DNA of 64,000 bases from a virus (lineage: Duplodnaviria; Caudoviricetes): the IMG/VR virus record IMGVR_UViG_3300006153_000003, one strand, 5' to 3'. Both the position numbers and the translations under genes were made by a program. The notes beneath the pieces were generated by a model, which saw nothing but the letters and a program-made list of their open reading frames with translations, ran no database searches and was not told the origin of the DNA. How positions within the stretch are numbered: position 1 is the first letter of the stretch; every line of letters begins with the position of its first letter. This document shows, in pieces, positions 1 to 64,000 of the stretch.

Positions 1-25
1 TAAAGCGTATAGAGGAGGAATATTA

Positions 26-685
26 ATGATTTCTACAAAAGATATGGCATTTTATTATCCTAATGGTGAAGAAATCAAAAAAGAAATATTTTTAGATTTC
101 TATAGTAAATGCTATTATATGAATAATAATGTTTTTGTCGAAGATGAGATTGAGAAATTATTAGATAAAGGTAAAAATAATTTGACAGAAGAGGATTTGT
201 TTAATATTTTAGCTTGGAAGATTGGGAAGATTAATCACAAAAAATCCAATCCAGATGATGGTATAATATATTATAAGGATTGGAACAAAGAACTTTTAGA
301 AGCTAAAATATATAAAGATTCATTGGACAAAGAGTTTTTTTCTTGCATTAAAAAAAGTTTATTAGAAATTAATGGTGAAGAATTGATCGATTATATAAAC
401 AAATTGAAAGATATAAATCATCTAGGACCAGTGTATATTGTCACATTGAGATATTTTTCAACAAAAGGGAAATATCCAATTTATGATAGATTTGCATATA
501 AAGCAATACAAGCCATTTTAAATAATCATATTCCTTTTGATTTAATTCCTGAAAAAAATACATTAAATAAAAACATTAATGATATATATAATGAATATTT
601 AAAAAAATTACAAAATATTTTTCCAGAGAATTTTAGCGAACGAAAAGTTGACCAAGCATTGTGGGTTTATGGACATTTATTTTAA
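26..685 (+). CDS. AT-rich cargo protein, possible OGG/HhH DNA-glycosylase-like fold
   Basis: 219-aa ORF with GGAGG RBS; LAWK, GPVYIVTL, PIYDRF and RKVDQALW motifs resemble OGG-fold proteins; function is inference. Confidence 0.5.
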   Translation: MISTKDMAFYYPNGEEIKKEIFLDFYSKCYYMNNNVFVEDEIEKLLDKGKNNLTEEDLFNILAWKIGKINHKKSNPDDGIIYYKDWNKELLEAKIYKDSLDKEFFSCIKKSLLEINGEELIDYINKLKDINHLGPVYIVTLRYFSTKGKYPIYDRFAYKAIQAILNNHIPFDLIPEKNTLNKNINDIYNEYLKKLQNIFPENFSERKVDQALWVYGHLF

Positions 686-703
686 ACACTTTGATTAATA
701 ATA

Positions 704-731
704 TTGTCACTCAACTAAGTATCTAATATCT
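704..731 (-). repeat. Putative recombination site C (direct repeat of 2888-2915)
   Basis: TTGTCACTCAACTAAGTATCTAATATCT, 25/28 identical to 2888-2915. Confidence 0.75.
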
Positions 732-763
732 ATATTATAATTTGATTTTTAATTCTTAAAGTA

Positions 764-798
764 ATAAAAGACATCAGTACCTATCTGGTGTCTTTTAT
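764..798. terminator. Bidirectional intrinsic terminator
   Basis: ATAAAAGACATCAG...CTGGTGTCTTTTAT hairpin between convergent genes. Confidence 0.7.
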
Positions 799-837
799 CA
801 ATTATATGTAATTATTGTAGTTGATTATTTTGTGCAT

Positions 838-1830
838 TTATGCACTCAAATATTTTTTATGATGATACTGTACACTTGCTTGGTCAACAGTACAGTAAAT
901 CATAGTAGTTTCGAGTTTTGCGTGTCCTAAGAAGCGAGAAACTTCTTGTAAGGGCATTCCTCTATTCAATGCGTTAGTTGCTGCTGTCCGACGAAAACGA
1001 TGTGGATGAGCGTCTTCAACACCAGCGCGTTTGCCAATGCGTCGAATAATATCTTCTGCACCAGCTTTTGTTAATCGTTTGTTTGGTTTCCTTAATCCTA
1101 CAAATAAAGCAGGGTTATCATCATCCCGGCTATCTAAATATTCTTTCATGTACATACATGATCTGTCGTTCAAGTAAACAATTCTTTCTTTTCCTCCTTT
1201 CCCATACACGAGTAAGTCTCTTGTCATGAAATTCAAATCTTTTCTATCAAGACTTAAAAATTCACTTACTCGAACTGCTGTACTATACAAGAATTCTAAC
1301 ATTGCCTTATCTCTGAGATTAGTGCAGTTTCGAGATAGTAATTCCCTTTCTTCGTCTGTGTAAGGTTTCTTTAGAATCTGTTCCACCTTGATATCTGATA
1401 CGAGAACCATAGGATTTTTACGGATTCGATCACGGTCACGTAACCAGGTGAAAAAGCTATTAAAGACTGCTCGTACATTTCTTAAGGTTACATTTGCGAC
1501 TTTCCGTGTTGCTTTGTAGGTTCTCATGTATCTGGATATATCACCATCTGTTATCATATCTACAGGTTTGTTGATGTATGATAACAGACGATGTAATTCA
1601 TACTGGTATCGTATTGTTGTTTCTCTGGATCTGCCTTCAAGCATCTTTGCAATAATGAAATCTTCCAAGTCATCCATCCAACTGTCGTCTATAACCATTA
1701 GTTCCGTATTTTTGACTAAATCACAATCAGCAAAAGAGATTTGCATGATTTCTTTTAATTCCCCTAATTGTTTTTCATCTAAAATGTCTTGTGCTTTTCT
1801 CAATACTTCCATAATTTTTTGTTCAACCAT
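838..1830 (-). CDS. Tyrosine recombinase (XerC/D-like), probable shufflon invertase
   Basis: SAM-like N-terminal domain; TAVRVSE (R), GKGGKER (K), HPHRFRRT (HxxR), LGH and TTMIY catalytic motifs. Confidence 0.92.
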   Translation of the reverse strand: MVEQKIMEVLRKAQDILDEKQLGELKEIMQISFADCDLVKNTELMVIDDSWMDDLEDFIIAKMLEGRSRETTIRYQYELHRLLSYINKPVDMITDGDISRYMRTYKATRKVANVTLRNVRAVFNSFFTWLRDRDRIRKNPMVLVSDIKVEQILKKPYTDEERELLSRNCTNLRDKAMLEFLYSTAVRVSEFLSLDRKDLNFMTRDLLVYGKGGKERIVYLNDRSCMYMKEYLDSRDDDNPALFVGLRKPNKRLTKAGAEDIIRRIGKRAGVEDAHPHRFRRTAATNALNRGMPLQEVSRFLGHAKLETTMIYCTVDQASVQYHHKKYLSA

Positions 1831-2020
1831 ATTTCACACACTCCTTTATACTCTTTTGGTTTCAATATGGTTCTTCTGTATTTATTGGAAAAACATACCA
1901 AAAATATGTTCGGTATAAAGGAGAGTGAGATAAGTATAGAAAATTTCTTGCTTTCCATCATGTAAAAATTTGTTTCGAAATGTTATATTGTAATCGCGCA
2001 GGTAGGAAAATCAATGGAAA

Positions 2021-2362
2021 TTGCTTACTCATCTAAATGGCAATTTTATAATGATATCGGGAACTGGTGGTAGTTTAGAAGCTATAGAGGGAGTAAGTGA
2101 AATATATTTTGATGATTATTGTAGATTTTGGCATAACAATTTTATAGGATGTGTAAGTGTTACTTTCACTAATTTTACAGAAATACCAGCTTGGCGTGGA
2201 TTTATACGATTACCCTTTAAAACATATCGAGAGTGTGTGACACATCTATACGATGCACCAGACATTCAAGTGTATGCAGGTACAGGAACTGCAGTGAATA
2301 CTATGTCACGCCCCATACCTGTGGGGAAACATCATTTTGACATGGTAGTTTCACTCATCTAA
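2021..2362 (+). CDS. Silent tail-fibre C-terminal cassette 1 (begins LNGN at 2033)
   Basis: No strong RBS; frame opens through site A; beta-rich ~110-aa domain. Confidence 0.6.
   Translation: MLTHLNGNFIMISGTGGSLEAIEGVSEIYFDDYCRFWHNNFIGCVSVTFTNFTEIPAWRGFIRLPFKTYRECVTHLYDAPDIQVYAGTGTAVNTMSRPIPVGKHHFDMVVSLI
2026..2043 (+). repeat. Putative recombination site A (inverted relative to sites B and C)
   Basis: TACTCATCTAAATGGCAA versus TACTTAGTTAAATGGCAA (reverse complement of 2888-2905), 15/18 identical. Confidence 0.7.
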
Positions 2363-2394
2363 CATAGCATTCCTGTAAATTGAATTTCGCGACT

Positions 2395-2898
2395 TTACAC
2401 TGGATACTTGTAAAATCGAACGCCTACGCTTTGTTCAACTGTAGAATATATTCTCCATTTGTCACTTTCCCAAAAAATATGTTCTAGGCATTCATTAGTC
2501 TTATTATGATCGAAAACAACAGGTATGTAATTAAATGCATTTGGTGCATTGAGGATTTCAACAGAATGATCCGCAACTGTATTGAAAAAAATGTCGACAT
2601 ATCCTAAATCAGAGGTTCGCACATAAAACTGCCAATCTCCCCAATTAGTACCATCATAGAATTTAGTAGCTAACGGTGTAGAACCGATTCCGGTTAAAAT
2701 CACTTTTATATTTGTCTGGAGTCTTTTTAAAATAATAGCGTTTCCATAAGCATAGCTAAAGTTTGGTAAATCTTCACCCTTATATCCGGCTCCACTTAGT
2801 ATATACATAAAAAGCCCTTGCGCTGCAATCTCTACTGCTTTATTCAAAACACTTGTTGATAAAACGGATTCGTTTGTGCTTCCTAACTTGCCATTTAA
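2395..2898 (-). CDS. Silent tail-fibre C-terminal cassette 2 (begins LNGK; pyocin-knob-like W-x-x-W segment)
   Basis: Frame extends upstream of 2847 to TAG|TTA AAT GGC AAG inside site B; FYDGTNWGDWQ segment. Confidence 0.65.
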   Translation of the reverse strand, partial: LNGKLGSTNESVLSTSVLNKAVEIAAQGLFMYILSGAGYKGEDLPNFSYAYGNAIILKRLQTNIKVILTGIGSTPLATKFYDGTNWGDWQFYVRTSDLGYVDIFFNTVADHSVEILNAPNAFNYIPVVFDHNKTNECLEHIFWESDKWRIYSTVEQSVGVRFYKYPV

Positions 2899-2915
2899 CT
2901 AAGTATCTAATATCT
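2888..2915 (-). repeat. Putative recombination site B
   Basis: TTGCCATTTAACTAAGTATCTAATATCT. Confidence 0.75.
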
Positions 2916-3065
2916 TTCTTCAATTTACACAATTTCACAGAAAATAGTACAAATGAAAGAGCAATTTCATCTGTATTATTTTCACTCATTTCAGAGTAAA
3001 ACAAGGTTTTCTAGCCTTGTTTTTTTTATACCCAAAATTCAAAAAAAGAAAGGAAGAAAAATTTT

Positions 3066-4073
3066 ATGGCACATTTATTTGTAATCGCAGGACACGGACA
3101 CGGAGATTCAGGAGCAGTTGGGAATGGTTTCACAGAAGCAGAACGAGTAAGAGCATTAGCAAGTAGAATTGGTGAACTTGGAGGTTCAAATGTAACACTC
3201 GGAGATATGAGTCGTGACTATTATGCTGACAATGGAATATCAAAGCTTAATATTCCGAAGGACTGGGCGATTATCGAACTCCATATGGACAGCGGAGCAA
3301 GTTCAGCAAAAGGTGGTCACGTAATTATTTGCAGTGGATTAAATGCAGATGCATACGATAATGCACTTGCAAACTTTATTGGTGGAATACTTCCGGGGAG
3401 AAGCAACAAAATCGTAGCAAGAAACAACTTAGCAAATCCAAGACGGGCAAAAGCAAGAGGATTTAATTACCGTCTGTTAGAATGCGGATTTATATCTAAT
3501 GCAAATGACGTAGCTATTTTCAATAATAGAATGGATGAAATCGCCCGGGGAATTCTTGCTGCATTTGGAATCGGAGCGTCTGGTAAAGTAAATACGCCTG
3601 CACCGACTCCAGTGCCGACTCCGACACCTAAACCAACCAACAATACAAATGCTGGTGGCACGCAGGCAATGAAAAATGCTCAGGTACATATCAATAATTT
3701 CTGTGGGGCAGGTCTCGTTGCAGATGGAATTATTGGTCCCAAAACAAGAAAAGGACTTATTAAAGCTCTTCAGGTGGCTTTAAACAAGGACTATAATGCC
3801 AAACTTGTAGAAGATGGTATTTGGGGTCCTAAGACAAAAGCTGCATTAGGAAATCACTGTGTAGGCCGTGGAGATACTCAATATCTTGTGACTTTTGCAA
3901 AAATTGGACTTACTGCACTGAGCTACTTTGGGAATGCGGTAGAATCTCCTGGAAAGTTTGGATCTGATTTTGAAAAATCTGTTTATAATTTCCAGGTTGC
4001 AACTGGTTTAACGAAAGACAAAATTGTAGGGAAAAATACAATTAATATGATTCTAACAAAACTTGGATGTTAG
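3066..4073 (+). CDS. Endolysin: N-acetylmuramoyl-L-alanine amidase (Amidase_3) with PT linker and peptidoglycan-binding domains
   Basis: IAGHG..DSGAVG, E, ELHMD and LLECGFISN motifs; DGIIGPKT and DGIWGPKT repeats. Confidence 0.92.
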   Translation: MAHLFVIAGHGHGDSGAVGNGFTEAERVRALASRIGELGGSNVTLGDMSRDYYADNGISKLNIPKDWAIIELHMDSGASSAKGGHVIICSGLNADAYDNALANFIGGILPGRSNKIVARNNLANPRRAKARGFNYRLLECGFISNANDVAIFNNRMDEIARGILAAFGIGASGKVNTPAPTPVPTPTPKPTNNTNAGGTQAMKNAQVHINNFCGAGLVADGIIGPKTRKGLIKALQVALNKDYNAKLVEDGIWGPKTKAALGNHCVGRGDTQYLVTFAKIGLTALSYFGNAVESPGKFGSDFEKSVYNFQVATGLTKDKIVGKNTINMILTKLGC

Positions 4074-4096
4074 TACATCTGCTATTTGATATGATT

Positions 4097-4136
4097 ATAG
4101 GGTAGTTGAGATTAATTCTCTTCTACCCTATTTTTT
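4097..4136 (+). terminator. Intrinsic terminator after endolysin
   Basis: ATAGGGTAG...CTACCCTAT followed by a T-run. Confidence 0.75.
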
Positions 4137-4392
4137 ACGATTTGTTATATTCTTTGATTTTCCTTAAAATTCCCCTATATATCTTATCTTTTAATAAATG
4201 GATATACTCACGAGATATGGGGTATTCAGACATAAACTCCGGATTATCGTGGAAAAATTTCTTTTGTTCTTCATCTGGGAGATAGATTGTATATTCCTCA
4301 TAGAAATCAAGGTCACTTCCGAACGCATAACTAAACAACCTCCGTATTTGTTCAGGGGTCATACTAATAGCATTTAGTTGGTTGTGCATCAT
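4135..4392 (-). CDS. Hypothetical protein
   Basis: 85-aa ORF with GAGG RBS, divergent from the HTH gene. Confidence 0.6.
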   Translation of the reverse strand: MMHNQLNAISMTPEQIRRLFSYAFGSDLDFYEEYTIYLPDEEQKKFFHDNPEFMSEYPISREYIHLLKDKIYRGILRKIKEYNKS

Positions 4393-4432
4393 ATCATTAT
4401 CCTCATTTCCCTACATTTGTCCACATATAAAT

Positions 4433-4454
4433 TATAGTCTCGATTAAGACTATA
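4433..4454. promoter_or_regulatory. Palindromic operator between divergent genes
   Basis: TATAGTCT-N6-AGACTATA upstream of the HTH gene. Confidence 0.5.
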
Positions 4455-4503
4455 GTCAATAAAAAGACTTCATATTATTCTAAATTACAGGGAGGCGGAC
4501 GCG

Positions 4504-4722
4504 ATGATAGAATATAGTCCATCCTGGAAAACACTTAAAGGCTCAACTGAATCAACATATACACTGGTTACCAAGCACCATATATCTAGTTCTACTCTTG
4601 ATAAACTTCGTAAGAACAAACCCTTGAATACTACTACTATTAATGACTTGTGCAGGATTTTAAATTGTCAGATCCAGGATATCTGCCAATATATGCCATC
4701 CGATGACGATCAGAAGTTATAA
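4504..4722 (+). CDS. Cro/C1-type (HTH_26) transcriptional regulator
   Basis: ISSSTLDKLRKNK...TINDLCRILNCQIQDI; GGGAGG RBS. Confidence 0.85.
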   Translation: MIEYSPSWKTLKGSTESTYTLVTKHHISSSTLDKLRKNKPLNTTTINDLCRILNCQIQDICQYMPSDDDQKL

Positions 4723-4884
4723 ATGAGAAAATTATAGTAGAATTTGTTCTCGTTCCGAGATAATAAATAATCAATAATAATACAACACATTAAAAAATAT
4801 TATAAGAGTTTTTAGGCCACTTACAATTAAATAATTATTTTCAGTATTTATAGCTATGTGATAGTTGGGTTGATTTTGATTTTG

Positions 4885-4917
4885 TTTTCTAACAGTTGTC
4901 TAACACTTTTCTAACAC
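4885..4917 (+). repeat. attP left arm: three 11-bp direct repeats
   Basis: TTTTCTAACAG / TTGTCTAACAC / TTTTCTAACAC. Confidence 0.8.
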
Positions 4918-5105
4918 TTGTGCAGAAAAAATGCAAAATTTTTGTAAACCATTGTGAATTTGCACAAACCATAAGATTAGCGCATTCTAAACATTTTTGT
5001 TGCATTTTCCTTGTATTCTCAAGGGTTTACCAATTTAATTTAGTTGTAATATATAGTGTAAATCATTATAAAATTTTGTACAATTTGCTAAAAATAACAC
5101 CTCAA

Positions 5106-5153
5106 ACTTCACTCGTAATGAAGGGGTCGTCGGTTCAAGTCCGATTTCCAGCT
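5106..5153 (+). tRNA. 3' half of tRNA-Thr(CGT), attP core (not a complete tRNA)
   Basis: Anticodon arm CTTCA-CTCGTAA-TGAAG, T arm GTCGG-TTCAAGT-CCGAT, 3' acceptor strand TTCCAGC; 5' acceptor strand and D arm absent. Confidence 0.85.
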
Positions 5154-5165
5154 TTCAATGAGAGA

Positions 5166-5204
5166 GGTCATAATCCTTTAGATGCGGAGGATTATGGCTT
5201 TTTT
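5166..5204 (+). terminator. Terminator downstream of the tRNA fragment
   Basis: GGTCATAATCCT...AGGATTATGGCT followed by a T-run. Confidence 0.7.
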
Positions 5205-5235
5205 ATTACTCCGTTGTGAAGTGCTCAATACCTTT

Positions 5236-5268
5236 TTTTCTAACACTTTTCTAACACTTTTCTAACAC
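5236..5268 (+). repeat. attP right arm: three perfect 11-bp direct repeats
   Basis: (TTTTCTAACAC)x3. Confidence 0.85.
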
Positions 5269-5296
5269 CTGTGTAAGCAAGTGAATTGTTAGGATA

Positions 5297-6526
5297 TCAT
5301 ATAATTACTTGTTTTGATAGTGTATCAACCATATTTTTCTTAGAATTTTGATTAACATGAACATATATTCTTGCCGTAGTATCATAATTTGCATGACCTA
5401 GCCACTCTTGGATTTCTTTCATCTGATACCCTAAGTTTAACAACAAAGAAGCACAACTATGTCTCAACCCATGAAATGTTATGGGTGGAAGTTCATTTTT
5501 TTTAATCACTTTTGAAAAAGTATGAGTAATATAAGTCGGTGTAATCAAATTACCATTTTCGTGAACAAATAAATATTCTAAATTATCAGTGTTATACGCA
5601 TTCCCGTAAATTTTCATATAATACTTTTTATCTTCAATTATCTTTTTCAAATATTCTTCTAATTCTGAAAATAACGGGAAACTTCTTATTGAAGATTCGT
5701 TTTTCAATTGATTTTTCTTTAAGTGCACAGTTCTATATTTGTTTTCAGTATCGTCTAACATAAACCCGGTCACTACGCTATGTTGTATATAAAGAATATG
5801 ATTAATAAAATCAACATCGCTTATTTTAATTCCAACCACTTCTTCTCTTCTTAACCCATAATAACTTGCTAATAACACAGGTATTAAAATTTTACTATCT
5901 TCAGATTTCAGAATATTAATTAATTCTTGAATTTGATCTATATTATACCACTGTGCTTTTTTTGTATCACATTTAGGCTTGACAACATTATCAATAGCTT
6001 CTTTCCTGATGTATCCTTCTTTTATAGCTTTTGATATTATCGACATTAAAGTTGCATAGTGTCGTTGCAGTGACGTTCCTGATAATTTTTTTCTTCCATC
6101 ATATCCATTCTTTTTTTCATCAAAATATCGATTAATGTCATTAGAATTTAGATTACAAATTTTTATCTTTTGTTTATAAAAATATGGATACAGATGCACT
6201 CGAACTGTTAATTCATCTGAGGCAAAAGTTATATCATCAACTCTACTCTTTTGAGTCTCAAGCCATTGCTTCATATAATCACAAAACAATAAAGACTCTT
6301 TATTATTCAAAAATTCTATATTTGTATGTTTAGAAGAATTGTATTTAGTCAATTCTTCTTCCAACATTATCTCGGCCTTCTTTTTATTTCCCCTTATATC
6401 TAATTTTGTATTTATCCATTTAAGTTTTCTTTTGTTTTCCTTATCATATAAATTTAAGACGATATACCATTTCCCATTTTTCTTTTGAACACTTCCTGTA
6501 ATCTCTTTTTTATTTTGGGTTTTCAC
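5297..6526 (-). CDS. int: Phage integrase (tyrosine recombinase with N-terminal arm-binding domain)
   Basis: YGLRREE, FHGLRHS, WLGH, TTARIY motifs; adjacent to attP. Confidence 0.95.
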   Translation of the reverse strand: MKTQNKKEITGSVQKKNGKWYIVLNLYDKENKRKLKWINTKLDIRGNKKKAEIMLEEELTKYNSSKHTNIEFLNNKESLLFCDYMKQWLETQKSRVDDITFASDELTVRVHLYPYFYKQKIKICNLNSNDINRYFDEKKNGYDGRKKLSGTSLQRHYATLMSIISKAIKEGYIRKEAIDNVVKPKCDTKKAQWYNIDQIQELINILKSEDSKILIPVLLASYYGLRREEVVGIKISDVDFINHILYIQHSVVTGFMLDDTENKYRTVHLKKNQLKNESSIRSFPLFSELEEYLKKIIEDKKYYMKIYGNAYNTDNLEYLFVHENGNLITPTYITHTFSKVIKKNELPPITFHGLRHSCASLLLNLGYQMKEIQEWLGHANYDTTARIYVHVNQNSKKNMVDTLSKQVII

Positions 6527-6605
6527 TTATTTTAACCTCCTTAGTTAAAACCCAACTATCACTTAACATATTGTATTATATCATAGTTGGGTTTTAAAAA
6601 CTATG

Positions 6606-6773
6606 TCATTTAAGAAAATTGATTAAATTTTCTTTTGTTACTCTATATTCTCTTCCAATTTTTATACTTTTGATTTTATTTTGTTTAAATAGAGTTCTAA
6701 CCATTTGCTGGCTCACCACGAGAATATCAGCTACTTCCTTTGTTGTTAATAAATCTTTATATTCATCAAGCAT
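6606..6773 (-). CDS. xis: Excisionase-like HTH protein (55 aa, not in ORF track)
   Basis: Manual translation MLDEYKDLLTTKEVADIL...KIGREYRVTKENLINFLK; AAGGTG RBS; directly upstream of int. Confidence 0.8.
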   Translation of the reverse strand: MLDEYKDLLTTKEVADILVVSQQMVRTLFKQNKIKSIKIGREYRVTKENLINFLK

Positions 6774-6794
6774 ATAATCACCTTAATATTTTAA

Positions 6795-7307
6795 TTACCT
6801 TCCTGTACTTCCAAATCCGCCATTTCTCACACCACCCGCTTCATCATCATATGTAATGCCATATTCTACAAAAATCCCCTGGGCAATACCATCTCCTTTT
6901 TTAACTTGGATAACTTTTTCATCATTTGAATCATTACTGAGTTTTAAGAAGATGTGTCCTTCATTATCTGAGTAATAAAAATCACTATCTATTATCCCAA
7001 CCGTATTATCCAACTGGAGACGATATTTGAATCCCAACCCACTTCTTGGATAACATTTTAGTACCCATCCATCTTCTATCTTACATCTAATGCCTGTTGG
7101 GATTTTGATTGATTCTCCAGGACGCAAAATAAAACCTGTTGGTGTATAAAAATCATATCCTGCGGATCCTTTCGTTGCTCTTTCAGGCAACTTGATATTA
7201 TTGTACATTTCTGTAATTATGTGCTCAGGTTTGTTTCCTTGAGCATCCACCCAATCCTTCATAAAACGCCCCAAGCTAATCTTTTCAAATTTTGCGACTC
7301 TCTTCAT
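6795..7307 (-). CDS. dut: Trimeric dUTPase
   Basis: SAGYDF, PRSGLG, GIIDSD and RNGGFGSTG motifs. Confidence 0.95.
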   Translation of the reverse strand: MKRVAKFEKISLGRFMKDWVDAQGNKPEHIITEMYNNIKLPERATKGSAGYDFYTPTGFILRPGESIKIPTGIRCKIEDGWVLKCYPRSGLGFKYRLQLDNTVGIIDSDFYYSDNEGHIFLKLSNDSNDEKVIQVKKGDGIAQGIFVEYGITYDDEAGGVRNGGFGSTGR

Positions 7308-7310
7308 TTT

Positions 7311-7655
7311 TTACACCTCTCTATATTTATTGATAATTCCTGCCTTTTTCATAGCCCGGAATTCTTCATTCAAATTATCTCTAACTGTTTTCAATACATT
7401 ATTCTCATTTGAATTAGACCATTCACGGTCATAATATGCAGAATATAAATTCCCTGAACAAGAATCTACAATGTCATATCCAATATATCCATATGTCATA
7501 AAAGCTGCGAATTGAACTTCTATGACCGCCTTACCATTATATTTATACAAAGGAATCGTTCGTGTATAGACGATTTCTTTGCTTTTTCGTCTTTTGAATC
7601 CATAGTCTATGAGATTTCCAATATTGCAATTTTTATGTAACCTCACCTGATCCAT
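7311..7655 (-). CDS. Hypothetical phage protein
   Basis: 114-aa ORF with GGAG RBS, in operon. Confidence 0.65.
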   Translation of the reverse strand: MDQVRLHKNCNIGNLIDYGFKRRKSKEIVYTRTIPLYKYNGKAVIEVQFAAFMTYGYIGYDIVDSCSGNLYSAYYDREWSNSNENNVLKTVRDNLNEEFRAMKKAGIINKYREV

Positions 7656-7814
7656 ATCATCACTCTCCTTCGGATTTTATTTCCTTGTATTCACATGGTA
7701 TACATTGTCCAAAATAATACGACTTATCTTTAATGCTACAATATACTCTGATTTTTGATTTATCAGTATCATCAAGTATTGAGTGAATACATTTTTCGCA
7801 TTCACTCGTAATAA

Positions 7815-8462
7815 TCATTCGCATATCTTTTTACACTCTTTCTTAAGATAGTTTATATAATTTTCCCATTTGCCGATAGAGTGTATATAATTCTTTCCAG
7901 ATAAACCTTTCAACGCCATATCTGCCTTTATATCTTCCCAAGTATTTCTTTTCGTTACCAATGATTTCAAATAAGAATTTAACATATGTGTTAGAGTTAT
8001 TATCTGCTTTTGACCTATATCTCTAACTATATCTTTATAGGCCACTAAATCTTCATCCGGTATCTTGTATGCCTTATTTTTAGGTAAATTCTTTAAACTG
8101 AACGGACTGATATTAGACCCTCCTGTTTTTGGTCGCAGATATTTTTCTAGGTCTGACATGTACTTTGCTTTAAACTGGAATAGTATTTCTGAATCATTTT
8201 CTTCCTTATTATATATGATATCTTGTCCTAGTTCTTCTTCTATCGTCTTAATCAGATTTCGTCCTCTGATCTTTGAAGGAATATATGCCTCCAGAGTTGA
8301 TTTTCCATAATAGAAGATTCTTATATTGTTATAGCAATCTATGTAGCAGTCTATATCCTCATAGGTTCCATCAAGTTTTCTAGTAAATTGATTTATTGTC
8401 TTATCGTATTCACACTTAATACGATACTGCCCTTTATAATGAGATATCAAATAATTTGCCAT
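7815..8462 (-). CDS. Hypothetical phage protein, separated from its RBS by an IS
   Basis: 215-aa ORF; native GGAGGT now lies at about 10213-10218. Confidence 0.7.
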   Translation of the reverse strand: MANYLISHYKGQYRIKCEYDKTINQFTRKLDGTYEDIDCYIDCYNNIRIFYYGKSTLEAYIPSKIRGRNLIKTIEEELGQDIIYNKEENDSEILFQFKAKYMSDLEKYLRPKTGGSNISPFSLKNLPKNKAYKIPDEDLVAYKDIVRDIGQKQIITLTHMLNSYLKSLVTKRNTWEDIKADMALKGLSGKNYIHSIGKWENYINYLKKECKKICE

Positions 8463-8470
8463 ATTGAAAC

Positions 8471-10202
8471 CAATGTTAACAACCTAACTCAAGCAACTAC
8501 AACATATAGTGTTTCTTTTAATTGGCACGGGATTCCCTGTGCCTTTCTTTATTTATAACCACTAATACGATTAAAATATTGCACAAAATTCGCCCATAAA
8601 AACCAGCATATTTACTATTGACATAAGCTCCAAAAAATGCGGCGCAGCCCTTGTTTATATTACTTTTTTAAGGGGGCTGCATCGTATGAATTTAATTCAA
8701 ATCTTAGTCGATATTATCTGTAACACATTACTTGATCCACATGTCCTTGAACGGGCCAGAAACAGAAAAGGGGCTTTTACACGCAATTGCGGGAAACTTC
8801 CCTATTGGACATTGATCAAACTGTTATTAAGAAATTCCAAGAAAACTATTTCTTCATCACTGGATGAATTCTTTACCGAATTGCGGCATATATCAGGAAT
8901 TCCAATCTCTGATACTGTGAAATGTTCCCAACAGGCTTTCAGCAAGGCCCGTTCCGGCATTGATCACTCTATTTTCAAAGAATGCTTCGAACGTGTACTT
9001 GACTTCCTTTGCAGCAGGGATTCCCTGGATTTCCATTCACGTTTCATGGGTGTATGGGGACGGCAGATCATTGCTGTTGACGGCTCTAAAATACCTCTTC
9101 CTAACCGTAAGACTCTTCTTGATAAATACGGCAGCATAGGGAGAGGCCAAAACTCTCCCACTGCCATTGCCAGTGTTGCTTTTGATGTACTGAATCACCG
9201 CATCCTTGATGCACAGCTCGAACCCATGAGCGTCGGTGAACGTACCCTTGCCATAAGGCATATGCAAAATATAAAAAGCAAAGCACGGACGAATCTATTA
9301 TACACCATATTTGTCTTCGATAGGGGATATGCTTCAAAAAATTTATTTTCTTTTATCGAAGACACCTTACATGCCGGATATCTCTTCCGGTTAAGGACTA
9401 AATTTAACACGGATATTGATGCACTCCCTGTACCGGCGGATCGAAATGGAATCAGTGACTATATCTTTTTCCTTGATGGCAGGAAAGTACGCATCCTTAA
9501 ATTTTACCTCCCAAGTGGGACGGTGGAAACGCTGATCACAAATGATTTTGACCTTGCCAAAGAACTGTTCCGCCAGTGTTACTTCCTTAGATGGCCGGTG
9601 GAGGAGAATTATAAGCTTGTCAAAGAAAAGATCGGGCTCACTAATTTCCGGGGCTATTCCGAGAACTCCGTTCTCCAGGAATTCTGGATATCGGTATTGC
9701 TTGCAAACCTGGCTCTTGCCATAAAGCGGGAGACGGACGGCATTGTTGACAGCACCATAAACCAGAAAGGGAATCAGAACAAATATATGACAAACATGAA
9801 TGAGCTTGTCGGATACCTGAGCCGTCACATAGGAGAATATATGGATGCTGATACAGACACAGAAAAGTATGGCATCATCCGCTGTATATTTGATTTTGCC
9901 GTATCTCACCGGGTGCGTGACAAAAAGGGCAGCGGGGAATCAAATCTACGTACAACTCCAAGAAAAGTCAAACATCATTACAATAACAAGACTACACACT
10001 AATACCATTTAAGAAAGGTGGTGGTGCCAGTTTCTTTATATTCTACAATACAAACGCCATATCTAAAAAAACAGCTGATAGCAACCAAGGGGAAAGTCTG
10101 CCCTTTTTTCAGTGTATTTTAATCATTTCTATCATCTGCTATTATTGGTTTAATAGCTTAATCCTATTGTGATATCATGCCACTACTAAGTTGTTAACAT
10201 TG
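8471..10202 (+). mobile_element. IS4-family insertion sequence
   Basis: Terminal inverted repeats CAATGTTAACAAC / GTTGTTAACATTG; 10-bp target duplication ATATTGAAAC at 8461-8470 and 10203-10212; higher GC. Confidence 0.93.
8686..10002 (+). CDS. IS4-family DDE transposase
   Basis: AVDGS, FDRGY and YFLRWPVEENYK (YREK) motifs; SQQAFSKAR. Confidence 0.93.
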   Translation: MNLIQILVDIICNTLLDPHVLERARNRKGAFTRNCGKLPYWTLIKLLLRNSKKTISSSLDEFFTELRHISGIPISDTVKCSQQAFSKARSGIDHSIFKECFERVLDFLCSRDSLDFHSRFMGVWGRQIIAVDGSKIPLPNRKTLLDKYGSIGRGQNSPTAIASVAFDVLNHRILDAQLEPMSVGERTLAIRHMQNIKSKARTNLLYTIFVFDRGYASKNLFSFIEDTLHAGYLFRLRTKFNTDIDALPVPADRNGISDYIFFLDGRKVRILKFYLPSGTVETLITNDFDLAKELFRQCYFLRWPVEENYKLVKEKIGLTNFRGYSENSVLQEFWISVLLANLALAIKRETDGIVDSTINQKGNQNKYMTNMNELVGYLSRHIGEYMDADTDTEKYGIIRCIFDFAVSHRVRDKKGSGESNLRTTPRKVKHHYNNKTTH

Positions 10203-10502
10203 ATATTGAAACACCTCCTCATTCTGGCATATAATACACATAGCTCGGATTTTGCTTTCCCACACCAGTCGCCTCGCATTCCTTTAAATACTGATATGTA
10301 TCACATATTTCATTTAATGTTTTAATGGCTTCTCCTTCTGATTTGTATCTTCCAAGATTGCATGAACTTTCAGTATTACCATTATATGACTGCACAAATT
10401 ATTCTGAATTTTGTAAAACTATACAAATAGAATCTATACCTTCCATCACAACTATCGTTGTTTTATCCTGAGATCTTATAAGTATACCTTTATCCTCGTC
10501 TT

Positions 10503-10772
10503 CTAATATTCTTCATAATCTATCTCACATTTTTCTTCCGGCGCTGACTTCTCTGCCTCATTGACTTTTGTAAGAGCTATATTCCTATCAAAAAATACAA
10601 TTTTTTCAATATCAGTATTATTGAAGAGATATGCCCGTTTATCTCTTTTGTCTACGGCAACAAACCAGGAATCTCTTACTGTGCGCACTATTAATTCACA
10701 CACTTCATAAATCCTTGTCCTAGGAATAACCCGGGCATAATATAAACTATCTTTTCTCTTTAATCGCACCAT
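10503..10772 (-). CDS. Hypothetical phage protein
   Basis: 89-aa ORF overlapping the nrdG stop. Confidence 0.6.
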   Translation of the reverse strand: MVRLKRKDSLYYARVIPRTRIYEVCELIVRTVRDSWFVAVDKRDKRAYLFNNTDIEKIVFFDRNIALTKVNEAEKSAPEEKCEIDYEEY

Positions 10773-11395
10773 AATACAACTTCACCTTGCTGCAATGATT
10801 TTTGCACATCTATTACCCTCTGGTTTCTGGATCCACGCCATTTAAGTGTTATATCTCTCTGATCTTCAATATACCTACCATCTATAAGCACATCACACTG
10901 GGAAACTATTTGCTGCCTTTTCCATCTGCCTATAGATAACTTCTCCATAGTCTGAGGATGATAATGCCATTGAGGATCAAATATATGGTCCCATTCATAT
11001 CCAGTGTAAAGCCAAATAGATTTACGGGGTGTTGAAAGGCGGATTTCATTCGGATTAGCACACAACATACAGTGTTTGTATTCTTTATTTTGCACTATAT
11101 CTTGTTTGATATTGTACCGAACATTCACCTCAGTCACTAAATCTAGGACATCATCAAGATTTTCTTCAAAAAGCGGGTCCCCTCCCGTCAATGTCAGCCC
11201 AGAAATATAGTTTTTATCAAGTTCTCTGAATAATTCTTTTTTTGATGCTTTGCCAAATGAGATACCACTCTTAGCAGCCCATGTTTGAGGATTTTGACAT
11301 CCCTTACATCTATGAGCACAACCTGAGAGCCATAATACCACTCTCAAGCCTTCCCCGTTGCATACATCTTCTTTATCTATTTTAAAATAGTTCAT
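10760..11395 (-). CDS. nrdG: Anaerobic ribonucleotide reductase activase
   Basis: NGEGLR, CxxxCxxC, GGDP and WRGSRNQR motifs; follows nrdD. Confidence 0.95.
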   Translation of the reverse strand: MNYFKIDKEDVCNGEGLRVVLWLSGCAHRCKGCQNPQTWAAKSGISFGKASKKELFRELDKNYISGLTLTGGDPLFEENLDDVLDLVTEVNVRYNIKQDIVQNKEYKHCMLCANPNEIRLSTPRKSIWLYTGYEWDHIFDPQWHYHPQTMEKLSIGRWKRQQIVSQCDVLIDGRYIEDQRDITLKWRGSRNQRVIDVQKSLQQGEVVLWCD

Positions 11396-11403
11396 ACACT
11401 CTC

Positions 11404-14400
11404 CTAAAATTTCTGATGTTTTATCCGCATTTCAACCTCTTGTTGTTTACCTTCGTTAAACGCCGTTTTATAATCTCCTGTCAAATATCCGGTTACTCTA
11501 CGAAGTCTACGAATTTCATTACATCCACACATAGGGCATTCTTTATTTATATCATCACAGTATCCGCAATTTATACACATATCATTTGGAACATTGACTG
11601 CGAAATAAGGTATATCTTTATCCATTGCATAATTAACGATAGACTCAAGTGCATCCAAATTATTTTTAACGCTACCATTGAGTTCAACATATGTTATGCA
11701 TCCTGCACTACTATAACCAGTAAGTTGAGACTCAATATCAATCTTTTCAGTTGGAGACATTTTAATCCATACAGGAACATGTATAGAATTTGTAAAAAAC
11801 TTTTTATCAGATATTTTAGGAATTACTCCATATTCTTCTTGAAATTTCTTCATTGCTGTAAAACACAAATTTTCAGCTGGGGTATAATAAACTCCAAAAT
11901 TCAACTTATACTGTTCTTTAAATTCTGTGCATCTGTCTTTAAATAATTGTTCAATTCGTTTTGCTAAATTCATGCCTTTTTCTGTAGTATGATCACAGTC
12001 AATAAGTATCTGAAGTGTTTCTGCTAATCCTAATTGCCCCATTGCAAGTGTTCCATGCTTTAGAGCTGAGCGAATATTTTTTCCATCATATCCTTCCATA
12101 ACTTTATTTTCGTACATAAATTTAGCTGAATCAGAAGATTGGCTACAAATCCATTCAAATCTTTCAAGCAACATATCCTTTGCTTCATGAATTTTTTCAT
12201 CCAGAAGGTTAAAAAAATCCTCGATTATATATTCTTCTGTACAATCAATATCAAAATCGTCTATCGTTCTCTTTTTTGATCTCATTGCCAATGTCGGCAT
12301 AATAATTGTTACAGGGCAAATATTGCCTCTACCATCTTTTAATTGTCCAAATCCATTAATATCCCAACCATTTGCTGTTCTGCAATTATGACTATAAATT
12401 CCACTGACCTCAAAATGATCACTTTCAGTTTCTACATCATAACTGTATTCCAACATATTACTGATCGGTGCTATACTATTTATTTCTGACTTAAAAAAAT
12501 AATTACTGCTTTCATTTTCTATATAATTATCAAGTTTTTTCTGTGAAACAATAAACGTTAGCAAATCATCATTAGGTACAAATTCAACTCTATATCTTAT
12601 TGCATTTGGATTCTTTTTTGAATAATGATTCTGATATACTGCACATGGCATTCCTAATGATTGCGCTAATGCCATTTGTTGTAATGCTAATTCTTTATTT
12701 GTTGAACCAAGTTGTACAACCGATACATTATGTCTACTAGCATTTATATAACCATCTGCATCTATCATACCTGCTAAAAAACTCAACTTCGCATTATAGT
12801 TCCATGAGAATACTTCATTTGGAATATGTCTTCTTGCTTTTGTAAGTCCTTCATATTTTGTTGATAAATAGTCAATAATATTTGTAACATTACCCATAGA
12901 AAATAAATCTTTATATCTTCCTTTATATCCTCTATGTCTTTCTATTACTTTGACAGAATTATCAAAACATTCTTTCATTCGTTCAATATAAGCAAGTTCT
13001 ATATCATTTTCAGTATCAAATGCAATAGATGATGATAAATGTCCATCATAGCATCCGTCACACAAAATGAACCCTAATAACCAAGCTTTATGCTCATCAA
13101 AAACAAGACTTTCTTCATAATATTGAGAAGGATTTATACTTATAATATCATTCCTTTTAAGTTCATCGGCTCTAATCCTTCCCCGATTTGTATGGAATGG
13201 ATGATCTATTGTACAAATTAATGAACGACCATGTGACATTTTAATATTTAGCCATTCCGAGCTTGTATTCCTAATAACCTTTTTAACTGAAACAAAACCT
13301 TTTTCTGTATCATAAATTTTTACATTGTCAACTTCTAAATATAAATTCTTATTATTTCCATTTTGTTGTTTAGCATTAAAATAGTCAGAAAGACGGTTCC
13401 ACATACGTTTAAAAGATTCCACATATAAATTATCTTTGAATTTATACGTTATTATTTCGTTTCCTTCTACACATCCCATCGTACTAAAATATGTTTTAGG
13501 ATCGTTTCTGTCATATCCCTTATTACCAGACCAATCTACATTTGCATAATTCGGATATAATCGTTGAGCTGTAGATTTAAGTGCTAACCTATACAAGTCA
13601 TAATTCGGATCTTCTGGTTTCCTATTTACACCGTTCATACATTGAAAAATTCCACAAGGGAAAATACTTGTCTTATGTAATTTGCCAATCCCCTCAATCG
13701 AAACTTCTAACAATGCTTTTGTTATCATTCTTCCCTCTGGTTCTGTACAAGTTCCATAATTAATGCTAGTGAACGGTAATTGATTCCCTGATCGACTTTG
13801 TAAAGTATTCAAATTGTGATAGAGTCCTTCGACGGCTTGATATACTTCTTTCTCAGTTTTGTCCATAGCATATTTATATGCTTTTGATTTAAATTCGAAA
13901 TATGTAGAATCTTTAACTGATGGATTATCTTTCTCGTAATCTTTTAGATTCGTTTCGATCCACTCATTATCCATACATTCGATATATTTCATTCCATCGA
14001 GATAATGCTTATAAAAACTTTTTCTCACATATGGGATCATAGTCCAATCAAGATGTGTAGCTGAAACACCACCAAACTGTTGCAAAGATTGTAATTGAAA
14101 TATAACTGCCACTAATTGAAAAGCTGTACTTACTGATTGTGCAGGTCTTACATCTGTTTGTCTTGTATTAAATCCTTCTGCTAATAATTTGTCAAAAGGA
14201 ATTGATAAGCAATTATGACATCCTACGGCATAACTATTTAAATCATGAATGTAAATTTCGTTATTTAAATGGTTGTTTTTTGCCATTTCTGACATACAAT
14301 TATCCAATGCATATTTTTTTAAAACAGTATCACTTGCTTCACCAACACGTCCACCAAATGATTTCTCATCAACATTTGCATTTTGATTTTGAACGTTCTT

Positions 14401-14727
14401 AGCATTAAGTTTTTCAGAAATATCTTTCATAAGTTGAGTATTTTTTTCTCTAATAGCTGTTCTATTATTTCTATATATAATGTACCGTCTTGCAACATCT
14501 TTTCGATTGGATATCATTAATTTTTCTTCTACTAAATTCTGAATCTCTTCTACAGTCATATCTTTATTTAATGACGCTATGTAATTGGCAATATCCCTTG
14601 CTTTTTCTTTTGCATATGCAGTTTCATCACTATCAACATCAAAAAATGCTTTCAGAACAGCAATCTTAATTTTTTCTTTATCAAATTTAACTTTTCGTCC
14701 ATCCCTTTTTTCTATCTGCAATAACAA
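11404..14727 (-). CDS. nrdD: Class III anaerobic ribonucleotide reductase with ATP cone; intein-containing
   Basis: ATP cone, YIHDL, HNCL, MG|CR, C-terminal CxxC...CxxC and RRVTGYL glycyl-radical motif. Confidence 0.96.
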   Translation of the reverse strand: MLLQIEKRDGRKVKFDKEKIKIAVLKAFFDVDSDETAYAKEKARDIANYIASLNKDMTVEEIQNLVEEKLMISNRKDVARRYIIYRNNRTAIREKNTQLMKDISEKLNAKNVQNQNANVDEKSFGGRVGEASDTVLKKYALDNCMSEMAKNNHLNNEIYIHDLNSYAVGCHNCLSIPFDKLLAEGFNTRQTDVRPAQSVSTAFQLVAVIFQLQSLQQFGGVSATHLDWTMIPYVRKSFYKHYLDGMKYIECMDNEWIETNLKDYEKDNPSVKDSTYFEFKSKAYKYAMDKTEKEVYQAVEGLYHNLNTLQSRSGNQLPFTSINYGTCTEPEGRMITKALLEVSIEGIGKLHKTSIFPCGIFQCMNGVNRKPEDPNYDLYRLALKSTAQRLYPNYANVDWSGNKGYDRNDPKTYFSTMGCVEGNEIITYKFKDNLYVESFKRMWNRLSDYFNAKQQNGNNKNLYLEVDNVKIYDTEKGFVSVKKVIRNTSSEWLNIKMSHGRSLICTIDHPFHTNRGRIRADELKRNDIISINPSQYYEESLVFDEHKAWLLGFILCDGCYDGHLSSSIAFDTENDIELAYIERMKECFDNSVKVIERHRGYKGRYKDLFSMGNVTNIIDYLSTKYEGLTKARRHIPNEVFSWNYNAKLSFLAGMIDADGYINASRHNVSVVQLGSTNKELALQQMALAQSLGMPCAVYQNHYSKKNPNAIRYRVEFVPNDDLLTFIVSQKKLDNYIENESSNYFFKSEINSIAPISNMLEYSYDVETESDHFEVSGIYSHNCRTANGWDINGFGQLKDGRGNICPVTIIMPTLAMRSKKRTIDDFDIDCTEEYIIEDFFNLLDEKIHEAKDMLLERFEWICSQSSDSAKFMYENKVMEGYDGKNIRSALKHGTLAMGQLGLAETLQILIDCDHTTEKGMNLAKRIEQLFKDRCTEFKEQYKLNFGVYYTPAENLCFTAMKKFQEEYGVIPKISDKKFFTNSIHVPVWIKMSPTEKIDIESQLTGYSSAGCITYVELNGSVKNNLDALESIVNYAMDKDIPYFAVNVPNDMCINCGYCDDINKECPMCGCNEIRRLRRVTGYLTGDYKTAFNEGKQQEVEMRIKHQKF
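12385..13473 (-). mobile_element. Intein (363 aa) with LAGLIDADG homing endonuclease in nrdD
   Basis: Begins C (CVEGNE), block B TIDHPF, LLGFILCDG and LAGMIDADG motifs, ends SHN followed by Cys. Confidence 0.95.
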
Positions 14728-14895
14728 ATACCTCCAACATTAATTTATCTTTCATCAACTAATTCTTCTAATACACCACCAATTTCAGCGATAACTATTC
14801 CTACTGCCACAGGTACGACCGATTTACTAATTAGTGTAATAATTCCACCAACCACTCTAACCGTTGATTTTGCCAAACTGATGAATAGATGTCCT

Positions 14896-15432
14896 TTACT
14901 GTTCATTTGTTTTTCTAACCTCCTCTGCGATTTTATCTGCTATCATATTGCAATTATAATCACTTGATGTTGTAGTCTCATATGGGATATCCATATCCTC
15001 TAACATTTTAATAATCCTATTTCTTACTTCCTGGGCTTCTTCTTCATTCTGGAATCTCCCGGAGTTTTCATAAGTATGATACCTTGTGAGTAAATAATTT
15101 CTGTTATTATATGAATTGAAAACATTTAGAACTGTTTTATTAAAATTATCTCCTAACGTTTCATCTGAATTGTATACTGCACAGAGTATCAATGGAGAAT
15201 CTACAACCATAACTTCTACTTTATCTTTTACTCTCCCCATTTTGAAAGATTGTTTTCCAAACATATATTCCTGATGTTTAAAAACCTCTCCATTGCTTTC
15301 ATAGACTTTATCTTTCGCAAATTCAGATACATACTCGGCATTAATGCCTTTTCTTTTCAATTTTGCTGTGATATCCATAGCAGCGGTACTCTTACCGGCA
15401 GATGGTTCACCAAACAAATTTATCACTATCAT
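14896..15432 (-). CDS. NadR/AAA_28-like P-loop kinase
   Basis: GEPSAGKST Walker A; EYVSEFAKD; VVDSP. Confidence 0.75.
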   Translation of the reverse strand: MIVINLFGEPSAGKSTAAMDITAKLKRKGINAEYVSEFAKDKVYESNGEVFKHQEYMFGKQSFKMGRVKDKVEVMVVDSPLILCAVYNSDETLGDNFNKTVLNVFNSYNNRNYLLTRYHTYENSGRFQNEEEAQEVRNRIIKMLEDMDIPYETTTSSDYNCNMIADKIAEEVRKTNEQ

Positions 15433-15434
15433 TG

Positions 15435-15653
15435 CTATTCTCTCCTCCTTCTCTTATTGTATATTCTTGTAAATGAAACAAAAGCAATTGCAGCAATCAA
15501 TATCTCAACACCATATTTAGGAACCAGGTATGAAAATGAAAAAATAACGCCAGATGTTCCAAACACCAAAAACATTATGTATACTTCAAAGATGTAATTC
15601 CACACATTGGTTAATATCTTCTTTAATTTATTCTTTAATTTATTCTTCTTCAT
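15435..15653 (-). CDS. Small membrane protein
   Basis: Two hydrophobic segments. Confidence 0.55.
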   Translation of the reverse strand: MKKNKLKNKLKKILTNVWNYIFEVYIMFLVFGTSGVIFSFSYLVPKYGVEILIAAIAFVSFTRIYNKRRRRE

Positions 15654-15903
15654 TTATACGCCACTTTCTAATAAAACAATAAAAATCATGTTCAATACTT
15701 GCATCTGGTGTACTAATGGTAACATCTATAGGACGGGTTAAATCTAGGCTGTAAATTCCCAGGACACTTTTCCCATCAATTACCTGACGATTCTGTTTTA
15801 CATCAATATCACCTGAATAATAATCACTACAGGCTTTTGTAAAACTATTCACATCATTAATTGTCTTTAACCGAATTCTCATATATTTTCCTCCACTATC
15901 CAT
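15640..15903 (-). CDS. HPr-family protein lacking His15 (probable start 15882)
   Basis: IDGKSVLGIYSL Ser46 motif. Confidence 0.8.
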   Translation of the reverse strand: MDSGGKYMRIRLKTINDVNSFTKACSDYYSGDIDVKQNRQVIDGKSVLGIYSLDLTRPIDVTISTPDASIEHDFYCFIRKWRINEEE

Positions 15904-16130
15904 CTATAAATTGAATTCAAAAACTGTTCAACTATTTTTTTATCTTTTGAATGAATTGTCACATGTGCAATCTTTCCCAATGTTGTTGATAGGATTCCTA
16001 GTAAAGATTTTGCGTCTATTACATATCTTCCAATTACATAATCAACGTCTTCATCAAATTCCTCACAGACTTTTGAAAAATCTTTCGCACTATCTATACT
16101 ATTCAATTTAACTTTTACTGTGCTATTCAT
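15879..16130 (-). CDS. HPr-family protein lacking His15
   Basis: IDAKSLLGILS Ser46 motif. Confidence 0.8.
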   Translation of the reverse strand: MNSTVKVKLNSIDSAKDFSKVCEEFDEDVDYVIGRYVIDAKSLLGILSTTLGKIAHVTIHSKDKKIVEQFLNSIYRWIVEENI

Positions 16131-16554
16131 TGTTTTGCCTCCGGTACGCCTCTACAACATTTTCTAACAGAGCTAATCTTTGCATCTCTTCATCAAAATA
16201 TTTAATCTTGCCAAACACACTATCATCTTTAAGTACACCAACATCTTTCCCAGGAGAAATGCAATTTAAATATGCATAGCTATATGAAACATTAGTTTGA
16301 ATAATAATGCCATTTACTATTTCATCATTACTAAATGCATTTACCATGTTACATATTTCATTCTGTGTGAAATTTTCAAAATTGAAATAGACTAAATCAA
16401 TACCAATATTATCACAATCTTTTTTAAGATCTTTATAATATGCGCTATACGTTTTGTCATTCATAACTTGAATCATGATTAATGTTGGTACTTTTTCCAA
16501 TTTTGCCACGTTCTCGATTAAATTTTCTCTTACAATTTTCTGTGCAATATTCAT
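16123..16554 (-). CDS. FolD N-terminal-domain-only protein
   Basis: PTLIMIQV, Y...K..C..IGI, VNGIIIQ, ISPGKDV; NAD(P)-binding domain absent. Confidence 0.65.
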   Translation of the reverse strand: MNIAQKIVRENLIENVAKLEKVPTLIMIQVMNDKTYSAYYKDLKKDCDNIGIDLVYFNFENFTQNEICNMVNAFSNDEIVNGIIIQTNVSYSYAYLNCISPGKDVGVLKDDSVFGKIKYFDEEMQRLALLENVVEAYRRQNNE

Positions 16555-16577
16555 TTTTTCACATCCTCTTTCTGCAT

Positions 16578-17018
16578 TTAAGTATTATTAACATAATGTC
16601 TAATCATATAAAGAATCAGTTCCTCCCTGTCTGTAAATATTCTTTCACAAAACTCTTTAAGCCATGGGTGTATAATATTTTCTTCTCCATTTTCACATAA
16701 ACCAAATATTGGGATTCTATTCTCAGATGCAACTGCCATTTCACAGGCAGTTCCTATACTTTTTGGATCGTTGAAATTTACAATCAACGCATTAGAATTA
16801 CGGATTTTGTACAACTCAAAATTCATGATCTCTTTTTGACTCTTATATCCATAATCATCCAGGAAATTGAAATGATCATTAGGGTTACAACATTTTGCTT
16901 TCCCATCAGTTATTAGCTCTATTCGTGTTTTGATATTTTCTCTCCACTCATTGCATTCTTTGAAACGTTCTTTTCCAAACAGTCCCATGACACCGGAAAG
17001 ATAAAATAATTTTTCTAT
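16578..17018 (-). CDS. Nucleoside 2-deoxyribosyltransferase-like protein (probable ATA start)
   Basis: FYLSG, SIGTACEM, IIHPW motifs; GGAGGTG ahead of ATA at 17018. Confidence 0.7.
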   Translation of the reverse strand: MEKLFYLSGVMGLFGKERFKECNEWRENIKTRIELITDGKAKCCNPNDHFNFLDDYGYKSQKEIMNFELYKIRNSNALIVNFNDPKSIGTACEMAVASENRIPIFGLCENGEENIIHPWLKEFCERIFTDREELILYMIRHYVNNT

Positions 17019-17142
17019 GCAATCACCTCCAGAATTTATTTCTTTTTGAATTCTATAAGAATACAAATTAAACATATACCTATAATTGCACCCGTAAAAA
17101 ATCCAAGAGTTACTCCAAGTCCAAAACATGTAATATTATCCA

Positions 17143-17700
17143 TTATCTTTTCCTATCTCCTATCGTTTTCTTATATGTATATAAAATCATCTCTGCCAGA
17201 ATCTCAGGCTTTAATCCCAGATCGTTACTAAATGAAAAATCCACATAATTAATAATATCAGAGAAATCTTCTCGATCAGCATTTAACCTTCTCACGGCTT
17301 CATTTATATTATCTCCACGGCGTTTTAGCCTGTCCCAAACAGTTTCTTCACTAACGGAAATATAGAAAGAAACCGGATTAAGCGATTCTATATTTTTTAG
17401 TTGTTTTAATCCTTCTGGATTTACAATGATTACTTTATTATCTTTTAGATCCTCTACTGCACTTCCATAATACCAAATTTCCCCAGTCGCAACATGATAT
17501 GAAGTTGTCTCAGCAAAAAATCCTTCTTGCTTTCTTCTCAAAAAATCTTCTTTTGAGATAAAATGATATGTAATACCGTCCTTTTCTCCCGGTCGTGGAG
17601 GGCGAGTTGTATATGTTACAACCGTCTCCATATCATTTTCAACAAGATATTTCTTGATTAAGTCCTTTCCAGCACAACTCTTACCTATTAAGATCAGCAC
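17143..17700 (-). CDS. gmk: Guanylate kinase
   Basis: GKSCAGKD, TTRPPRPGEKDGITYHF and YYGS motifs. Confidence 0.9.
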   Translation of the reverse strand: MLILIGKSCAGKDLIKKYLVENDMETVVTYTTRPPRPGEKDGITYHFISKEDFLRRKQEGFFAETTSYHVATGEIWYYGSAVEDLKDNKVIIVNPEGLKQLKNIESLNPVSFYISVSEETVWDRLKRRGDNINEAVRRLNADREDFSDIINYVDFSFSNDLGLKPEILAEMILYTYKKTIGDRKR

Positions 17701-17703
17701 TAC

Positions 17704-18348
17704 TTATTCCTCCTCAGTTTCAATATCATCAAAAATAATAGGCAATTTCTCTTTCAATTCTGTTAATAGAGAAACCGCAACTTCTCTCATTTGTGGATGT
17801 GCTGCTTTTGTTGTTCTTAGCTTAAAGAAATTTCGCCATTCCCGATAATTTGCAGTAATGACAATTTCTGTTTTCGTGCTATTCGGGAGTACGGATCTTG
17901 CTTCCTGGGGTGTTGCACCATCCTCCAATAGCAACATGTATATTTTTTCACAACAAACCATTGCGCTACACCATCTGTTATATTTATCAGAATCTTCCTT
18001 CCAAAAGCATGGTTTGATAAATGTAATTTCCCCACCATGTTTTTCTTTAGAATAATTACAGTATCGTGTACTCTCCTGGGCAAATGATGCAATTCTATGG
18101 CGAACTAATTCATGTGATACACCACGATCAACAATAAGCTTTACTGATAAAGATGAGTGCTCTACCATCGCTTCATGACCTCTATCAATAATCATCTTAA
18201 CAAATTTCTTTGCTGATCCTCCATCTGCTGTAATTTTATCTTCCGACTTATAACATACTCGTCCTATTTTTTCAATATGCTGAAGTTCCTTAATTCCTCC
18301 TTGGGAAATAGGCGTTAAAATTTCAAATCCTGCATTTATAATTTTCAC
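17704..18348 (-). CDS. thyX: FAD-dependent thymidylate synthase
   Basis: RHRIASFAQESTRY, EARSVLP and AHPQMR motifs. Confidence 0.95.
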   Translation of the reverse strand: MKIINAGFEILTPISQGGIKELQHIEKIGRVCYKSEDKITADGGSAKKFVKMIIDRGHEAMVEHSSLSVKLIVDRGVSHELVRHRIASFAQESTRYCNYSKEKHGGEITFIKPCFWKEDSDKYNRWCSAMVCCEKIYMLLLEDGATPQEARSVLPNSTKTEIVITANYREWRNFFKLRTTKAAHPQMREVAVSLLTELKEKLPIIFDDIETEEE

Positions 18349-18973
18349 TATGTATCACTCCTTATAATTTTTTCATCATTTAACAAATACCATTCTTAAA
18401 AATTTCTATTGCTTTGCTTGTATAACATACTTCACATCCTGTATCATCATCCAAATATGGGCAAGCATTACATTGCATATTTATTTTTCCATCTCTCAAA
18501 TCACACAAATTTTTCATAACTTAATCTTGTTGGCTGTTCATTAATAAATTTAGCAGCATCATTAAACGATAAAGAATCTGCTCCTGCATCTTCTAAAGCC
18601 GAAAAGAAATCCAAGAGATTATTTGCATCAATTAATCTCATCCCAGTTTCTAATTTACTATTCTCCATTTTTATCTTCTTTCTCCTTGCTATTTACTAAT
18701 TCATCCCAGTTATCTATAATGTCTTTAATCACTTCATCACAATGTTCTTTATTTTTTCCTTTATAAATGGCCATTATATTATCACCTCCTTATCACTTCC
18801 TAAATAATTCTTCTTTATTTAATCAACACTTCTACTAAATAATGAAAACAAATCAGCGGGAGACATATCTAATACCAAGTCATCAAATCTATCGCATTGC
18901 TTCTTATACGGACAATCAAAACATTCTTGTCCTAAATCTCTACATTTATTCGCTAAATCCTGTACTGTCATAG

Positions 18974-20950
18974 TCACTTTTCTCCTTCAATCATTTTGAT
19001 AAATTCATTTTCAGATATAATCGGAATCCCTAGATCAATTGCCTTCTTATTTTTCCCAGACTGACTTGTTACATTGTTGTTAATCAAATATGATGTTTTC
19101 TTGGTTACTGATCCGGATACCTTACCACCCAATGATTCAATTGTAGATATCAACTCATCCCGATTCTTGTAATGCTTCAAACTACCAGTAATTACAAACA
19201 TTTTCCCCGATAAATCGATCCCAGTATTCTTATTATCTTCTATTCTAAATAAAAACTCTTTGCTCAATTCAAAAACAGACAAACTCTTTTCATTCCACCA
19301 ATCGTCTAATGATTTACGCATTGAAGGCCCAAATCCATCAATTGACCAAAAATACTTTCCTCCGTATTTAGCCATTATTGTAGTAAAAGCTTCTATATTA
19401 TGATTACAATGTTTTGATATATCCTTACTTGCTGTTCTGCCAATTAAAGGAATACATAAACTATAAAGGAATCTGTCTAATGTCGTGTTTCTACTTTTTT
19501 CGATATTCTCTAGTAGTTTATCAGATGATTTCTTCCCAAATCCTTCAAGCCGATACATTTCATTTTTGTGCTTTGATAATTGATAGATATCCTGGAATGA
19601 ATTTATCCATCCCAAGCTAATAAATTTTTGCAACGTTTGTTCAGATAGTCCTTCAATGCGAATTGCATTTTTACTTACAAAATGTGATAATTTACCAAGC
19701 AATTTGCCCTTACAATTTGGATTGGAACATACAAGAATCTCTGTATCATTATCTTTTACAATCTTTGTATCTCCATCACAAATTGGACATACTTTTACAG
19801 GAGAAATTGCATTTTTGTCCGTAATTTCTATACTGTCTATTTCTGCTGAATCAATCTGTGGAATAATCATGTTACTTTTATATACATTCACTGTTTGCCC
19901 TTTATGAGTGATTCCCAGTTTCTTCATTATAGATAAGTTATGTAATGAAGCTCTTTCAACCATAGTCCCCTCAATCTCTACAGGATTGAAAACTGCTGTC
20001 GGCGTAAGAACTCCTGTTTTTCCCATTGTAAATTCAACATCTAATAATTTTGTAGGATAAATATCATCATAAAATTTGAAAGCCAAGGAATGTTTAGGAT
20101 GATGTCCTGTCATTCCTAAAGATTTTCCATAGGCAATATCATTGTAGGACACAACAAGTCCATCAATCGGAAATCCTTTTTTGTATGCTAAATTCTTTAG
20201 TGTCTCAATATACTTATCATAGTCTTTTTCAATTCCATCTATATAAATGTGTGGAACCACTTCAAAACCTAGCGCTTCGGCATCTTGAAACCCCGTAAGC
20301 ATAGATTCTTTTTCTCCTGGCATTTTCCAGACAATAAATCTGATATGTCTTTCTGCAGCTACTCTACTATCTAATTGTCTAACAGATCCACTGGCCAAGT
20401 TCCGTGGATTTGCATATTTCTTATCCACCGGGAGCTTTTTATTGATTTTTTCAAAGTCACCATATGTGATAATTGCTTCACCCTCAATTTCCAAATGTCC
20501 TGAGAAATCAATATGTAATGGAATATTTTCAAAAACCTTGGCATTGTGGGTAATAATCTCGCCCTCTTCTCCATTACCGCGAGTTTCTGCCTGTGTTAAC
20601 ACTCCATTTTCATAAGTTAAAAGTATGGTCAATCCGTCCATCTTACACATAAGTAGACAATCTTCATCCTTGGCAAACTTTTTCAAATCTTTAACTGACT
20701 TCGTTTTGTCCAGTGAAAGCATGAGATGACTATGCTTTATCTTTTTTAATTTCGACTTCACCTCATAGCCAACCATCTGAGTCGGAGAATTTGTCATTAT
20801 AATATTTGTTTCTTCTTCTAATTTCTTTAACTCATCAAAGAGATCATCATATTCCCGATCTGTTACTATCGATACTGAATCATTATAATATGAATCTCTA
20901 TACTCGTTTAAGAGCTGATTCAGTTCCTTAATTCTCTCTATCTTACTCAA
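18974..20950 (-). CDS. ligA: NAD-dependent DNA ligase
   Basis: MLSLDK, KMDG, TRGNG, NPRN, Zn finger, C-terminal BRCT. Confidence 0.95.
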   Translation of the reverse strand: MSKIERIKELNQLLNEYRDSYYNDSVSIVTDREYDDLFDELKKLEEETNIIMTNSPTQMVGYEVKSKLKKIKHSHLMLSLDKTKSVKDLKKFAKDEDCLLMCKMDGLTILLTYENGVLTQAETRGNGEEGEIITHNAKVFENIPLHIDFSGHLEIEGEAIITYGDFEKINKKLPVDKKYANPRNLASGSVRQLDSRVAAERHIRFIVWKMPGEKESMLTGFQDAEALGFEVVPHIYIDGIEKDYDKYIETLKNLAYKKGFPIDGLVVSYNDIAYGKSLGMTGHHPKHSLAFKFYDDIYPTKLLDVEFTMGKTGVLTPTAVFNPVEIEGTMVERASLHNLSIMKKLGITHKGQTVNVYKSNMIIPQIDSAEIDSIEITDKNAISPVKVCPICDGDTKIVKDNDTEILVCSNPNCKGKLLGKLSHFVSKNAIRIEGLSEQTLQKFISLGWINSFQDIYQLSKHKNEMYRLEGFGKKSSDKLLENIEKSRNTTLDRFLYSLCIPLIGRTASKDISKHCNHNIEAFTTIMAKYGGKYFWSIDGFGPSMRKSLDDWWNEKSLSVFELSKEFLFRIEDNKNTGIDLSGKMFVITGSLKHYKNRDELISTIESLGGKVSGSVTKKTSYLINNNVTSQSGKNKKAIDLGIPIISENEFIKMIEGEK

Positions 20951-21000
20951 TATTCCCTCCTATAAAACACACATTTAATCAATGTTTCTTTTTGCAAATG

Positions 21001-21405
21001 CTACATACTTTTATGAATCATTTTTAATTCTTCAATAACAATTTTCTCTGGAAATGTTAAACTTGTTGCAATATTAAAGATTTGTTCTATAGCTATTAGT
21101 AAACCAATAATAATTAGAATTATTGTTGCTATACCACTAAGTACAGCCCATACATCATTATAATTATAGGAATCACTTTCTTCATATTTTTTAATAAATC
21201 TTTTTGTTTGTTTTGATCCCCATTTAGCAATAAATAAACAGATTACTCCCATTAAAAGCCATATTACACTTGTTGTAATTTCATAATTTATATATTTTCC
21301 ACATAGCTTTTCTAGGTATGGAATTACATTTGCTGATGTCCAATCAATAGCAAGTCCAAATCGTTCTGCAAGCGCATCTAATACTTTTATAATTTCTTCT
21401 GACAT
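21001..21405 (-). CDS. Phage membrane protein
   Basis: Two hydrophobic helices; in operon. Confidence 0.6.
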   Translation of the reverse strand: MSEEIIKVLDALAERFGLAIDWTSANVIPYLEKLCGKYINYEITTSVIWLLMGVICLFIAKWGSKQTKRFIKKYEESDSYNYNDVWAVLSGIATIILIIIGLLIAIEQIFNIATSLTFPEKIVIEELKMIHKSM

Positions 21406-21798
21406 TTATTTCTCATCTCCTTCGTTCCATAGTCCTTTTATTCTATTTGATATAGGATATATTTCTTTTAACAACCAGGCGCGATATTTTAAATAACTTA
21501 ATGGATAAAAAATTATGTAATTATCAGAAAATTTTATTGTTTTAGAATCAAGATAATAACTATAATTTTTTCTTGAATAACGGTTATATTTATTTTCATA
21601 TTTTTGATACACTCTTTTAAATGAATTAAATGTAACCCAATCATATGTCCTTTCGCTTAATAACGTATCAAAAATATGGAACATATAGTTCATAATAAAC
21701 CAGAACATACATATAGTAAGTAAGGTTATCGATATAGCTACCATTATATGCCTCCTCTCATATCCTCTATAGATCATCCCAATCATCATAATCATCAT
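21406..21798 (-). CDS. Hypothetical membrane-anchored protein (probable start at MVAISI)
   Basis: GAGGAGG RBS before the internal Met; N-terminal hydrophobic segment. Confidence 0.55.
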   Translation of the reverse strand: MMIMMIGMIYRGYERRHIMVAISITLLTICMFWFIMNYMFHIFDTLLSERTYDWVTFNSFKRVYQKYENKYNRYSRKNYSYYLDSKTIKFSDNYIIFYPLSYLKYRAWLLKEIYPISNRIKGLWNEGDEK

Positions 21799-22273
21799 TA
21801 TCCTTCTTTACAGGCTCATCCTTCATTAATAAACATACTAAAATCTCAGCATTTGTATCCACAAACACTTCTTCGATGATTGTCTTAACTCTGTCCCAGT
21901 CCATTCCTTCATGACCACAGCCAAGCCTTGGAATAGCGACTTTCGTAATCAAATTTTCTTCCATCTGATCTTTCATATCTTCTAATGCAGCTCGGAGTTT
22001 CTTATATTTTGCCTTCTTGGTCGGATCTCTCTTGATTACAAGATTGAACACATTATCTACAAGCAGCGCATCTCCCAGGTGATATTTTGCGCCTGGGGTG
22101 AAAAATCTATGTAATTTTTCCTTCATATTAAAGATTAAATCAATCTTTTTTGCTACTCCAGCTCCAAGTGAAAAATCCGCCGTAATGCAGTGTGCAAGGT
22201 AATATCCCTGTGGTACATCAAATAAATTTCTTTTTTCTTCTTTAATTATCATGTTTTTCTTCTTCCTTTCCAT
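21767..22273 (-). CDS. Macrodomain protein (Poa1p/TARG1/DarG-like)
   Basis: LAHCITADFSLGAGVA, VFNLVIK and IPRLGCG..GMDW motifs. Confidence 0.85.
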   Translation of the reverse strand: MERKKKNMIIKEEKRNLFDVPQGYYLAHCITADFSLGAGVAKKIDLIFNMKEKLHRFFTPGAKYHLGDALLVDNVFNLVIKRDPTKKAKYKKLRAALEDMKDQMEENLITKVAIPRLGCGHEGMDWDRVKTIIEEVFVDTNAEILVCLLMKDEPVKKDNDDYDDWDDL

Positions 22274-22392
22274 TTACTATTTTAAATTTTGAGTAAGCTT
22301 TTATTACATCATTACAATACATTCTGTATTCTTGCATTGTATCCGGATATTTTATAGAATCGACTTTACTTTCGAACATAGTGTTTCATTCT

Positions 22393-22788
22393 TTATTTCT
22401 TCTGTTTTATAATTTGTAAAATTAAATTTAACAGTTCCTCCATCTTATAAGAATTTCCACTAAATAAATCACCTGTGGTTTTGATTTGATATTCCCATTC
22501 ATTCTCAGGTACAATTTTTACAGGAACATCGTGGTATATAACTGCCCCTATTGGCACACTCCATTCTGATTCACACCATGAAGCTTTGTGCTTATATTCT
22601 TTAATAAGTTTCTTTAAACCATTTTGACATCCCTTTGCGTATATTCTGGAATTATTTTTATCTGTCCGATGGATTCTTGGATATTGAACACCTTCTATTT
22701 CCATAGGTTTAAATTTATTTATCACCAAAAGAACGCCATCAGTTATTCTGTATATATCTTGATAATCTGATTGCACTACTATTTCCAA
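22393..22788 (-). CDS. Hypothetical phage protein
   Basis: GGAGGTG RBS; 131 aa. Confidence 0.6.
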   Translation of the reverse strand: MEIVVQSDYQDIYRITDGVLLVINKFKPMEIEGVQYPRIHRTDKNNSRIYAKGCQNGLKKLIKEYKHKASWCESEWSVPIGAVIYHDVPVKIVPENEWEYQIKTTGDLFSGNSYKMEELLNLILQIIKQKK

Positions 22789-22988
22789 TATTTTTCACCT
22801 CCAATTACACTTAATGAAACCTATCCGTTAAGACCAATCTATGTTCTGATCACAAGTATTACAATTATGTGTTTTTTCATTATTTGCTGTATAAATATAA
22901 AACTACCACAGCTTAGATATACTTTTGAATGTAAGTAGGAAATATATCTGTACCTATTCACAAAATCTTGTATATAGTAAAATAGTTT

Positions 22989-23090
22989 GGTGTTAGTCAA
23001 TAACTGTGTTGACCACCGTATTTTTGCTATATTGAGATATTGAATTTACTACATCTTTAAGCTATACCAACACAGTTATTGACTAACACC
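22989..23090. mobile_element. 102-bp MITE
   Basis: Perfect 23-bp terminal inverted repeats GGTGTTAGTCAATAACTGTGTTG; 8-bp target duplication AATAGTTT at 22981-22988 and 23091-23098. Confidence 0.85.
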
Positions 23091-23248
23091 AATAGTTTAT
23101 ATATTATTCTCTACATATTTTCATCACTCACTTTATTTTGTATAATTTTTGTTATATAATATCATTAATAGTTTGATGGTTTTTCCTATCTCGAATATGG
23201 GCAACCGATAGTAACCTAGCTTGATGTTTTTTATGGAGGGATATATTT

Positions 23249-23902
23249 ATGGATGAAAACTTATTTTGGTGTATCATTGGAGTTATAGGTGGAGCCATTG
23301 TAAGTTATTTTATTAGCTATTTTTTCTATTTCAAAAGCATTAAAAAGAAACGACTTACCTATGATATTAAAACTTTTTGTCTTGTGTCAGATAAAGTAAA
23401 CAATATAGAGGGATTGGAACTAAAATATAATTCCGTAGAAATAGAAGATTTATACTCTTCCACAATAACTATAACTAATATTGGAAATTCAATTATTGAA
23501 GAACAAGACATTGTATCTTCATGTCCGATATCAATATCTACATCTGGACATTTTTTGAAAGCAAAACATGATTCCATAAATTCTTATCCTAAAAATAAAG
23601 TTACTGAATATATTTTATCTTATAATGAAAATAGCGATGTATGTAATTATGTTGAATTCAATTTTGATTATATTCCCCAAAATGCCATTATATCTTTTTC
23701 AGTATTTTATATAGGCGATATAAACTTTAATGGTGCATTAAAAGATGGCGAAATAATTTCACCAGATGCTTATGAGAAAAAGTTGGATCTAAAATTGAAA
23801 TTATTTATAATATATTCGATTTTGTGTTATCCTATAGCTATATTTATTGGATTATTATTTACTAGACTCATCATTGCAGTTTTCCAATACTTATTTGGTT
23901 GA
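23249..23902 (+). CDS. AT-rich membrane protein (moron) with N- and C-terminal TM helices
   Basis: Opposite strand to the lytic operon; GGAGG RBS. Confidence 0.7.
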   Translation: MDENLFWCIIGVIGGAIVSYFISYFFYFKSIKKKRLTYDIKTFCLVSDKVNNIEGLELKYNSVEIEDLYSSTITITNIGNSIIEEQDIVSSCPISISTSGHFLKAKHDSINSYPKNKVTEYILSYNENSDVCNYVEFNFDYIPQNAIISFSVFYIGDINFNGALKDGEIISPDAYEKKLDLKLKLFIIYSILCYPIAIFIGLLFTRLIIAVFQYLFG

Positions 23903-23988
23903 TCACCAACATTTTTTAAATAATGTTTTAACATATATTGTATAAGAAATAATTTATCAAATAAAAGTCCTATTTCATGTCCATATTC

Positions 23989-24036
23989 AGTCTATATATA
24001 GTGTTTTTAAGTTGTGCGAACCACTATATATAGACT
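23989..24036. promoter_or_regulatory. Tandem NrdR-box-like sites (also form a 16-bp inverted repeat)
   Basis: AGTCTATATATAGTGT (23989) and CCACTATATATAGACT (24021), 32 bp apart; match the acaCwAtATaTwGtgt core. Confidence 0.55.
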
Positions 24037-24042
24037 GTTTTT

Positions 24043-26355
24043 TTATGCTGTTTTTCCTTCTAGCATCATCCATGTATTACGCTTATTGTGACTTGTGCGG
24101 ATACACTGTAAAAACGCTTGTGGTTCTGCCAACAGTAGACATCTTTTCTTTGCTCTTGTAAGTAGCGTATACAACATACAGTTATCCAAAAGTTGATGAT
24201 GTGTATTGTCAATAATACCAATAACAATCTTTCTACCGGCTCCCTGTAACTTATGTACAGTCATTGCATAAGCCAGATCCAAAGCTGCCAGTTCTTTCTT
24301 TGTGTACTCAATCAATTTGTCTTTGCCAAAAATGTCAGTATATGTTACCACACAATACTCTTCTTTCTTTTTACCATTTTGTCTCTCACTAATTTCTGTT
24401 ATATATCCTATTTCTCCATTAAACACATTCCTATCATAATCATTTACAGTCTGCATTACTTTAGCACCTAATTTAAATGTCATCTCAAAACCAGATATAC
24501 TTTGCAATACATCTCCTAGCAACTTCTCCTGAATTGTTTTATTCAGTTCATTTGTACTATTCAAGCAATCTTTTCTTCGTGGTACTGTAATAACAACATT
24601 ATCAATCCCATCAGACTCTACCGATTTTAGAAATGTCTTAACTGCAATATCAAATAATGATTGCCTATTTGTACGGAACATATAATACATATCCTGTAAC
24701 TCACCATGAATAATTCTCGGTTGTAACTTTTCAGTTATAGGGTTGATGTTTTCACGGATCAGATTTGCGTCTACAAGAATGCCGGACTTTTCAGCTTGTC
24801 TCATTGGCTTAACCAGTTTACTTACTACTGTATCATCAAACATTTCTATTAAATCAGAAAATACATTACCAAATCCTATTGGCGGTAACTGCTTGTGATC
24901 ACCAGAAATAATAATTCTTGTGTTATCATCAATAGCTTCTAACCAATGGAGAAATAAACTGGCATTTACCATACTTCCCTCATCAAGAAATGCAACGCTT
25001 GTAATCAAGTGATTATCCTTATTAAAATCAAACTTATTCAAACCTTTACATCCTAATGTCCTATGAATCGTCATAGCAGGAAATGATGTTGCTTCAGTTA
25101 TTCTCTGTGCTGCCATAGCTGATAAAGCAGATGCCGTTAATGTAAATTGGTTCTCTGTATATGCTTTTACAATCGCTCTCATAATGGAAGTCTTACCAGT
25201 GCCAGCTTTTCCAGTTATTAGGCTGATTGTTCTATGTAAACTTTTATTGATTGTGTCAAGCTGTTCTACTACATATTGAAATCCTTGTTCTTCTTCTGCA
25301 TGTCTGATCGCCTGTTCTATTTTTTCATCAGAGATATTAATGTCCGTCTGTTTCTTAGACTTTTCAAGCAGTATATTATAAATCTGCATTTCTATATCGT
25401 GATAATATTTCAATCCTACTCTATCTTCTGATATGTGTAAAAACTCATTATTTTCTAATAACCAATCGGTTTTGTCTGCACATTCAGGAACACTATTGCT
25501 TATTGCTGACTTTAGAATTTTAACTGAACACCATGTATGACCACTGCTTTCTCCCAAATCTGTAAAATAGTATTTTATAAAAGCCACTAATCTTTCAGAT
25601 TTATTTATAAGTTCTGGCTTTAATTTTAAAGCTAAATCATCGACCTTCTTAAAGCCAAGCCCATTAATTTTTGTCAAAATGTACGGATTTTCTTCTAATT
25701 TCTGTTTTAACAATACCGGATTAGGCTCGTCTGTGAGAAGTTTCTTAATCATCGTATATGTAACACCTAATGGTTTTAACATAGTTATAATATCCGAAAT
25801 CAGATAATTATTGATAATCTTGTCCCTAATTCTGCTCCAAGTAAATTCTCTAACCCCTTTTACCAAATCATAATCAATCTCCTTTAATGTGCCGTTTGCC
25901 ACATCATTTACTACATTTGGATATACATTGATTAAGTTCTCTGCAATCCAAGGCGAGATGATTGATTGCAGAAACATTAGTTGTGACTCTTTTGTTTGCG
26001 GAATTAAAGCATATATGGCTATTGGTGTATACTGATGCCCATATGTTTTGTCATACTTATACTTTGCTTTTACCATATATTCACCGCCGATAACTAATTC
26101 TTGCATTTTACCAGCTAAAGAACTGAACTTTCTATCCCGGTTGACTTCTTTATTGTCCTCAAAAGGTAAATCCATTTTTGTTTCTTTTGTGTATTGAGGA
26201 ATGTCATCGTCTGTATAGAAACCATAAACTCCCCAAGTAGTATCTGGGTTATAATATCGCTCATATGTTATAACTGCTTTAAATTTTAGAATATCTTCAT
26301 CATTCTCAAACAAATTTATACTGCTACTCCTTTCTTCCTCATCTGATCTAACCAA
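24043..26355 (-). CDS. recD2: RecD2-like ATP-dependent helicase (probable start near 26313)
   Basis: GLGFKKVD HhH, GKAGTGKT, DEGSM, GDHKQL, AYAMTVHKLQG, YTLLTRAK. Confidence 0.93.
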   Translation of the reverse strand: MVRSDEEERSSSINLFENDEDILKFKAVITYERYYNPDTTWGVYGFYTDDDIPQYTKETKMDLPFEDNKEVNRDRKFSSLAGKMQELVIGGEYMVKAKYKYDKTYGHQYTPIAIYALIPQTKESQLMFLQSIISPWIAENLINVYPNVVNDVANGTLKEIDYDLVKGVREFTWSRIRDKIINNYLISDIITMLKPLGVTYTMIKKLLTDEPNPVLLKQKLEENPYILTKINGLGFKKVDDLALKLKPELINKSERLVAFIKYYFTDLGESSGHTWCSVKILKSAISNSVPECADKTDWLLENNEFLHISEDRVGLKYYHDIEMQIYNILLEKSKKQTDINISDEKIEQAIRHAEEEQGFQYVVEQLDTINKSLHRTISLITGKAGTGKTSIMRAIVKAYTENQFTLTASALSAMAAQRITEATSFPAMTIHRTLGCKGLNKFDFNKDNHLITSVAFLDEGSMVNASLFLHWLEAIDDNTRIIISGDHKQLPPIGFGNVFSDLIEMFDDTVVSKLVKPMRQAEKSGILVDANLIRENINPITEKLQPRIIHGELQDMYYMFRTNRQSLFDIAVKTFLKSVESDGIDNVVITVPRRKDCLNSTNELNKTIQEKLLGDVLQSISGFEMTFKLGAKVMQTVNDYDRNVFNGEIGYITEISERQNGKKKEEYCVVTYTDIFGKDKLIEYTKKELAALDLAYAMTVHKLQGAGRKIVIGIIDNTHHQLLDNCMLYTLLTRAKKRCLLLAEPQAFLQCIRTSHNKRNTWMMLEGKTA

Positions 26356-29300
26356 GTATTATATGGCTTTACTTTCTCCACAAAGAAATGTTCTTCCCTC
26401 TTTCTTCCAAGTATTGCAAGGCAGTTTCCTTTCTTAATATCATCGCTATACTGTTTTAATTGACTTGACCAAATAGTTGCCTCAATAATGCCAAACGGTG
26501 TATATAGATCTAAATATGCAAATTGATTCCCGTTTTTATCTTTCTTCCTTTTAATATCAACTATGACACAAAATAATGTAGTCTTATCTCCGTCCTCTAC
26601 CATATCCCAATCTGTTTTTGTATATTTGTAAGCATCTTTTAACGGGTCATTCGTCAGGAACATAGATAATGTATCAAACTCCCACATATACTCATCTTTA
26701 GCATATTTCTCTTGAAATTCGATCATATGATTTTTATATTTCTGATTTTGTTGTTCTATAAATAACTTCTCTTTTGCTTTGTTATAGTCTATCAATAATG
26801 CTTCTTTATTTACTTTTTTCTTATCATTTCTATAATCATCTACATTTAACCCAAACGGGATAAGTTTTGAATATGGAGATGGTAATGTAGTTACTGGTTT
26901 ATATTTTTTCCTTTCAAAAAGTCTGTTAGCATATTTCTTTAAAGAAAGCATTTTATCTTTTGTTGGTACTGCTCCAGCTTTAATCAATGTAATAATTGCA
27001 GTCTTATCAGAAACTTTTTCAACAAAATCACTCATGTTTTGATAAGGTCTATTTTCGATAATCTTATAAACAATAGATTCTCCAAGACCTTTAACTGCCA
27101 ACAGTCCAAACAAAATTTCATTATTTTCTGGCAAAGCAGTAAACTCAATATCTGATTTATTTACATTCGGTGGAGATACTTTAATGCCTAATCTTTTGCA
27201 ATCATTAATCACGATACTAATTTTCTGTACTTTATCACTTTTAGATGTAAGCAGAGCTGCCATAAAATAGATTGTGTAGTGTGTTTTCAAATATGCAGTA
27301 AGATAAGATAACAAGCCATATGCAACAGCGTGACCACGATTAAAACAATATTCTGCCTGTTTAAGCATTAACTGCCAAATTTCAATCAACTGTTCATTGT
27401 TCCAACCTTTTTTTGTAAGACCAACTCTGAAATCAACTTCAAGTTGCTCCATTACTTCTTTCTTCTTTTTTCCAATAGCTCTTCTTGCATTATCAACTTG
27501 TTCCTCTGGAAAATCAGCATGTCTGAATAACTGCAATGCCTGTTCTTGATATAATAAAATATAATGGGTTTTACCAAACAATTCTCTTAAATCTTCATGC
27601 AAGACAGTTACATTTTGGGGATATAACTTATTTTGACAATATGTTGGAAAACTTTCTTTTGTTCCAGGACGATTGGCTGCATTAACAACAATAACGTCCT
27701 CTACATTATCCGCTTGTGCTTCAATACACATCCGTCTTCCTTCTGCTGATTCCATCTGGAAAATACCAACTGTATTGCCATTCTTATATACCTTTTCAAA
27801 AACCTCTTTATCTTCTAAGTTCAAATGGTTAATATCAACATCGTCCCATGTAATACTAGCCATTTTTAATGTGTCATCAACAATATCAAGAGTCTCCAGA
27901 CCAAGATAATCCATCTTTACAAGTCCCAAATCATCCATTGCATTATGCATCTCTAATTCGATCATGATATTTTTCTCAGAGTCATAACATAATGGACAAT
28001 AATCTGTGACTGGCGTAGGAGTTATAAGTGTCCCTGCTGCGTGTCTTCCCATTGATTTAGGTAAACCCTCAACATCCATTACATACTTAAACCATAGGGG
28101 AAATTTATCATATACTTCTTTCAGCTTTTCATTCTTATTGAGAATATCCTTAAGCAGAACATCTTTTTCTTCCTCTTCTCCTAAATCATTTAGCGTCTTG
28201 ATTGTCGGAACCATCTTTGCAACTTCGTCACGCAATTTATATGGTATCTGTTTGTAATATGGAGAATAATCTTTTTCATCCAATACCTTACCAATATCAC
28301 GAATCGCCACCTTTGTACTTAATGTATTAAATGTAGCAATAGGAGCCACGTTTTCTTTTCCAAATAACTCTTCTGATATTTCCACCATTTCTTTTCTTCT
28401 TCGTTTTGATATGTCCCAGTCGAAATCTGCCATAGATTTTCTGCCAAGATTTGCGAAACGTGAAAAGTCTAAATCCCATCTAACACTGTCTATCTGTGTT
28501 ACATTCAACATAAATAGGCATAAACAGTTTGCTCCTGAACCTCTGGAATACCCCAATGGTATTTTTCTTTTTCTTGCCTCTTTTGCAAGCATATACAGCA
28601 TAATGAAATAATCCGTATAGTCAACTGCATATAATACTGGCAGTTCTGTTTCAAGCCTTTGTCTTCTTATCTCCTGATCTTCCTTAGACATATGACCAAA
28701 TTTTTCATCAAAGGTTTTGAATACCAAATATCTCAAATATTCTTCGTGATTATCATAGCCATTTTCAATATTTATTTTTGGCATGATGTTACCTTTATTC
28801 AGACCAATATCAATGTTTTCAATAATGTCTGTTATATTTACAGACTCTTCAATGCCTTTTCTTATAATGTCTTCAGAAAATTGGTCAGATAACTTTTCGT
28901 ATATTTCATTCTCAGTCTGTAAATAGCAGTCTGTATAACTTTCTCCTACTTCTCTCCCTTCCCCTATTTCAACAAACATTGCGTGTGATTCCTTCAAAGA
29001 ATCACTTAACATATGTGCATCTGTTGTAATTGTATATGGTAAATTATGTTTCTGTGAAAAATCATAAATCAGTTGATTTGCATTTGCCTGATCTTCTGTA
29101 TTGTGTGATTGAAGTTCACATACCACATAATCAAATGTATTTTTCAGTTTATCAATATACTCTTCTGCTTCTTCATATTTCCCATTTACAAGGTATCTGC
29201 TCAGTCTTCCCGCTTGACAAGCTGTTAGGCAGATGATACCTTTTCCAAGACCTTTTTCTTGTATGTATTTAATATCAACCCTTGGTTTCTTATAAAGCCC

Positions 29301-29651
29301 TTCTGTTCTTGATACAGATGTGATTTTAATAAGGTTTTTATATCCCTCCTGAGTCCTTGCGAGTAAAATCAAATGATAACGTGGCTGCGTGTATTCTTTT
29401 GTGTCTGCCTTTTCCCACATATCATCTACTTCGTAAATCTCATTTCCAATTATAGGTTTGATATTATATTTATTACACTCTTTAACAAAATCTACAAATG
29501 AAGCCATACTCCCATGATCTGTTAAAGCCATAGCTTTCATATCGTTTTCACTTGCAAATTTAACAGCTTCTTCAACAGTCAATATAGAATCCAGCAGAGA
29601 GCCTTTAGTCGTATGTATATGTAAATGTGTAAACAAACAATCACCTACCAT
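26316..29651 (-). CDS. dnaE: DNA polymerase III alpha subunit
   Basis: PHP domain (HLHIHT, TDHG), RGSGA, DFDWD, GRHAAG, KMDYLGL, FNRGH, C-terminal OB fold. Confidence 0.96.
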   Translation of the reverse strand: MVGDCLFTHLHIHTTKGSLLDSILTVEEAVKFASENDMKAMALTDHGSMASFVDFVKECNKYNIKPIIGNEIYEVDDMWEKADTKEYTQPRYHLILLARTQEGYKNLIKITSVSRTEGLYKKPRVDIKYIQEKGLGKGIICLTACQAGRLSRYLVNGKYEEAEEYIDKLKNTFDYVVCELQSHNTEDQANANQLIYDFSQKHNLPYTITTDAHMLSDSLKESHAMFVEIGEGREVGESYTDCYLQTENEIYEKLSDQFSEDIIRKGIEESVNITDIIENIDIGLNKGNIMPKINIENGYDNHEEYLRYLVFKTFDEKFGHMSKEDQEIRRQRLETELPVLYAVDYTDYFIMLYMLAKEARKRKIPLGYSRGSGANCLCLFMLNVTQIDSVRWDLDFSRFANLGRKSMADFDWDISKRRRKEMVEISEELFGKENVAPIATFNTLSTKVAIRDIGKVLDEKDYSPYYKQIPYKLRDEVAKMVPTIKTLNDLGEEEEKDVLLKDILNKNEKLKEVYDKFPLWFKYVMDVEGLPKSMGRHAAGTLITPTPVTDYCPLCYDSEKNIMIELEMHNAMDDLGLVKMDYLGLETLDIVDDTLKMASITWDDVDINHLNLEDKEVFEKVYKNGNTVGIFQMESAEGRRMCIEAQADNVEDVIVVNAANRPGTKESFPTYCQNKLYPQNVTVLHEDLRELFGKTHYILLYQEQALQLFRHADFPEEQVDNARRAIGKKKKEVMEQLEVDFRVGLTKKGWNNEQLIEIWQLMLKQAEYCFNRGHAVAYGLLSYLTAYLKTHYTIYFMAALLTSKSDKVQKISIVINDCKRLGIKVSPPNVNKSDIEFTALPENNEILFGLLAVKGLGESIVYKIIENRPYQNMSDFVEKVSDKTAIITLIKAGAVPTKDKMLSLKKYANRLFERKKYKPVTTLPSPYSKLIPFGLNVDDYRNDKKKVNKEALLIDYNKAKEKLFIEQQNQKYKNHMIEFQEKYAKDEYMWEFDTLSMFLTNDPLKDAYKYTKTDWDMVEDGDKTTLFCVIVDIKRKKDKNGNQFAYLDLYTPFGIIEATIWSSQLKQYSDDIKKGNCLAILGRKREEHFFVEKVKPYNTWLDQMRKKGVAV

Positions 29652-31420
29652 TCTTCATCGTCATCTGAATTATTTGTACTCACCACAACAACATCTTCAA
29701 TAATTATTTGTGGTGTTCTAACCCCGTTATATTCGTTAATTGATGGTTTCCCTACAATATTAAAGACCACGCTATCATTTTCATCCCAGGCATTTTGAAG
29801 CCAATCATACAATTGATTACCTTCTTTACACTTGAACTGGATATATTTAATCTCATCAATCATAAAACTGATAGTATCTTCATTCTTACCAAATATCTCA
29901 AACTGCTCTTTTGTAAGACTGATATTTTCAATAGCGAGCATTGGTTCTTCGATACCTTGTCCGATAATATCTTCAAGTCTTGCTAAATCAGTCACAATTT
30001 TTATAGTTACATCATCAATATCCATAATGAAATCAACTCGGTATGTAGAATCATACTCAACATCTCGCAAAATATCATTGAGTCTGTTTAATGCGTCATC
30101 TTTTTTATCTATCTCTAAACCGACAATACCGAAAGCATTAGCATGACCTCTACCATCCAATATATTTGTGCTATTGACTATATCCTTGAAACTATCAATA
30201 GGACTGTTATCAATATTTCTCGCACTACCACCATATGTAATCTTCCCTGTTTTCTTATCTAAAAATTTATTTAGTAAGATACATGGTTTATTAAACATTT
30301 CAGCAATTTTAATAGCCACAACGCCTGTTAAGCCATTGTCAAGAATATCGGAGGTGTCAATCATAACAACTTTATCTTCCTGTGGAATATGTTGTGCAAT
30401 CTCTGCAATTTGAGATACACATTTTTCTTTCTGTTTATCTTGCCTACTTTTGGCATTTTTACATAGTCTCGCCGCTCTTTCATATATGCTTTCTTGAATT
30501 ATTTCAGCAGGTTTGTCTTTAGTAGCACGTTTCTTATATTCAAAGAATTCATCCTGTTCAATAAATGCCCTAAATAATAATTCCTTTTCTTCTGGGGAAC
30601 CAATGCGGATCATTCCATTCAAAATCGGAGTAATATACCATTGAACATTATGAATATTTATCTTGCCACTCATACTATAATCCTGTGCATCTACAAGAGC
30701 TTTAAAGCATTTGTTTTTAATATTTAACAATCCCATATCTGTCAGATATCGTGTCTCAAAAGAACGCATATCCATTACATCACTTATATTTGCTAATGCA
30801 CATAAATCTAAATAATCATCTGCAAACTCATTCCAATTCTCTTCATCTAATGCTTGTAAGAAACGATATACTACTCCAGCACCACACAGATTTTTATTGG
30901 AATAATTATTACTTGTTTGGTTATTGACGATAACTGCATACGGATTTTCTTCTTCCTTTTCGTGGTGATCTAAAATTAAAATATCTATCTGACCATTTGA
31001 TAGTTTCTCACATTCAGTTACATCATTTGTTCCTGCGTCTGGAATAATCAATAATCTTATATCTTTAGGAACGACTACATCATCTGATAACCCATGCGCC
31101 TTTGCCCTTCCGTGTAAAATATAATCAACAGGGTAATCGCTATCCATCTGTTTTATATACAGATACATCATTGCAGCAGAGCAAAACCCGTCTGGATCTT
31201 CATCAACCAATATTGCAATTTTATTTTTTTGATTAATGTGTTTCATGAATAAATTAACTGCTTCTTCAATATGGTCTAAGTTTTGATATGGTTCAATAAC
31301 ACTTTCATCTAAGTTTAAATATCTGTTATAATCATTTATCCCTCTATTTTTAAGAACTTCTGCTAACACATTAGAAGTATCATTATTTCCGTTTTCATAT
31401 AATTTATATTGCAAATTCAC
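29645..31420 (-). CDS. recJ: RecJ-like DHH ssDNA exonuclease
   Basis: DEDPDG, LDHH, GAGV, GSAR and GHANAFG motifs. Confidence 0.92.
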   Translation of the reverse strand: MNLQYKLYENGNNDTSNVLAEVLKNRGINDYNRYLNLDESVIEPYQNLDHIEEAVNLFMKHINQKNKIAILVDEDPDGFCSAAMMYLYIKQMDSDYPVDYILHGRAKAHGLSDDVVVPKDIRLLIIPDAGTNDVTECEKLSNGQIDILILDHHEKEEENPYAVIVNNQTSNNYSNKNLCGAGVVYRFLQALDEENWNEFADDYLDLCALANISDVMDMRSFETRYLTDMGLLNIKNKCFKALVDAQDYSMSGKINIHNVQWYITPILNGMIRIGSPEEKELLFRAFIEQDEFFEYKKRATKDKPAEIIQESIYERAARLCKNAKSRQDKQKEKCVSQIAEIAQHIPQEDKVVMIDTSDILDNGLTGVVAIKIAEMFNKPCILLNKFLDKKTGKITYGGSARNIDNSPIDSFKDIVNSTNILDGRGHANAFGIVGLEIDKKDDALNRLNDILRDVEYDSTYRVDFIMDIDDVTIKIVTDLARLEDIIGQGIEEPMLAIENISLTKEQFEIFGKNEDTISFMIDEIKYIQFKCKEGNQLYDWLQNAWDENDSVVFNIVGKPSINEYNGVRTPQIIIEDVVVVSTNNSDDDEEW

Positions 31421-31426
31421 ACCTCT

Positions 31427-32452
31427 CTATCTCAATTTGTAAACATTATGTTCTACCATATATTGCCACTTTGTAGGATTATCTGAAGGTGATTCATGTT
31501 CGTTCAAAATATTGTCTTCATCATACATATAGAAAAGAGGAACCCCATCAGGAAATCTATCAGCTAACCTTTCTAATTCATCTTTTGTAACATCCTTATC
31601 AAAACAGAAAATAATCATTACTCCAAGCCTGACAAGCATATCTATTTGATGTTGCGATAATTCCTTACCTCCTGTTCCCCCACCGTTTCTATATGAATAA
31701 CTCCATAATTGCTGTGTAAATTTTTCTCCCTCACCTACAAATATCTTTCCAGATGATTTTATGTAATCAATAGTCTTGTATAATCCATAGATTATTTTTG
31801 ATCTTGCACACGGTTCTAAGTAGATATATTTGTTTTCGCCATCTGGGACTTCCCTATAAAAATATCTGCCTTTAATTCCTACTAAGTCACCAAGTTCTGA
31901 ACGAATAGGGATTGTATATCTATTACTTTCTTCATCAAAGCCAATCTCAAATTCTTTTTGCGTGGAATAATCTATATTATCTTCATAAAACAAATCGTTT
32001 CCATATCTTTTATAATAGGAAAGCACACTCTCACTAATTGGCTTTAATGGTTTCTCCTTTTCTATATTTGCATTTGAACTCATGTCATCAAGCATTTTCA
32101 AAATCTTAAAACTTTCTGGAATGTCTTCTTCAAAATCATGGTAATAAGACATTCCAATTTCATCACATATAAATTGTAATCCTTTAGGAAAGGTTAAATC
32201 TTTTGTATAACAGACTAAATCAATAATATCAGTCTTTCGATTTGTTTTAATCATCTGCCTTGTGTAGTTCTGACACATTAAATATTCGCTGTTATATAAA
32301 ACAATTGCTCCATTGTTATCTCCTGTTGCGTTTGCACAAGTCCAATAACCGTTTGAAGCATGATATTTGATATGGTGGCAACCAATGGATTCTAGGATTT
32401 GCTCAACATATCGGTTTTCATATATGTAATTCTTTAATTCTTTTACATCCAA
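31427..32452 (-). CDS. Phage primase-like protein (TOPRIM)
   Basis: IPIR, GR, KY, VGEGEK and FCFDKD motifs; position between helicase and RecJ. Confidence 0.8.
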   Translation of the reverse strand: MDVKELKNYIYENRYVEQILESIGCHHIKYHASNGYWTCANATGDNNGAIVLYNSEYLMCQNYTRQMIKTNRKTDIIDLVCYTKDLTFPKGLQFICDEIGMSYYHDFEEDIPESFKILKMLDDMSSNANIEKEKPLKPISESVLSYYKRYGNDLFYEDNIDYSTQKEFEIGFDEESNRYTIPIRSELGDLVGIKGRYFYREVPDGENKYIYLEPCARSKIIYGLYKTIDYIKSSGKIFVGEGEKFTQQLWSYSYRNGGGTGGKELSQHQIDMLVRLGVMIIFCFDKDVTKDELERLADRFPDGVPLFYMYDEDNILNEHESPSDNPTKWQYMVEHNVYKLR

Positions 32453-32467
32453 GTGCCACCCTCCAAA

Positions 32468-34015
32468 TTATTCTGTACTTTTAGGTTTTTTAATGATATA
32501 ACCTATATTTTTCCAAATATTAAAATTGAGATCTATTTCAAACAACATAACTTTGTCTTTACTACCAGCTCTATTTTTATCAGGTTTAATACAAAAGTAT
32601 TGCTTTTTTAAGTCTAAATCTTCTGTAACAGGCTCACCCCAACTATCATTTTCAGCGACCATTTGATATTTGTGATATTCGTCCTTATTCAGTTTCTTAC
32701 CAATATTCAAGATGTCAGCAACGTGCTTTATCTGCTTTGCATTTGCAATATTGTTACTGCTTAGACTGAAAATATCTGTAAACACAGTATCATCACTCAA
32801 CTGAAAGACTGCATAACCACTCATTCTTAATTCTTTTGTCAATTCTTTCAGCTTGGTAGCAAACTGTTTTATTTGTGACCAATCATCTGTGTTATATCCT
32901 TTTAATGTGTCATATCCATAATATTTAATGTTTTGAACCATCTTTGCTTTACGCAGTTCAAACTCAATCTGCTCTGGACTGTAATCATTACCAACATCTT
33001 TAAACAGCACTTTACCCTTACGGTCAGAGCTGTCGATCCATTCTGTTACAGTTTTTACTTGCCAATATTCGTCTGATTCTGACTGTACTCTTTTAATATA
33101 TTCTTCATTAGATTCTATATAGATACCAAAATCATCTATTTTTCTTCTAATGATTTCTCCCTTTTTATCATGGTACACACCAAGAACAATTTCTTTCTCT
33201 GGCTTTTCAAGTACAACACCATGTAAATCCTGAAATTCCTTATTGTTGATTACCGTTGTTATTAAACAGCTTCTCAAATCTTCTTCATCCATTTCATTAC
33301 TCATAAGAAAAAAATTTTCATTCTGTACAAGCGCAACATAGGCTGCTAATAATACCAGTTTTCTTGTTTTGCCCTCATTAGACAAGAAACCTTCAAATAA
33401 CAGTTTTGTATCTCTCATACCAAGGAAATATTCATTATACATATACCAGGGAAACGGTAAACCGAAATTTGGCTTTTCAAGATACTTATCAATCTGTACT
33501 GTGTTATTATCTGTAAGTTCTACTGCCTCTTCTCCTGCATTGATTACTGTGTGTATTTTGTCTGCCTTTGTGCGGATAATTCTATATATATCATTGGGTG
33601 ACATCTTATCGAAGTTCTTATGAGACAGAATCTTTTCAACTGGGAATCCATTTCTTCCATATTCCCTTACAAGAGAATACTTTTTGACTGTATCAAAATA
33701 ATTTTTACAGTCGTTTTCATCTGCAAGATTCATATATTGCTGTATAGTTTTCCAACCTTTGTATTGCTTATATGTGCTTAATCTTTCTGAATTCTGACTC
33801 ATAAACACATTCATTTTTGTCTCATCTACTGTCTGTGAAAAAGTCAAATAATATGTTTCAAAACTGTCATAAAAGAATTTTACTGCCGGATCTGAGAAGT
33901 CGTATTTGCTTCTCATAAAATTACCATAATTAACAAATGAATCAGGCTCTTTGAGTAGTGCGCCCACGAAACATATTTCTGCTTGGACATTTGAAGCACT
34001 ATGTTCTTCTGTCAA
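32468..34015 (-). CDS. DnaB-like replicative helicase
   Basis: AEICFVGALL N-terminus; SNEGKT, SNEM, QL and KNRAG motifs. Confidence 0.85.
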   Translation of the reverse strand: MTEEHSASNVQAEICFVGALLKEPDSFVNYGNFMRSKYDFSDPAVKFFYDSFETYYLTFSQTVDETKMNVFMSQNSERLSTYKQYKGWKTIQQYMNLADENDCKNYFDTVKKYSLVREYGRNGFPVEKILSHKNFDKMSPNDIYRIIRTKADKIHTVINAGEEAVELTDNNTVQIDKYLEKPNFGLPFPWYMYNEYFLGMRDTKLLFEGFLSNEGKTRKLVLLAAYVALVQNENFFLMSNEMDEEDLRSCLITTVINNKEFQDLHGVVLEKPEKEIVLGVYHDKKGEIIRRKIDDFGIYIESNEEYIKRVQSESDEYWQVKTVTEWIDSSDRKGKVLFKDVGNDYSPEQIEFELRKAKMVQNIKYYGYDTLKGYNTDDWSQIKQFATKLKELTKELRMSGYAVFQLSDDTVFTDIFSLSSNNIANAKQIKHVADILNIGKKLNKDEYHKYQMVAENDSWGEPVTEDLDLKKQYFCIKPDKNRAGSKDKVMLFEIDLNFNIWKNIGYIIKKPKSTE

Positions 34016-34032
34016 TCAATTATCACCACCAA

Positions 34033-34725
34033 TCATTCGAAAATATCATCAACCAAAGCAGATATATCATCTGAATCATTCTTTTCAGGTTTATTTGAAG
34101 TTGTATATCCAATACTTTTGCCAACAATATTTTCGCTTTTTTCTATTTCTTTTTCTGATGCTATAATCTTCTGTTTTTCAAGCCACTTTAAATAGCTGTC
34201 ATATTTATTAATCAAAATTGATAAGTCATAGTTGATACGCTTATCAGAACTCATTACGATTCCTTTTGTTTTGTTCCTATCTGCAATACCATTTAACATA
34301 TCAATCTTTCTTTTCCACATATCTAGCAAATGTTCTGGCGGTATTCCAACGGACATTCCCTTAAATGTACCATTATAAATTTCACCTAGTTTTTGCCATA
34401 CAGTTGTTGGTACAATTGTGACATCATACGCATCCTTTATGAACTCGAAAACATTTTCTTTCGTAACTGACAAACTTAAATGTTGATAGGATTCTTTTCT
34501 TATCTGATCTAAATGATCCAGAATCCATGTCCATTTTTGTGAAATATCTTCTCTCTTCATTTTTGAGCGTTTGTTGCATATATTGATAAAGCAACTACTA
34601 TGATATGTTTGTTTATCATAGTAGATTGCATCGTCAATATTGTTATTGTTTATGTAAAAGTATTCTTTGCAACATCCGCATTTTCTTTTTATTCCCATGT
34701 GTTGTTCTTCTTTTATATACCGCAT
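34033..34725 (-). CDS. Conserved phage replication protein with N-terminal Cys/His motif
   Basis: CGCC...HSSC; position in the SPbeta-like replication block. Confidence 0.6.
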   Translation of the reverse strand: MRYIKEEQHMGIKRKCGCCKEYFYINNNNIDDAIYYDKQTYHSSCFINICNKRSKMKREDISQKWTWILDHLDQIRKESYQHLSLSVTKENVFEFIKDAYDVTIVPTTVWQKLGEIYNGTFKGMSVGIPPEHLLDMWKRKIDMLNGIADRNKTKGIVMSSDKRINYDLSILINKYDSYLKWLEKQKIIASEKEIEKSENIVGKSIGYTTSNKPEKNDSDDISALVDDIFE

Positions 34726-34751
34726 TAGTCCACCTTTACATAAAAAATTAA

Positions 34752-35909
34752 TTACTGAAACATATCGAGAACTTTCTGCAAAACAGTAGCATCCGTCACA
34801 TTCTTATATGCTGTAGGTAGTCCTTCTGCTTCCAACTTTTCTTTCATTGCTTTCTTTTCCATAGGCGGTAGTGCATTTCGTTTAGCAATGATTTCTTTCT
34901 TCATTACCTCAATATCTACACTAGAACTATTTTCTTCAGCAGACTCCTCATTTGCAGGTTGTCCAACTTTACCAAGAATTTCCTTACTATAAATATCCTG
35001 TTCAATATCAACAGCCTTTGTAAGATCATTCTTAACAACAAATTGCTTCTTATTTGCAGTTTTATCAATAACTGCTTGCCAATCAACTAATGTAGGGTCT
35101 TCAATTGTGATTTCATCTTCATGCACATGTGTTCTATCCTTTTTAACAAATGCACAAACTATACCATCCTCATTTCTAAACATACGAATTTCTGTTTTCG
35201 CATTATGTGCCATTCCCTTAAATCCATCAGCAATCTTTCTTCCTGTAACAACACTCTGCGTTGTTCCATCTGGCAACTTAATATTTTCTTTTTCATCTGT
35301 TTCTCTTGCAGTAATAATCCAATGCGCACCAGAAGCCATCAAGTCAAGAATCAAATCCTGCCCCTTAAAATTGACTGTTTGATAATCTTTAAGCTCCATT
35401 CCTGCACCTTCAATTTTTACAAGTCGTGCGTCACCAACAAGACCATCTTTATCTGCCTTAACCTTGTTCCTTTTCTTAGAAAACTCAATAAGTCCCTGTT
35501 TAGTTGTTAAGGTAAGAATTGTTGTACCATCGACTACTATCGCATCAGCTCTAAATGGTTCTTTGTCAGCGTCTAAAACAATCTCATCTGTCTCTTCCCC
35601 ATCATCGTCAAGTTCATAAAAATCTTCTCCATTTTTAACCTTCGCAATATACTGTCTTACTTCACCAAGCGACTGTGTATATACAATATAAATATTTTCA
35701 AGATTTACACCGTTCTCTTCCAAATCTCCCAAATAATCATCAATTGAACCCGTTTCAGGATCAAGATACAACACTCTAAACGGCTTACCATCTGGACGTT
35801 TGAAATATGCTAACTGCATAGCCATAGTAGACTTACCCGTAAACGGTTCTCCATATAAAATCATTCCTAACTTACTCTGTGTTACTGACGCTTTTCTCGC
35901 CTTTGCCAT
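34752..35909 (-). CDS. AAA ATPase (Sak4/AAA_24-like)
   Basis: YGEPFTGKST, LDPETG and IVVDG motifs. Confidence 0.8.
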   Translation of the reverse strand: MAKARKASVTQSKLGMILYGEPFTGKSTMAMQLAYFKRPDGKPFRVLYLDPETGSIDDYLGDLEENGVNLENIYIVYTQSLGEVRQYIAKVKNGEDFYELDDDGEETDEIVLDADKEPFRADAIVVDGTTILTLTTKQGLIEFSKKRNKVKADKDGLVGDARLVKIEGAGMELKDYQTVNFKGQDLILDLMASGAHWIITARETDEKENIKLPDGTTQSVVTGRKIADGFKGMAHNAKTEIRMFRNEDGIVCAFVKKDRTHVHEDEITIEDPTLVDWQAVIDKTANKKQFVVKNDLTKAVDIEQDIYSKEILGKVGQPANEESAEENSSSVDIEVMKKEIIAKRNALPPMEKKAMKEKLEAEGLPTAYKNVTDATVLQKVLDMFQ

Positions 35910-35982
35910 TAAATTACCTCCGAAATAGTATTATTTTTTAAGAGTTGTGGAACGCCATTTCTGACGTTCCTTAGTCCAAGAA

Positions 35983-37053
35983 TTACTCCCAAGCTTCATC
36001 ATCGTCTGTATCAAGATTGGCTTCTCCCCAATCATCATTGTCAGTATCGCCACCAAAATCATTTTCAGCTTTGTTTGCCTGTGCAATCTTCGACATAGCT
36101 TCTGTAACATTTGCTTCTGTGTAAAGTTCCTTGTCAACAGTAGAACCCTTTGCGTTGGTAATGATAAATTCCCTCTTAGTAGGTGCAAGAACCTTCTCCA
36201 TAGATACTTCTTCACCCCAGTTGTCATCATCATCTTCAACTGTTTCTGTCTGTGTAGACGCTACCATATGACCGCTGACCTGAATCGCATTATATGGCTT
36301 TAAGGATTTCTTGAACTTATTTGCCAAATCCTTATTCTTGATAATAAACTCAACATCCTCAATGTTGCTGTATGTAATAACCTTTGCGGATACAATAAAT
36401 CTTCCAGTCGGTTTATCATTTTCCTTTTCCTGTTCAATACCCATAAACACAATTACCTGGATAAAGTCATTCTGCTGAGTGAAGTTCTCATCATTAAAAT
36501 CAATTTCTGAACAAAGTGAAATCTGATTAGGAACCAACTTGGTAGATGTCTTCTTATTACCGTTGTTATCCAAGAAGCTACTATAATCAAGACTACCTCT
36601 GATAAATACACTTGCTCCATCTTTCAGATTGTCATTTACTTCCTTGCAAGCATCAAAGTCTGTCATGACCTTTTTATCATTAACGGTCTTACCATTCTCA
36701 TCTACCTTCTTCTTTACTCCAATGTTCTTACCGATAAGACGGAATCCATCACGATTATAAGAAAATCTATCTGCCCAAGGAACCTTTGCAGTTTCAGGCT
36801 TATCGCCCTTCCTTTCAGCCTTCTTTGAGAAATACACATTTTCCTGCTCCATACCCTGTAAATTAACGTAGAGTGTGCTGCCTTCAGCGTATCCAACTCC
36901 AAAGTTAATCATTCTCATATCCTTGTTGCTCTTGGTCTTAATTTCCTTATAGAAGTTTTCCTTCTCTACGCCACTAACAACGCCCTTCAACTGGAATGAT
37001 CCTTTTGTCTCAGGTAAATCAAATAGTCTTCCCTTTTTCTTTGTTTCTGTCAT
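35983..37053 (-). CDS. Putative ssDNA-binding protein
   Basis: Beta-rich body with acidic tail ending DDDEAWE; first gene of the replication block. Confidence 0.6.
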   Translation of the reverse strand: MTETKKKGRLFDLPETKGSFQLKGVVSGVEKENFYKEIKTKSNKDMRMINFGVGYAEGSTLYVNLQGMEQENVYFSKKAERKGDKPETAKVPWADRFSYNRDGFRLIGKNIGVKKKVDENGKTVNDKKVMTDFDACKEVNDNLKDGASVFIRGSLDYSSFLDNNGNKKTSTKLVPNQISLCSEIDFNDENFTQQNDFIQVIVFMGIEQEKENDKPTGRFIVSAKVITYSNIEDVEFIIKNKDLANKFKKSLKPYNAIQVSGHMVASTQTETVEDDDDNWGEEVSMEKVLAPTKREFIITNAKGSTVDKELYTEANVTEAMSKIAQANKAENDFGGDTDNDDWGEANLDTDDDEAWE

Positions 37054-37362
37054 TAAATAAATGTCCTCCTGTAAAATAAAATTATTTTAAATATTTTCAG
37101 ATCTTATATAACATCAACAGCCCTCCCAGGACTGGAACATAGAGATTAAATCTATATAAAATCTATGTTAATCAGTGGTCTATGGCTAAATTTGGCGTAA
37201 TTTAACCAAGGGTATGCTGCTAACCACCAAAAACGAATATAACTGTTCAGTTGTAATTATGATTTTTCACGGATAATCATGTGCTGAAATGATTGATATG
37301 TTCCTAAATATATTCTTCTTTATTTGATAGACTTTCTTACATGAATTCGATTCTTCTAACCT

Positions 37363-37590
37363 CTATTTTGCCATCTTTACTCTTTCTTCTTTTTCCTTCG
37401 CCAATCGATAATTCAATTTTGCCATCACACTCTTCCACTCTGAAATTCGTGTTTTATGTGATGTATTCTTCCCAGGTCGTGTCAATTGCTCTTCATAATA
37501 TTCCCGGGTTCCTTCTGAAAATGGATTGGGTTTGTAGCTATAAGTTTTACCCAGTTCTCTTCTTCTGTTCATTTTCTGGTCTCTTGCCAT
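37363..37590 (-). CDS. Hypothetical basic protein
   Basis: AAGGAG RBS; 75 aa. Confidence 0.55.
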   Translation of the reverse strand: MARDQKMNRRRELGKTYSYKPNPFSEGTREYYEEQLTRPGKNTSHKTRISEWKSVMAKLNYRLAKEKEERVKMAK

Positions 37591-37847
37591 ACTATTCTTC
37601 TCCTTTACATTTTCATATTTTTCTAAAAACCTTTTCTTATTTACAAATATCTTTTTTACTGATAAAATTATAATGGATATATTTTAACTGTATTACCACA
37701 TTGCAGTTCGCCAAGCATGATCATATATCTGGTATTTACCATGTGGGAGCGCCAATGTAAGATAGGCGCTAGGATGAATAATTCTGCTCATTCTGAGCAA
37801 TACAAATATCCTGTTTGAAAATTCTTACAGGAAGGAGGGTAGAGAGG

Positions 37848-38033
37848 TTGTACATTATTATAACTTTAGGATGTGCAATCATTGGTCTTATTGCTATTGG
37901 TATGTACTATCATTCAAAAAACCATACCGTTGACCAAATTTGTAATCATCCTGAACTATCGGATGACAAAGTATGGTCAATTACAAGCATGATGACCAAA
38001 CAACATAAAAAATTCTTTCACAAAAACAGTTAA
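37848..38033 (+). CDS. Small membrane protein (61 aa) behind a structured leader
   Basis: AAGGAGG RBS, TTG start, N-terminal TM helix; hairpin terminator at 38095-38116. Confidence 0.6.
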   Translation: MYIIITLGCAIIGLIAIGMYYHSKNHTVDQICNHPELSDDKVWSITSMMTKQHKKFFHKNS

Positions 38034-38150
38034 TCAATTAATTCTCTAACCACCGTATTTATCTTTTTATATTATTCATCAATTCTTCTAATTTGAGGGC
38101 TGATTATTCAGTCCTCTATATTAATAAATATATTGCCTACCCTTATGGTT

Positions 38151-38552
38151 TTAATCAATAGTCTTCACATCTACAGGGATCCACATATTCGGGTTGAAGT
38201 TTAATGTATATCTATACTTTGAAACTGCATTTTCTCCCAGATTAAGATCCTCTACAACATAAGTCACATTATCACTCAATCCAACAAAATGTTTTACATA
38301 TGTACCATCATCTTCAACGATAATCTCAAGCTGATTATCATCCACATCTGCAGTGATTGACATCTTCCCAGTCATTTGAAATAAAACATCTCCTTCAATA
38401 CAATTAATAACTGTGAGTTGACGTACCACATTAAAGTTATCTGCCTCCTGTGTCAAATTATAATCAACTCTACTTGCTTCTGTTTCACACCCTGTTAATG
38501 TAGTTGCTGCTAAACCTCCTGCTAATAACACTCCTAATAATTTCTTTCTCAT
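38151..38552 (-). CDS. Phage lipoprotein
   Basis: Signal peptide with LTGC lipobox. Confidence 0.75.
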   Translation of the reverse strand: MRKKLLGVLLAGGLAATTLTGCETEASRVDYNLTQEADNFNVVRQLTVINCIEGDVLFQMTGKMSITADVDDNQLEIIVEDDGTYVKHFVGLSDNVTYVVEDLNLGENAVSKYRYTLNFNPNMWIPVDVKTID

Positions 38553-38573
38553 TTATTTATTCTCCTTTTCTAA

Positions 38574-38774
38574 TTATTTTTTCATTCCTTTTAAATTTAA
38601 TGACTTTTCACAGAAATCTTTAATATCTTCAACTGTCTTACCTTCATTACACATATTTAGGATAGCTCCCAGGATCCCCGTTGCACCTGCTTTTAACCCA
38701 GCAAATCGTACTTCTTCAAATTTCTTGTTAAATTCTGTATTCAAATGTTTTTCCTGGCTCTTTGTTAGTGACAT
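38574..38774 (-). CDS. Hypothetical phage protein
   Basis: AAGGAG RBS. Confidence 0.55.
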   Translation of the reverse strand: MSLTKSQEKHLNTEFNKKFEEVRFAGLKAGATGILGAILNMCNEGKTVEDIKDFCEKSLNLKGMKK

Positions 38775-38798
38775 ATATATTACTTCTCCTTTTTCATT

Positions 38799-39116
38799 TT
38801 ATCCAATAGTAAATCCACAAAATCTTTTTATAAAATCGGGTTCTTCAATCTTAAAATACTCATCCTTTTCTCTGTCATATTCAAACCACCATCTTCTATG
38901 TGCCTGATGATATAAACCAACCTCACATTCTTCAATGAGTGCATATTTATAACAGGTTTCATTTATATCACAAATATTTCCCATCACTGCCGACTGAGCA
39001 ACTTCAAATTCAGGATACCAACCAACAAGTCTTTCTGATCCAAACTCAGGGAATTTTGTTTGCCTATTAATGGATAACTCTGTCATTACCATGATTGTAT
39101 ATATCTTGTTCAACAC
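38799..39116 (-). CDS. Hypothetical phage protein
   Basis: ORF in operon, GAGG RBS. Confidence 0.6.
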   Translation of the reverse strand: MLNKIYTIMVMTELSINRQTKFPEFGSERLVGWYPEFEVAQSAVMGNICDINETCYKYALIEECEVGLYHQAHRRWWFEYDREKDEYFKIEEPDFIKRFCGFTIG

Positions 39117-39125
39117 ATCGCCTCA

Positions 39126-39596
39126 TCAAATATTTTTTCTAACTTTCTGTCGACTATATTCTTCTAAAAGTAAGTCAATATTATGTTCTTTGTTATATCT
39201 ATCACATACATCCTGAGCTTCTTCTTTACTACCAAAATATGTATTTATCTTATCTTCTTGTTTTTTGATTATAAGACCATATCCACTACTATCATTTGTG
39301 TATATTTCTAATGATTTATTTCTGTTTTTAAAAGATATAACACTTTTAATTTTCTCTGGCTTACTTAAAATCTTTTCTATAATTTCTTTAGTTTCAAATG
39401 AACCATTACATTCAGGGCACTTGAACTCTTTACCTTTTACTAATATTTTACCCGTATTATCACAATATGCGCATTTTTTATGAAATCTAAATCTATATAT
39501 TTTGTTTGAAATAGGATATATGGTTTGTCCCAGTTTGAATGTACCGGCTTCATAGCCACAATCTATTATCTCGTCTGCATACATTTTCTGTATCAC
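39126..39596 (-). CDS. Zn-ribbon (CxxC...CxxC) hypothetical protein
   Basis: CAYCDNTG and CPECNG. Confidence 0.6.
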   Translation of the reverse strand: MIQKMYADEIIDCGYEAGTFKLGQTIYPISNKIYRFRFHKKCAYCDNTGKILVKGKEFKCPECNGSFETKEIIEKILSKPEKIKSVISFKNRNKSLEIYTNDSSGYGLIIKKQEDKINTYFGSKEEAQDVCDRYNKEHNIDLLLEEYSRQKVRKNI

Positions 39597-39627
39597 CTTC
39601 CATCACTTAAATCCAAGATTCTATCAC

Positions 39628-39849
39628 TTAAAATTCTTCCTCTGGATAATCAGGCTCTTCTAATTCCATTCCTAAAATGCATCCAACTTCATACGCTGCC
39701 CAACTTGTACCAGATTCATATCCATCATCAAAACAATCACTATTATTGCCAGAAGACCTTTCGCATGTCCATCCTGTAGTATATTGTTTATAATTATCTT
39801 TTACCCATTTCTCTAATTTCTTTCTAATATTATTCTCCACCATCAACAT
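39628..39849 (-). CDS. Hypothetical phage protein
   Basis: ORF bracketed by junction motifs at 39607 and 39862. Confidence 0.6.
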   Translation of the reverse strand: MLMVENNIRKKLEKWVKDNYKQYTTGWTCERSSGNNSDCFDDGYESGTSWAAYEVGCILGMELEEPDYPEEEF

Positions 39850-39875
39850 TCCTTTATTTAGATAAAATTAACCTT

Positions 39876-40229
39876 TTATTCCACACTATCTTTTGCCGGA
39901 CAATTTACACAAGACAAATTACAACATTCTCCACAAAATACTCCATTGGGATTCCACCCCATTCCTTCATCATGAATGCCACCTAATTCGTCTTTGAGTA
40001 CAACATCTGTATTTTTCATCCAATCCATTACTTCTATAAGGGATGAATCAAAAGTAAATTCCGAATTAAGTTTTATGGTATTCCATTCGGAATATAGTTG
40101 TTTTAATTCTTTAACAATCTCATCATACGCAAAAATTTGTCCAGCTCTTAAATCAACATTGTAAATGGACTCACTAATCGTACTTAAGCCACATTCTTTT
40201 CCAATATCTAATGCTGTTAATAAATGCAC
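39876..40229 (-). CDS. Hypothetical phage protein with Cys-rich C-terminus
   Basis: GGAGGT RBS; bracketed by junction motifs at 39862 and 40241. Confidence 0.6.
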   Translation of the reverse strand: MHLLTALDIGKECGLSTISESIYNVDLRAGQIFAYDEIVKELKQLYSEWNTIKLNSEFTFDSSLIEVMDWMKNTDVVLKDELGGIHDEGMGWNPNGVFCGECCNLSCVNCPAKDSVE

Positions 40230-40262
40230 TTTTACCTCCTTTGAATCTCTGGATTTATTGCT

Positions 40263-40769
40263 TCACATATAATCTTTGATTCTATTTTCATTTGAATCAA
40301 TCAGATATAGATCTAACAATTTTGCATTCTCAGGTAATGTATAACTATATCTACATGGACGCTCAACAAAAAACTTTTTGATCCTTCCAACAATAATTTT
40401 TTCCCAGTAATCATTTAAAGGCTTCACTAATTGGATTGCTAAAGAGTTACAATCACCTACCATGTGATAAAATGTCATCTGCTCCCAATCATCCACATCT
40501 TGATATGTTTCCATTAAGTATTCATCTTTCAATTCGTAATCATCATAATAATCTTTTCTCTGAGAATTAAATTCCTCTTCCCAAAACAAATCCATCTCAT
40601 AATCGCCATGAAAATCGCCCATTTCCATCTGCACATTATCAAGAGTCCCCAAAGCATAACTTATCAATTCTCTTTCAAAATTTCCTGTGTAGCTGTTCGT
40701 CTTTATAATTAATTCAAAATTTGGAATCTGTGTTATTCTCATATTTCCCTCCGTTATATTCTCATACAA
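40263..40769 (-). CDS. Hypothetical phage protein
   Basis: GGAGGG RBS before the internal Met. Confidence 0.6.
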   Translation of the reverse strand: MYENITEGNMRITQIPNFELIIKTNSYTGNFERELISYALGTLDNVQMEMGDFHGDYEMDLFWEEEFNSQRKDYYDDYELKDEYLMETYQDVDDWEQMTFYHMVGDCNSLAIQLVKPLNDYWEKIIVGRIKKFFVERPCRYSYTLPENAKLLDLYLIDSNENRIKDYM

Positions 40770-41868
40770 AATCCATAAATTTCATATTAAAATATCTTTC
40801 TGCTAACCCAGGCATATCTCTTTCAACTTGTTTCAAATATCTCATTTCAGAACATTCTTTTTGATGTCTTGATTGCTGATACTCAACAAACTCCCTATAT
40901 GACTTCTTTTTAAAAGCACTGGGCTGATTACACCATGCAGCAAGATTTATATATGTACCTCTATACGGAGATTCTTCATATTTATTGAATCTCATTATGT
41001 AAGGCAAACACTGATATCTCATAAGTAACTCGATCCGTTTCCATAAGTCCCACAAATCTTGTTTCCAAAATTCATCATCCCATTTATCTTCTCTGTCAAA
41101 TCCGCAAAATGTATAAAACTTTGGAATCTTATCTGTGTGCTTTCTTAATAACTGCAACTTCTTTTCTATCAAGTCATAATCTGCCACATTATCAAACGCA
41201 AATATGTAATCTCCATCGTACTTACTTTTAAAAAGTACTTCACATTTCTCATCAGTAAGAAGTCTCTCATCCATGCCTTGCTTATACTGAAATGGTTTTC
41301 CTGTAGATTGTAATTCTTCAAAAATTTCTCGCCAGTGTGGACTCCCCAGGATATTATCATCCAATAAACATATCCTCTTTCTTGATGGATCAAGAAATTC
41401 ACTTAATGGACTATGACAAACCACTTTTTTGTAATTACGATTTACACAAAATTCACACTGTCTAAAGCATCCCCTTGTGGTATAGCCTAAGCTATAATCA
41501 AGATAATACTTAAAATCACTTCTCTTTTTCCCACTCTCAATCTGCTCATTTACCCAGTCATCATATAAATAATAATCCGGCATATGATGTTCTACTTCAT
41601 CGGGAAGCTTCGGAGCTTTATCATAAAAGAACCCCGTCCCTCCATAAGACACATTCCCCATCCCAAGGACACCCTCCGGCACTTCCGTATCCGTGAACAC
41701 CTTCGACACATACACCCGGTCAAACCTGTCCATCCCCTCATAATCCGTTTTCAGCGCCACATCATCCCCGCGCCCCTTGTGGTATCCCGATAGCTTCATG
41801 CAGGCAAGGTTCGGGAACCTGTGCTTCTTCCTACCTATTAGATCTGCATCTATAATTGCTACTTTCAA
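40762..41868 (-). CDS. Radical SAM protein with B12-binding-like N-terminus
   Basis: PNLACMKLS, GGTG, TTRGCFRQCEFC (CxxxCxxC) and LLDDN motifs. Confidence 0.8.
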   Translation of the reverse strand: MKVAIIDADLIGRKKHRFPNLACMKLSGYHKGRGDDVALKTDYEGMDRFDRVYVSKVFTDTEVPEGVLGMGNVSYGGTGFFYDKAPKLPDEVEHHMPDYYLYDDWVNEQIESGKKRSDFKYYLDYSLGYTTRGCFRQCEFCVNRNYKKVVCHSPLSEFLDPSRKRICLLDDNILGSPHWREIFEELQSTGKPFQYKQGMDERLLTDEKCEVLFKSKYDGDYIFAFDNVADYDLIEKKLQLLRKHTDKIPKFYTFCGFDREDKWDDEFWKQDLWDLWKRIELLMRYQCLPYIMRFNKYEESPYRGTYINLAAWCNQPSAFKKKSYREFVEYQQSRHQKECSEMRYLKQVERDMPGLAERYFNMKFMDFV

Positions 41869-41877
41869 TATTATCTA

Positions 41878-41921
41878 GGAGTAAAGTATACTTTTCTGTC
41901 ATGACAAACCTCTTTACCTCC
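41878..41921 (-). promoter_or_regulatory. Structured leader E1 (SD-sequestering stem with two internal palindromes)
   Basis: GGAGGTAAAG...CTTTACTCC arms enclosing TGTCATGACA and AAAGTATACTTT. Confidence 0.65.
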
Positions 41922-41924
41922 CGT

Positions 41925-42182
41925 TTAATCTCCTATTACTTTCCAAGTTTCCTTATCACAAATCATTGCATTTTCGCATACTTCCATCATTATATAAGGA
42001 AGATAATTTTCTTCTAAAATCTCATTAGCTACTTGAATAAACTGGTCTCTACTGTATTCAATCTCATTATGAGAATATTCGTCTTCGTAATCCCAGATAT
42101 CGAGATACTGTACACCGATGAATTGATTCCTTTGTATATCTCCTTTAAATCTCTCTAATTCTTCACTGCAAAGTAATGTCAA
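41925..42182 (-). CDS. Hypothetical phage protein
   Basis: AAGGAG RBS. Confidence 0.55.
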   Translation of the reverse strand: MTLLCSEELERFKGDIQRNQFIGVQYLDIWDYEDEYSHNEIEYSRDQFIQVANEILEENYLPYIMMEVCENAMICDKETWKVIGD

Positions 42183-42227
42183 AATTTTATTCTCCTTTAC
42201 ATTATTTCTTAAAATTTTATAAACTTA

Positions 42228-42257
42228 TTGACATATAATTATTATACATGCTATTAT
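42228..42257 (+). promoter_or_regulatory. Sigma-A-type promoter of a moron
   Basis: TTGACA-18-TATTAT with extended -10 TG. Confidence 0.65.
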
Positions 42258-42301
42258 TATATATGTAAATATTAAACATATATTTTTAAGGAGGGTCAAG
42301 T

Positions 42302-42709
42302 ATGCCTACATTTTCTTATGCCGGATTCTGTTCTTCATATTCTTTCAGAAACAGTACCAATAACACCGGCGCACAAGCTGTTTTCAATTTCCTGTGTAAA
42401 CCTGAAAATATTCACAGCATGATTATTTTTGCAAATTTGAAGTTGCCTGTTATCAGTGGAATCGTGAAAGAACTGGAAAATAATTTTTCGAATACCAGGC
42501 AGTTCCCTTTAACAAATCGTACAAACCGACAGACCGTGGGACGTATGATAAAATTCATTCTTGGACATTTTGGCTATGTACCAACGATTGGAAGTCCAGA
42601 TGCCCGGGCAAAACTTCGAAATTTTTCAGAAGCGGAATTATTCAAAATGTGCAGTCTGTATGAGCTCCAAAATACTCCCGTCAACTCTATCTCTATGAAA
42701 ATTATTTAA
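42302..42709 (+). CDS. Hypothetical moron protein
   Basis: Own promoter, AAGGAGG RBS and terminator hairpin at 42720-42746. Confidence 0.75.
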   Translation: MPTFSYAGFCSSYSFRNSTNNTGAQAVFNFLCKPENIHSMIIFANLKLPVISGIVKELENNFSNTRQFPLTNRTNRQTVGRMIKFILGHFGYVPTIGSPDARAKLRNFSEAELFKMCSLYELQNTPVNSISMKII

Positions 42710-42777
42710 TTTTTCTTCTATCCCCAGCATATGAATATGCTGGGATTTTTGATGAAAGCAAAATTTTAACTCCATAT

Positions 42778-43041
42778 TTATTTACTATCCCATGTACTAT
42801 CTTCTGAACCCGAAAAATATATAGTAACTCCAATTGTATTGTCATCAACTGTAAATTTTTCATGTCTATCATAGAAATATCCATCTTTTATATCAATATT
42901 AATATTATCAGAAGAAAAAATGGTTTTATTATATATTTCTATTTTGTCATTTTCATTCTCAAATGTACTACATCCTGTGCATCCTGTTAAGCACTCACAA
43001 ACGCAAAACACACATAAAAGTAATTTTATTTTTCTTTTCAT
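42778..43041 (-). CDS. Putative lipoprotein
   Basis: LTGC lipobox; bracketed by junction motifs at 42752 and 43064. Confidence 0.6.
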   Translation of the reverse strand: MKRKIKLLLCVFCVCECLTGCTGCSTFENENDKIEIYNKTIFSSDNINIDIKDGYFYDRHEKFTVDDNTIGVTIYFSGSEDSTWDSK

Positions 43042-43076
43042 AAAGTCACCTCCAATTTTACCAATGAAAGAGTTGT

Positions 43077-43412
43077 TTAATTCACTACATCTTTACACTT
43101 ATCATTGATAAAGTTTTCAATATCGTTTATTTCGATATCTAACCTAGAACGAATTCTTTTCTTTCTTTCCAAAACATTCAAAATCTTATCATCATAAATT
43201 GGTTTCACAATACTTTTATCCGTAGTTATATTAATTCCCCCTTTTGGTGAATCAGAAAGAAATATATTACCATTTTCGAATATTTCAGAAATGAACAAAT
43301 ATCCGCATCTCTTATATTCTTCCAATAAATATCCACAGATAGCACTTTCATTTTTAACTTTAACTTTTAACCCTACATAGAGTAACATTTTATTTCTCCT
43401 TTTAGTACCCAT
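43077..43412 (-). CDS. Hypothetical phage protein
   Basis: ORF in operon; AAGGAG RBS before the second Met. Confidence 0.55.
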   Translation of the reverse strand: MGTKRRNKMLLYVGLKVKVKNESAICGYLLEEYKRCGYLFISEIFENGNIFLSDSPKGGINITTDKSIVKPIYDDKILNVLERKKRIRSRLDIEINDIENFINDKCKDVVN

Positions 43413-43422
43413 AAAATAAAAT

Positions 43423-43674
43423 CTATCCTAAAGCTTGAAATTTTGTATATCCTAAAATTTTCCAATTATCAGGCGAAGTATCTTGAATACCACAGCTTTT
43501 TGTTTCATCTGCAAAAAATGGACACTCACTGTTACAATCAGTATCATTTATCAAATTGTCTTCACAAACCTGTTTAATAATTTTTAACGATGTTATGATA
43601 CTCTTACCATTTACTTCTATTCCGTCTATTACTTTTTTCATTTTCCCTCCACTGTTTAATCTACAGTCCACCAA
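43423..43674 (-). CDS. Hypothetical Cys-containing phage protein
   Basis: GGAGGG RBS before the internal Met. Confidence 0.55.
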   Translation of the reverse strand: MVDCRLNSGGKMKKVIDGIEVNGKSIITSLKIIKQVCEDNLINDTDCNSECPFFADETKSCGIQDTSPDNWKILGYTKFQALG

Positions 43675-44108
43675 TAATCGAAGATTTTCTTAAATTGATT
43701 CCCTTTATAATGAATTTCTCCTTTATAATTTCTAACACATCGATTGGCATGTTTCTTACAAAATGCGTATCTATTCCCTTTACGATTTCCACGATAGCAT
43801 CTCTTATAATATGGTTTTGGATTTTTCACATATCCTTGTCCTTTAATCCAAATCTCATCAGTATATATAGCTGGAGATGGATATCCTTGAATATTCTCAG
43901 CAAGAAATTTGAGATGGTTCCTGTATTTCTGATCACATTCTCTTTTATTTCTTCTCTTTTGCTTAGAATGGTTTTTATCAATTATCAGTTCAATATATGC
44001 ATCCTCACAATATCCATATAGTAAATTCTTACCACCAACCTTATCACAATATTGTCCACCTAATTCATCTTTATAATATGGACAATTTTCACAATTCAAA
44101 CACATCAT
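43656..44108 (-). CDS. Hypothetical basic phage protein
   Basis: CLNCENC N-terminus; basic C-terminus. Confidence 0.55.
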   Translation of the reverse strand: MMCLNCENCPYYKDELGGQYCDKVGGKNLLYGYCEDAYIELIIDKNHSKQKRRNKRECDQKYRNHLKFLAENIQGYPSPAIYTDEIWIKGQGYVKNPKPYYKRCYRGNRKGNRYAFCKKHANRCVRNYKGEIHYKGNQFKKIFDYWWTVD

Positions 44109-44146
44109 CTCCTTGCTATAAAACCGATGTTTAATCTTATATGTAT

Positions 44147-44968
44147 TTATTCTTCTTCCCCAAAATTAAGCATCTCATCTTTTGCTCTTTGATAAAAAAT
44201 ACGATCAATTTCAAATCCATATGTACTTCTACCCAATTCATATGCTGCTCTTAGAGTAGTGCCAGAACCAGCACACGGATCTATAACTACATCACCAGGA
44301 TCAGTAAATATTTCAATCAATCTTTTTAAAACTGCAACCGGCTTCTGAGCAGGATGAATTTTAGGAATTTCTTTACCATCTTTCTTCCACTCAAACCAGT
44401 TAAAAATCATATGTCCTGTCCCTGGGATATTTTTGCCATTCTCATCGATCTGAAGACCATTTCTGAATTTTGGTAATTTATCACGATACAAAAGTAAAGC
44501 ATATTCTGTAGCTCCTACAACACGCATATTTGCTTTAAGTACCTGTGGACTGTAGTTCTTGCAAAATACAAGTGGTATAAAATGAATAAATCCATGCTTC
44601 TTTGATGCATTGATGAGAGTCTGAATCTGCTCAAAAGAACAAAATACAATCATACATGGCGAATTACTACTTCGTCCTCTCGGCACAGGCTTAATATCAT
44701 CTTTTTTCAACATCTTAGAGCAAAAATGAAAATACTCATAAAGATTAAAATTAAAATCCGAGTTAAAGGCCGCTTTCCCTGCTAATTTACTTTCTCCATT
44801 CTTACTGTCTCCGTTTTTATACCACATTGGATTTGATCCATAAAAATTATTCCCAACATTATAAGGAACATCGGCTATAATTAGTTGAGCTGGCCGGATT
44901 GCATATTTCTTGTAATTTTGCATACTGTCTCTATATAATTCACACTTAATTTTTCTTTTATGTTCCAT
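44147..44968 (-). CDS. DNA N6-adenine/N4-cytosine methyltransferase (beta-class motif order)
   Basis: ADVPY catalytic motif, HPAQKP, DPCAGSGTT. Confidence 0.92.
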   Translation of the reverse strand: MEHKRKIKCELYRDSMQNYKKYAIRPAQLIIADVPYNVGNNFYGSNPMWYKNGDSKNGESKLAGKAAFNSDFNFNLYEYFHFCSKMLKKDDIKPVPRGRSSNSPCMIVFCSFEQIQTLINASKKHGFIHFIPLVFCKNYSPQVLKANMRVVGATEYALLLYRDKLPKFRNGLQIDENGKNIPGTGHMIFNWFEWKKDGKEIPKIHPAQKPVAVLKRLIEIFTDPGDVVIDPCAGSGTTLRAAYELGRSTYGFEIDRIFYQRAKDEMLNFGEEE

Positions 44969-44972
44969 CTAT

Positions 44973-45026
44973 AATAAAGAGTAAATCATGATTTATTCTG
45001 CGCAGAAACCTCATTTCCTCCTTATT
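44973..45026 (-). promoter_or_regulatory. Structured leader E2
   Basis: AATAAGGAGGAAAT...ATTTACTCTTTATT arms enclosing TTCTGCGCAGAA and TAAATCATGATTTA. Confidence 0.65.
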
Positions 45027-45028
45027 TT

Positions 45029-45550
45029 TTACCTTGATCTTGCTAAATATTTACATAATTTTTTTCTTACTCTTGAAACCTGAGATTGTGAACAACCAAC
45101 TATTCTACCAATTTCTCTTTGTTTATATCCTTCGCTGATAAGAATAAAAATCTGTTTATCTCTATCTTTAAGCTTAGTCACATATTCCTCAAAAATAATT
45201 TCTGATAATACACTTTCTTCAACATTTTCTTTCGACGGGATATGATTTACAAAGGTAGATGTACCTTCACCATTACTATCCCCAAATTCAGCTTGATAAT
45301 AAACAACCTGATGATCTTGTATTCTTTTCATAGCCTTTTTATTTCTAACTTGCATAAATACTGTTGTAAACATACATTTATATGCGTACGTTGAAAATTT
45401 TGATTTGCTATCATCAAATTTACTACCGGCTTCACAAAGCCCAATTGCTGCTAAATCATAATAATCTTCGATAGATAAATGATACTTTTGTAAAAATGAA
45501 TATATCAAATTATGGTTCTCTTCTACTAATTTTCTTTGTTCTTCTGTGAT
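45029..45550 (-). CDS. Sigma-70-family sigma factor (probable ATC start)
   Basis: Region 2 (DLAAIGL..A..KFD...KFSTYA) and region 4 HTH (QREIG...SQSQVSR); GGAGGTG ahead of ATC at 45550. Confidence 0.85.
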   Translation of the reverse strand: MTEEQRKLVEENHNLIYSFLQKYHLSIEDYYDLAAIGLCEAGSKFDDSKSKFSTYAYKCMFTTVFMQVRNKKAMKRIQDHQVVYYQAEFGDSNGEGTSTFVNHIPSKENVEESVLSEIIFEEYVTKLKDRDKQIFILISEGYKQREIGRIVGCSQSQVSRVRKKLCKYLARSR

Positions 45551-45599
45551 TTAAAATCACCTCCTTACCAGTTGAATCGAAATTTTTATTTCCATTTAC

Positions 45600-46634
45600 T
45601 TATTTCTCATTCATCTTTTTACAAAATTCTCTATATTGTCTGGTATACTCATAAGTATCACCAAAAATATTATTCACAGCTTTATATAATTTCGGTTCAA
45701 AATTTTTTATCACTTCTAATTCATGCTCAAAATCTCTACCATATGAGCAACCTGCACACCCCGTTCTTTTTAACCCATAATCTGTATAACATTTGCTATG
45801 TATAATATGATAATGTTTATCATAATCTTCTTTATCTGCATTCTTATACCAAAATAAAGGTCTATAATTATCACAGTCATTTTCATTTTCGTCAAAGCAA
45901 CTTTTATATGCAGTTGCCCTGGCACCACCTTCTGCTTTTCTTATTCCAAGTATATTTAGATCATAATCAAATTCCGAAATTATTCTATGAGATACATCTT
46001 TTTTAGCATATTGGCAGCAAAGATTTGATATTTTAAACTGAGGTGGATTTTCAAGAATAAATTCTTTTAACCATTTATTCTGTGTAATGTTAAAATGGCT
46101 ATTTCCTCCTTTGGACTCACACCACCACTCTAAAGCCGATTTACATCCTACCCAACAGCTTTTCTTTTCATTCCATTTACAATATTTGGGGAGTAATTTC
46201 TCTATAGGTTCATCTTCCCATCCAAAGTTATGATTTTGAAGTCTACTCATAAATTCGCTGACTTGTTTTGATAAAAAGGGTTGTCCATATTCTCTACAGC
46301 AAGTAGGAATTGCTTTTACTGCTTTATATGTCTTTATTTCAATTCCATATTTTTCTCTAAGATATTTCAAATGATCTTTTGTCGCCTGGTATTCTAAACC
46401 AGTATCAAACCAAACATAATCTATCTTCTTGTCTTTATCACACCTGATACAAATATCAAGCATTATATCGCTATCAGATCCTCCGGATATCGCACATACG
46501 ATTTTTTTATATTTACTACTATTTATCTTTGCCCATACTCTTACCAGGTTATCTCCTATAATCTGATTTTTAGGACAGTTCTCTAATAGTCCTATTAAAT
46601 TTTTTTCACCCAATATGTATCTTTCCTCACGCAA
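45600..46634 (-). CDS. PAPS reductase-family (PP-loop) protein
   Basis: SGGSDS, DTGLE, CC..AKK, GIRKAEG..R and RTGCAGC motifs. Confidence 0.85.
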   Translation of the reverse strand: MREERYILGEKNLIGLLENCPKNQIIGDNLVRVWAKINSSKYKKIVCAISGGSDSDIMLDICIRCDKDKKIDYVWFDTGLEYQATKDHLKYLREKYGIEIKTYKAVKAIPTCCREYGQPFLSKQVSEFMSRLQNHNFGWEDEPIEKLLPKYCKWNEKKSCWVGCKSALEWWCESKGGNSHFNITQNKWLKEFILENPPQFKISNLCCQYAKKDVSHRIISEFDYDLNILGIRKAEGGARATAYKSCFDENENDCDNYRPLFWYKNADKEDYDKHYHIIHSKCYTDYGLKRTGCAGCSYGRDFEHELEVIKNFEPKLYKAVNNIFGDTYEYTRQYREFCKKMNEK

Positions 46635-46814
46635 TTAATCTACGTTTACGTGAGGTAAAGCCATACTTTATTCACAAATTATATTCGTATTCGTGGGTGT
46701 CTTTTTACGTCACTACCACATAACTTTTTCGATCATTTATCATCAACGTGCCATAATAAATAATCTTGTGACAACCTTTATTGGCTAAAGGTTATAAATA
46801 CTTTGGGTGATAGT

Positions 46815-47171
46815 CTAACCAATCTGTAGCACAGCATCTCCTACATATTCTACATTTAATACTTGTATATTTTTGATGGATATTTTGTGTTTTGACTCAT
46901 AATCTCTTGCAAACATATCAGCCCACATATCATCATATTCTTGTTCACCAGCATTATTTAGAATCATATATTTTTCAGATTCTTTGTAATTATTCTTCTC
47001 AGTCTCATATCCTACAGATACTTTATAAACCGGAAGTTCTAATTTTGATTTAATAAAGTTTCTCGGATGAATATTCATTAGCTTTTTCTTTAAACTGTCA
47101 TCAAAGATCTCAAATACATCAATCCCAGTTCTTATTGTACACCATTCAAAAAACTTACTTGGATGTAGCAC
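46815..47171 (-). CDS. Hypothetical phage protein
   Basis: GGAGGTG RBS. Confidence 0.6.
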   Translation of the reverse strand: MLHPSKFFEWCTIRTGIDVFEIFDDSLKKKLMNIHPRNFIKSKLELPVYKVSVGYETEKNNYKESEKYMILNNAGEQEYDDMWADMFARDYESKHKISIKNIQVLNVEYVGDAVLQIG

Positions 47172-47195
47172 TACTTTTCACCACCTCCTGTCAAA

Positions 47196-47852
47196 TTAAT
47201 TATTTTTCATTCTATAAGAATATTTATTATATCCGGGTTTTACATATCCTACAGGTTCATTAAATGCTCTCTCAATATCCCACCCTCTTGCCAAACGAGT
47301 TTGCAAACATCCACGCTTAAATCCCAAAATATTTTCCCATTCTTTCAAAGTATGAGTTTCGCCATTATAACAAATATTCTTATTATTTCTTCTATTGTTT
47401 TCTTGTACTTTCATTGTCACCCAACGACAATTTTGTGGAGAGTAATTTTCGTCAACATTTATCCTATCAATAGTTAAATTATCTTCATATCCGTTATTTA
47501 TAGACCATTTATAAAATTTAAGAAAACCACCTTTACCCAACCACTCTTTACAAATGGATATTGAACGTCCACCATAATGCTCATACTCTTTCGCATTTTT
47601 ATTAAAGCATCTTTGAATCATATTATAATAAATTTTATAAATTCTTGTTTTAGAAAGCTTATGTGTAGACCTTAATTCTCTAGCAAGACAACCACAACTT
47701 CGTGTATGCCCATTAGTCAAATTATTTATCACAACTCTTGTGACATTTCCACATTCACAATTACATAACCATATATACGATCCATGTTTTGTTTTAGCGA
47801 TAGGCTTAACTGCAGTTAGTCTTCCAAATTTTTCTCCTTTAATATTCTTAAT
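47196..47852 (-). CDS. HNH-type homing endonuclease-like protein (probable ATT start)
   Basis: GEKFGRLT, WLCNCECG, SCGC, YGGR, TIDRI and NYSPQNCRW motifs; frame extends to ATT at 47852 behind GAGGAGG. Confidence 0.8.
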   Translation of the reverse strand: MKNIKGEKFGRLTAVKPIAKTKHGSYIWLCNCECGNVTRVVINNLTNGHTRSCGCLARELRSTHKLSKTRIYKIYYNMIQRCFNKNAKEYEHYGGRSISICKEWLGKGGFLKFYKWSINNGYEDNLTIDRINVDENYSPQNCRWVTMKVQENNRRNNKNICYNGETHTLKEWENILGFKRGCLQTRLARGWDIERAFNEPVGYVKPGYNKYSYRMKNN

Positions 47853-48650
47853 CTTTTCTCCTCCTCTTTCATTACTCTATTTCGTCCCAGCTCAAATATC
47901 TCTTTATCCTTTTCAATACAAATAACTCTACGATTTGTATTAATCCCAGCAATGGCACACGTCATACTTCCAGCTGTGGAATCAAGTACAATATCTCCTT
48001 CATTTGTATATGTCTTCATAAAATACTCATAAATCTCCACAGGTTTCTGTGTCCTATGAATTTTATTAGATTGATCTGCATTACTAAAAATCTGCACATC
48101 AAGAGGATATCTATCTGTACTATCATAAGAAGTCTTTCTTACTTCTCTTCCATAGCAGCTATTTCCATCAGCTTCCCTAATATAATTTGTCTTTGCCACT
48201 TTTCTTTTATGTCCATGAGTCATCTGTGGGTTATATGTAGGTGGCTTCTTATAAAACACTTCTATGTTTTCATGTGCCCTCATTGGCATTTTCTTAGCAT
48301 TAAGATGCCCTTTAGGATGTGTTTTATTCCATATCCATTCATATCTAAACATCTTGGGGTTACTCATTACAAGAGCTGAGGTAAATGGTTGACTACTAAA
48401 GAGAAGAATTGCTCCATTATCTTTGATAATCCTGCAATATTGTTCCCATAATGGTTCAAAAGGAATTATTGTATCCCACTTACATTGAGTTGTACTAACC
48501 ATACGGGAGATCCGCGATTATGCAATCTATTGATTTATCTGGTATATAGCTCATAACATTCAAACAATCTCCGCATATCAATATATTATCTCGGAAACCC
48601 GTATTATCAGACACCTCACTTTCATTTAAAATCTTGTACATATTTATCAA
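47816..48650 (-). pseudogene. DNA N4/N6 methyltransferase split by a 4-nt insertion
   Basis: 5' part (48495-48650) reads GDCL...ADLPYG then stop; the rest (TTQCKWD...HRTQKP...DSTAGS) is in the next frame. Confidence 0.8.
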
Positions 48651-48662
48651 ATATATATTCAC

Positions 48663-48709
48663 CAGAAAGGCATGTCCATCTCACGGCTGCAGCACCTTTA
48701 TCCTTTCTG
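48663..48709 (-). promoter_or_regulatory. Structured leader E3
   Basis: CAGAAAGG...CCTTTCTG arms enclosing the palindrome GCTGCAGC. Confidence 0.65.
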
Positions 48710-48736
48710 TATTATTTTCTATATTGTTTTCTATAT

Positions 48737-49192
48737 TTAATCTAAATCTCCACAATGCACTAATGTGTTGCCACATCTAGGACATAATGTTTCACCTATG
48801 CCACCACTCCAACTTTCATACCATGGAGAAACCCATCTATTACAATGATGGCAAAACCAATCATAACAAATACTTCCGCTATATTTAATATCAGAGCTTC
48901 CGTATTTAGACTTACTATAAACAATTCTCCGTAGTCTTTCCTTTTCTTCTATTGCCTTTCTTTTTCGCTCTTCTATTTCCTTTTCTCTACGTTCTTCTTC
49001 TATCCATTTCAATTCTTGTTCTGAATATTCGTAGTCATCATCATACATCCCTTCAAATATTTCTTCTTCACCATTCCAACTACAGCATGGAGGTTCTATT
49101 GGTACACCACTCGCTCCCGAAGTCCAACCACCAATACAATCGTTTTGGTACAAAGGACATTCACTACAGTCTGTAATATTTTTTGCCTTAAT
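48737..49192 (-). CDS. Cys-rich hypothetical protein (probable ATT start)
   Basis: GGAGGTG ahead of ATT; CSEC, CHHC and CPRC motifs. Confidence 0.6.
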   Translation of the reverse strand: MKAKNITDCSECPLYQNDCIGGWTSGASGVPIEPPCCSWNGEEEIFEGMYDDDYEYSEQELKWIEEERREKEIEERKRKAIEEKERLRRIVYSKSKYGSSDIKYSGSICYDWFCHHCNRWVSPWYESWSGGIGETLCPRCGNTLVHCGDLD

Positions 49193-49235
49193 TTATATCA
49201 CCTCCAATCAAATGAAACAGATTTTTCATCTATAT

Positions 49236-49613
49236 TTATTCTTCTATCTTTTTGCATTTTATTTCGAAAAAGATCTTCATCCTTTCCTCTTCAACTCTTG
49301 TTTCTGCAAGTCTGCTTAAAAGATCAAGACAAGCACTTTTACAATTTATATGTGTTATTACATTATGCTTTTGCCCTCTTTCACCACCATATACAATCCA
49401 AGTGTCCCCTTTCTTTTCAAGACAAACTGTTTCTTCTGCATATCCTCCAAGAGAATAAAAATTTTCAGGAATGCCAAACTCTTTTAATATTTCGATTAAC
49501 ACATCTTGTATTTTTTCTTCCATCAATTTCATAGTCTCAGCTCCTTCAACACCATAACGGTAATAAAAATGCCCACAAGCATGTAGGTGACTTCGTAAAA
49601 TATACTCCTGCAA
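49236..49613 (-). CDS. Hypothetical protein, polymorphic-toxin-immunity-like (probable start at MKLMEEK)
   Basis: GIPENFYSL, W.VY..ERG pattern; function tentative. Confidence 0.45.
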   Translation of the reverse strand: MQEYILRSHLHACGHFYYRYGVEGAETMKLMEEKIQDVLIEILKEFGIPENFYSLGGYAEETVCLEKKGDTWIVYGGERGQKHNVITHINCKSACLDLLSRLAETRVEEERMKIFFEIKCKKIEE

Positions 49614-49761
49614 TAACTCCTATCGCAGTCGTGATCCACGCAGCTATTTGTACTTTCCAACGATTATCTATGTTTTTCACCTCCTACTTAAAATTTCCTT
49701 TAATATCTATACATATTTTTTTCACTTATACAAACACTACCTATGAAAGGAGTGTGTACGC

Positions 49762-49920
49762 ATGAAAAGTAGTAAAACAAATTTACCAACAATAAATCCT
49801 TACTCCAATGACGATTATGACGATGACAATATTCCAGAGGTTGATCTTCCAAAGACAACCGATGCCGAAAATATAATTCCAGATGAAGTGCCACGTCGTG
49901 ATGGTCCTGGTGGAGAGTGA
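49762..49920 (+). CDS. Small acidic protein (52 aa) ending VPRRDGPGGE, not in ORF track
   Basis: AAAGGAG RBS; manual translation; hairpin after the stop. Confidence 0.65.
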   Translation: MKSSKTNLPTINPYSNDDYDDDNIPEVDLPKTTDAENIIPDEVPRRDGPGGE

Positions 49921-49957
49921 GAGGGAATTTCCCCTTACTCACCCCCATACTCTCTCT

Positions 49958-50683
49958 TTACTCCTGCGGCCTGTCTGCTATGCAGGCAATATTTCCTTCA
50001 ATCTTTTTATAAGTATCATTTGCCATAAGAACCTGCAATACCGCATTGGACAGCATCGCCTTCGTGCTTTCATCAAATGCCGCCTTCACATCACGATTTA
50101 CCTGCTGGCGAACTTCATCCACCTGCTTATCCAGATAGCTTTTCACCTCATCATCAATTCCAAGGTGCTGCAGAAGATACTCTTCAAATGTATATTCCTT
50201 CGTTTCCGCTCTGTACCGCCCCTTATTGTACCTGTCCTTCTCAAAGTTCTTAACGATCCGGAATCTATTGTTTTCAATACAATCCTTTACGCATCGCTTC
50301 GCATACTGGAACAATGTAAGCTCTTCTTTCGGTTCATCATCCCAGACATTGGAACCACCAATGCAAATTTTCTCATTAACCATGAAATCCTGTACAATAT
50401 CCTTAATGATATCGCCGGTTGCACACTGAATCTTCTTCTGAATATCCTCCAGGACCTCTCTCTTGATCTCACTCACGATTTCGCTATATAGATTCTTCTT
50501 GACCTCTGATGCTACGACCTGCATAATTCCAGCCGCAAAATTTTCCGTGTTGAATTCTATTTTCAGATTTTCTCTCTCCATCTTTACTTCCGTATTATCC
50601 ATTCCGTCCTGTTCCTCCATTTCTTCCGGCGTAGGCTCGTAGTCCTCGCCATAATAATCATCATAATACATATTTAATTTCAC
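49958..50683 (-). CDS. Hypothetical helical phage protein, higher GC
   Basis: 241-aa ORF with AAGGAG upstream. Confidence 0.65.
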   Translation of the reverse strand: MKLNMYYDDYYGEDYEPTPEEMEEQDGMDNTEVKMERENLKIEFNTENFAAGIMQVVASEVKKNLYSEIVSEIKREVLEDIQKKIQCATGDIIKDIVQDFMVNEKICIGGSNVWDDEPKEELTLFQYAKRCVKDCIENNRFRIVKNFEKDRYNKGRYRAETKEYTFEEYLLQHLGIDDEVKSYLDKQVDEVRQQVNRDVKAAFDESTKAMLSNAVLQVLMANDTYKKIEGNIACIADRPQE

Positions 50684-50699
50684 TCCTTGCCACTAACTT

Positions 50700-50924
50700 T
50701 TAATCTAATGGATCGCCAACATCAAACAGCACTTTATTTACCACTTCGCCAATACCACACATATCTACCCCATACGGCTCCACATCTTTCCAACTGCACT
50801 TGTCACAATCTTGCCCCTTATGCAAAGCTTTCGCATGACATTCTTCCATATCTTTTTCCATCTGATCCGACACATGAAGTATCATCACTGTATGTGGTGC
50901 TTGGAAAAGTTTAATCTTTTTCAT
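50700..50924 (-). CDS. Hypothetical phage protein
   Basis: AAGGAG RBS. Confidence 0.55.
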   Translation of the reverse strand: MKKIKLFQAPHTVMILHVSDQMEKDMEECHAKALHKGQDCDKCSWKDVEPYGVDMCGIGEVVNKVLFDVGDPLD

Positions 50925-51037
50925 CTTTGGTCTCCTTTTATAAACTTTCGATTATTTACAGGTTCCAAATCATTTAATATTTTTCTAAGAATATATTGTG
51001 TGTAGTCATAAAATACTGCACACAATAAAATTCAAAA

Positions 51038-51796
51038 TCATTTCTTTCTATTTGCTTTTAATTCCTGTAACTTTTGATCCACTTCCTCATCTTTCATACG
51101 TTTATCAAGACGCATTTGCTGAACAGTTGAAGAATTCTCATAAGCAACTTTATTCCCATCAGCTTCTTCTTTGGTTTTACGGATTCCATCTCTTACTTTT
51201 TCTAACATTTTATCTTCTTCTTTGGACGAAATACCAGGTGTTGCTTGTAATGACTTAGTGACCTGTGCTGTTTCAAGTGTTAGGATTGCATTTTCTTTTT
51301 CTGATTTCAAATCTCCTAACTCAGCAAAAATATTATCTACAGTCTCTTTTTGCAGGACAGAATTAGACTTAAGTTCTTTTAAAGCATTTTTAATAATGTC
51401 TACTTTTTCATTTACTTCCTGTTGTCGTTTTAAATAAACCTTTGCACCTTCATCATCATTCTTATCAACACAGGTATTGATGTTGAGATTTAATTGCATA
51501 TTCTCTTTCTGCAAAATTCTCAATTGTTCTTCATACGTTTGAATTTTTCCTAACATTTGCGTGTAGATAGAATAAGCCTTTTGATAATCATTTCCCTTCG
51601 CTGCTATTGCAGTATTATAATATGCCTTGGCCCCCTCCGGTGTAGAAGCGTCTTTTGAAATCAATTCGTCTGCTGTTCCAGAAGCCCTTAATCTTATTCT
51701 TTTACCCACCTTAGTAAAAAACAATACACCTCCAATAGTGCAAACAAAAATTAAAATAGCTAGTAGATTTACCATATCAATCCCTTCCTTCATCAA
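51038..51796 (-). CDS. PspA/IM30-like coiled-coil protein with N-terminal TM helix
   Basis: Long helical coiled coil, A..YL and KLQELKA C-terminus; probable start at MVNLL. Confidence 0.65.
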   Translation of the reverse strand: MMKEGIDMVNLLAILIFVCTIGGVLFFTKVGKRIRLRASGTADELISKDASTPEGAKAYYNTAIAAKGNDYQKAYSIYTQMLGKIQTYEEQLRILQKENMQLNLNINTCVDKNDDEGAKVYLKRQQEVNEKVDIIKNALKELKSNSVLQKETVDNIFAELGDLKSEKENAILTLETAQVTKSLQATPGISSKEEDKMLEKVRDGIRKTKEEADGNKVAYENSSTVQQMRLDKRMKDEEVDQKLQELKANRKK

Positions 51797-52415
51797 TATC
51801 TAATCCAAAATTCTTAAAAAGTTCTGTCATACCTCCCACGTAACCTGAACCCATAGCCTGAAACTTAAATCCATCACCATAACGGTATAAACGCCCCATT
51901 TCTACTGCATTCAAATCTGTAAATTTTTCTTCTTCAGACAAATCATACTCTGCAACAAATCCTTTAGGATTATCGTAATCACAAATTATCATTTTGGCAT
52001 TGCTCACCATCCCAAAATTTTGTAATCTCTGTATTGCTCTAAAAATAGTTAAGCACACTGTAAAATCTGTTCTTTCTTTAGGAAACTTGTCTGCATGAAT
52101 AATAAAATATTCGTCATAATGTTTACCGTTAAAATTAATTCCCTGTGAATCGTCACCTGTTCGATTATCTCCTGAAAACTCAATCCATGGATAATCAGTA
52201 CCATTTCCATAAGTATTATAATTTACAATATCTTTAGGATAAGCCACTTTTCTATCCGAATTAGTTAACATCCCATGGATATCAAAATCAATATCTGACT
52301 CTCCTGCAAAACGATTCTCATCCCAATTAACTCCAATAAAGATATTTTTAATTGCACTTCCATCTTCTTTTGCCATACTAATCTTTTGATTCTTACTCAT
52401 ATTAATTACTGCCAT
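51777..52415 (-). CDS. TerD-family protein
   Basis: GVNWD, DFD, GDNRTGD, QNFGMVSNA, GRLYR and FKFQAMGSG motifs. Confidence 0.9.
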   Translation of the reverse strand: MAVINMSKNQKISMAKEDGSAIKNIFIGVNWDENRFAGESDIDFDIHGMLTNSDRKVAYPKDIVNYNTYGNGTDYPWIEFSGDNRTGDDSQGINFNGKHYDEYFIIHADKFPKERTDFTVCLTIFRAIQRLQNFGMVSNAKMIICDYDNPKGFVAEYDLSEEEKFTDLNAVEMGRLYRYGDGFKFQAMGSGYVGGMTELFKNFGLDIDEGRD

Positions 52416-52436
52416 TATTTAACCCTCCATTTTCAA

Positions 52437-53201
52437 TTATTTACTGTTTAACCAATCTTTATATTGTCTTAAAATTTCACTATATAGCTCTTCATCACTC
52501 ATCCTATTCATATCTTTTACTGCTGTAAATCCTGTATTATCATACTTGCGTCTTTTCATATCATCTAAAGAACGTAAATAATCAAAACTTTCATTTCCAA
52601 TACCAATAAACTGAACAAACATATTGTAATTAGATAATTCTCTAATAATTCTGTTTGTCTCTTCGGTATCCCAATTTTCTCCATCTGTTATAAAGATAAT
52701 AAAAGCTGGGATTTCACTTGGTTCAATATCCTTATAATATGAGACAATATCTTTTAAAACTGGTGCATAACTGGTCCCTCCCATACTCATACCTGATCTC
52801 ATCATCACTTTTCTTACATAATTCTTATAATTATTAATATCAACTGCTTCAAGGCGCTTCATACTATTTGAAAATAACCAAGATTCTAATTCACCATTGT
52901 CATCAAACTTCAATGCTATTGGTAAAAGCCTTGTAATTGTATCCTGGACAGAACCATTATTAAACAGCTCACTCATACTTCCTGAATAATCCATAGCCAA
53001 TGCAACTCTTGCAGTATGCTTTGACATATCAATCTTACTTGTTTTCGACATATCAATTAGAACCTTGTTTAGGCTTTTGGCCGACTTTGACATATCAATT
53101 GTTACATTTTCTAAATTCTGTAATGCTACTGGTGTGGCGGTACTATCATGCACCACCATCTGAGAATCCTTTCTACCAAACAATTTTTCAAATAATCCCA
53201 T
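52437..53201 (-). CDS. vWA domain protein (TerF-associated type)
   Basis: DYSGSM MIDAS, GGTSY, FITDG, QFIGIG and DNTGF motifs. Confidence 0.88.
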   Translation of the reverse strand: MGLFEKLFGRKDSQMVVHDSTATPVALQNLENVTIDMSKSAKSLNKVLIDMSKTSKIDMSKHTARVALAMDYSGSMSELFNNGSVQDTITRLLPIALKFDDNGELESWLFSNSMKRLEAVDINNYKNYVRKVMMRSGMSMGGTSYAPVLKDIVSYYKDIEPSEIPAFIIFITDGENWDTEETNRIIRELSNYNMFVQFIGIGNESFDYLRSLDDMKRRKYDNTGFTAVKDMNRMSDEELYSEILRQYKDWLNSK

Positions 53202-53213
53202 TTGTTTCCTCCT

Positions 53214-55820
53214 TTAATTCTTTTTTCTTTTTGTAATATATTTTCTTAATATATCAATTGGAATCACAATAAATCCTAGTCCAATTATGACCATCCATTG
53301 AACGATATTTAATGAACTAACCTTAATAAGATTTCCCATAAACGTACAAACTGCCATCGTTCCTATAAAAATTCCCAAAGCAATTTTTGTAAATAATTTA
53401 TTGCTGCTCAATCCACTAAGCAAATTCATATGTTCTGTTCTAATATTGAAACCATTAAATACTGCCATGAAACATAAGAGAGCAAATCTGGCCGTCAAGC
53501 TTTCCAATTCCGATGTAAATATGCATTTAATTGGAGAAATTGTAAGTATCCCGTAAACAGCGATAAAAGAACACGTACTTATTGCAATTCTTTCTTTTGC
53601 CCCTCTAATAAACAAACCTGATCCTTTTTTAATAGGTTTCTCACTCATATATTCTTCTTTTGGAGGTTCTCCACCAAAAGAAAGTGAATTAAGAGAATCC
53701 ATAATAATGTTTACAATTAAAATCTGAACTGATGCTAATATAGACGCTCCCGCAGACAACATCGGGTATACAATGCTTAAAATCAAAAGTGAAATATTAA
53801 TTGGTAATTGAAATTCTAGGAACATCATGATATTATGCATAAATGTTCTACCCAGTTCTACTGCCTTTACTGTTGAAGCAAAATTGTCATCAGTTAATAC
53901 AATATCGCTTGCTTCTTTTGCTACGTCGCTCCCACTTTGCATCCCAAATCCAACATCTGCCCTCTTTAATGCCGGAGAATCATTTACGCCATCTCCTGTC
54001 ATTGCTACAGATTTACCAATTTCCTGTGCCAATGTTACAAGCCTAAGTTTCGTATTAGGAGAACATCTGGAAATTACTCTAAGCGAAGGAATTACATTCT
54101 TTACTTCTTCATCTGTCATTGCTTCAAATTCATCATTTGATAAAGCTACATCACCCTCTTTATAAATTCCACATTCTCTCGCTACTGAAATAGCTGTTTC
54201 AATACAATCTCCTGTAATTTCAATTACTTGAATACCAGCTTTACGTGCAACCCTTACAGCGTTTGGCACTTCCAACCTTACAGGATCAACTACACCAATA
54301 ATTCCAAGCAATGTCATTTCTGATGGCAGTATATTTTCAATTAAATCTTCGTTTTTCATGGCTAAAGCAATACACCTAATTGACTTCGATGTCATTGTTC
54401 TAATAGTCTCATCTATACTCTTCTTCATTGTGGACGTTAAATCACATATCGATCCATCATTTTTCATAACTCTTGTGCAAGAATCAATCAATTTTTCAGG
54501 AGCCCCTTTGTAATATGTAGTCCCATTTTCAGAAGTAAAAGCTGAATACTTATTAGAACTGTTAAATACCTGCTTGTCCTTCATATTATTATTGTTCAAA
54601 ACAGATAAATACTCTTCATTTTTCACAAGAGAAAGTATAGCTCTATCAATTGAATTGCCGCCTGTAATATTATTTTTGTTGTCAAACGTTGCACTATTGT
54701 TTAATATAATATTCTTTTCAATTTCGCTCCAAAGAGGAGAATTTCGATCAACTTCCTTCCCTTCTCCACTTACAATTGTTTTTGGACTCATAACTCCTGT
54801 TGTTAAGGTCCCTGTTTTGTCAGTGCAAATAATATCTACATAGGCTAATTCTGGAATTTTATTTGGATTTTTTGCCAAAATATTAAATTGTTCCATTGTT
54901 TTAACATTTTGTTTAGTTACAAGTTTTACAATTAATGGAAGTCCTTCTGGAACTGCAGCTACAATGATTGTTAATGCTACCGAAAAATTTTGTGCAAATT
55001 TTTGAATAATATTAAATGGACTATCTGCAAAATATTCGCTAAATCCAACTTCTACAATTCCTGATACAGTAAGGATAACAAATGTTAAAATTGCTGCGAT
55101 TGTTCCCCATTTTGAGATAAATTCACTCAAATTATCAAGTGCAATATCTAATGCTGTCTTAGGTGATTCCAATGTCTGCATTTTAACCATTGTGTCTCCA
55201 TTAATGGTATTAATTCCAACATCTGTTACAACCATCTTCCCCTCACCGGCCATTACTGTAGTTCCTGCAAATAGACAGTTTTCATTTGTATATGCATCTG
55301 TAGATGTTGTTTTCTTATGAATATATCCCTCCACTGGGTACTTTTTACATTCTTTGCTTTCTCCATTTATTGCAGCGTTATTTACAGAAATCTTTCCTTC
55401 TACAATATAACCATCAGCGAATATCTCTTGCCCCATTCCTAGACAAACCAAATCACCAATTACAATATCATCCTTGTTAATTGTTACTACTTTTCCATCA
55501 CGAATAACATCACAATATCGAATTGATGTTTTTGCTCTTAATTCTGCGGCCGATTTCTGTACACCCAATCCTGTTTTTACAGCAATTCCAGTTACAATTC
55601 CAAGCACTACCATAATCATAATAGGTTCTGAAAATTCCATTACACCCATAAATGCAAGAAATAATTGAATAATTGCAATCGCAATAAGAATGAGTGTGAT
55701 TTTTTCGCTCAAAGCATCTTTTGCAAAATCGTACCAACTTTTCAACTCTGGTTCTGGCAGCTTATTACTACCATATTTTTCTCTACTTTTTAATACTTCA
55801 TTGTTTGTTAATCCTTTCAT
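53214..55820 (-). CDS. Calcium-translocating (PMCA/P2-type) P-type ATPase
   Basis: NGES, VPEGL, DKTGTLT, KGAPE, DPVR and MTGDGVND motifs; multiple TM helices. Confidence 0.92.
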   Translation of the reverse strand: MKGLTNNEVLKSREKYGSNKLPEPELKSWYDFAKDALSEKITLILIAIAIIQLFLAFMGVMEFSEPIMIMVVLGIVTGIAVKTGLGVQKSAAELRAKTSIRYCDVIRDGKVVTINKDDIVIGDLVCLGMGQEIFADGYIVEGKISVNNAAINGESKECKKYPVEGYIHKKTTSTDAYTNENCLFAGTTVMAGEGKMVVTDVGINTINGDTMVKMQTLESPKTALDIALDNLSEFISKWGTIAAILTFVILTVSGIVEVGFSEYFADSPFNIIQKFAQNFSVALTIIVAAVPEGLPLIVKLVTKQNVKTMEQFNILAKNPNKIPELAYVDIICTDKTGTLTTGVMSPKTIVSGEGKEVDRNSPLWSEIEKNIILNNSATFDNKNNITGGNSIDRAILSLVKNEEYLSVLNNNNMKDKQVFNSSNKYSAFTSENGTTYYKGAPEKLIDSCTRVMKNDGSICDLTSTMKKSIDETIRTMTSKSIRCIALAMKNEDLIENILPSEMTLLGIIGVVDPVRLEVPNAVRVARKAGIQVIEITGDCIETAISVARECGIYKEGDVALSNDEFEAMTDEEVKNVIPSLRVISRCSPNTKLRLVTLAQEIGKSVAMTGDGVNDSPALKRADVGFGMQSGSDVAKEASDIVLTDDNFASTVKAVELGRTFMHNIMMFLEFQLPINISLLILSIVYPMLSAGASILASVQILIVNIIMDSLNSLSFGGEPPKEEYMSEKPIKKGSGLFIRGAKERIAISTCSFIAVYGILTISPIKCIFTSELESLTARFALLCFMAVFNGFNIRTEHMNLLSGLSSNKLFTKIALGIFIGTMAVCTFMGNLIKVSSLNIVQWMVIIGLGFIVIPIDILRKYITKRKKN

Positions 55821-56174
55821 TTGTCCTCCTTATATTTTATATCTGTTTTATAACATCTATAACAAAAGAATGTTAAAAATAATAAGGCCTAATACATTGA
55901 CCTTTCATCTCAGAATATATCTTCTACATCTGGGTTCAAATCATTCTCCTATTATCATCCAATTTCGTAACAAACTATCTAAACTTGAATATGGACATTC
56001 TGCATTGCTTTTAAGATCCCCGTAAGAATATACAATACTTTCCTTGAAATCTCTTTATTGATATTTTTATCATATATGTACCTCCTTTTTTAAAACCGCA
56101 AGAATTTGTACCTATAAATTTTCCTATAATCATTCATCATCTCCTCAGTTAAAATCTCGATTTTGTAGTGAGAG

Positions 56175-57509
56175 TTAAGCACCTTCAACCACTAACTCTT
56201 CAGCTTCCTCCATATCTGGAGCATCTGCTTTATCCTTGATTATCCCTTCAAGAACCTTAAAACTGAAATTCTTATGTTTATATGCTGTAAATTTCTCTCG
56301 ATTGTCAATTCTAACAACAACACCTTCCCTTACATGTGTCTTTCCAACCGGGTCAGCACCGTCATAATATTTCTCGACTCTCTCCATCAAATCTTCCCAT
56401 GTAGTAAATACAAACTTTTCAAAAGTAGGAACACACTTAACCCCCAGCTTCTTACATTCAATCTGTACCTGCTCCCAAGGAAGTTCCACAGCAAACCCGT
56501 CCTCATTTGTCATAGTCATTCGATATACATAAATATCATTTTCACCTGGCTCACACCCATATGAGAATACAGTTTCCTTACCATACTGCTTTTCAAAATC
56601 CTTATCTTTGACAAGTTTATTTGAACATCTTCCCATAATTGTTTGATTACCCTCTGTATATCCTACAATCTCATAAAATACTTCTACACCTTTTGGCAGT
56701 TTATCTTTGAAAAAGTCCTGATATTTCTGCCTAAACGCATTGCTACCATAATATCCACCTTCGTAATTCCTTAGTGTAGTTCTCTTGGTCCCACTTACTA
56801 CAGTGAATCTTTTTACTTCTTTATCCTTAATCTTAAATATTTTTTTCAAAATATAATGTCTTTTCTTTTTTACAATCTCAATAGCATTTGCAGTTCTGGC
56901 AGATGTGCCATGCATTTTAAGTGTTATGTAACAGGTATCACCCTCTCTAAAAGCATTTTGATTATATGCAAGCTGCGCAGTATCAATATGCTCAACAAAG
57001 AATGGATAAGAAACCTTTTCTTTTTCTTCTTTCTTATTTCTATTTTTATTCCCAGAAGAATTGTTTTCGCACCTTCTCCGATTAGAACGTGGAATATATT
57101 TTTTGCAAATTTCATGCCCATCCAACATAGAAATCTGGTCGCCATCTGATAATGTTTTTACGTCTACATATTTATTTAACACTTCAATTGGCAATACAAG
57201 TCCGTCTGACTTTTCACTTCTGAGTTTTAGAGCTGTGATATTTCTCTTATCAGGATCAAGATACCCTCCAACATTATTACCGTTTTCATCTTTCAAGCGA
57301 ACAAGATTATTTTCACACGCAAATTCTTCACTTAACTGACCATCTACAGGAAAATAAATTACTCGTTGCCCTTCTGTATAACTCATATCTACAATTACAT
57401 TGTTTCCAAAAATTGTTGCACACTGTAATCTGTCTGCATTACTATGTTTTCTAAGCTGCTTAATTGTTGTTATGTATCCACAATATCCATTTGTTCTATT
57501 TTGTTCCAA
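56175..57509 (-). CDS. RNA ligase (Rnl2-like) with N-terminal OB/tRNA-binding domain
   Basis: HSNADRL, KMHGTS (motif I), EIVG, REGVV and YKHK motifs. Confidence 0.85.
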   Translation of the reverse strand: MEQNRTNGYCGYITTIKQLRKHSNADRLQCATIFGNNVIVDMSYTEGQRVIYFPVDGQLSEEFACENNLVRLKDENGNNVGGYLDPDKRNITALKLRSEKSDGLVLPIEVLNKYVDVKTLSDGDQISMLDGHEICKKYIPRSNRRRCENNSSGNKNRNKKEEKEKVSYPFFVEHIDTAQLAYNQNAFREGDTCYITLKMHGTSARTANAIEIVKKKRHYILKKIFKIKDKEVKRFTVVSGTKRTTLRNYEGGYYGSNAFRQKYQDFFKDKLPKGVEVFYEIVGYTEGNQTIMGRCSNKLVKDKDFEKQYGKETVFSYGCEPGENDIYVYRMTMTNEDGFAVELPWEQVQIECKKLGVKCVPTFEKFVFTTWEDLMERVEKYYDGADPVGKTHVREGVVVRIDNREKFTAYKHKNFSFKVLEGIIKDKADAPDMEEAEELVVEGA

Positions 57510-57593
57510 ATTCGCTTACCGTCATAAGCTGTGCGCACTTTTCACCTATAGGAACTTTTGATTTATCCTTTCTTCTTTTCTTCTTTTATTTGA

Positions 57594-57622
57594 TTGACTA
57601 TTATTTTACTTTGTTATATACT
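57594..57622 (+). promoter_or_regulatory. Sigma-A promoter, antisense to the lytic operon
   Basis: TTGACT-17-TATACT. Confidence 0.7.
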
Positions 57623-57717
57623 ATTTTTGCCCCTTCGGTAGGCACTAGACAAAGATCTAACTGAAGGTAGTGGTAGTTCATGGGGCATTTACCATTACTC
57701 TAAAGGAGGTGTTGCCT

Positions 57718-57912
57718 ATGGTAGCAGATATCGCAACCATTGTTTCGTTTATGTGTTTGTTGATCTCGGAACTTGATTGTTTACGTTATCTAAGTCTAGT
57801 GCCCTACTTGAACTATCGCTTTAACTTATTGCTTTTTCTTTCATCCAATAAATCAAATCATTTCTATTATTCTTTAATTCTCCATCTATTACTCTTTTTA
57901 ATATCTCATTGA
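57718..57912 (+). CDS. Small hydrophobic peptide, type I toxin-like
   Basis: AAGGAGGT RBS; hydrophobic N-terminus; long-range pairing in the mRNA. Confidence 0.4.
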   Translation: MVADIATIVSFMCLLISELDCLRYLSLVPYLNYRFNLLLFLSSNKSNHFYYSLILHLLLFLISH

Positions 57913-59173
57913 GCCAATATCCAACGTCCTTCCCTTCTTTCAAATTCATTGTTTTCTTTACATCATTGCCATTTACAGCTAAATCTTTTAATGAAAAACA
58001 TTCTTGTTCCTGTAAAATTTCTTCAAGAATATCTTCTATATTATTTACTTTCTCTATTCGAGATTTTTCATAGTCTGTTTTTTGTCCTTTAATATCTGCT
58101 TTTCCAACTTCTAACAACCGTCTAAATTGCTTTTCGCCGATTTTATTAAGCCATCTCTTCACGTACTTTTTTCCGACTTCAAAAGTAGCATCATGATAAT
58201 ATACCAGCTCTACTACATTATTTCTGGTTCCATTATCAAATCTAAGACGTTTCATAATAGAATCTGTAATATCAGCACTTACTTTCCCATGACCTTTGAA
58301 ATGCCTAATACCATCTTCTCCATCCTGATAAGAATGTGGTTTCCCAAAATCGTGAAAGAAAACTGCAAGCCTTACGATCAAATCATCTGACTCACATTTT
58401 TCTATTGCATGAATCGTATGACCAAATACATCATACGCATGGTATGGATTATTCTGTTGGAAATCTATCATATCTTTTAATTCTGGAATAAACAGAGAAA
58501 ACACATCAGGATACAGCACTAATTCAACACAGAATTGGTTAGAAGCAACTATTTTACAAAATTCGCTGTTAATTCTTTCAACGGAAATATTCTTTAACCG
58601 CTCATATTGTCGTTCTATTTCAAACATTGTTTCTGGGAACCCCGCAAAACCTAACTGCGCTTCAAATCTTATTGCTCTCAGTATCCGCAAAGCATCTTCA
58701 TTAAACCTCTCTTCTGCGAAACCAACGCAACGAATCTTTTTATATTTAATATCTTCCATACCATTAAACGGATCAATCAGACCAGTTTTAGGATTGTATG
58801 CCATAGCATTAATCGTAAAATCTCTTCTCTGTAAATCTTCAACAAGATTCTTTGTGAATGTTACATTATCAGGTCTACGATTATCAGAATAATCTCCATC
58901 AATCCGATAAGTTGTTACCTCATATGGTTCTTTATTTATCAGTATTGTTACTGTACCATGTTTCAGACCAGTAGGAATAACTTCTTCATTTGGAAATGCT
59001 TCTAATATTTCACCTGGCATGGCAGATGTACAGATATCATAGTCATGAATTGGCCGTCCTAATATACTATCTCTAACTGCTCCACCTACCATATATGCTT
59101 CATACCCACATTTCTCTAATTCCTGTATGATATAATTTACCGGCGCAGGAACTTCTATATTAAATCTTTCCAT
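57821..59173 (-). CDS. cca: CCA-adding tRNA nucleotidyltransferase with HD domain
   Basis: VGGAVRD, DYD, RRDFTINAMA, EDALRILR and HDFGK motifs. Confidence 0.92.
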   Translation of the reverse strand: MERFNIEVPAPVNYIIQELEKCGYEAYMVGGAVRDSILGRPIHDYDICTSAMPGEILEAFPNEEVIPTGLKHGTVTILINKEPYEVTTYRIDGDYSDNRRPDNVTFTKNLVEDLQRRDFTINAMAYNPKTGLIDPFNGMEDIKYKKIRCVGFAEERFNEDALRILRAIRFEAQLGFAGFPETMFEIERQYERLKNISVERINSEFCKIVASNQFCVELVLYPDVFSLFIPELKDMIDFQQNNPYHAYDVFGHTIHAIEKCESDDLIVRLAVFFHDFGKPHSYQDGEDGIRHFKGHGKVSADITDSIMKRLRFDNGTRNNVVELVYYHDATFEVGKKYVKRWLNKIGEKQFRRLLEVGKADIKGQKTDYEKSRIEKVNNIEDILEEILQEQECFSLKDLAVNGNDVKKTMNLKEGKDVGYWLNEILKRVIDGELKNNRNDLIYWMKEKAIS

Positions 59174-60116
59174 TAATATCTACCTCAATTTGTGGAATCT
59201 CAATAAACTTCGCCAATAATCCTTCATGGTAAAAAACTTTGTCACTTTCAGTAACTTCTTCTCCAAGAAACTTTCTTAAAACAAATGGCAATGCAAAATT
59301 ATTCAAACATTTAAACTCTATTTCGGTATCACCATTCTCATCCATAATTTCTTTGTAATATCCATCTATCCCAACAATCTTATGAAGTAAAAATAACTCT
59401 GTTTTGAGCGGAACTGGTATATCCTTTATACCATTGCTAATAGCAAATGCAATTCTTTCCTGCCTATTCCTATCCATATCAGAAATATCAAGCATAATTT
59501 CGTCATTAGAAAAAAATACAACTCGATCCAATGATACAAACACTTCTGTTAAATATGTCAATACACCGTCCATAAGATATTTTTCAAATGTGATATGTTT
59601 TTTAGGATTGCAGTTGCCTAAAATAACCTGACGGATATATTTACTATTGATTATGTGCTGGTTATCTGTATATTTACTAATAAAATTCTCCCAAGAAACA
59701 GCTCCACCAAAAATATCAGCGCTATAGTGATGTAAAGATGAAAAGTTTGCTTTTCTCATATCAATACTGATAAAACATTTCCCATCATTTGATGGCTTAA
59801 ATATATCTTTATTAGAAAGGTTTTTATGTGTCACAGCATACTTATTCATATCTTCTTCATTAAATTTTTGATAAGCTTCCGTATTCTTGATATCTAAAAT
59901 AGTAGCATCCTTTACACGATTATATTCTTCAAAATAGTCTTGTTCACAATGGTATTTCCCCAGTTCGCTTAAAAATATATTCCACTTTTTAAGTGTTCCA
60001 TAAAACTTATCATATAGGACCAATCTATCAGTAAAATATGGTTCCTGGAATATCCTGATTGGAATATTGCAATCTTTACAAAATCTTTCTTTTGCCCTAA
60101 CAGATACTTCCATCAT
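59160..60116 (-). CDS. Uncharacterised protein, possible family-A polymerase-like palm
   Basis: SIDMRKANF and FFSNDEI acidic motifs; function is inference. Confidence 0.45.
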   Translation of the reverse strand: MMEVSVRAKERFCKDCNIPIRIFQEPYFTDRLVLYDKFYGTLKKWNIFLSELGKYHCEQDYFEEYNRVKDATILDIKNTEAYQKFNEEDMNKYAVTHKNLSNKDIFKPSNDGKCFISIDMRKANFSSLHHYSADIFGGAVSWENFISKYTDNQHIINSKYIRQVILGNCNPKKHITFEKYLMDGVLTYLTEVFVSLDRVVFFSNDEIMLDISDMDRNRQERIAFAISNGIKDIPVPLKTELFLLHKIVGIDGYYKEIMDENGDTEIEFKCLNNFALPFVLRKFLGEEVTESDKVFYHEGLLAKFIEIPQIEVDINGKI

Positions 60117-61141
60117 ATCTCTCCCTTCACAATTCTCTCATTTACATACATCTTAAACTCGTTAATTCTTTTATGATCTGGCACATCAGGAAGAGAAGTA
60201 TTATTTTTCGCATAATCAAATTTCCTTTCATACTCATTCAGCAAATCGTAAAATGCAGTAGTTGGTTGCCTGTTTTCATCTAAATACTCACCGTTACGTA
60301 TACTCATAAGCAAGTCATGCTCATCCGCCCTATATGTGATAATTTCTTCTTTTTCAAGAATATCAATACACATCATATAAAGCCGGATCAAATGGGCCAT
60401 ATGTTTTCCCAACTTGTCATGCGATATTGCTTTTTCATTTCGTTTGCCGATTTTGTTATAACTGCTTACAATCGCCTTCATTTCATTCCACATACCAGCC
60501 CAGTCTCTCAGTGGATAATGTTTCAAACATACATCCATGAAAATCTCACTGTCATATCCTTCTTGAACTGCTGTATCAATATATAGTTTTACATCACTAT
60601 CATCATGCGGATAATACCTGTTTTTAAAATCGTATTTTGCGTTATTGATGCTTTTTAGAATATATTCTTCATTCTGTGCCTGACCTACCAACCTTGCAGC
60701 TTTATTTTCCATTCTACGGAGTTGGCTGCCGGCATACCCTCCAAATGTATGAATGCAGACTTTAGACAAAAACATTTTTCTATTCTCTAAAAGCTCTTTT
60801 CCAATATTTGATAAATGTAAATAATGCTCCGGCTTGCAACCCAAAATTTCCACCGTGTTAGGGTTGTTGGACGTAAGTAATTGGATCATTTTGTTAAATG
60901 AATATATTGTAGTGTCGGTATCTACATTTACAACCTGCTCAAAATCTGTTCCTAACAGAACATCTTTCTTAGTATTTAAAGCAATCCCTCGCACATCCAA
61001 GTCAGATCCTTCTTTATCCATCCCATAAGCATGACTTCCTCCAAGAGTTAAGAGAATAATATTATCACCCAAATTCTTATCCTCTCTCAGGAAATCATAT
61101 TCACTTGTTTTTAATTTTTCTTTAATCTGTTCAATATTCAT
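60113..61141 (-). CDS. RlaP-like nucleotidyltransferase (Pol beta superfamily)
   Basis: GGSHAYG...SDLDVRG, NPNTVEIL and KHMAHLIRL motifs. Confidence 0.85.
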   Translation of the reverse strand: MNIEQIKEKLKTSEYDFLREDKNLGDNIILLTLGGSHAYGMDKEGSDLDVRGIALNTKKDVLLGTDFEQVVNVDTDTTIYSFNKMIQLLTSNNPNTVEILGCKPEHYLHLSNIGKELLENRKMFLSKVCIHTFGGYAGSQLRRMENKAARLVGQAQNEEYILKSINNAKYDFKNRYYPHDDSDVKLYIDTAVQEGYDSEIFMDVCLKHYPLRDWAGMWNEMKAIVSSYNKIGKRNEKAISHDKLGKHMAHLIRLYMMCIDILEKEEIITYRADEHDLLMSIRNGEYLDENRQPTTAFYDLLNEYERKFDYAKNNTSLPDVPDHKRINEFKMYVNERIVKGEI

Positions 61142-61158
61142 TCTCTCAACTCCCTCTT

Positions 61159-61542
61159 CTATCTACATTCTTCAAATACAATAACTTTAAACACAAGTTT
61201 GAACTGTAAATCTTTTTTAATTATACCAATTTTCTGAAGTTTCACCAACTCAGTTTCTATATATCCATGACATTTTTCTATATCAGAAATATTAAACATT
61301 TCTGTATTAAAGCTATATTCATCACCAGAAGCCAAAACATATCCAAAATATAAATAGGAATCATTCATCGGATCATCAAAAAATTGAATTTCTCCTTTTC
61401 TCTGGTTACAAATATAATTTTCCCCTTCTTTTGACCACTTCCAATCCGCAAACTTATCTGTTTCACATCCGGTCAAATCATAACCGGCTACAACATAATA
61501 ACTACTTTCTATGCTCATTTTTTTCCTCCCAATGAAATGCAA
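61159..61542 (-). CDS. Hypothetical phage protein (probable start at MSIESS)
   Basis: GGGAGG RBS before the internal Met. Confidence 0.6.
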   Translation of the reverse strand: MHFIGRKKMSIESSYYVVAGYDLTGCETDKFADWKWSKEGENYICNQRKGEIQFFDDPMNDSYLYFGYVLASGDEYSFNTEMFNISDIEKCHGYIETELVKLQKIGIIKKDLQFKLVFKVIVFEECR

Positions 61543-61825
61543 GATTTATCCAATAAGACCATTTTTCTTTCGGTGTTCAAAACTACCCATGTGACAACCA
61601 TGATTATGACATACAGAAAAAATATTCATTAGTGGATATTTATAAATACATTTTCCTTACCTAACACATAACATTTCTCCCTTTGTGTAAACATTATCAC
61701 ATTCAATTTGTTTCGGTTTTGCAACATCTTTAAAAATTATTTCAACTTGCATTATATTTCTCCCTTCATATAATCATCATTGATTTTTTGATTATTTTAA
61801 TCAAAGAAATGAATCGTGTGTTCTA

Positions 61826-62329
61826 TTATTTCTTCTCTACCACCAAACTATTTTTCTGCACTGCTGTAATTACATTCGATAATTCATCATCTCTTACTTC
61901 TATTTTCTGTTTAATTTTACCATCTGAATTATATCTGCCACGCATAGCAGCACCAACAGCTATGTAATTGTCTTTTGTAACTGTTGTAATCGTGTTACAT
62001 AGTCCATCAGTCCTAAGAGTATACTCACGCATATTACATCTGCGTTCTTTAATTTTACCTGCCTCATAGTCTTTTCTGATTTGCTTTGCATATTCTGTTC
62101 TCTGATATTTGAGTGCTGCGGGAAGAACATTGTTTTCAACAGCATATAAATAACTATATCCACCAGCATTTCCTAATGGCTGTGCCGTTAAACACATTGC
62201 TATTGCATTTGCATCATATACACGATTTCCCTGGCGATACTGTTTACCAAAATTAATTTCTCCAATACCGCCTAATAAAATTGGTTTATGTTCACCACAA
62301 GTAGATTCTATTCCACTTGTGGCTTGGTA
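61826..62329 (-). CDS. -1-frame extension of the C5 methyltransferase (extra TRD-like repeats)
   Basis: Open frame from the slippery site to 61826; QGNRVYD..AIAMCLTA and CNTITT segments resemble repeats in the upstream gene. Confidence 0.7.
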   Translation of the reverse strand, partial: YQATSGIESTCGEHKPILLGGIGEINFGKQYRQGNRVYDANAIAMCLTAQPLGNAGGYSYLYAVENNVLPAALKYQRTEYAKQIRKDYEAGKIKERRCNMREYTLRTDGLCNTITTVTKDNYIAVGAAMRGRYNSDGKIKQKIEVRDDELSNVITAVQKNSLVVEKK

Positions 62330-62335
62330 AAATTT
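62295..62335 (-). other. Programmed -1 ribosomal frameshift signal
   Basis: A_AAT_TTT heptamer, 6-nt spacer, 11-bp hairpin CCACAAGTGGA / TCTACTTGTGG. Confidence 0.75.
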
Positions 62336-63915
62336 CCTATGTTTATACTCTCATATAGCCTATTTAATGCATATTCAAATGCGCCAATTCCTGAAAAGAA
62401 ACTACTTAGTTTTAAGTTATCAAATAGATATGGCATTGCCTTATATAATTCAACAAATATATAATATAAAACGTCTACAACTATAGAATTACCTGCCTGC
62501 TTATAGAGCTGACTGTTACTTACATTTTTACTTGCTGATTCGTAAGCAGAATCCGCAAATCCCATTAATCGAAAACATTCTTTTGGAGTCAATTTACGAA
62601 TTCTAATTTGCTCTTTTACGAAGTTATTACATTCCCAACTATGTGAAGATAATGTAGGACAAATATCATGTTCTCCACCTTTATTAAAACCCCTTGGCTT
62701 TTGAATTATTGTCTTGTCATCAGTTTCTTTAACCTCTGATACAAGCTGTCTTCTGTGCTTGTCAACATATTGTTCTATTGTCGTTCCTTTATAATAGTTT
62801 GCATCTAGGCAGTAACTATAATCTGGTGTCTCCAAAACGGCAGTACCTTCCGATTTTCTATTACTGATACCACGATCCTCCCTGGCTGTAACACAATTTG
62901 CGTACTCAATCTGTTTTGTATCGTTTATACTTTTATCAATACCACAAATAATCTTAGGTTCATGACTACCGCCACCACACGTATTTAATGTTGGAGAACA
63001 ACCATCAGAATCATAAATTCTTCCCACCTGCGGATTCTTCCAATTTCCATCACAATCAGAAATATTTCCCACTTGTTTTACCACATTTTCATTTACCAAC
63101 CTGGGGTCTTTATAATCTCTTGAATTAAGAGTTGGGCAGTAATCATTATACTCTCTTGATTTACCTTCTCTTTTTACCTGACACGGATCATACAAAAGTG
63201 AATCATTGCTATTTAGACTTGTCAAAAACCTCTGTACTTTATCATTAGAAATATAATATTTTTCATCCACTTCATCTTCCAAAACATCTTTTAATCGAAT
63301 TCCATTATCAAATCTTTCGGGAAATACAAATTTACCATTGTCTAGGTCTTTTTTAATAAAAATAAGATAAACTCGCTCTCTGTTCTGAGGAACCCCATAA
63401 TCCTTTGCATTCAGTACTTTCCAATATGTATTGTATCCATACTCATGTAGCTCATCTTCAAATAGCCTAAATGTAGTATCTCTAAACTGCTTTCCTACAA
63501 TATTTTTAACATTCTCATACATTCCAAAATTCGGCTTATTTGCTCGAATCACTCTCAAATATTCAACAAGCAATGATGATCTTGTCTTTTCGATATTCTC
63601 ACTACTACAATTTGGACATTTATTCCTCTGACTCCAATGTACGGTTAGTGGATTATATCCATGTCCGCAATCTTTACAAGTCCACACTGATCCTTTTTGT
63701 TTACCGGCCACACTGAAATCCTGACAAGGACTGCCTCCACAAATCATATTAAAATCTTTTAATTTCGTTTCATCAACCTTAGTAATATCATCAAGATTCA
63801 AATTTTCATCTACTCCGTGAATTGCACAGTAGCTTTTAACTGCATACTTATCAAATTCACAAAAATTTACCAGTTCCCAATTTTTTCTTAAACTAAATCT
63901 TTCAATGGGAGTCAT
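62308..63915 (-). CDS. dcm: DNA cytosine-C5 methyltransferase, circularly permuted
   Basis: GGSPCQDFS, ENV, PQNRER, RKLTPKEC and QAGNS motifs; motif I FFSGIGAFE at the C-terminus. Confidence 0.92.
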   Translation of the reverse strand: MTPIERFSLRKNWELVNFCEFDKYAVKSYCAIHGVDENLNLDDITKVDETKLKDFNMICGGSPCQDFSVAGKQKGSVWTCKDCGHGYNPLTVHWSQRNKCPNCSSENIEKTRSSLLVEYLRVIRANKPNFGMYENVKNIVGKQFRDTTFRLFEDELHEYGYNTYWKVLNAKDYGVPQNRERVYLIFIKKDLDNGKFVFPERFDNGIRLKDVLEDEVDEKYYISNDKVQRFLTSLNSNDSLLYDPCQVKREGKSREYNDYCPTLNSRDYKDPRLVNENVVKQVGNISDCDGNWKNPQVGRIYDSDGCSPTLNTCGGGSHEPKIICGIDKSINDTKQIEYANCVTAREDRGISNRKSEGTAVLETPDYSYCLDANYYKGTTIEQYVDKHRRQLVSEVKETDDKTIIQKPRGFNKGGEHDICPTLSSHSWECNNFVKEQIRIRKLTPKECFRLMGFADSAYESASKNVSNSQLYKQAGNSIVVDVLYYIFVELYKAMPYLFDNLKLSSFFSGIGAFEYALNRLYESINIGNFTKPQVE

Positions 63916-63948
63916 GAACCCATGAAAGATTCACAAATAACAAATTAG

Positions 63949-64000
63949 AGAAAGGATATAACAAGTAATTCCGGATAAATTAGCGTTGCAACGCCTTGTA
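63949..64000 (-). promoter_or_regulatory. Structured leader E4 (truncated by the window edge)
   Basis: Anti-SD arm TCCTTTCT with palindromes GCGTTGCAACGC and TCCGGA. Confidence 0.55.

Follow-up and report, generated by a model that had tools for sequence, protein, structure and literature searches.

In phages, programmed frameshifting is textbook knowledge for the tail chaperones. The slip in lambda G/GT occurs at the heptamer G_GGA_AAG and is not known to require a downstream hairpin; in E. coli dnaX, which gives the tau and gamma products, the heptamer is A_AAA_AAG, a Shine-Dalgarno-like stimulator lies upstream, and the shift shortens the protein. The −1 frameshift of the lambda G/GT tail-assembly chaperone was reportedly worked out by Xu, Hendrix and Duda in 2004.

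Three groups of C5 DNA methyltransferases (MTases) are the closest described enzymes. The MTases of the Bacillus phages SPR, phi3T, rho11s and SPbeta, from the Trautner laboratory, combine one catalytic core with modular, exchangeable target-recognition domains (TRDs), all of which lie between motifs VIII and IX and in one frame. In the split enzymes M.AquI alpha/beta and M.EcoHK31I alpha/beta, the recognition part can have a reading frame apart from that of the catalytic part, and two independently initiated polypeptides are both required. Finally, the natural circularly permuted C5-MTases collected in the 2018 REBASE survey have their break in the variable region (PMC5944983), and the permutants defined there as Type H, of the M.BssHII type, have a break in the variable region that places motifs IX-X ahead of I-VIII (PMC5944983).

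Here we analyze the 3′ end of a C5-MTase gene (dcm) in a 64,000-nt stretch of DNA from a virus of the Caudoviricetes (IMG/VR record IMGVR_UViG_3300006153_000003), hereafter the window. Based on sequence comparisons, we consider it likely that ribosomes undergo a programmed −1 frameshift near the 3′ end of this gene and thereby make a long form of the enzyme. The first-pass annotation of the locus had already read it in this way, and that reading is now supported by a phased heptamer, a fixed spacer, a covarying hairpin, a coding frame that has no start of its own, and at least five hard-wired fusions among relatives.

Candidate frameshift signal at the methyltransferase 3′ end

The last codons of the MTase gene, on the minus strand, read ...ATA GGA AAT TTT ACC AAG CCA CAA GTG GAA TAG, and the slippery heptamer lies six codons ahead of the TAG stop. 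When the minus strand was reread, the heptamer, the 6-nt spacer and the 11-bp hairpin were found exactly where the first-pass annotation had placed them (Table 1). In the stem, 62322..62312 pair with 62305..62295 over 11 bp, to which RNAfold adds a closing G-U pair for a total of 12 bp, and the loop (62311..62306) holds the 0-frame stop TAG (62310..62308). With a minimum free energy of −18.3 kcal/mol, the hairpin has a z of −3.3; among 200 shuffles, 2 reach an equally good fold. A structure 5-9 nt after the heptamer, with covariation, is expected of a canonical −1 site, and both features are found here, with a spacing of 6 nt. The heptamer A_AA.U_UU.U belongs to the H_HH.U_UU.Y class, which is among the most efficient −1 motifs in E. 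coli (Sharma et al., PMC4066793). Since the hosts are Clostridia, efficiency in E. coli is only a proxy here. The possibility that the hairpin is a terminator was ruled out, as there is no terminator-like site in 61400-64000 and no T-run after the hairpin; promoter-like sites in the same interval are no more frequent than in shuffles.

The −1 frame is shut by a TGA just upstream of the heptamer and then stays open to the stop at 61828..61826, which leaves 167 codons after the slip. The first ATG, GTG or TTG of this frame is found at 62197, 46 codons (+138 nt) past the first codon of the heptamer. The predicted long product therefore has 529 + 167 = 696 aa, with the junction ..GNF|YQATSG.. between the two parts. 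The 167 open codons, the two predicted products of 535 and 696 aa and the junction peptide reproduce from the sequence what had been predicted earlier.

These elements suggest the following mechanism. Most ribosomes would stop at the TAG in the hairpin loop and release the 535-aa enzyme, which would be complete by itself. Some ribosomes would pause at the hairpin with tRNA-Asn and tRNA-Phe on AAT TTT; both tRNAs could then slip simultaneously and re-pair one base back, from AAU UUU to AAA UUU. Translation would go on in the −1 frame, and in the resulting 696-aa enzyme the catalytic core would be followed by three more units of the target-recognition type, modules a, b and c. The slippage itself, and its rate, are inferred.

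Table 1 Features of the MTase locus in the window, with positions in the 64,000-nt stretch.
Feature	Position	Strand	Basis
C5 DNA methyltransferase ORF (dcm), 0 frame, 535 aa, short product	62308..63915	-	ORF list, PF00145, TIGR00675
Cys4 zinc-ribbon insert after motif IV, before VI, residues about 79-110	63586..63681	-	weak profile matches + translation
Motif I (SAM-binding strand, FSGIG loop, next helix), residues 501-526, 3′ of motif X	62338..62415	-	hhalign, AF2
TGA closing the −1 frame, 15 nt upstream of the heptamer	62351..62353	-	sequence
Slippery heptamer A_AAT_TTT (P-site AAT Asn, A-site TTT Phe), X_XXY_YYZ phase	62329..62335	-	sequence
Spacer, 6 nt	62323..62328	-	sequence
Stimulatory hairpin (candidate), 11-12 bp, 6-nt loop	62295..62322	-	fold + covariation
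−1 frame extension, 167 codons + stop, predicted long product 696 aa	61826..62329	-	ORF + homologues
Module a (extension residues 15-65), unit of TRD type, for the most part ahead of the 62197 start	62135..62287	-	homologues, codon test
Module b (extension residues 69-125)	61955..62125	-	alignments, module order in relatives
Module c (extension residues 126-167)	61829..61954	-	alignments, module order in relatives

Conservation of the signal and probable reading of the −1 frame

Homologues of the extension are abundant, with 364 at E ≤ 0.001 among proteins of similar length and 877 representative clusters at the same threshold in an exhaustive search. The first five loci retrieved have the same heptamer, spacer and hairpin and unrelated upstream sequence, and one of them shows a compensatory change from C:G to G:C in the stem. 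Loci were sampled by protein similarity to the extension alone, so as not to select on the signal, which gave 80 viral and 21 genomic loci. An MTase ORF overlaps a module ORF in the −1 frame in 80 of about 113 loci. AAATTTT is in phase in 43 of 62 distinct junctions, the remainder being one junction with an indel (L064, below) and other architectures; it is in phase in 43 of the 44 junctions that are out of frame, which answers the check for conservation in homologues that the first-pass annotation had proposed. It is because of this conservation among relatives, and not because of any single sequence, that the signal goes beyond chance.

In most of the phased junctions, a stop occurs at +25 nt from the heptamer start, in or beside the hairpin loop. 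The codon preceding AAT is GGA, GAA, GTA, ATA, GCA or TTA. These codons specify six different amino acids and share A as their third base, whereas over all third positions in these genes the frequency of A is 35.5%. Scanning metagenomes for the pattern yielded 52 further distinct junctions in the same gene context, half with class A and half with class B cores (see below), and many of them lie on contigs whose names mark them as human-gut assemblies. In the junction flanks, we saw no conserved stimulator upstream. When the window was compared with L009 by an ungapped identity profile, indels made the result uninformative.

The sole exception among the out-of-frame junctions is L064 (2941-3204), where a single-base indel just after the heptamer, relative to L058 and L065, puts the module frame in +1 instead of −1; this is either a mutation or an assembly error. 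Two other loci, L068 (1150-1224) and L079 (2148-2222), show a variant cassette in which the heptamer is followed by ATA TAA, with the stop at +10 and no clear hairpin, and then by a module a frame of 66-70 aa. This variant may be a stop-stimulated version of the signal.

The −1 frame bears the marks of a translated frame in a region where ribosomes could hardly start. In 22 of 41 scorable distinct junctions, the first canonical start lies within the conserved module (typically at +135) or is absent, and in several loci the −1 frame is shut by a stop right at the heptamer. The 72 nt of module a that precede this internal start were compared across relatives: 64% of the pairwise differences fall on codon position 3 of the −1 frame, synonymous differences outnumber non-synonymous ones (3426 versus 1561), and the other two phases have stops in most sequences. 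This codon signature, together with the lack of a start, suggests that the stretch is read in the −1 frame by ribosomes that come only from the upstream ORF. The peptide conserved just past the heptamer in the −1 frame is largely confounded with the conserved hairpin.

The same data bear on the possibility that the downstream ORF encodes a small protein of its own, which would arise through independent initiation or termination-reinitiation and act as a TRD subunit in trans; the heptamer would then be incidental. Split C5-MTases of two polypeptides are indeed known (M.AquI, cited in PMC5944983), and the ATG at 62197 of the window could yield a 123-aa product. Moreover, a separate group of phages has free-standing module ORFs of about 70 aa with AGGAG and ATG, the latter in an ATGA overlap of the upstream stop (L078, L082-L092, L101). 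Since some relatives express module a as such a free-standing ORF, fusion is not obligatory for its function. Nevertheless, no ATG, GTG or TTG occurs in the window between the TGA at 62353-62351 and 62197, which excludes independent initiation for the conserved part of the extension there, and the 72 start-less nucleotides are under purifying selection in the −1 frame. The codons that overlap the MTase stop are ATA, GTA or TTA, none of which is a start, and a start upstream of the heptamer is present in only 5 of 42 junctions, in none of them with a Shine-Dalgarno sequence. Independent initiation would also leave unexplained why the phased heptamer is invariant and why hard-wired fusions exist. 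We regard this explanation as improbable.

These fusions, in which both parts are encoded in a single frame, are found in at least five relatives, each produced by a different indel and all keeping a relic heptamer. The spacer of L114 has gained a T, and L116 has an insertion that falls in the spacer or in the first arm of the stem. In L023 a C has been added at the base of the stem, in L115 the stop is lost through an indel in the loop, and in L117 the loop is rebuilt. The junctions of L114, L116 and L023 read NF-xx-(A/P)(T/P)SG, matching the NF|YQATSG predicted for the window, and in L115 and L117 the frames are joined within the loop. E. plexicaudatum ASF492 (L097) has the hard-wired junction of L023, with more frame breaks upstream in its assembly, and L094, from a cultured isolate of the mouse gut, has a junction of the frameshift type. 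The recurrence of hard-wiring shows that the fused polypeptide is tolerated, and selected, as a product.

Three loci, from phages and MAGs, show a more fragmented arrangement. In L082 (1501-3301), L085 (1621-3349) and L101 (1265-4078), MTase and modules are split into 4-6 consecutive ORFs in different frames, several of which have their own Shine-Dalgarno sequence and ATG, with ATGA overlaps. Either these loci encode enzymes of several subunits, in which the TRD proteins are free-standing, or they are pseudogenes in series.

The hairpin is conserved as a structure. In an alignment of 35 sequences, the stem is paired in 97.3% of cells and 4 of its 11 pairs show changes on both sides; none of 500 shuffles matches the observed covariation values, and structures slid by 1-3 columns pair in 38-51%. 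The commonest state of the stem includes a U-G pair next to a G-U pair. Such pairs can form on the sense strand alone, since they correspond to A-C mismatches on the other strand; this argues that the structure acts as RNA rather than as a palindrome in duplex DNA. The point matters for a second alternative, in which the conserved inverted repeat mainly serves recombination at the DNA level, as a joint where MTase cores and TRD cassettes are exchanged, and the frame offset is a by-product that means nothing for translation. In line with such a role, a cassette of about 45 nt links two unrelated upstream contexts, the class A and class B C-termini, to many sets of modules, and phages with a common N-terminal leader carry cores of either class. 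In addition to the strand asymmetry of the stem, however, recombination has no use for the phase of the heptamer, for a spacer fixed at 6 nt or for a stop in the loop, and the extension is under coding selection without having a start. As the main explanation, recombination thus seems quite improbable, even if it can coexist with frameshifting rather than replace it.

Indeed, the conserved cassette of about 45 nt probably doubles as a recombination joint for swapping cores and module sets, because it joins two kinds of core to many module sets and because a shared leader occurs with either core. Over the first 40 MTase residues, L037 and L070, compared with L027, L038 and L048, have the same N-terminal leader, with a class B or a class A core, which suggests that the core has been replaced between the conserved 5′ end and the frameshift cassette.

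Decay of the gene is a further alternative, according to which a frameshift mutation severed a once in-frame C-terminal extension, leaving a remnant that is no longer translated. Damage does occur among the relatives, with a second frameshift in module b of L096, the 1-nt indel of L064, and four of the 52 metagenomic junctions where the extension is truncated to 8-23 aa. Nevertheless, about 90 distinct junctions preserve the arrangement out of frame, the extension shows a third-position bias and a synonymous excess, and independent mutations would not always hit a phased heptamer 6 nt before a covarying hairpin, which makes decay very hard to credit. Productive transcriptional slippage needs longer homopolymers than those found here. 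RNA polymerase stuttering on the A3T4 run could in principle give a minus-one mRNA that encodes the fusion, and slippage on A/T runs is known in bacteria and phages (PMC5009743), but the run has only three A and four T and the process needs neither a hairpin at a fixed 6 nt nor the X_XXY_YYZ phase, so that we give this last explanation almost no credence.

The appended modules and the methyltransferase core

Under the programmed frameshift, the extension would append three modules to the MTase, in the order a-b-c in the window; in relatives, the orders a-c-b, a-c and b-c and module a alone also occur. The metagenomic extensions contain about eight further units with a PTL-type core, typical of C5-MTase recognition domains. 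In most of the long MTases that contain them, the same modules are found between motifs VIII and IX, the canonical target-recognition region, with 50-85% identity, and module a occupies this place in many of them with 65-85% identity; in P0220 and P0191, modules are also found N-terminal of motif I. The first-pass annotation had called the extension TRD-like on the basis of repeats in the variable region of the window MTase itself. That resemblance is not significant (BLASTP E = 3.9), and the TRD-like character instead follows from the homologues in other MTases. No match to the extension was obtained in Pfam or NCBIfam, and its profile had no sequence match among solved structures. Module a may resemble the recognition loops of M.HhaI.

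Every upstream MTase retains a variable region of at least 135 aa, which indicates that the appended modules are additions and not the sole TRD, and we found no upstream MTase among the relatives that has no TRD of its own, in which case the appended module would be essential. The variable region of the window MTase measures 258 aa and has three PTL-type cores.

In the AF2 model of the natural fusion L023 (602 aa), both the appended modules and the internal TRD region have pLDDT <50, so this model says nothing about docking. A complex model of the window MTase with the extension reached a score of 0.64, the best of 3 controls scoring 0.00; a score of 0.64 is reached by 58 of 80 solved complexes and by 2 of 110 mismatched pairs. 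Across the runs, contact agreement was at least 0% and partner pLDDT at least 36; of the three, one had a score of 0.00. The confident contacts in the complex model place module a against residues 176-180 (motif VIII), 203-212, 437-451 (motif IX) and 471-476 (motif X). These residues presumably correspond, roughly, to the pocket of the canonical TRD in the M.HhaI structure. As solved MTases hold such contacts within one chain, this result may reflect the memory of the model. The complex prediction shows that the model treats module a as a TRD, from which binding does not follow.

In structural models of M.MpeI and M.SssI, the N-terminus lies near the C-terminus (PMC5944983), and attachment of modules at the N- or at the C-terminus may thus be spatially similar. 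We lean slightly towards the view that the normal TRD pocket accommodates the appended modules and that the long isoform thereby gains extra target sequences, in which case the two isoforms would provide a fixed ratio of narrower and broader protective methylation. More speculatively, TRD-type modules could be autonomous plug-in specificity units for C5-methyltransferases, attached at either end of the core (N-terminally as in P0220 and P0191, C-terminally by frameshift or fusion) and perhaps acting in trans as subunits of about 70 aa (L082-L092). This would amount to a Type-I-like separable specificity system for cytosine methylation, with the cassette as both stoichiometry control and recombination joint; we think it rather unlikely in this general form.

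The 535-aa ORF itself is readily recognized as a C5-MTase, with matches to PF00145 (Pfam; E 3.9e-59, 201 bits, cut-off 22) and TIGR00675 (NCBIfam; E 3.2e-64, 217.7 bits, cut-off 100.65) and an AF2 model with an M.HhaI-like fold (Foldseek TM 0.73, E 3e-19; core pLDDT >90). It belongs to class B: its Pfam and TIGRFAM matches enter at profile position 20, whereas those of class A enter at position 2. The missing N-terminal part is found at the other end: in hhalign, the profile of the class B C-termini aligns with the N-terminal motif I of class A (probability 86%, E 5.6e-6), and AF2 models a C-terminal strand (501-505) and helix (510-526) confidently, with 10-residue blocks of mean pLDDT 87, 94 and 81. 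The motif order therefore departs from the canonical I to X, with IX and X following VIII as usual and only motif I moved. As judged from the profile alignment and the model, the window MTase is circularly permuted between motifs I and II, starting at motif II and running from II to X and then I (62338-62415 and 63880-63915, minus strand). Class B accounts for 11 distinct junctions among the loci sampled by protein similarity and for 26 in the metagenomes, which shows that the permutation is the mark of a family and not an accident.

Several other features were observed in these genes. The Cys4 zinc ribbon of the window MTase, which has weak Pfam and NCBIfam matches at residues 79-113 and a CxxC...CxxC pattern in the translation, is also present in several class B relatives (L008, P0225, P0234). 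An imperfect 13/14-nt inverted repeat surrounds the MTase start codon (63915-63913) at 63897-63931 on the minus strand, with no obvious Shine-Dalgarno sequence; it could sequester or expose the start codon. Some relatives carry insertions. In L001 (2-832), of class B, an in-frame homing-endonuclease domain (HNH_3 and NUMOD1, Pfam E 1.9e-14 and 1.3e-5) separates the displaced motif I from the slippery site, and P0198 and P0205 have NUMOD4-HNH inserts as well. L018 (515-3013), a class A relative with the same frameshift cassette, has an intein (Hint and LAGLIDADG) within the MTase, in an ORF of 833 aa.

Implications and comparison with known systems

If the long isoform methylates extra targets, a single gene would provide a tunable mix of anti-restriction specificities, and the conserved cassette would account for the reshuffling of cores and recognition modules. 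It would also mean that the TRDs of C5-MTases can act outside their canonical position, which would be useful for MTase engineering. In current gene calls, the extensions appear as orphan hypothetical proteins, hundreds in number, whose starts are wrong.

Looking for precedents by full-text search and targeted reading, we found no frameshift in a DNA methyltransferase in the part covered of the 2016 recoding review, or in the GeneTack survey, the PRFect paper, the E. coli motif study and a frameshift preprint of 2025. The statement in PRFect that methyltransferases are known to frameshift traces to a paper on the erm leader, which does not concern a DNA MTase.

The arrangement resembles known frameshift systems. 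Like lambda G/GT, the window MTase has a conserved −1 slip near the 3′ end of a gene, which would give a short product and a C-terminally extended fusion; the G/GT products are made in a fixed ratio, and that frameshift was recognized, as here, by its conservation across diverged phages. It differs in protein family and function, and the extension in the window consists of shuffled DNA-recognition modules. With E. coli dnaX, the window shares a phased heptamer, a stem-loop about 6 nt downstream and translation of the bacterial type. In contrast to dnaX, the shift in the window would lengthen the protein, and no conserved upstream stimulator is seen.

Among the methyltransferases, the window enzyme resembles those of the SPR and SPbeta type in being a phage C5-MTase with modular, exchangeable TRDs on one catalytic core, as the first-pass annotation had noted by pointing to the SPbeta group. 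The link to that group is weak: SPR matches with only 67% identity, along 187 nt that belong to the conserved core, none of the phage records spans 80% of the query in nucleotide comparison, and the relatives are prophages and phages of gut Clostridia. Unlike the SPR/SPbeta type, the window has its extra modules after motif X (after motif I in the permuted class), to be reached by recoding.

The window MTase also recalls M.AquI and M.EcoHK31I in the separate reading frame of a recognition part. It departs from them in that its extension has no start and its upstream enzyme appears complete; a division into independently initiated subunits, of the M.AquI type, is seen only in the fragmented relatives L082, L085 and L101, which resemble these split MTases. 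As for topology, the motif order is circularly permuted relative to I-X, as it is in M.BssHII, M.Alw26I, M2.Eco31I, M.Esp3I and M2.BsaI. The window MTase, however, breaks between motifs I and II and not in the variable region, and so falls outside Type H. The order II..X-I is a break point and a topology that is not among the natural permutants of the 2018 REBASE survey, and the permuted enzyme thus adds a natural topology to those collected there. The proposed mechanism is canonical; what is new is the family to which the gene belongs, the place where recognition modules are appended, and the permutation of the core.
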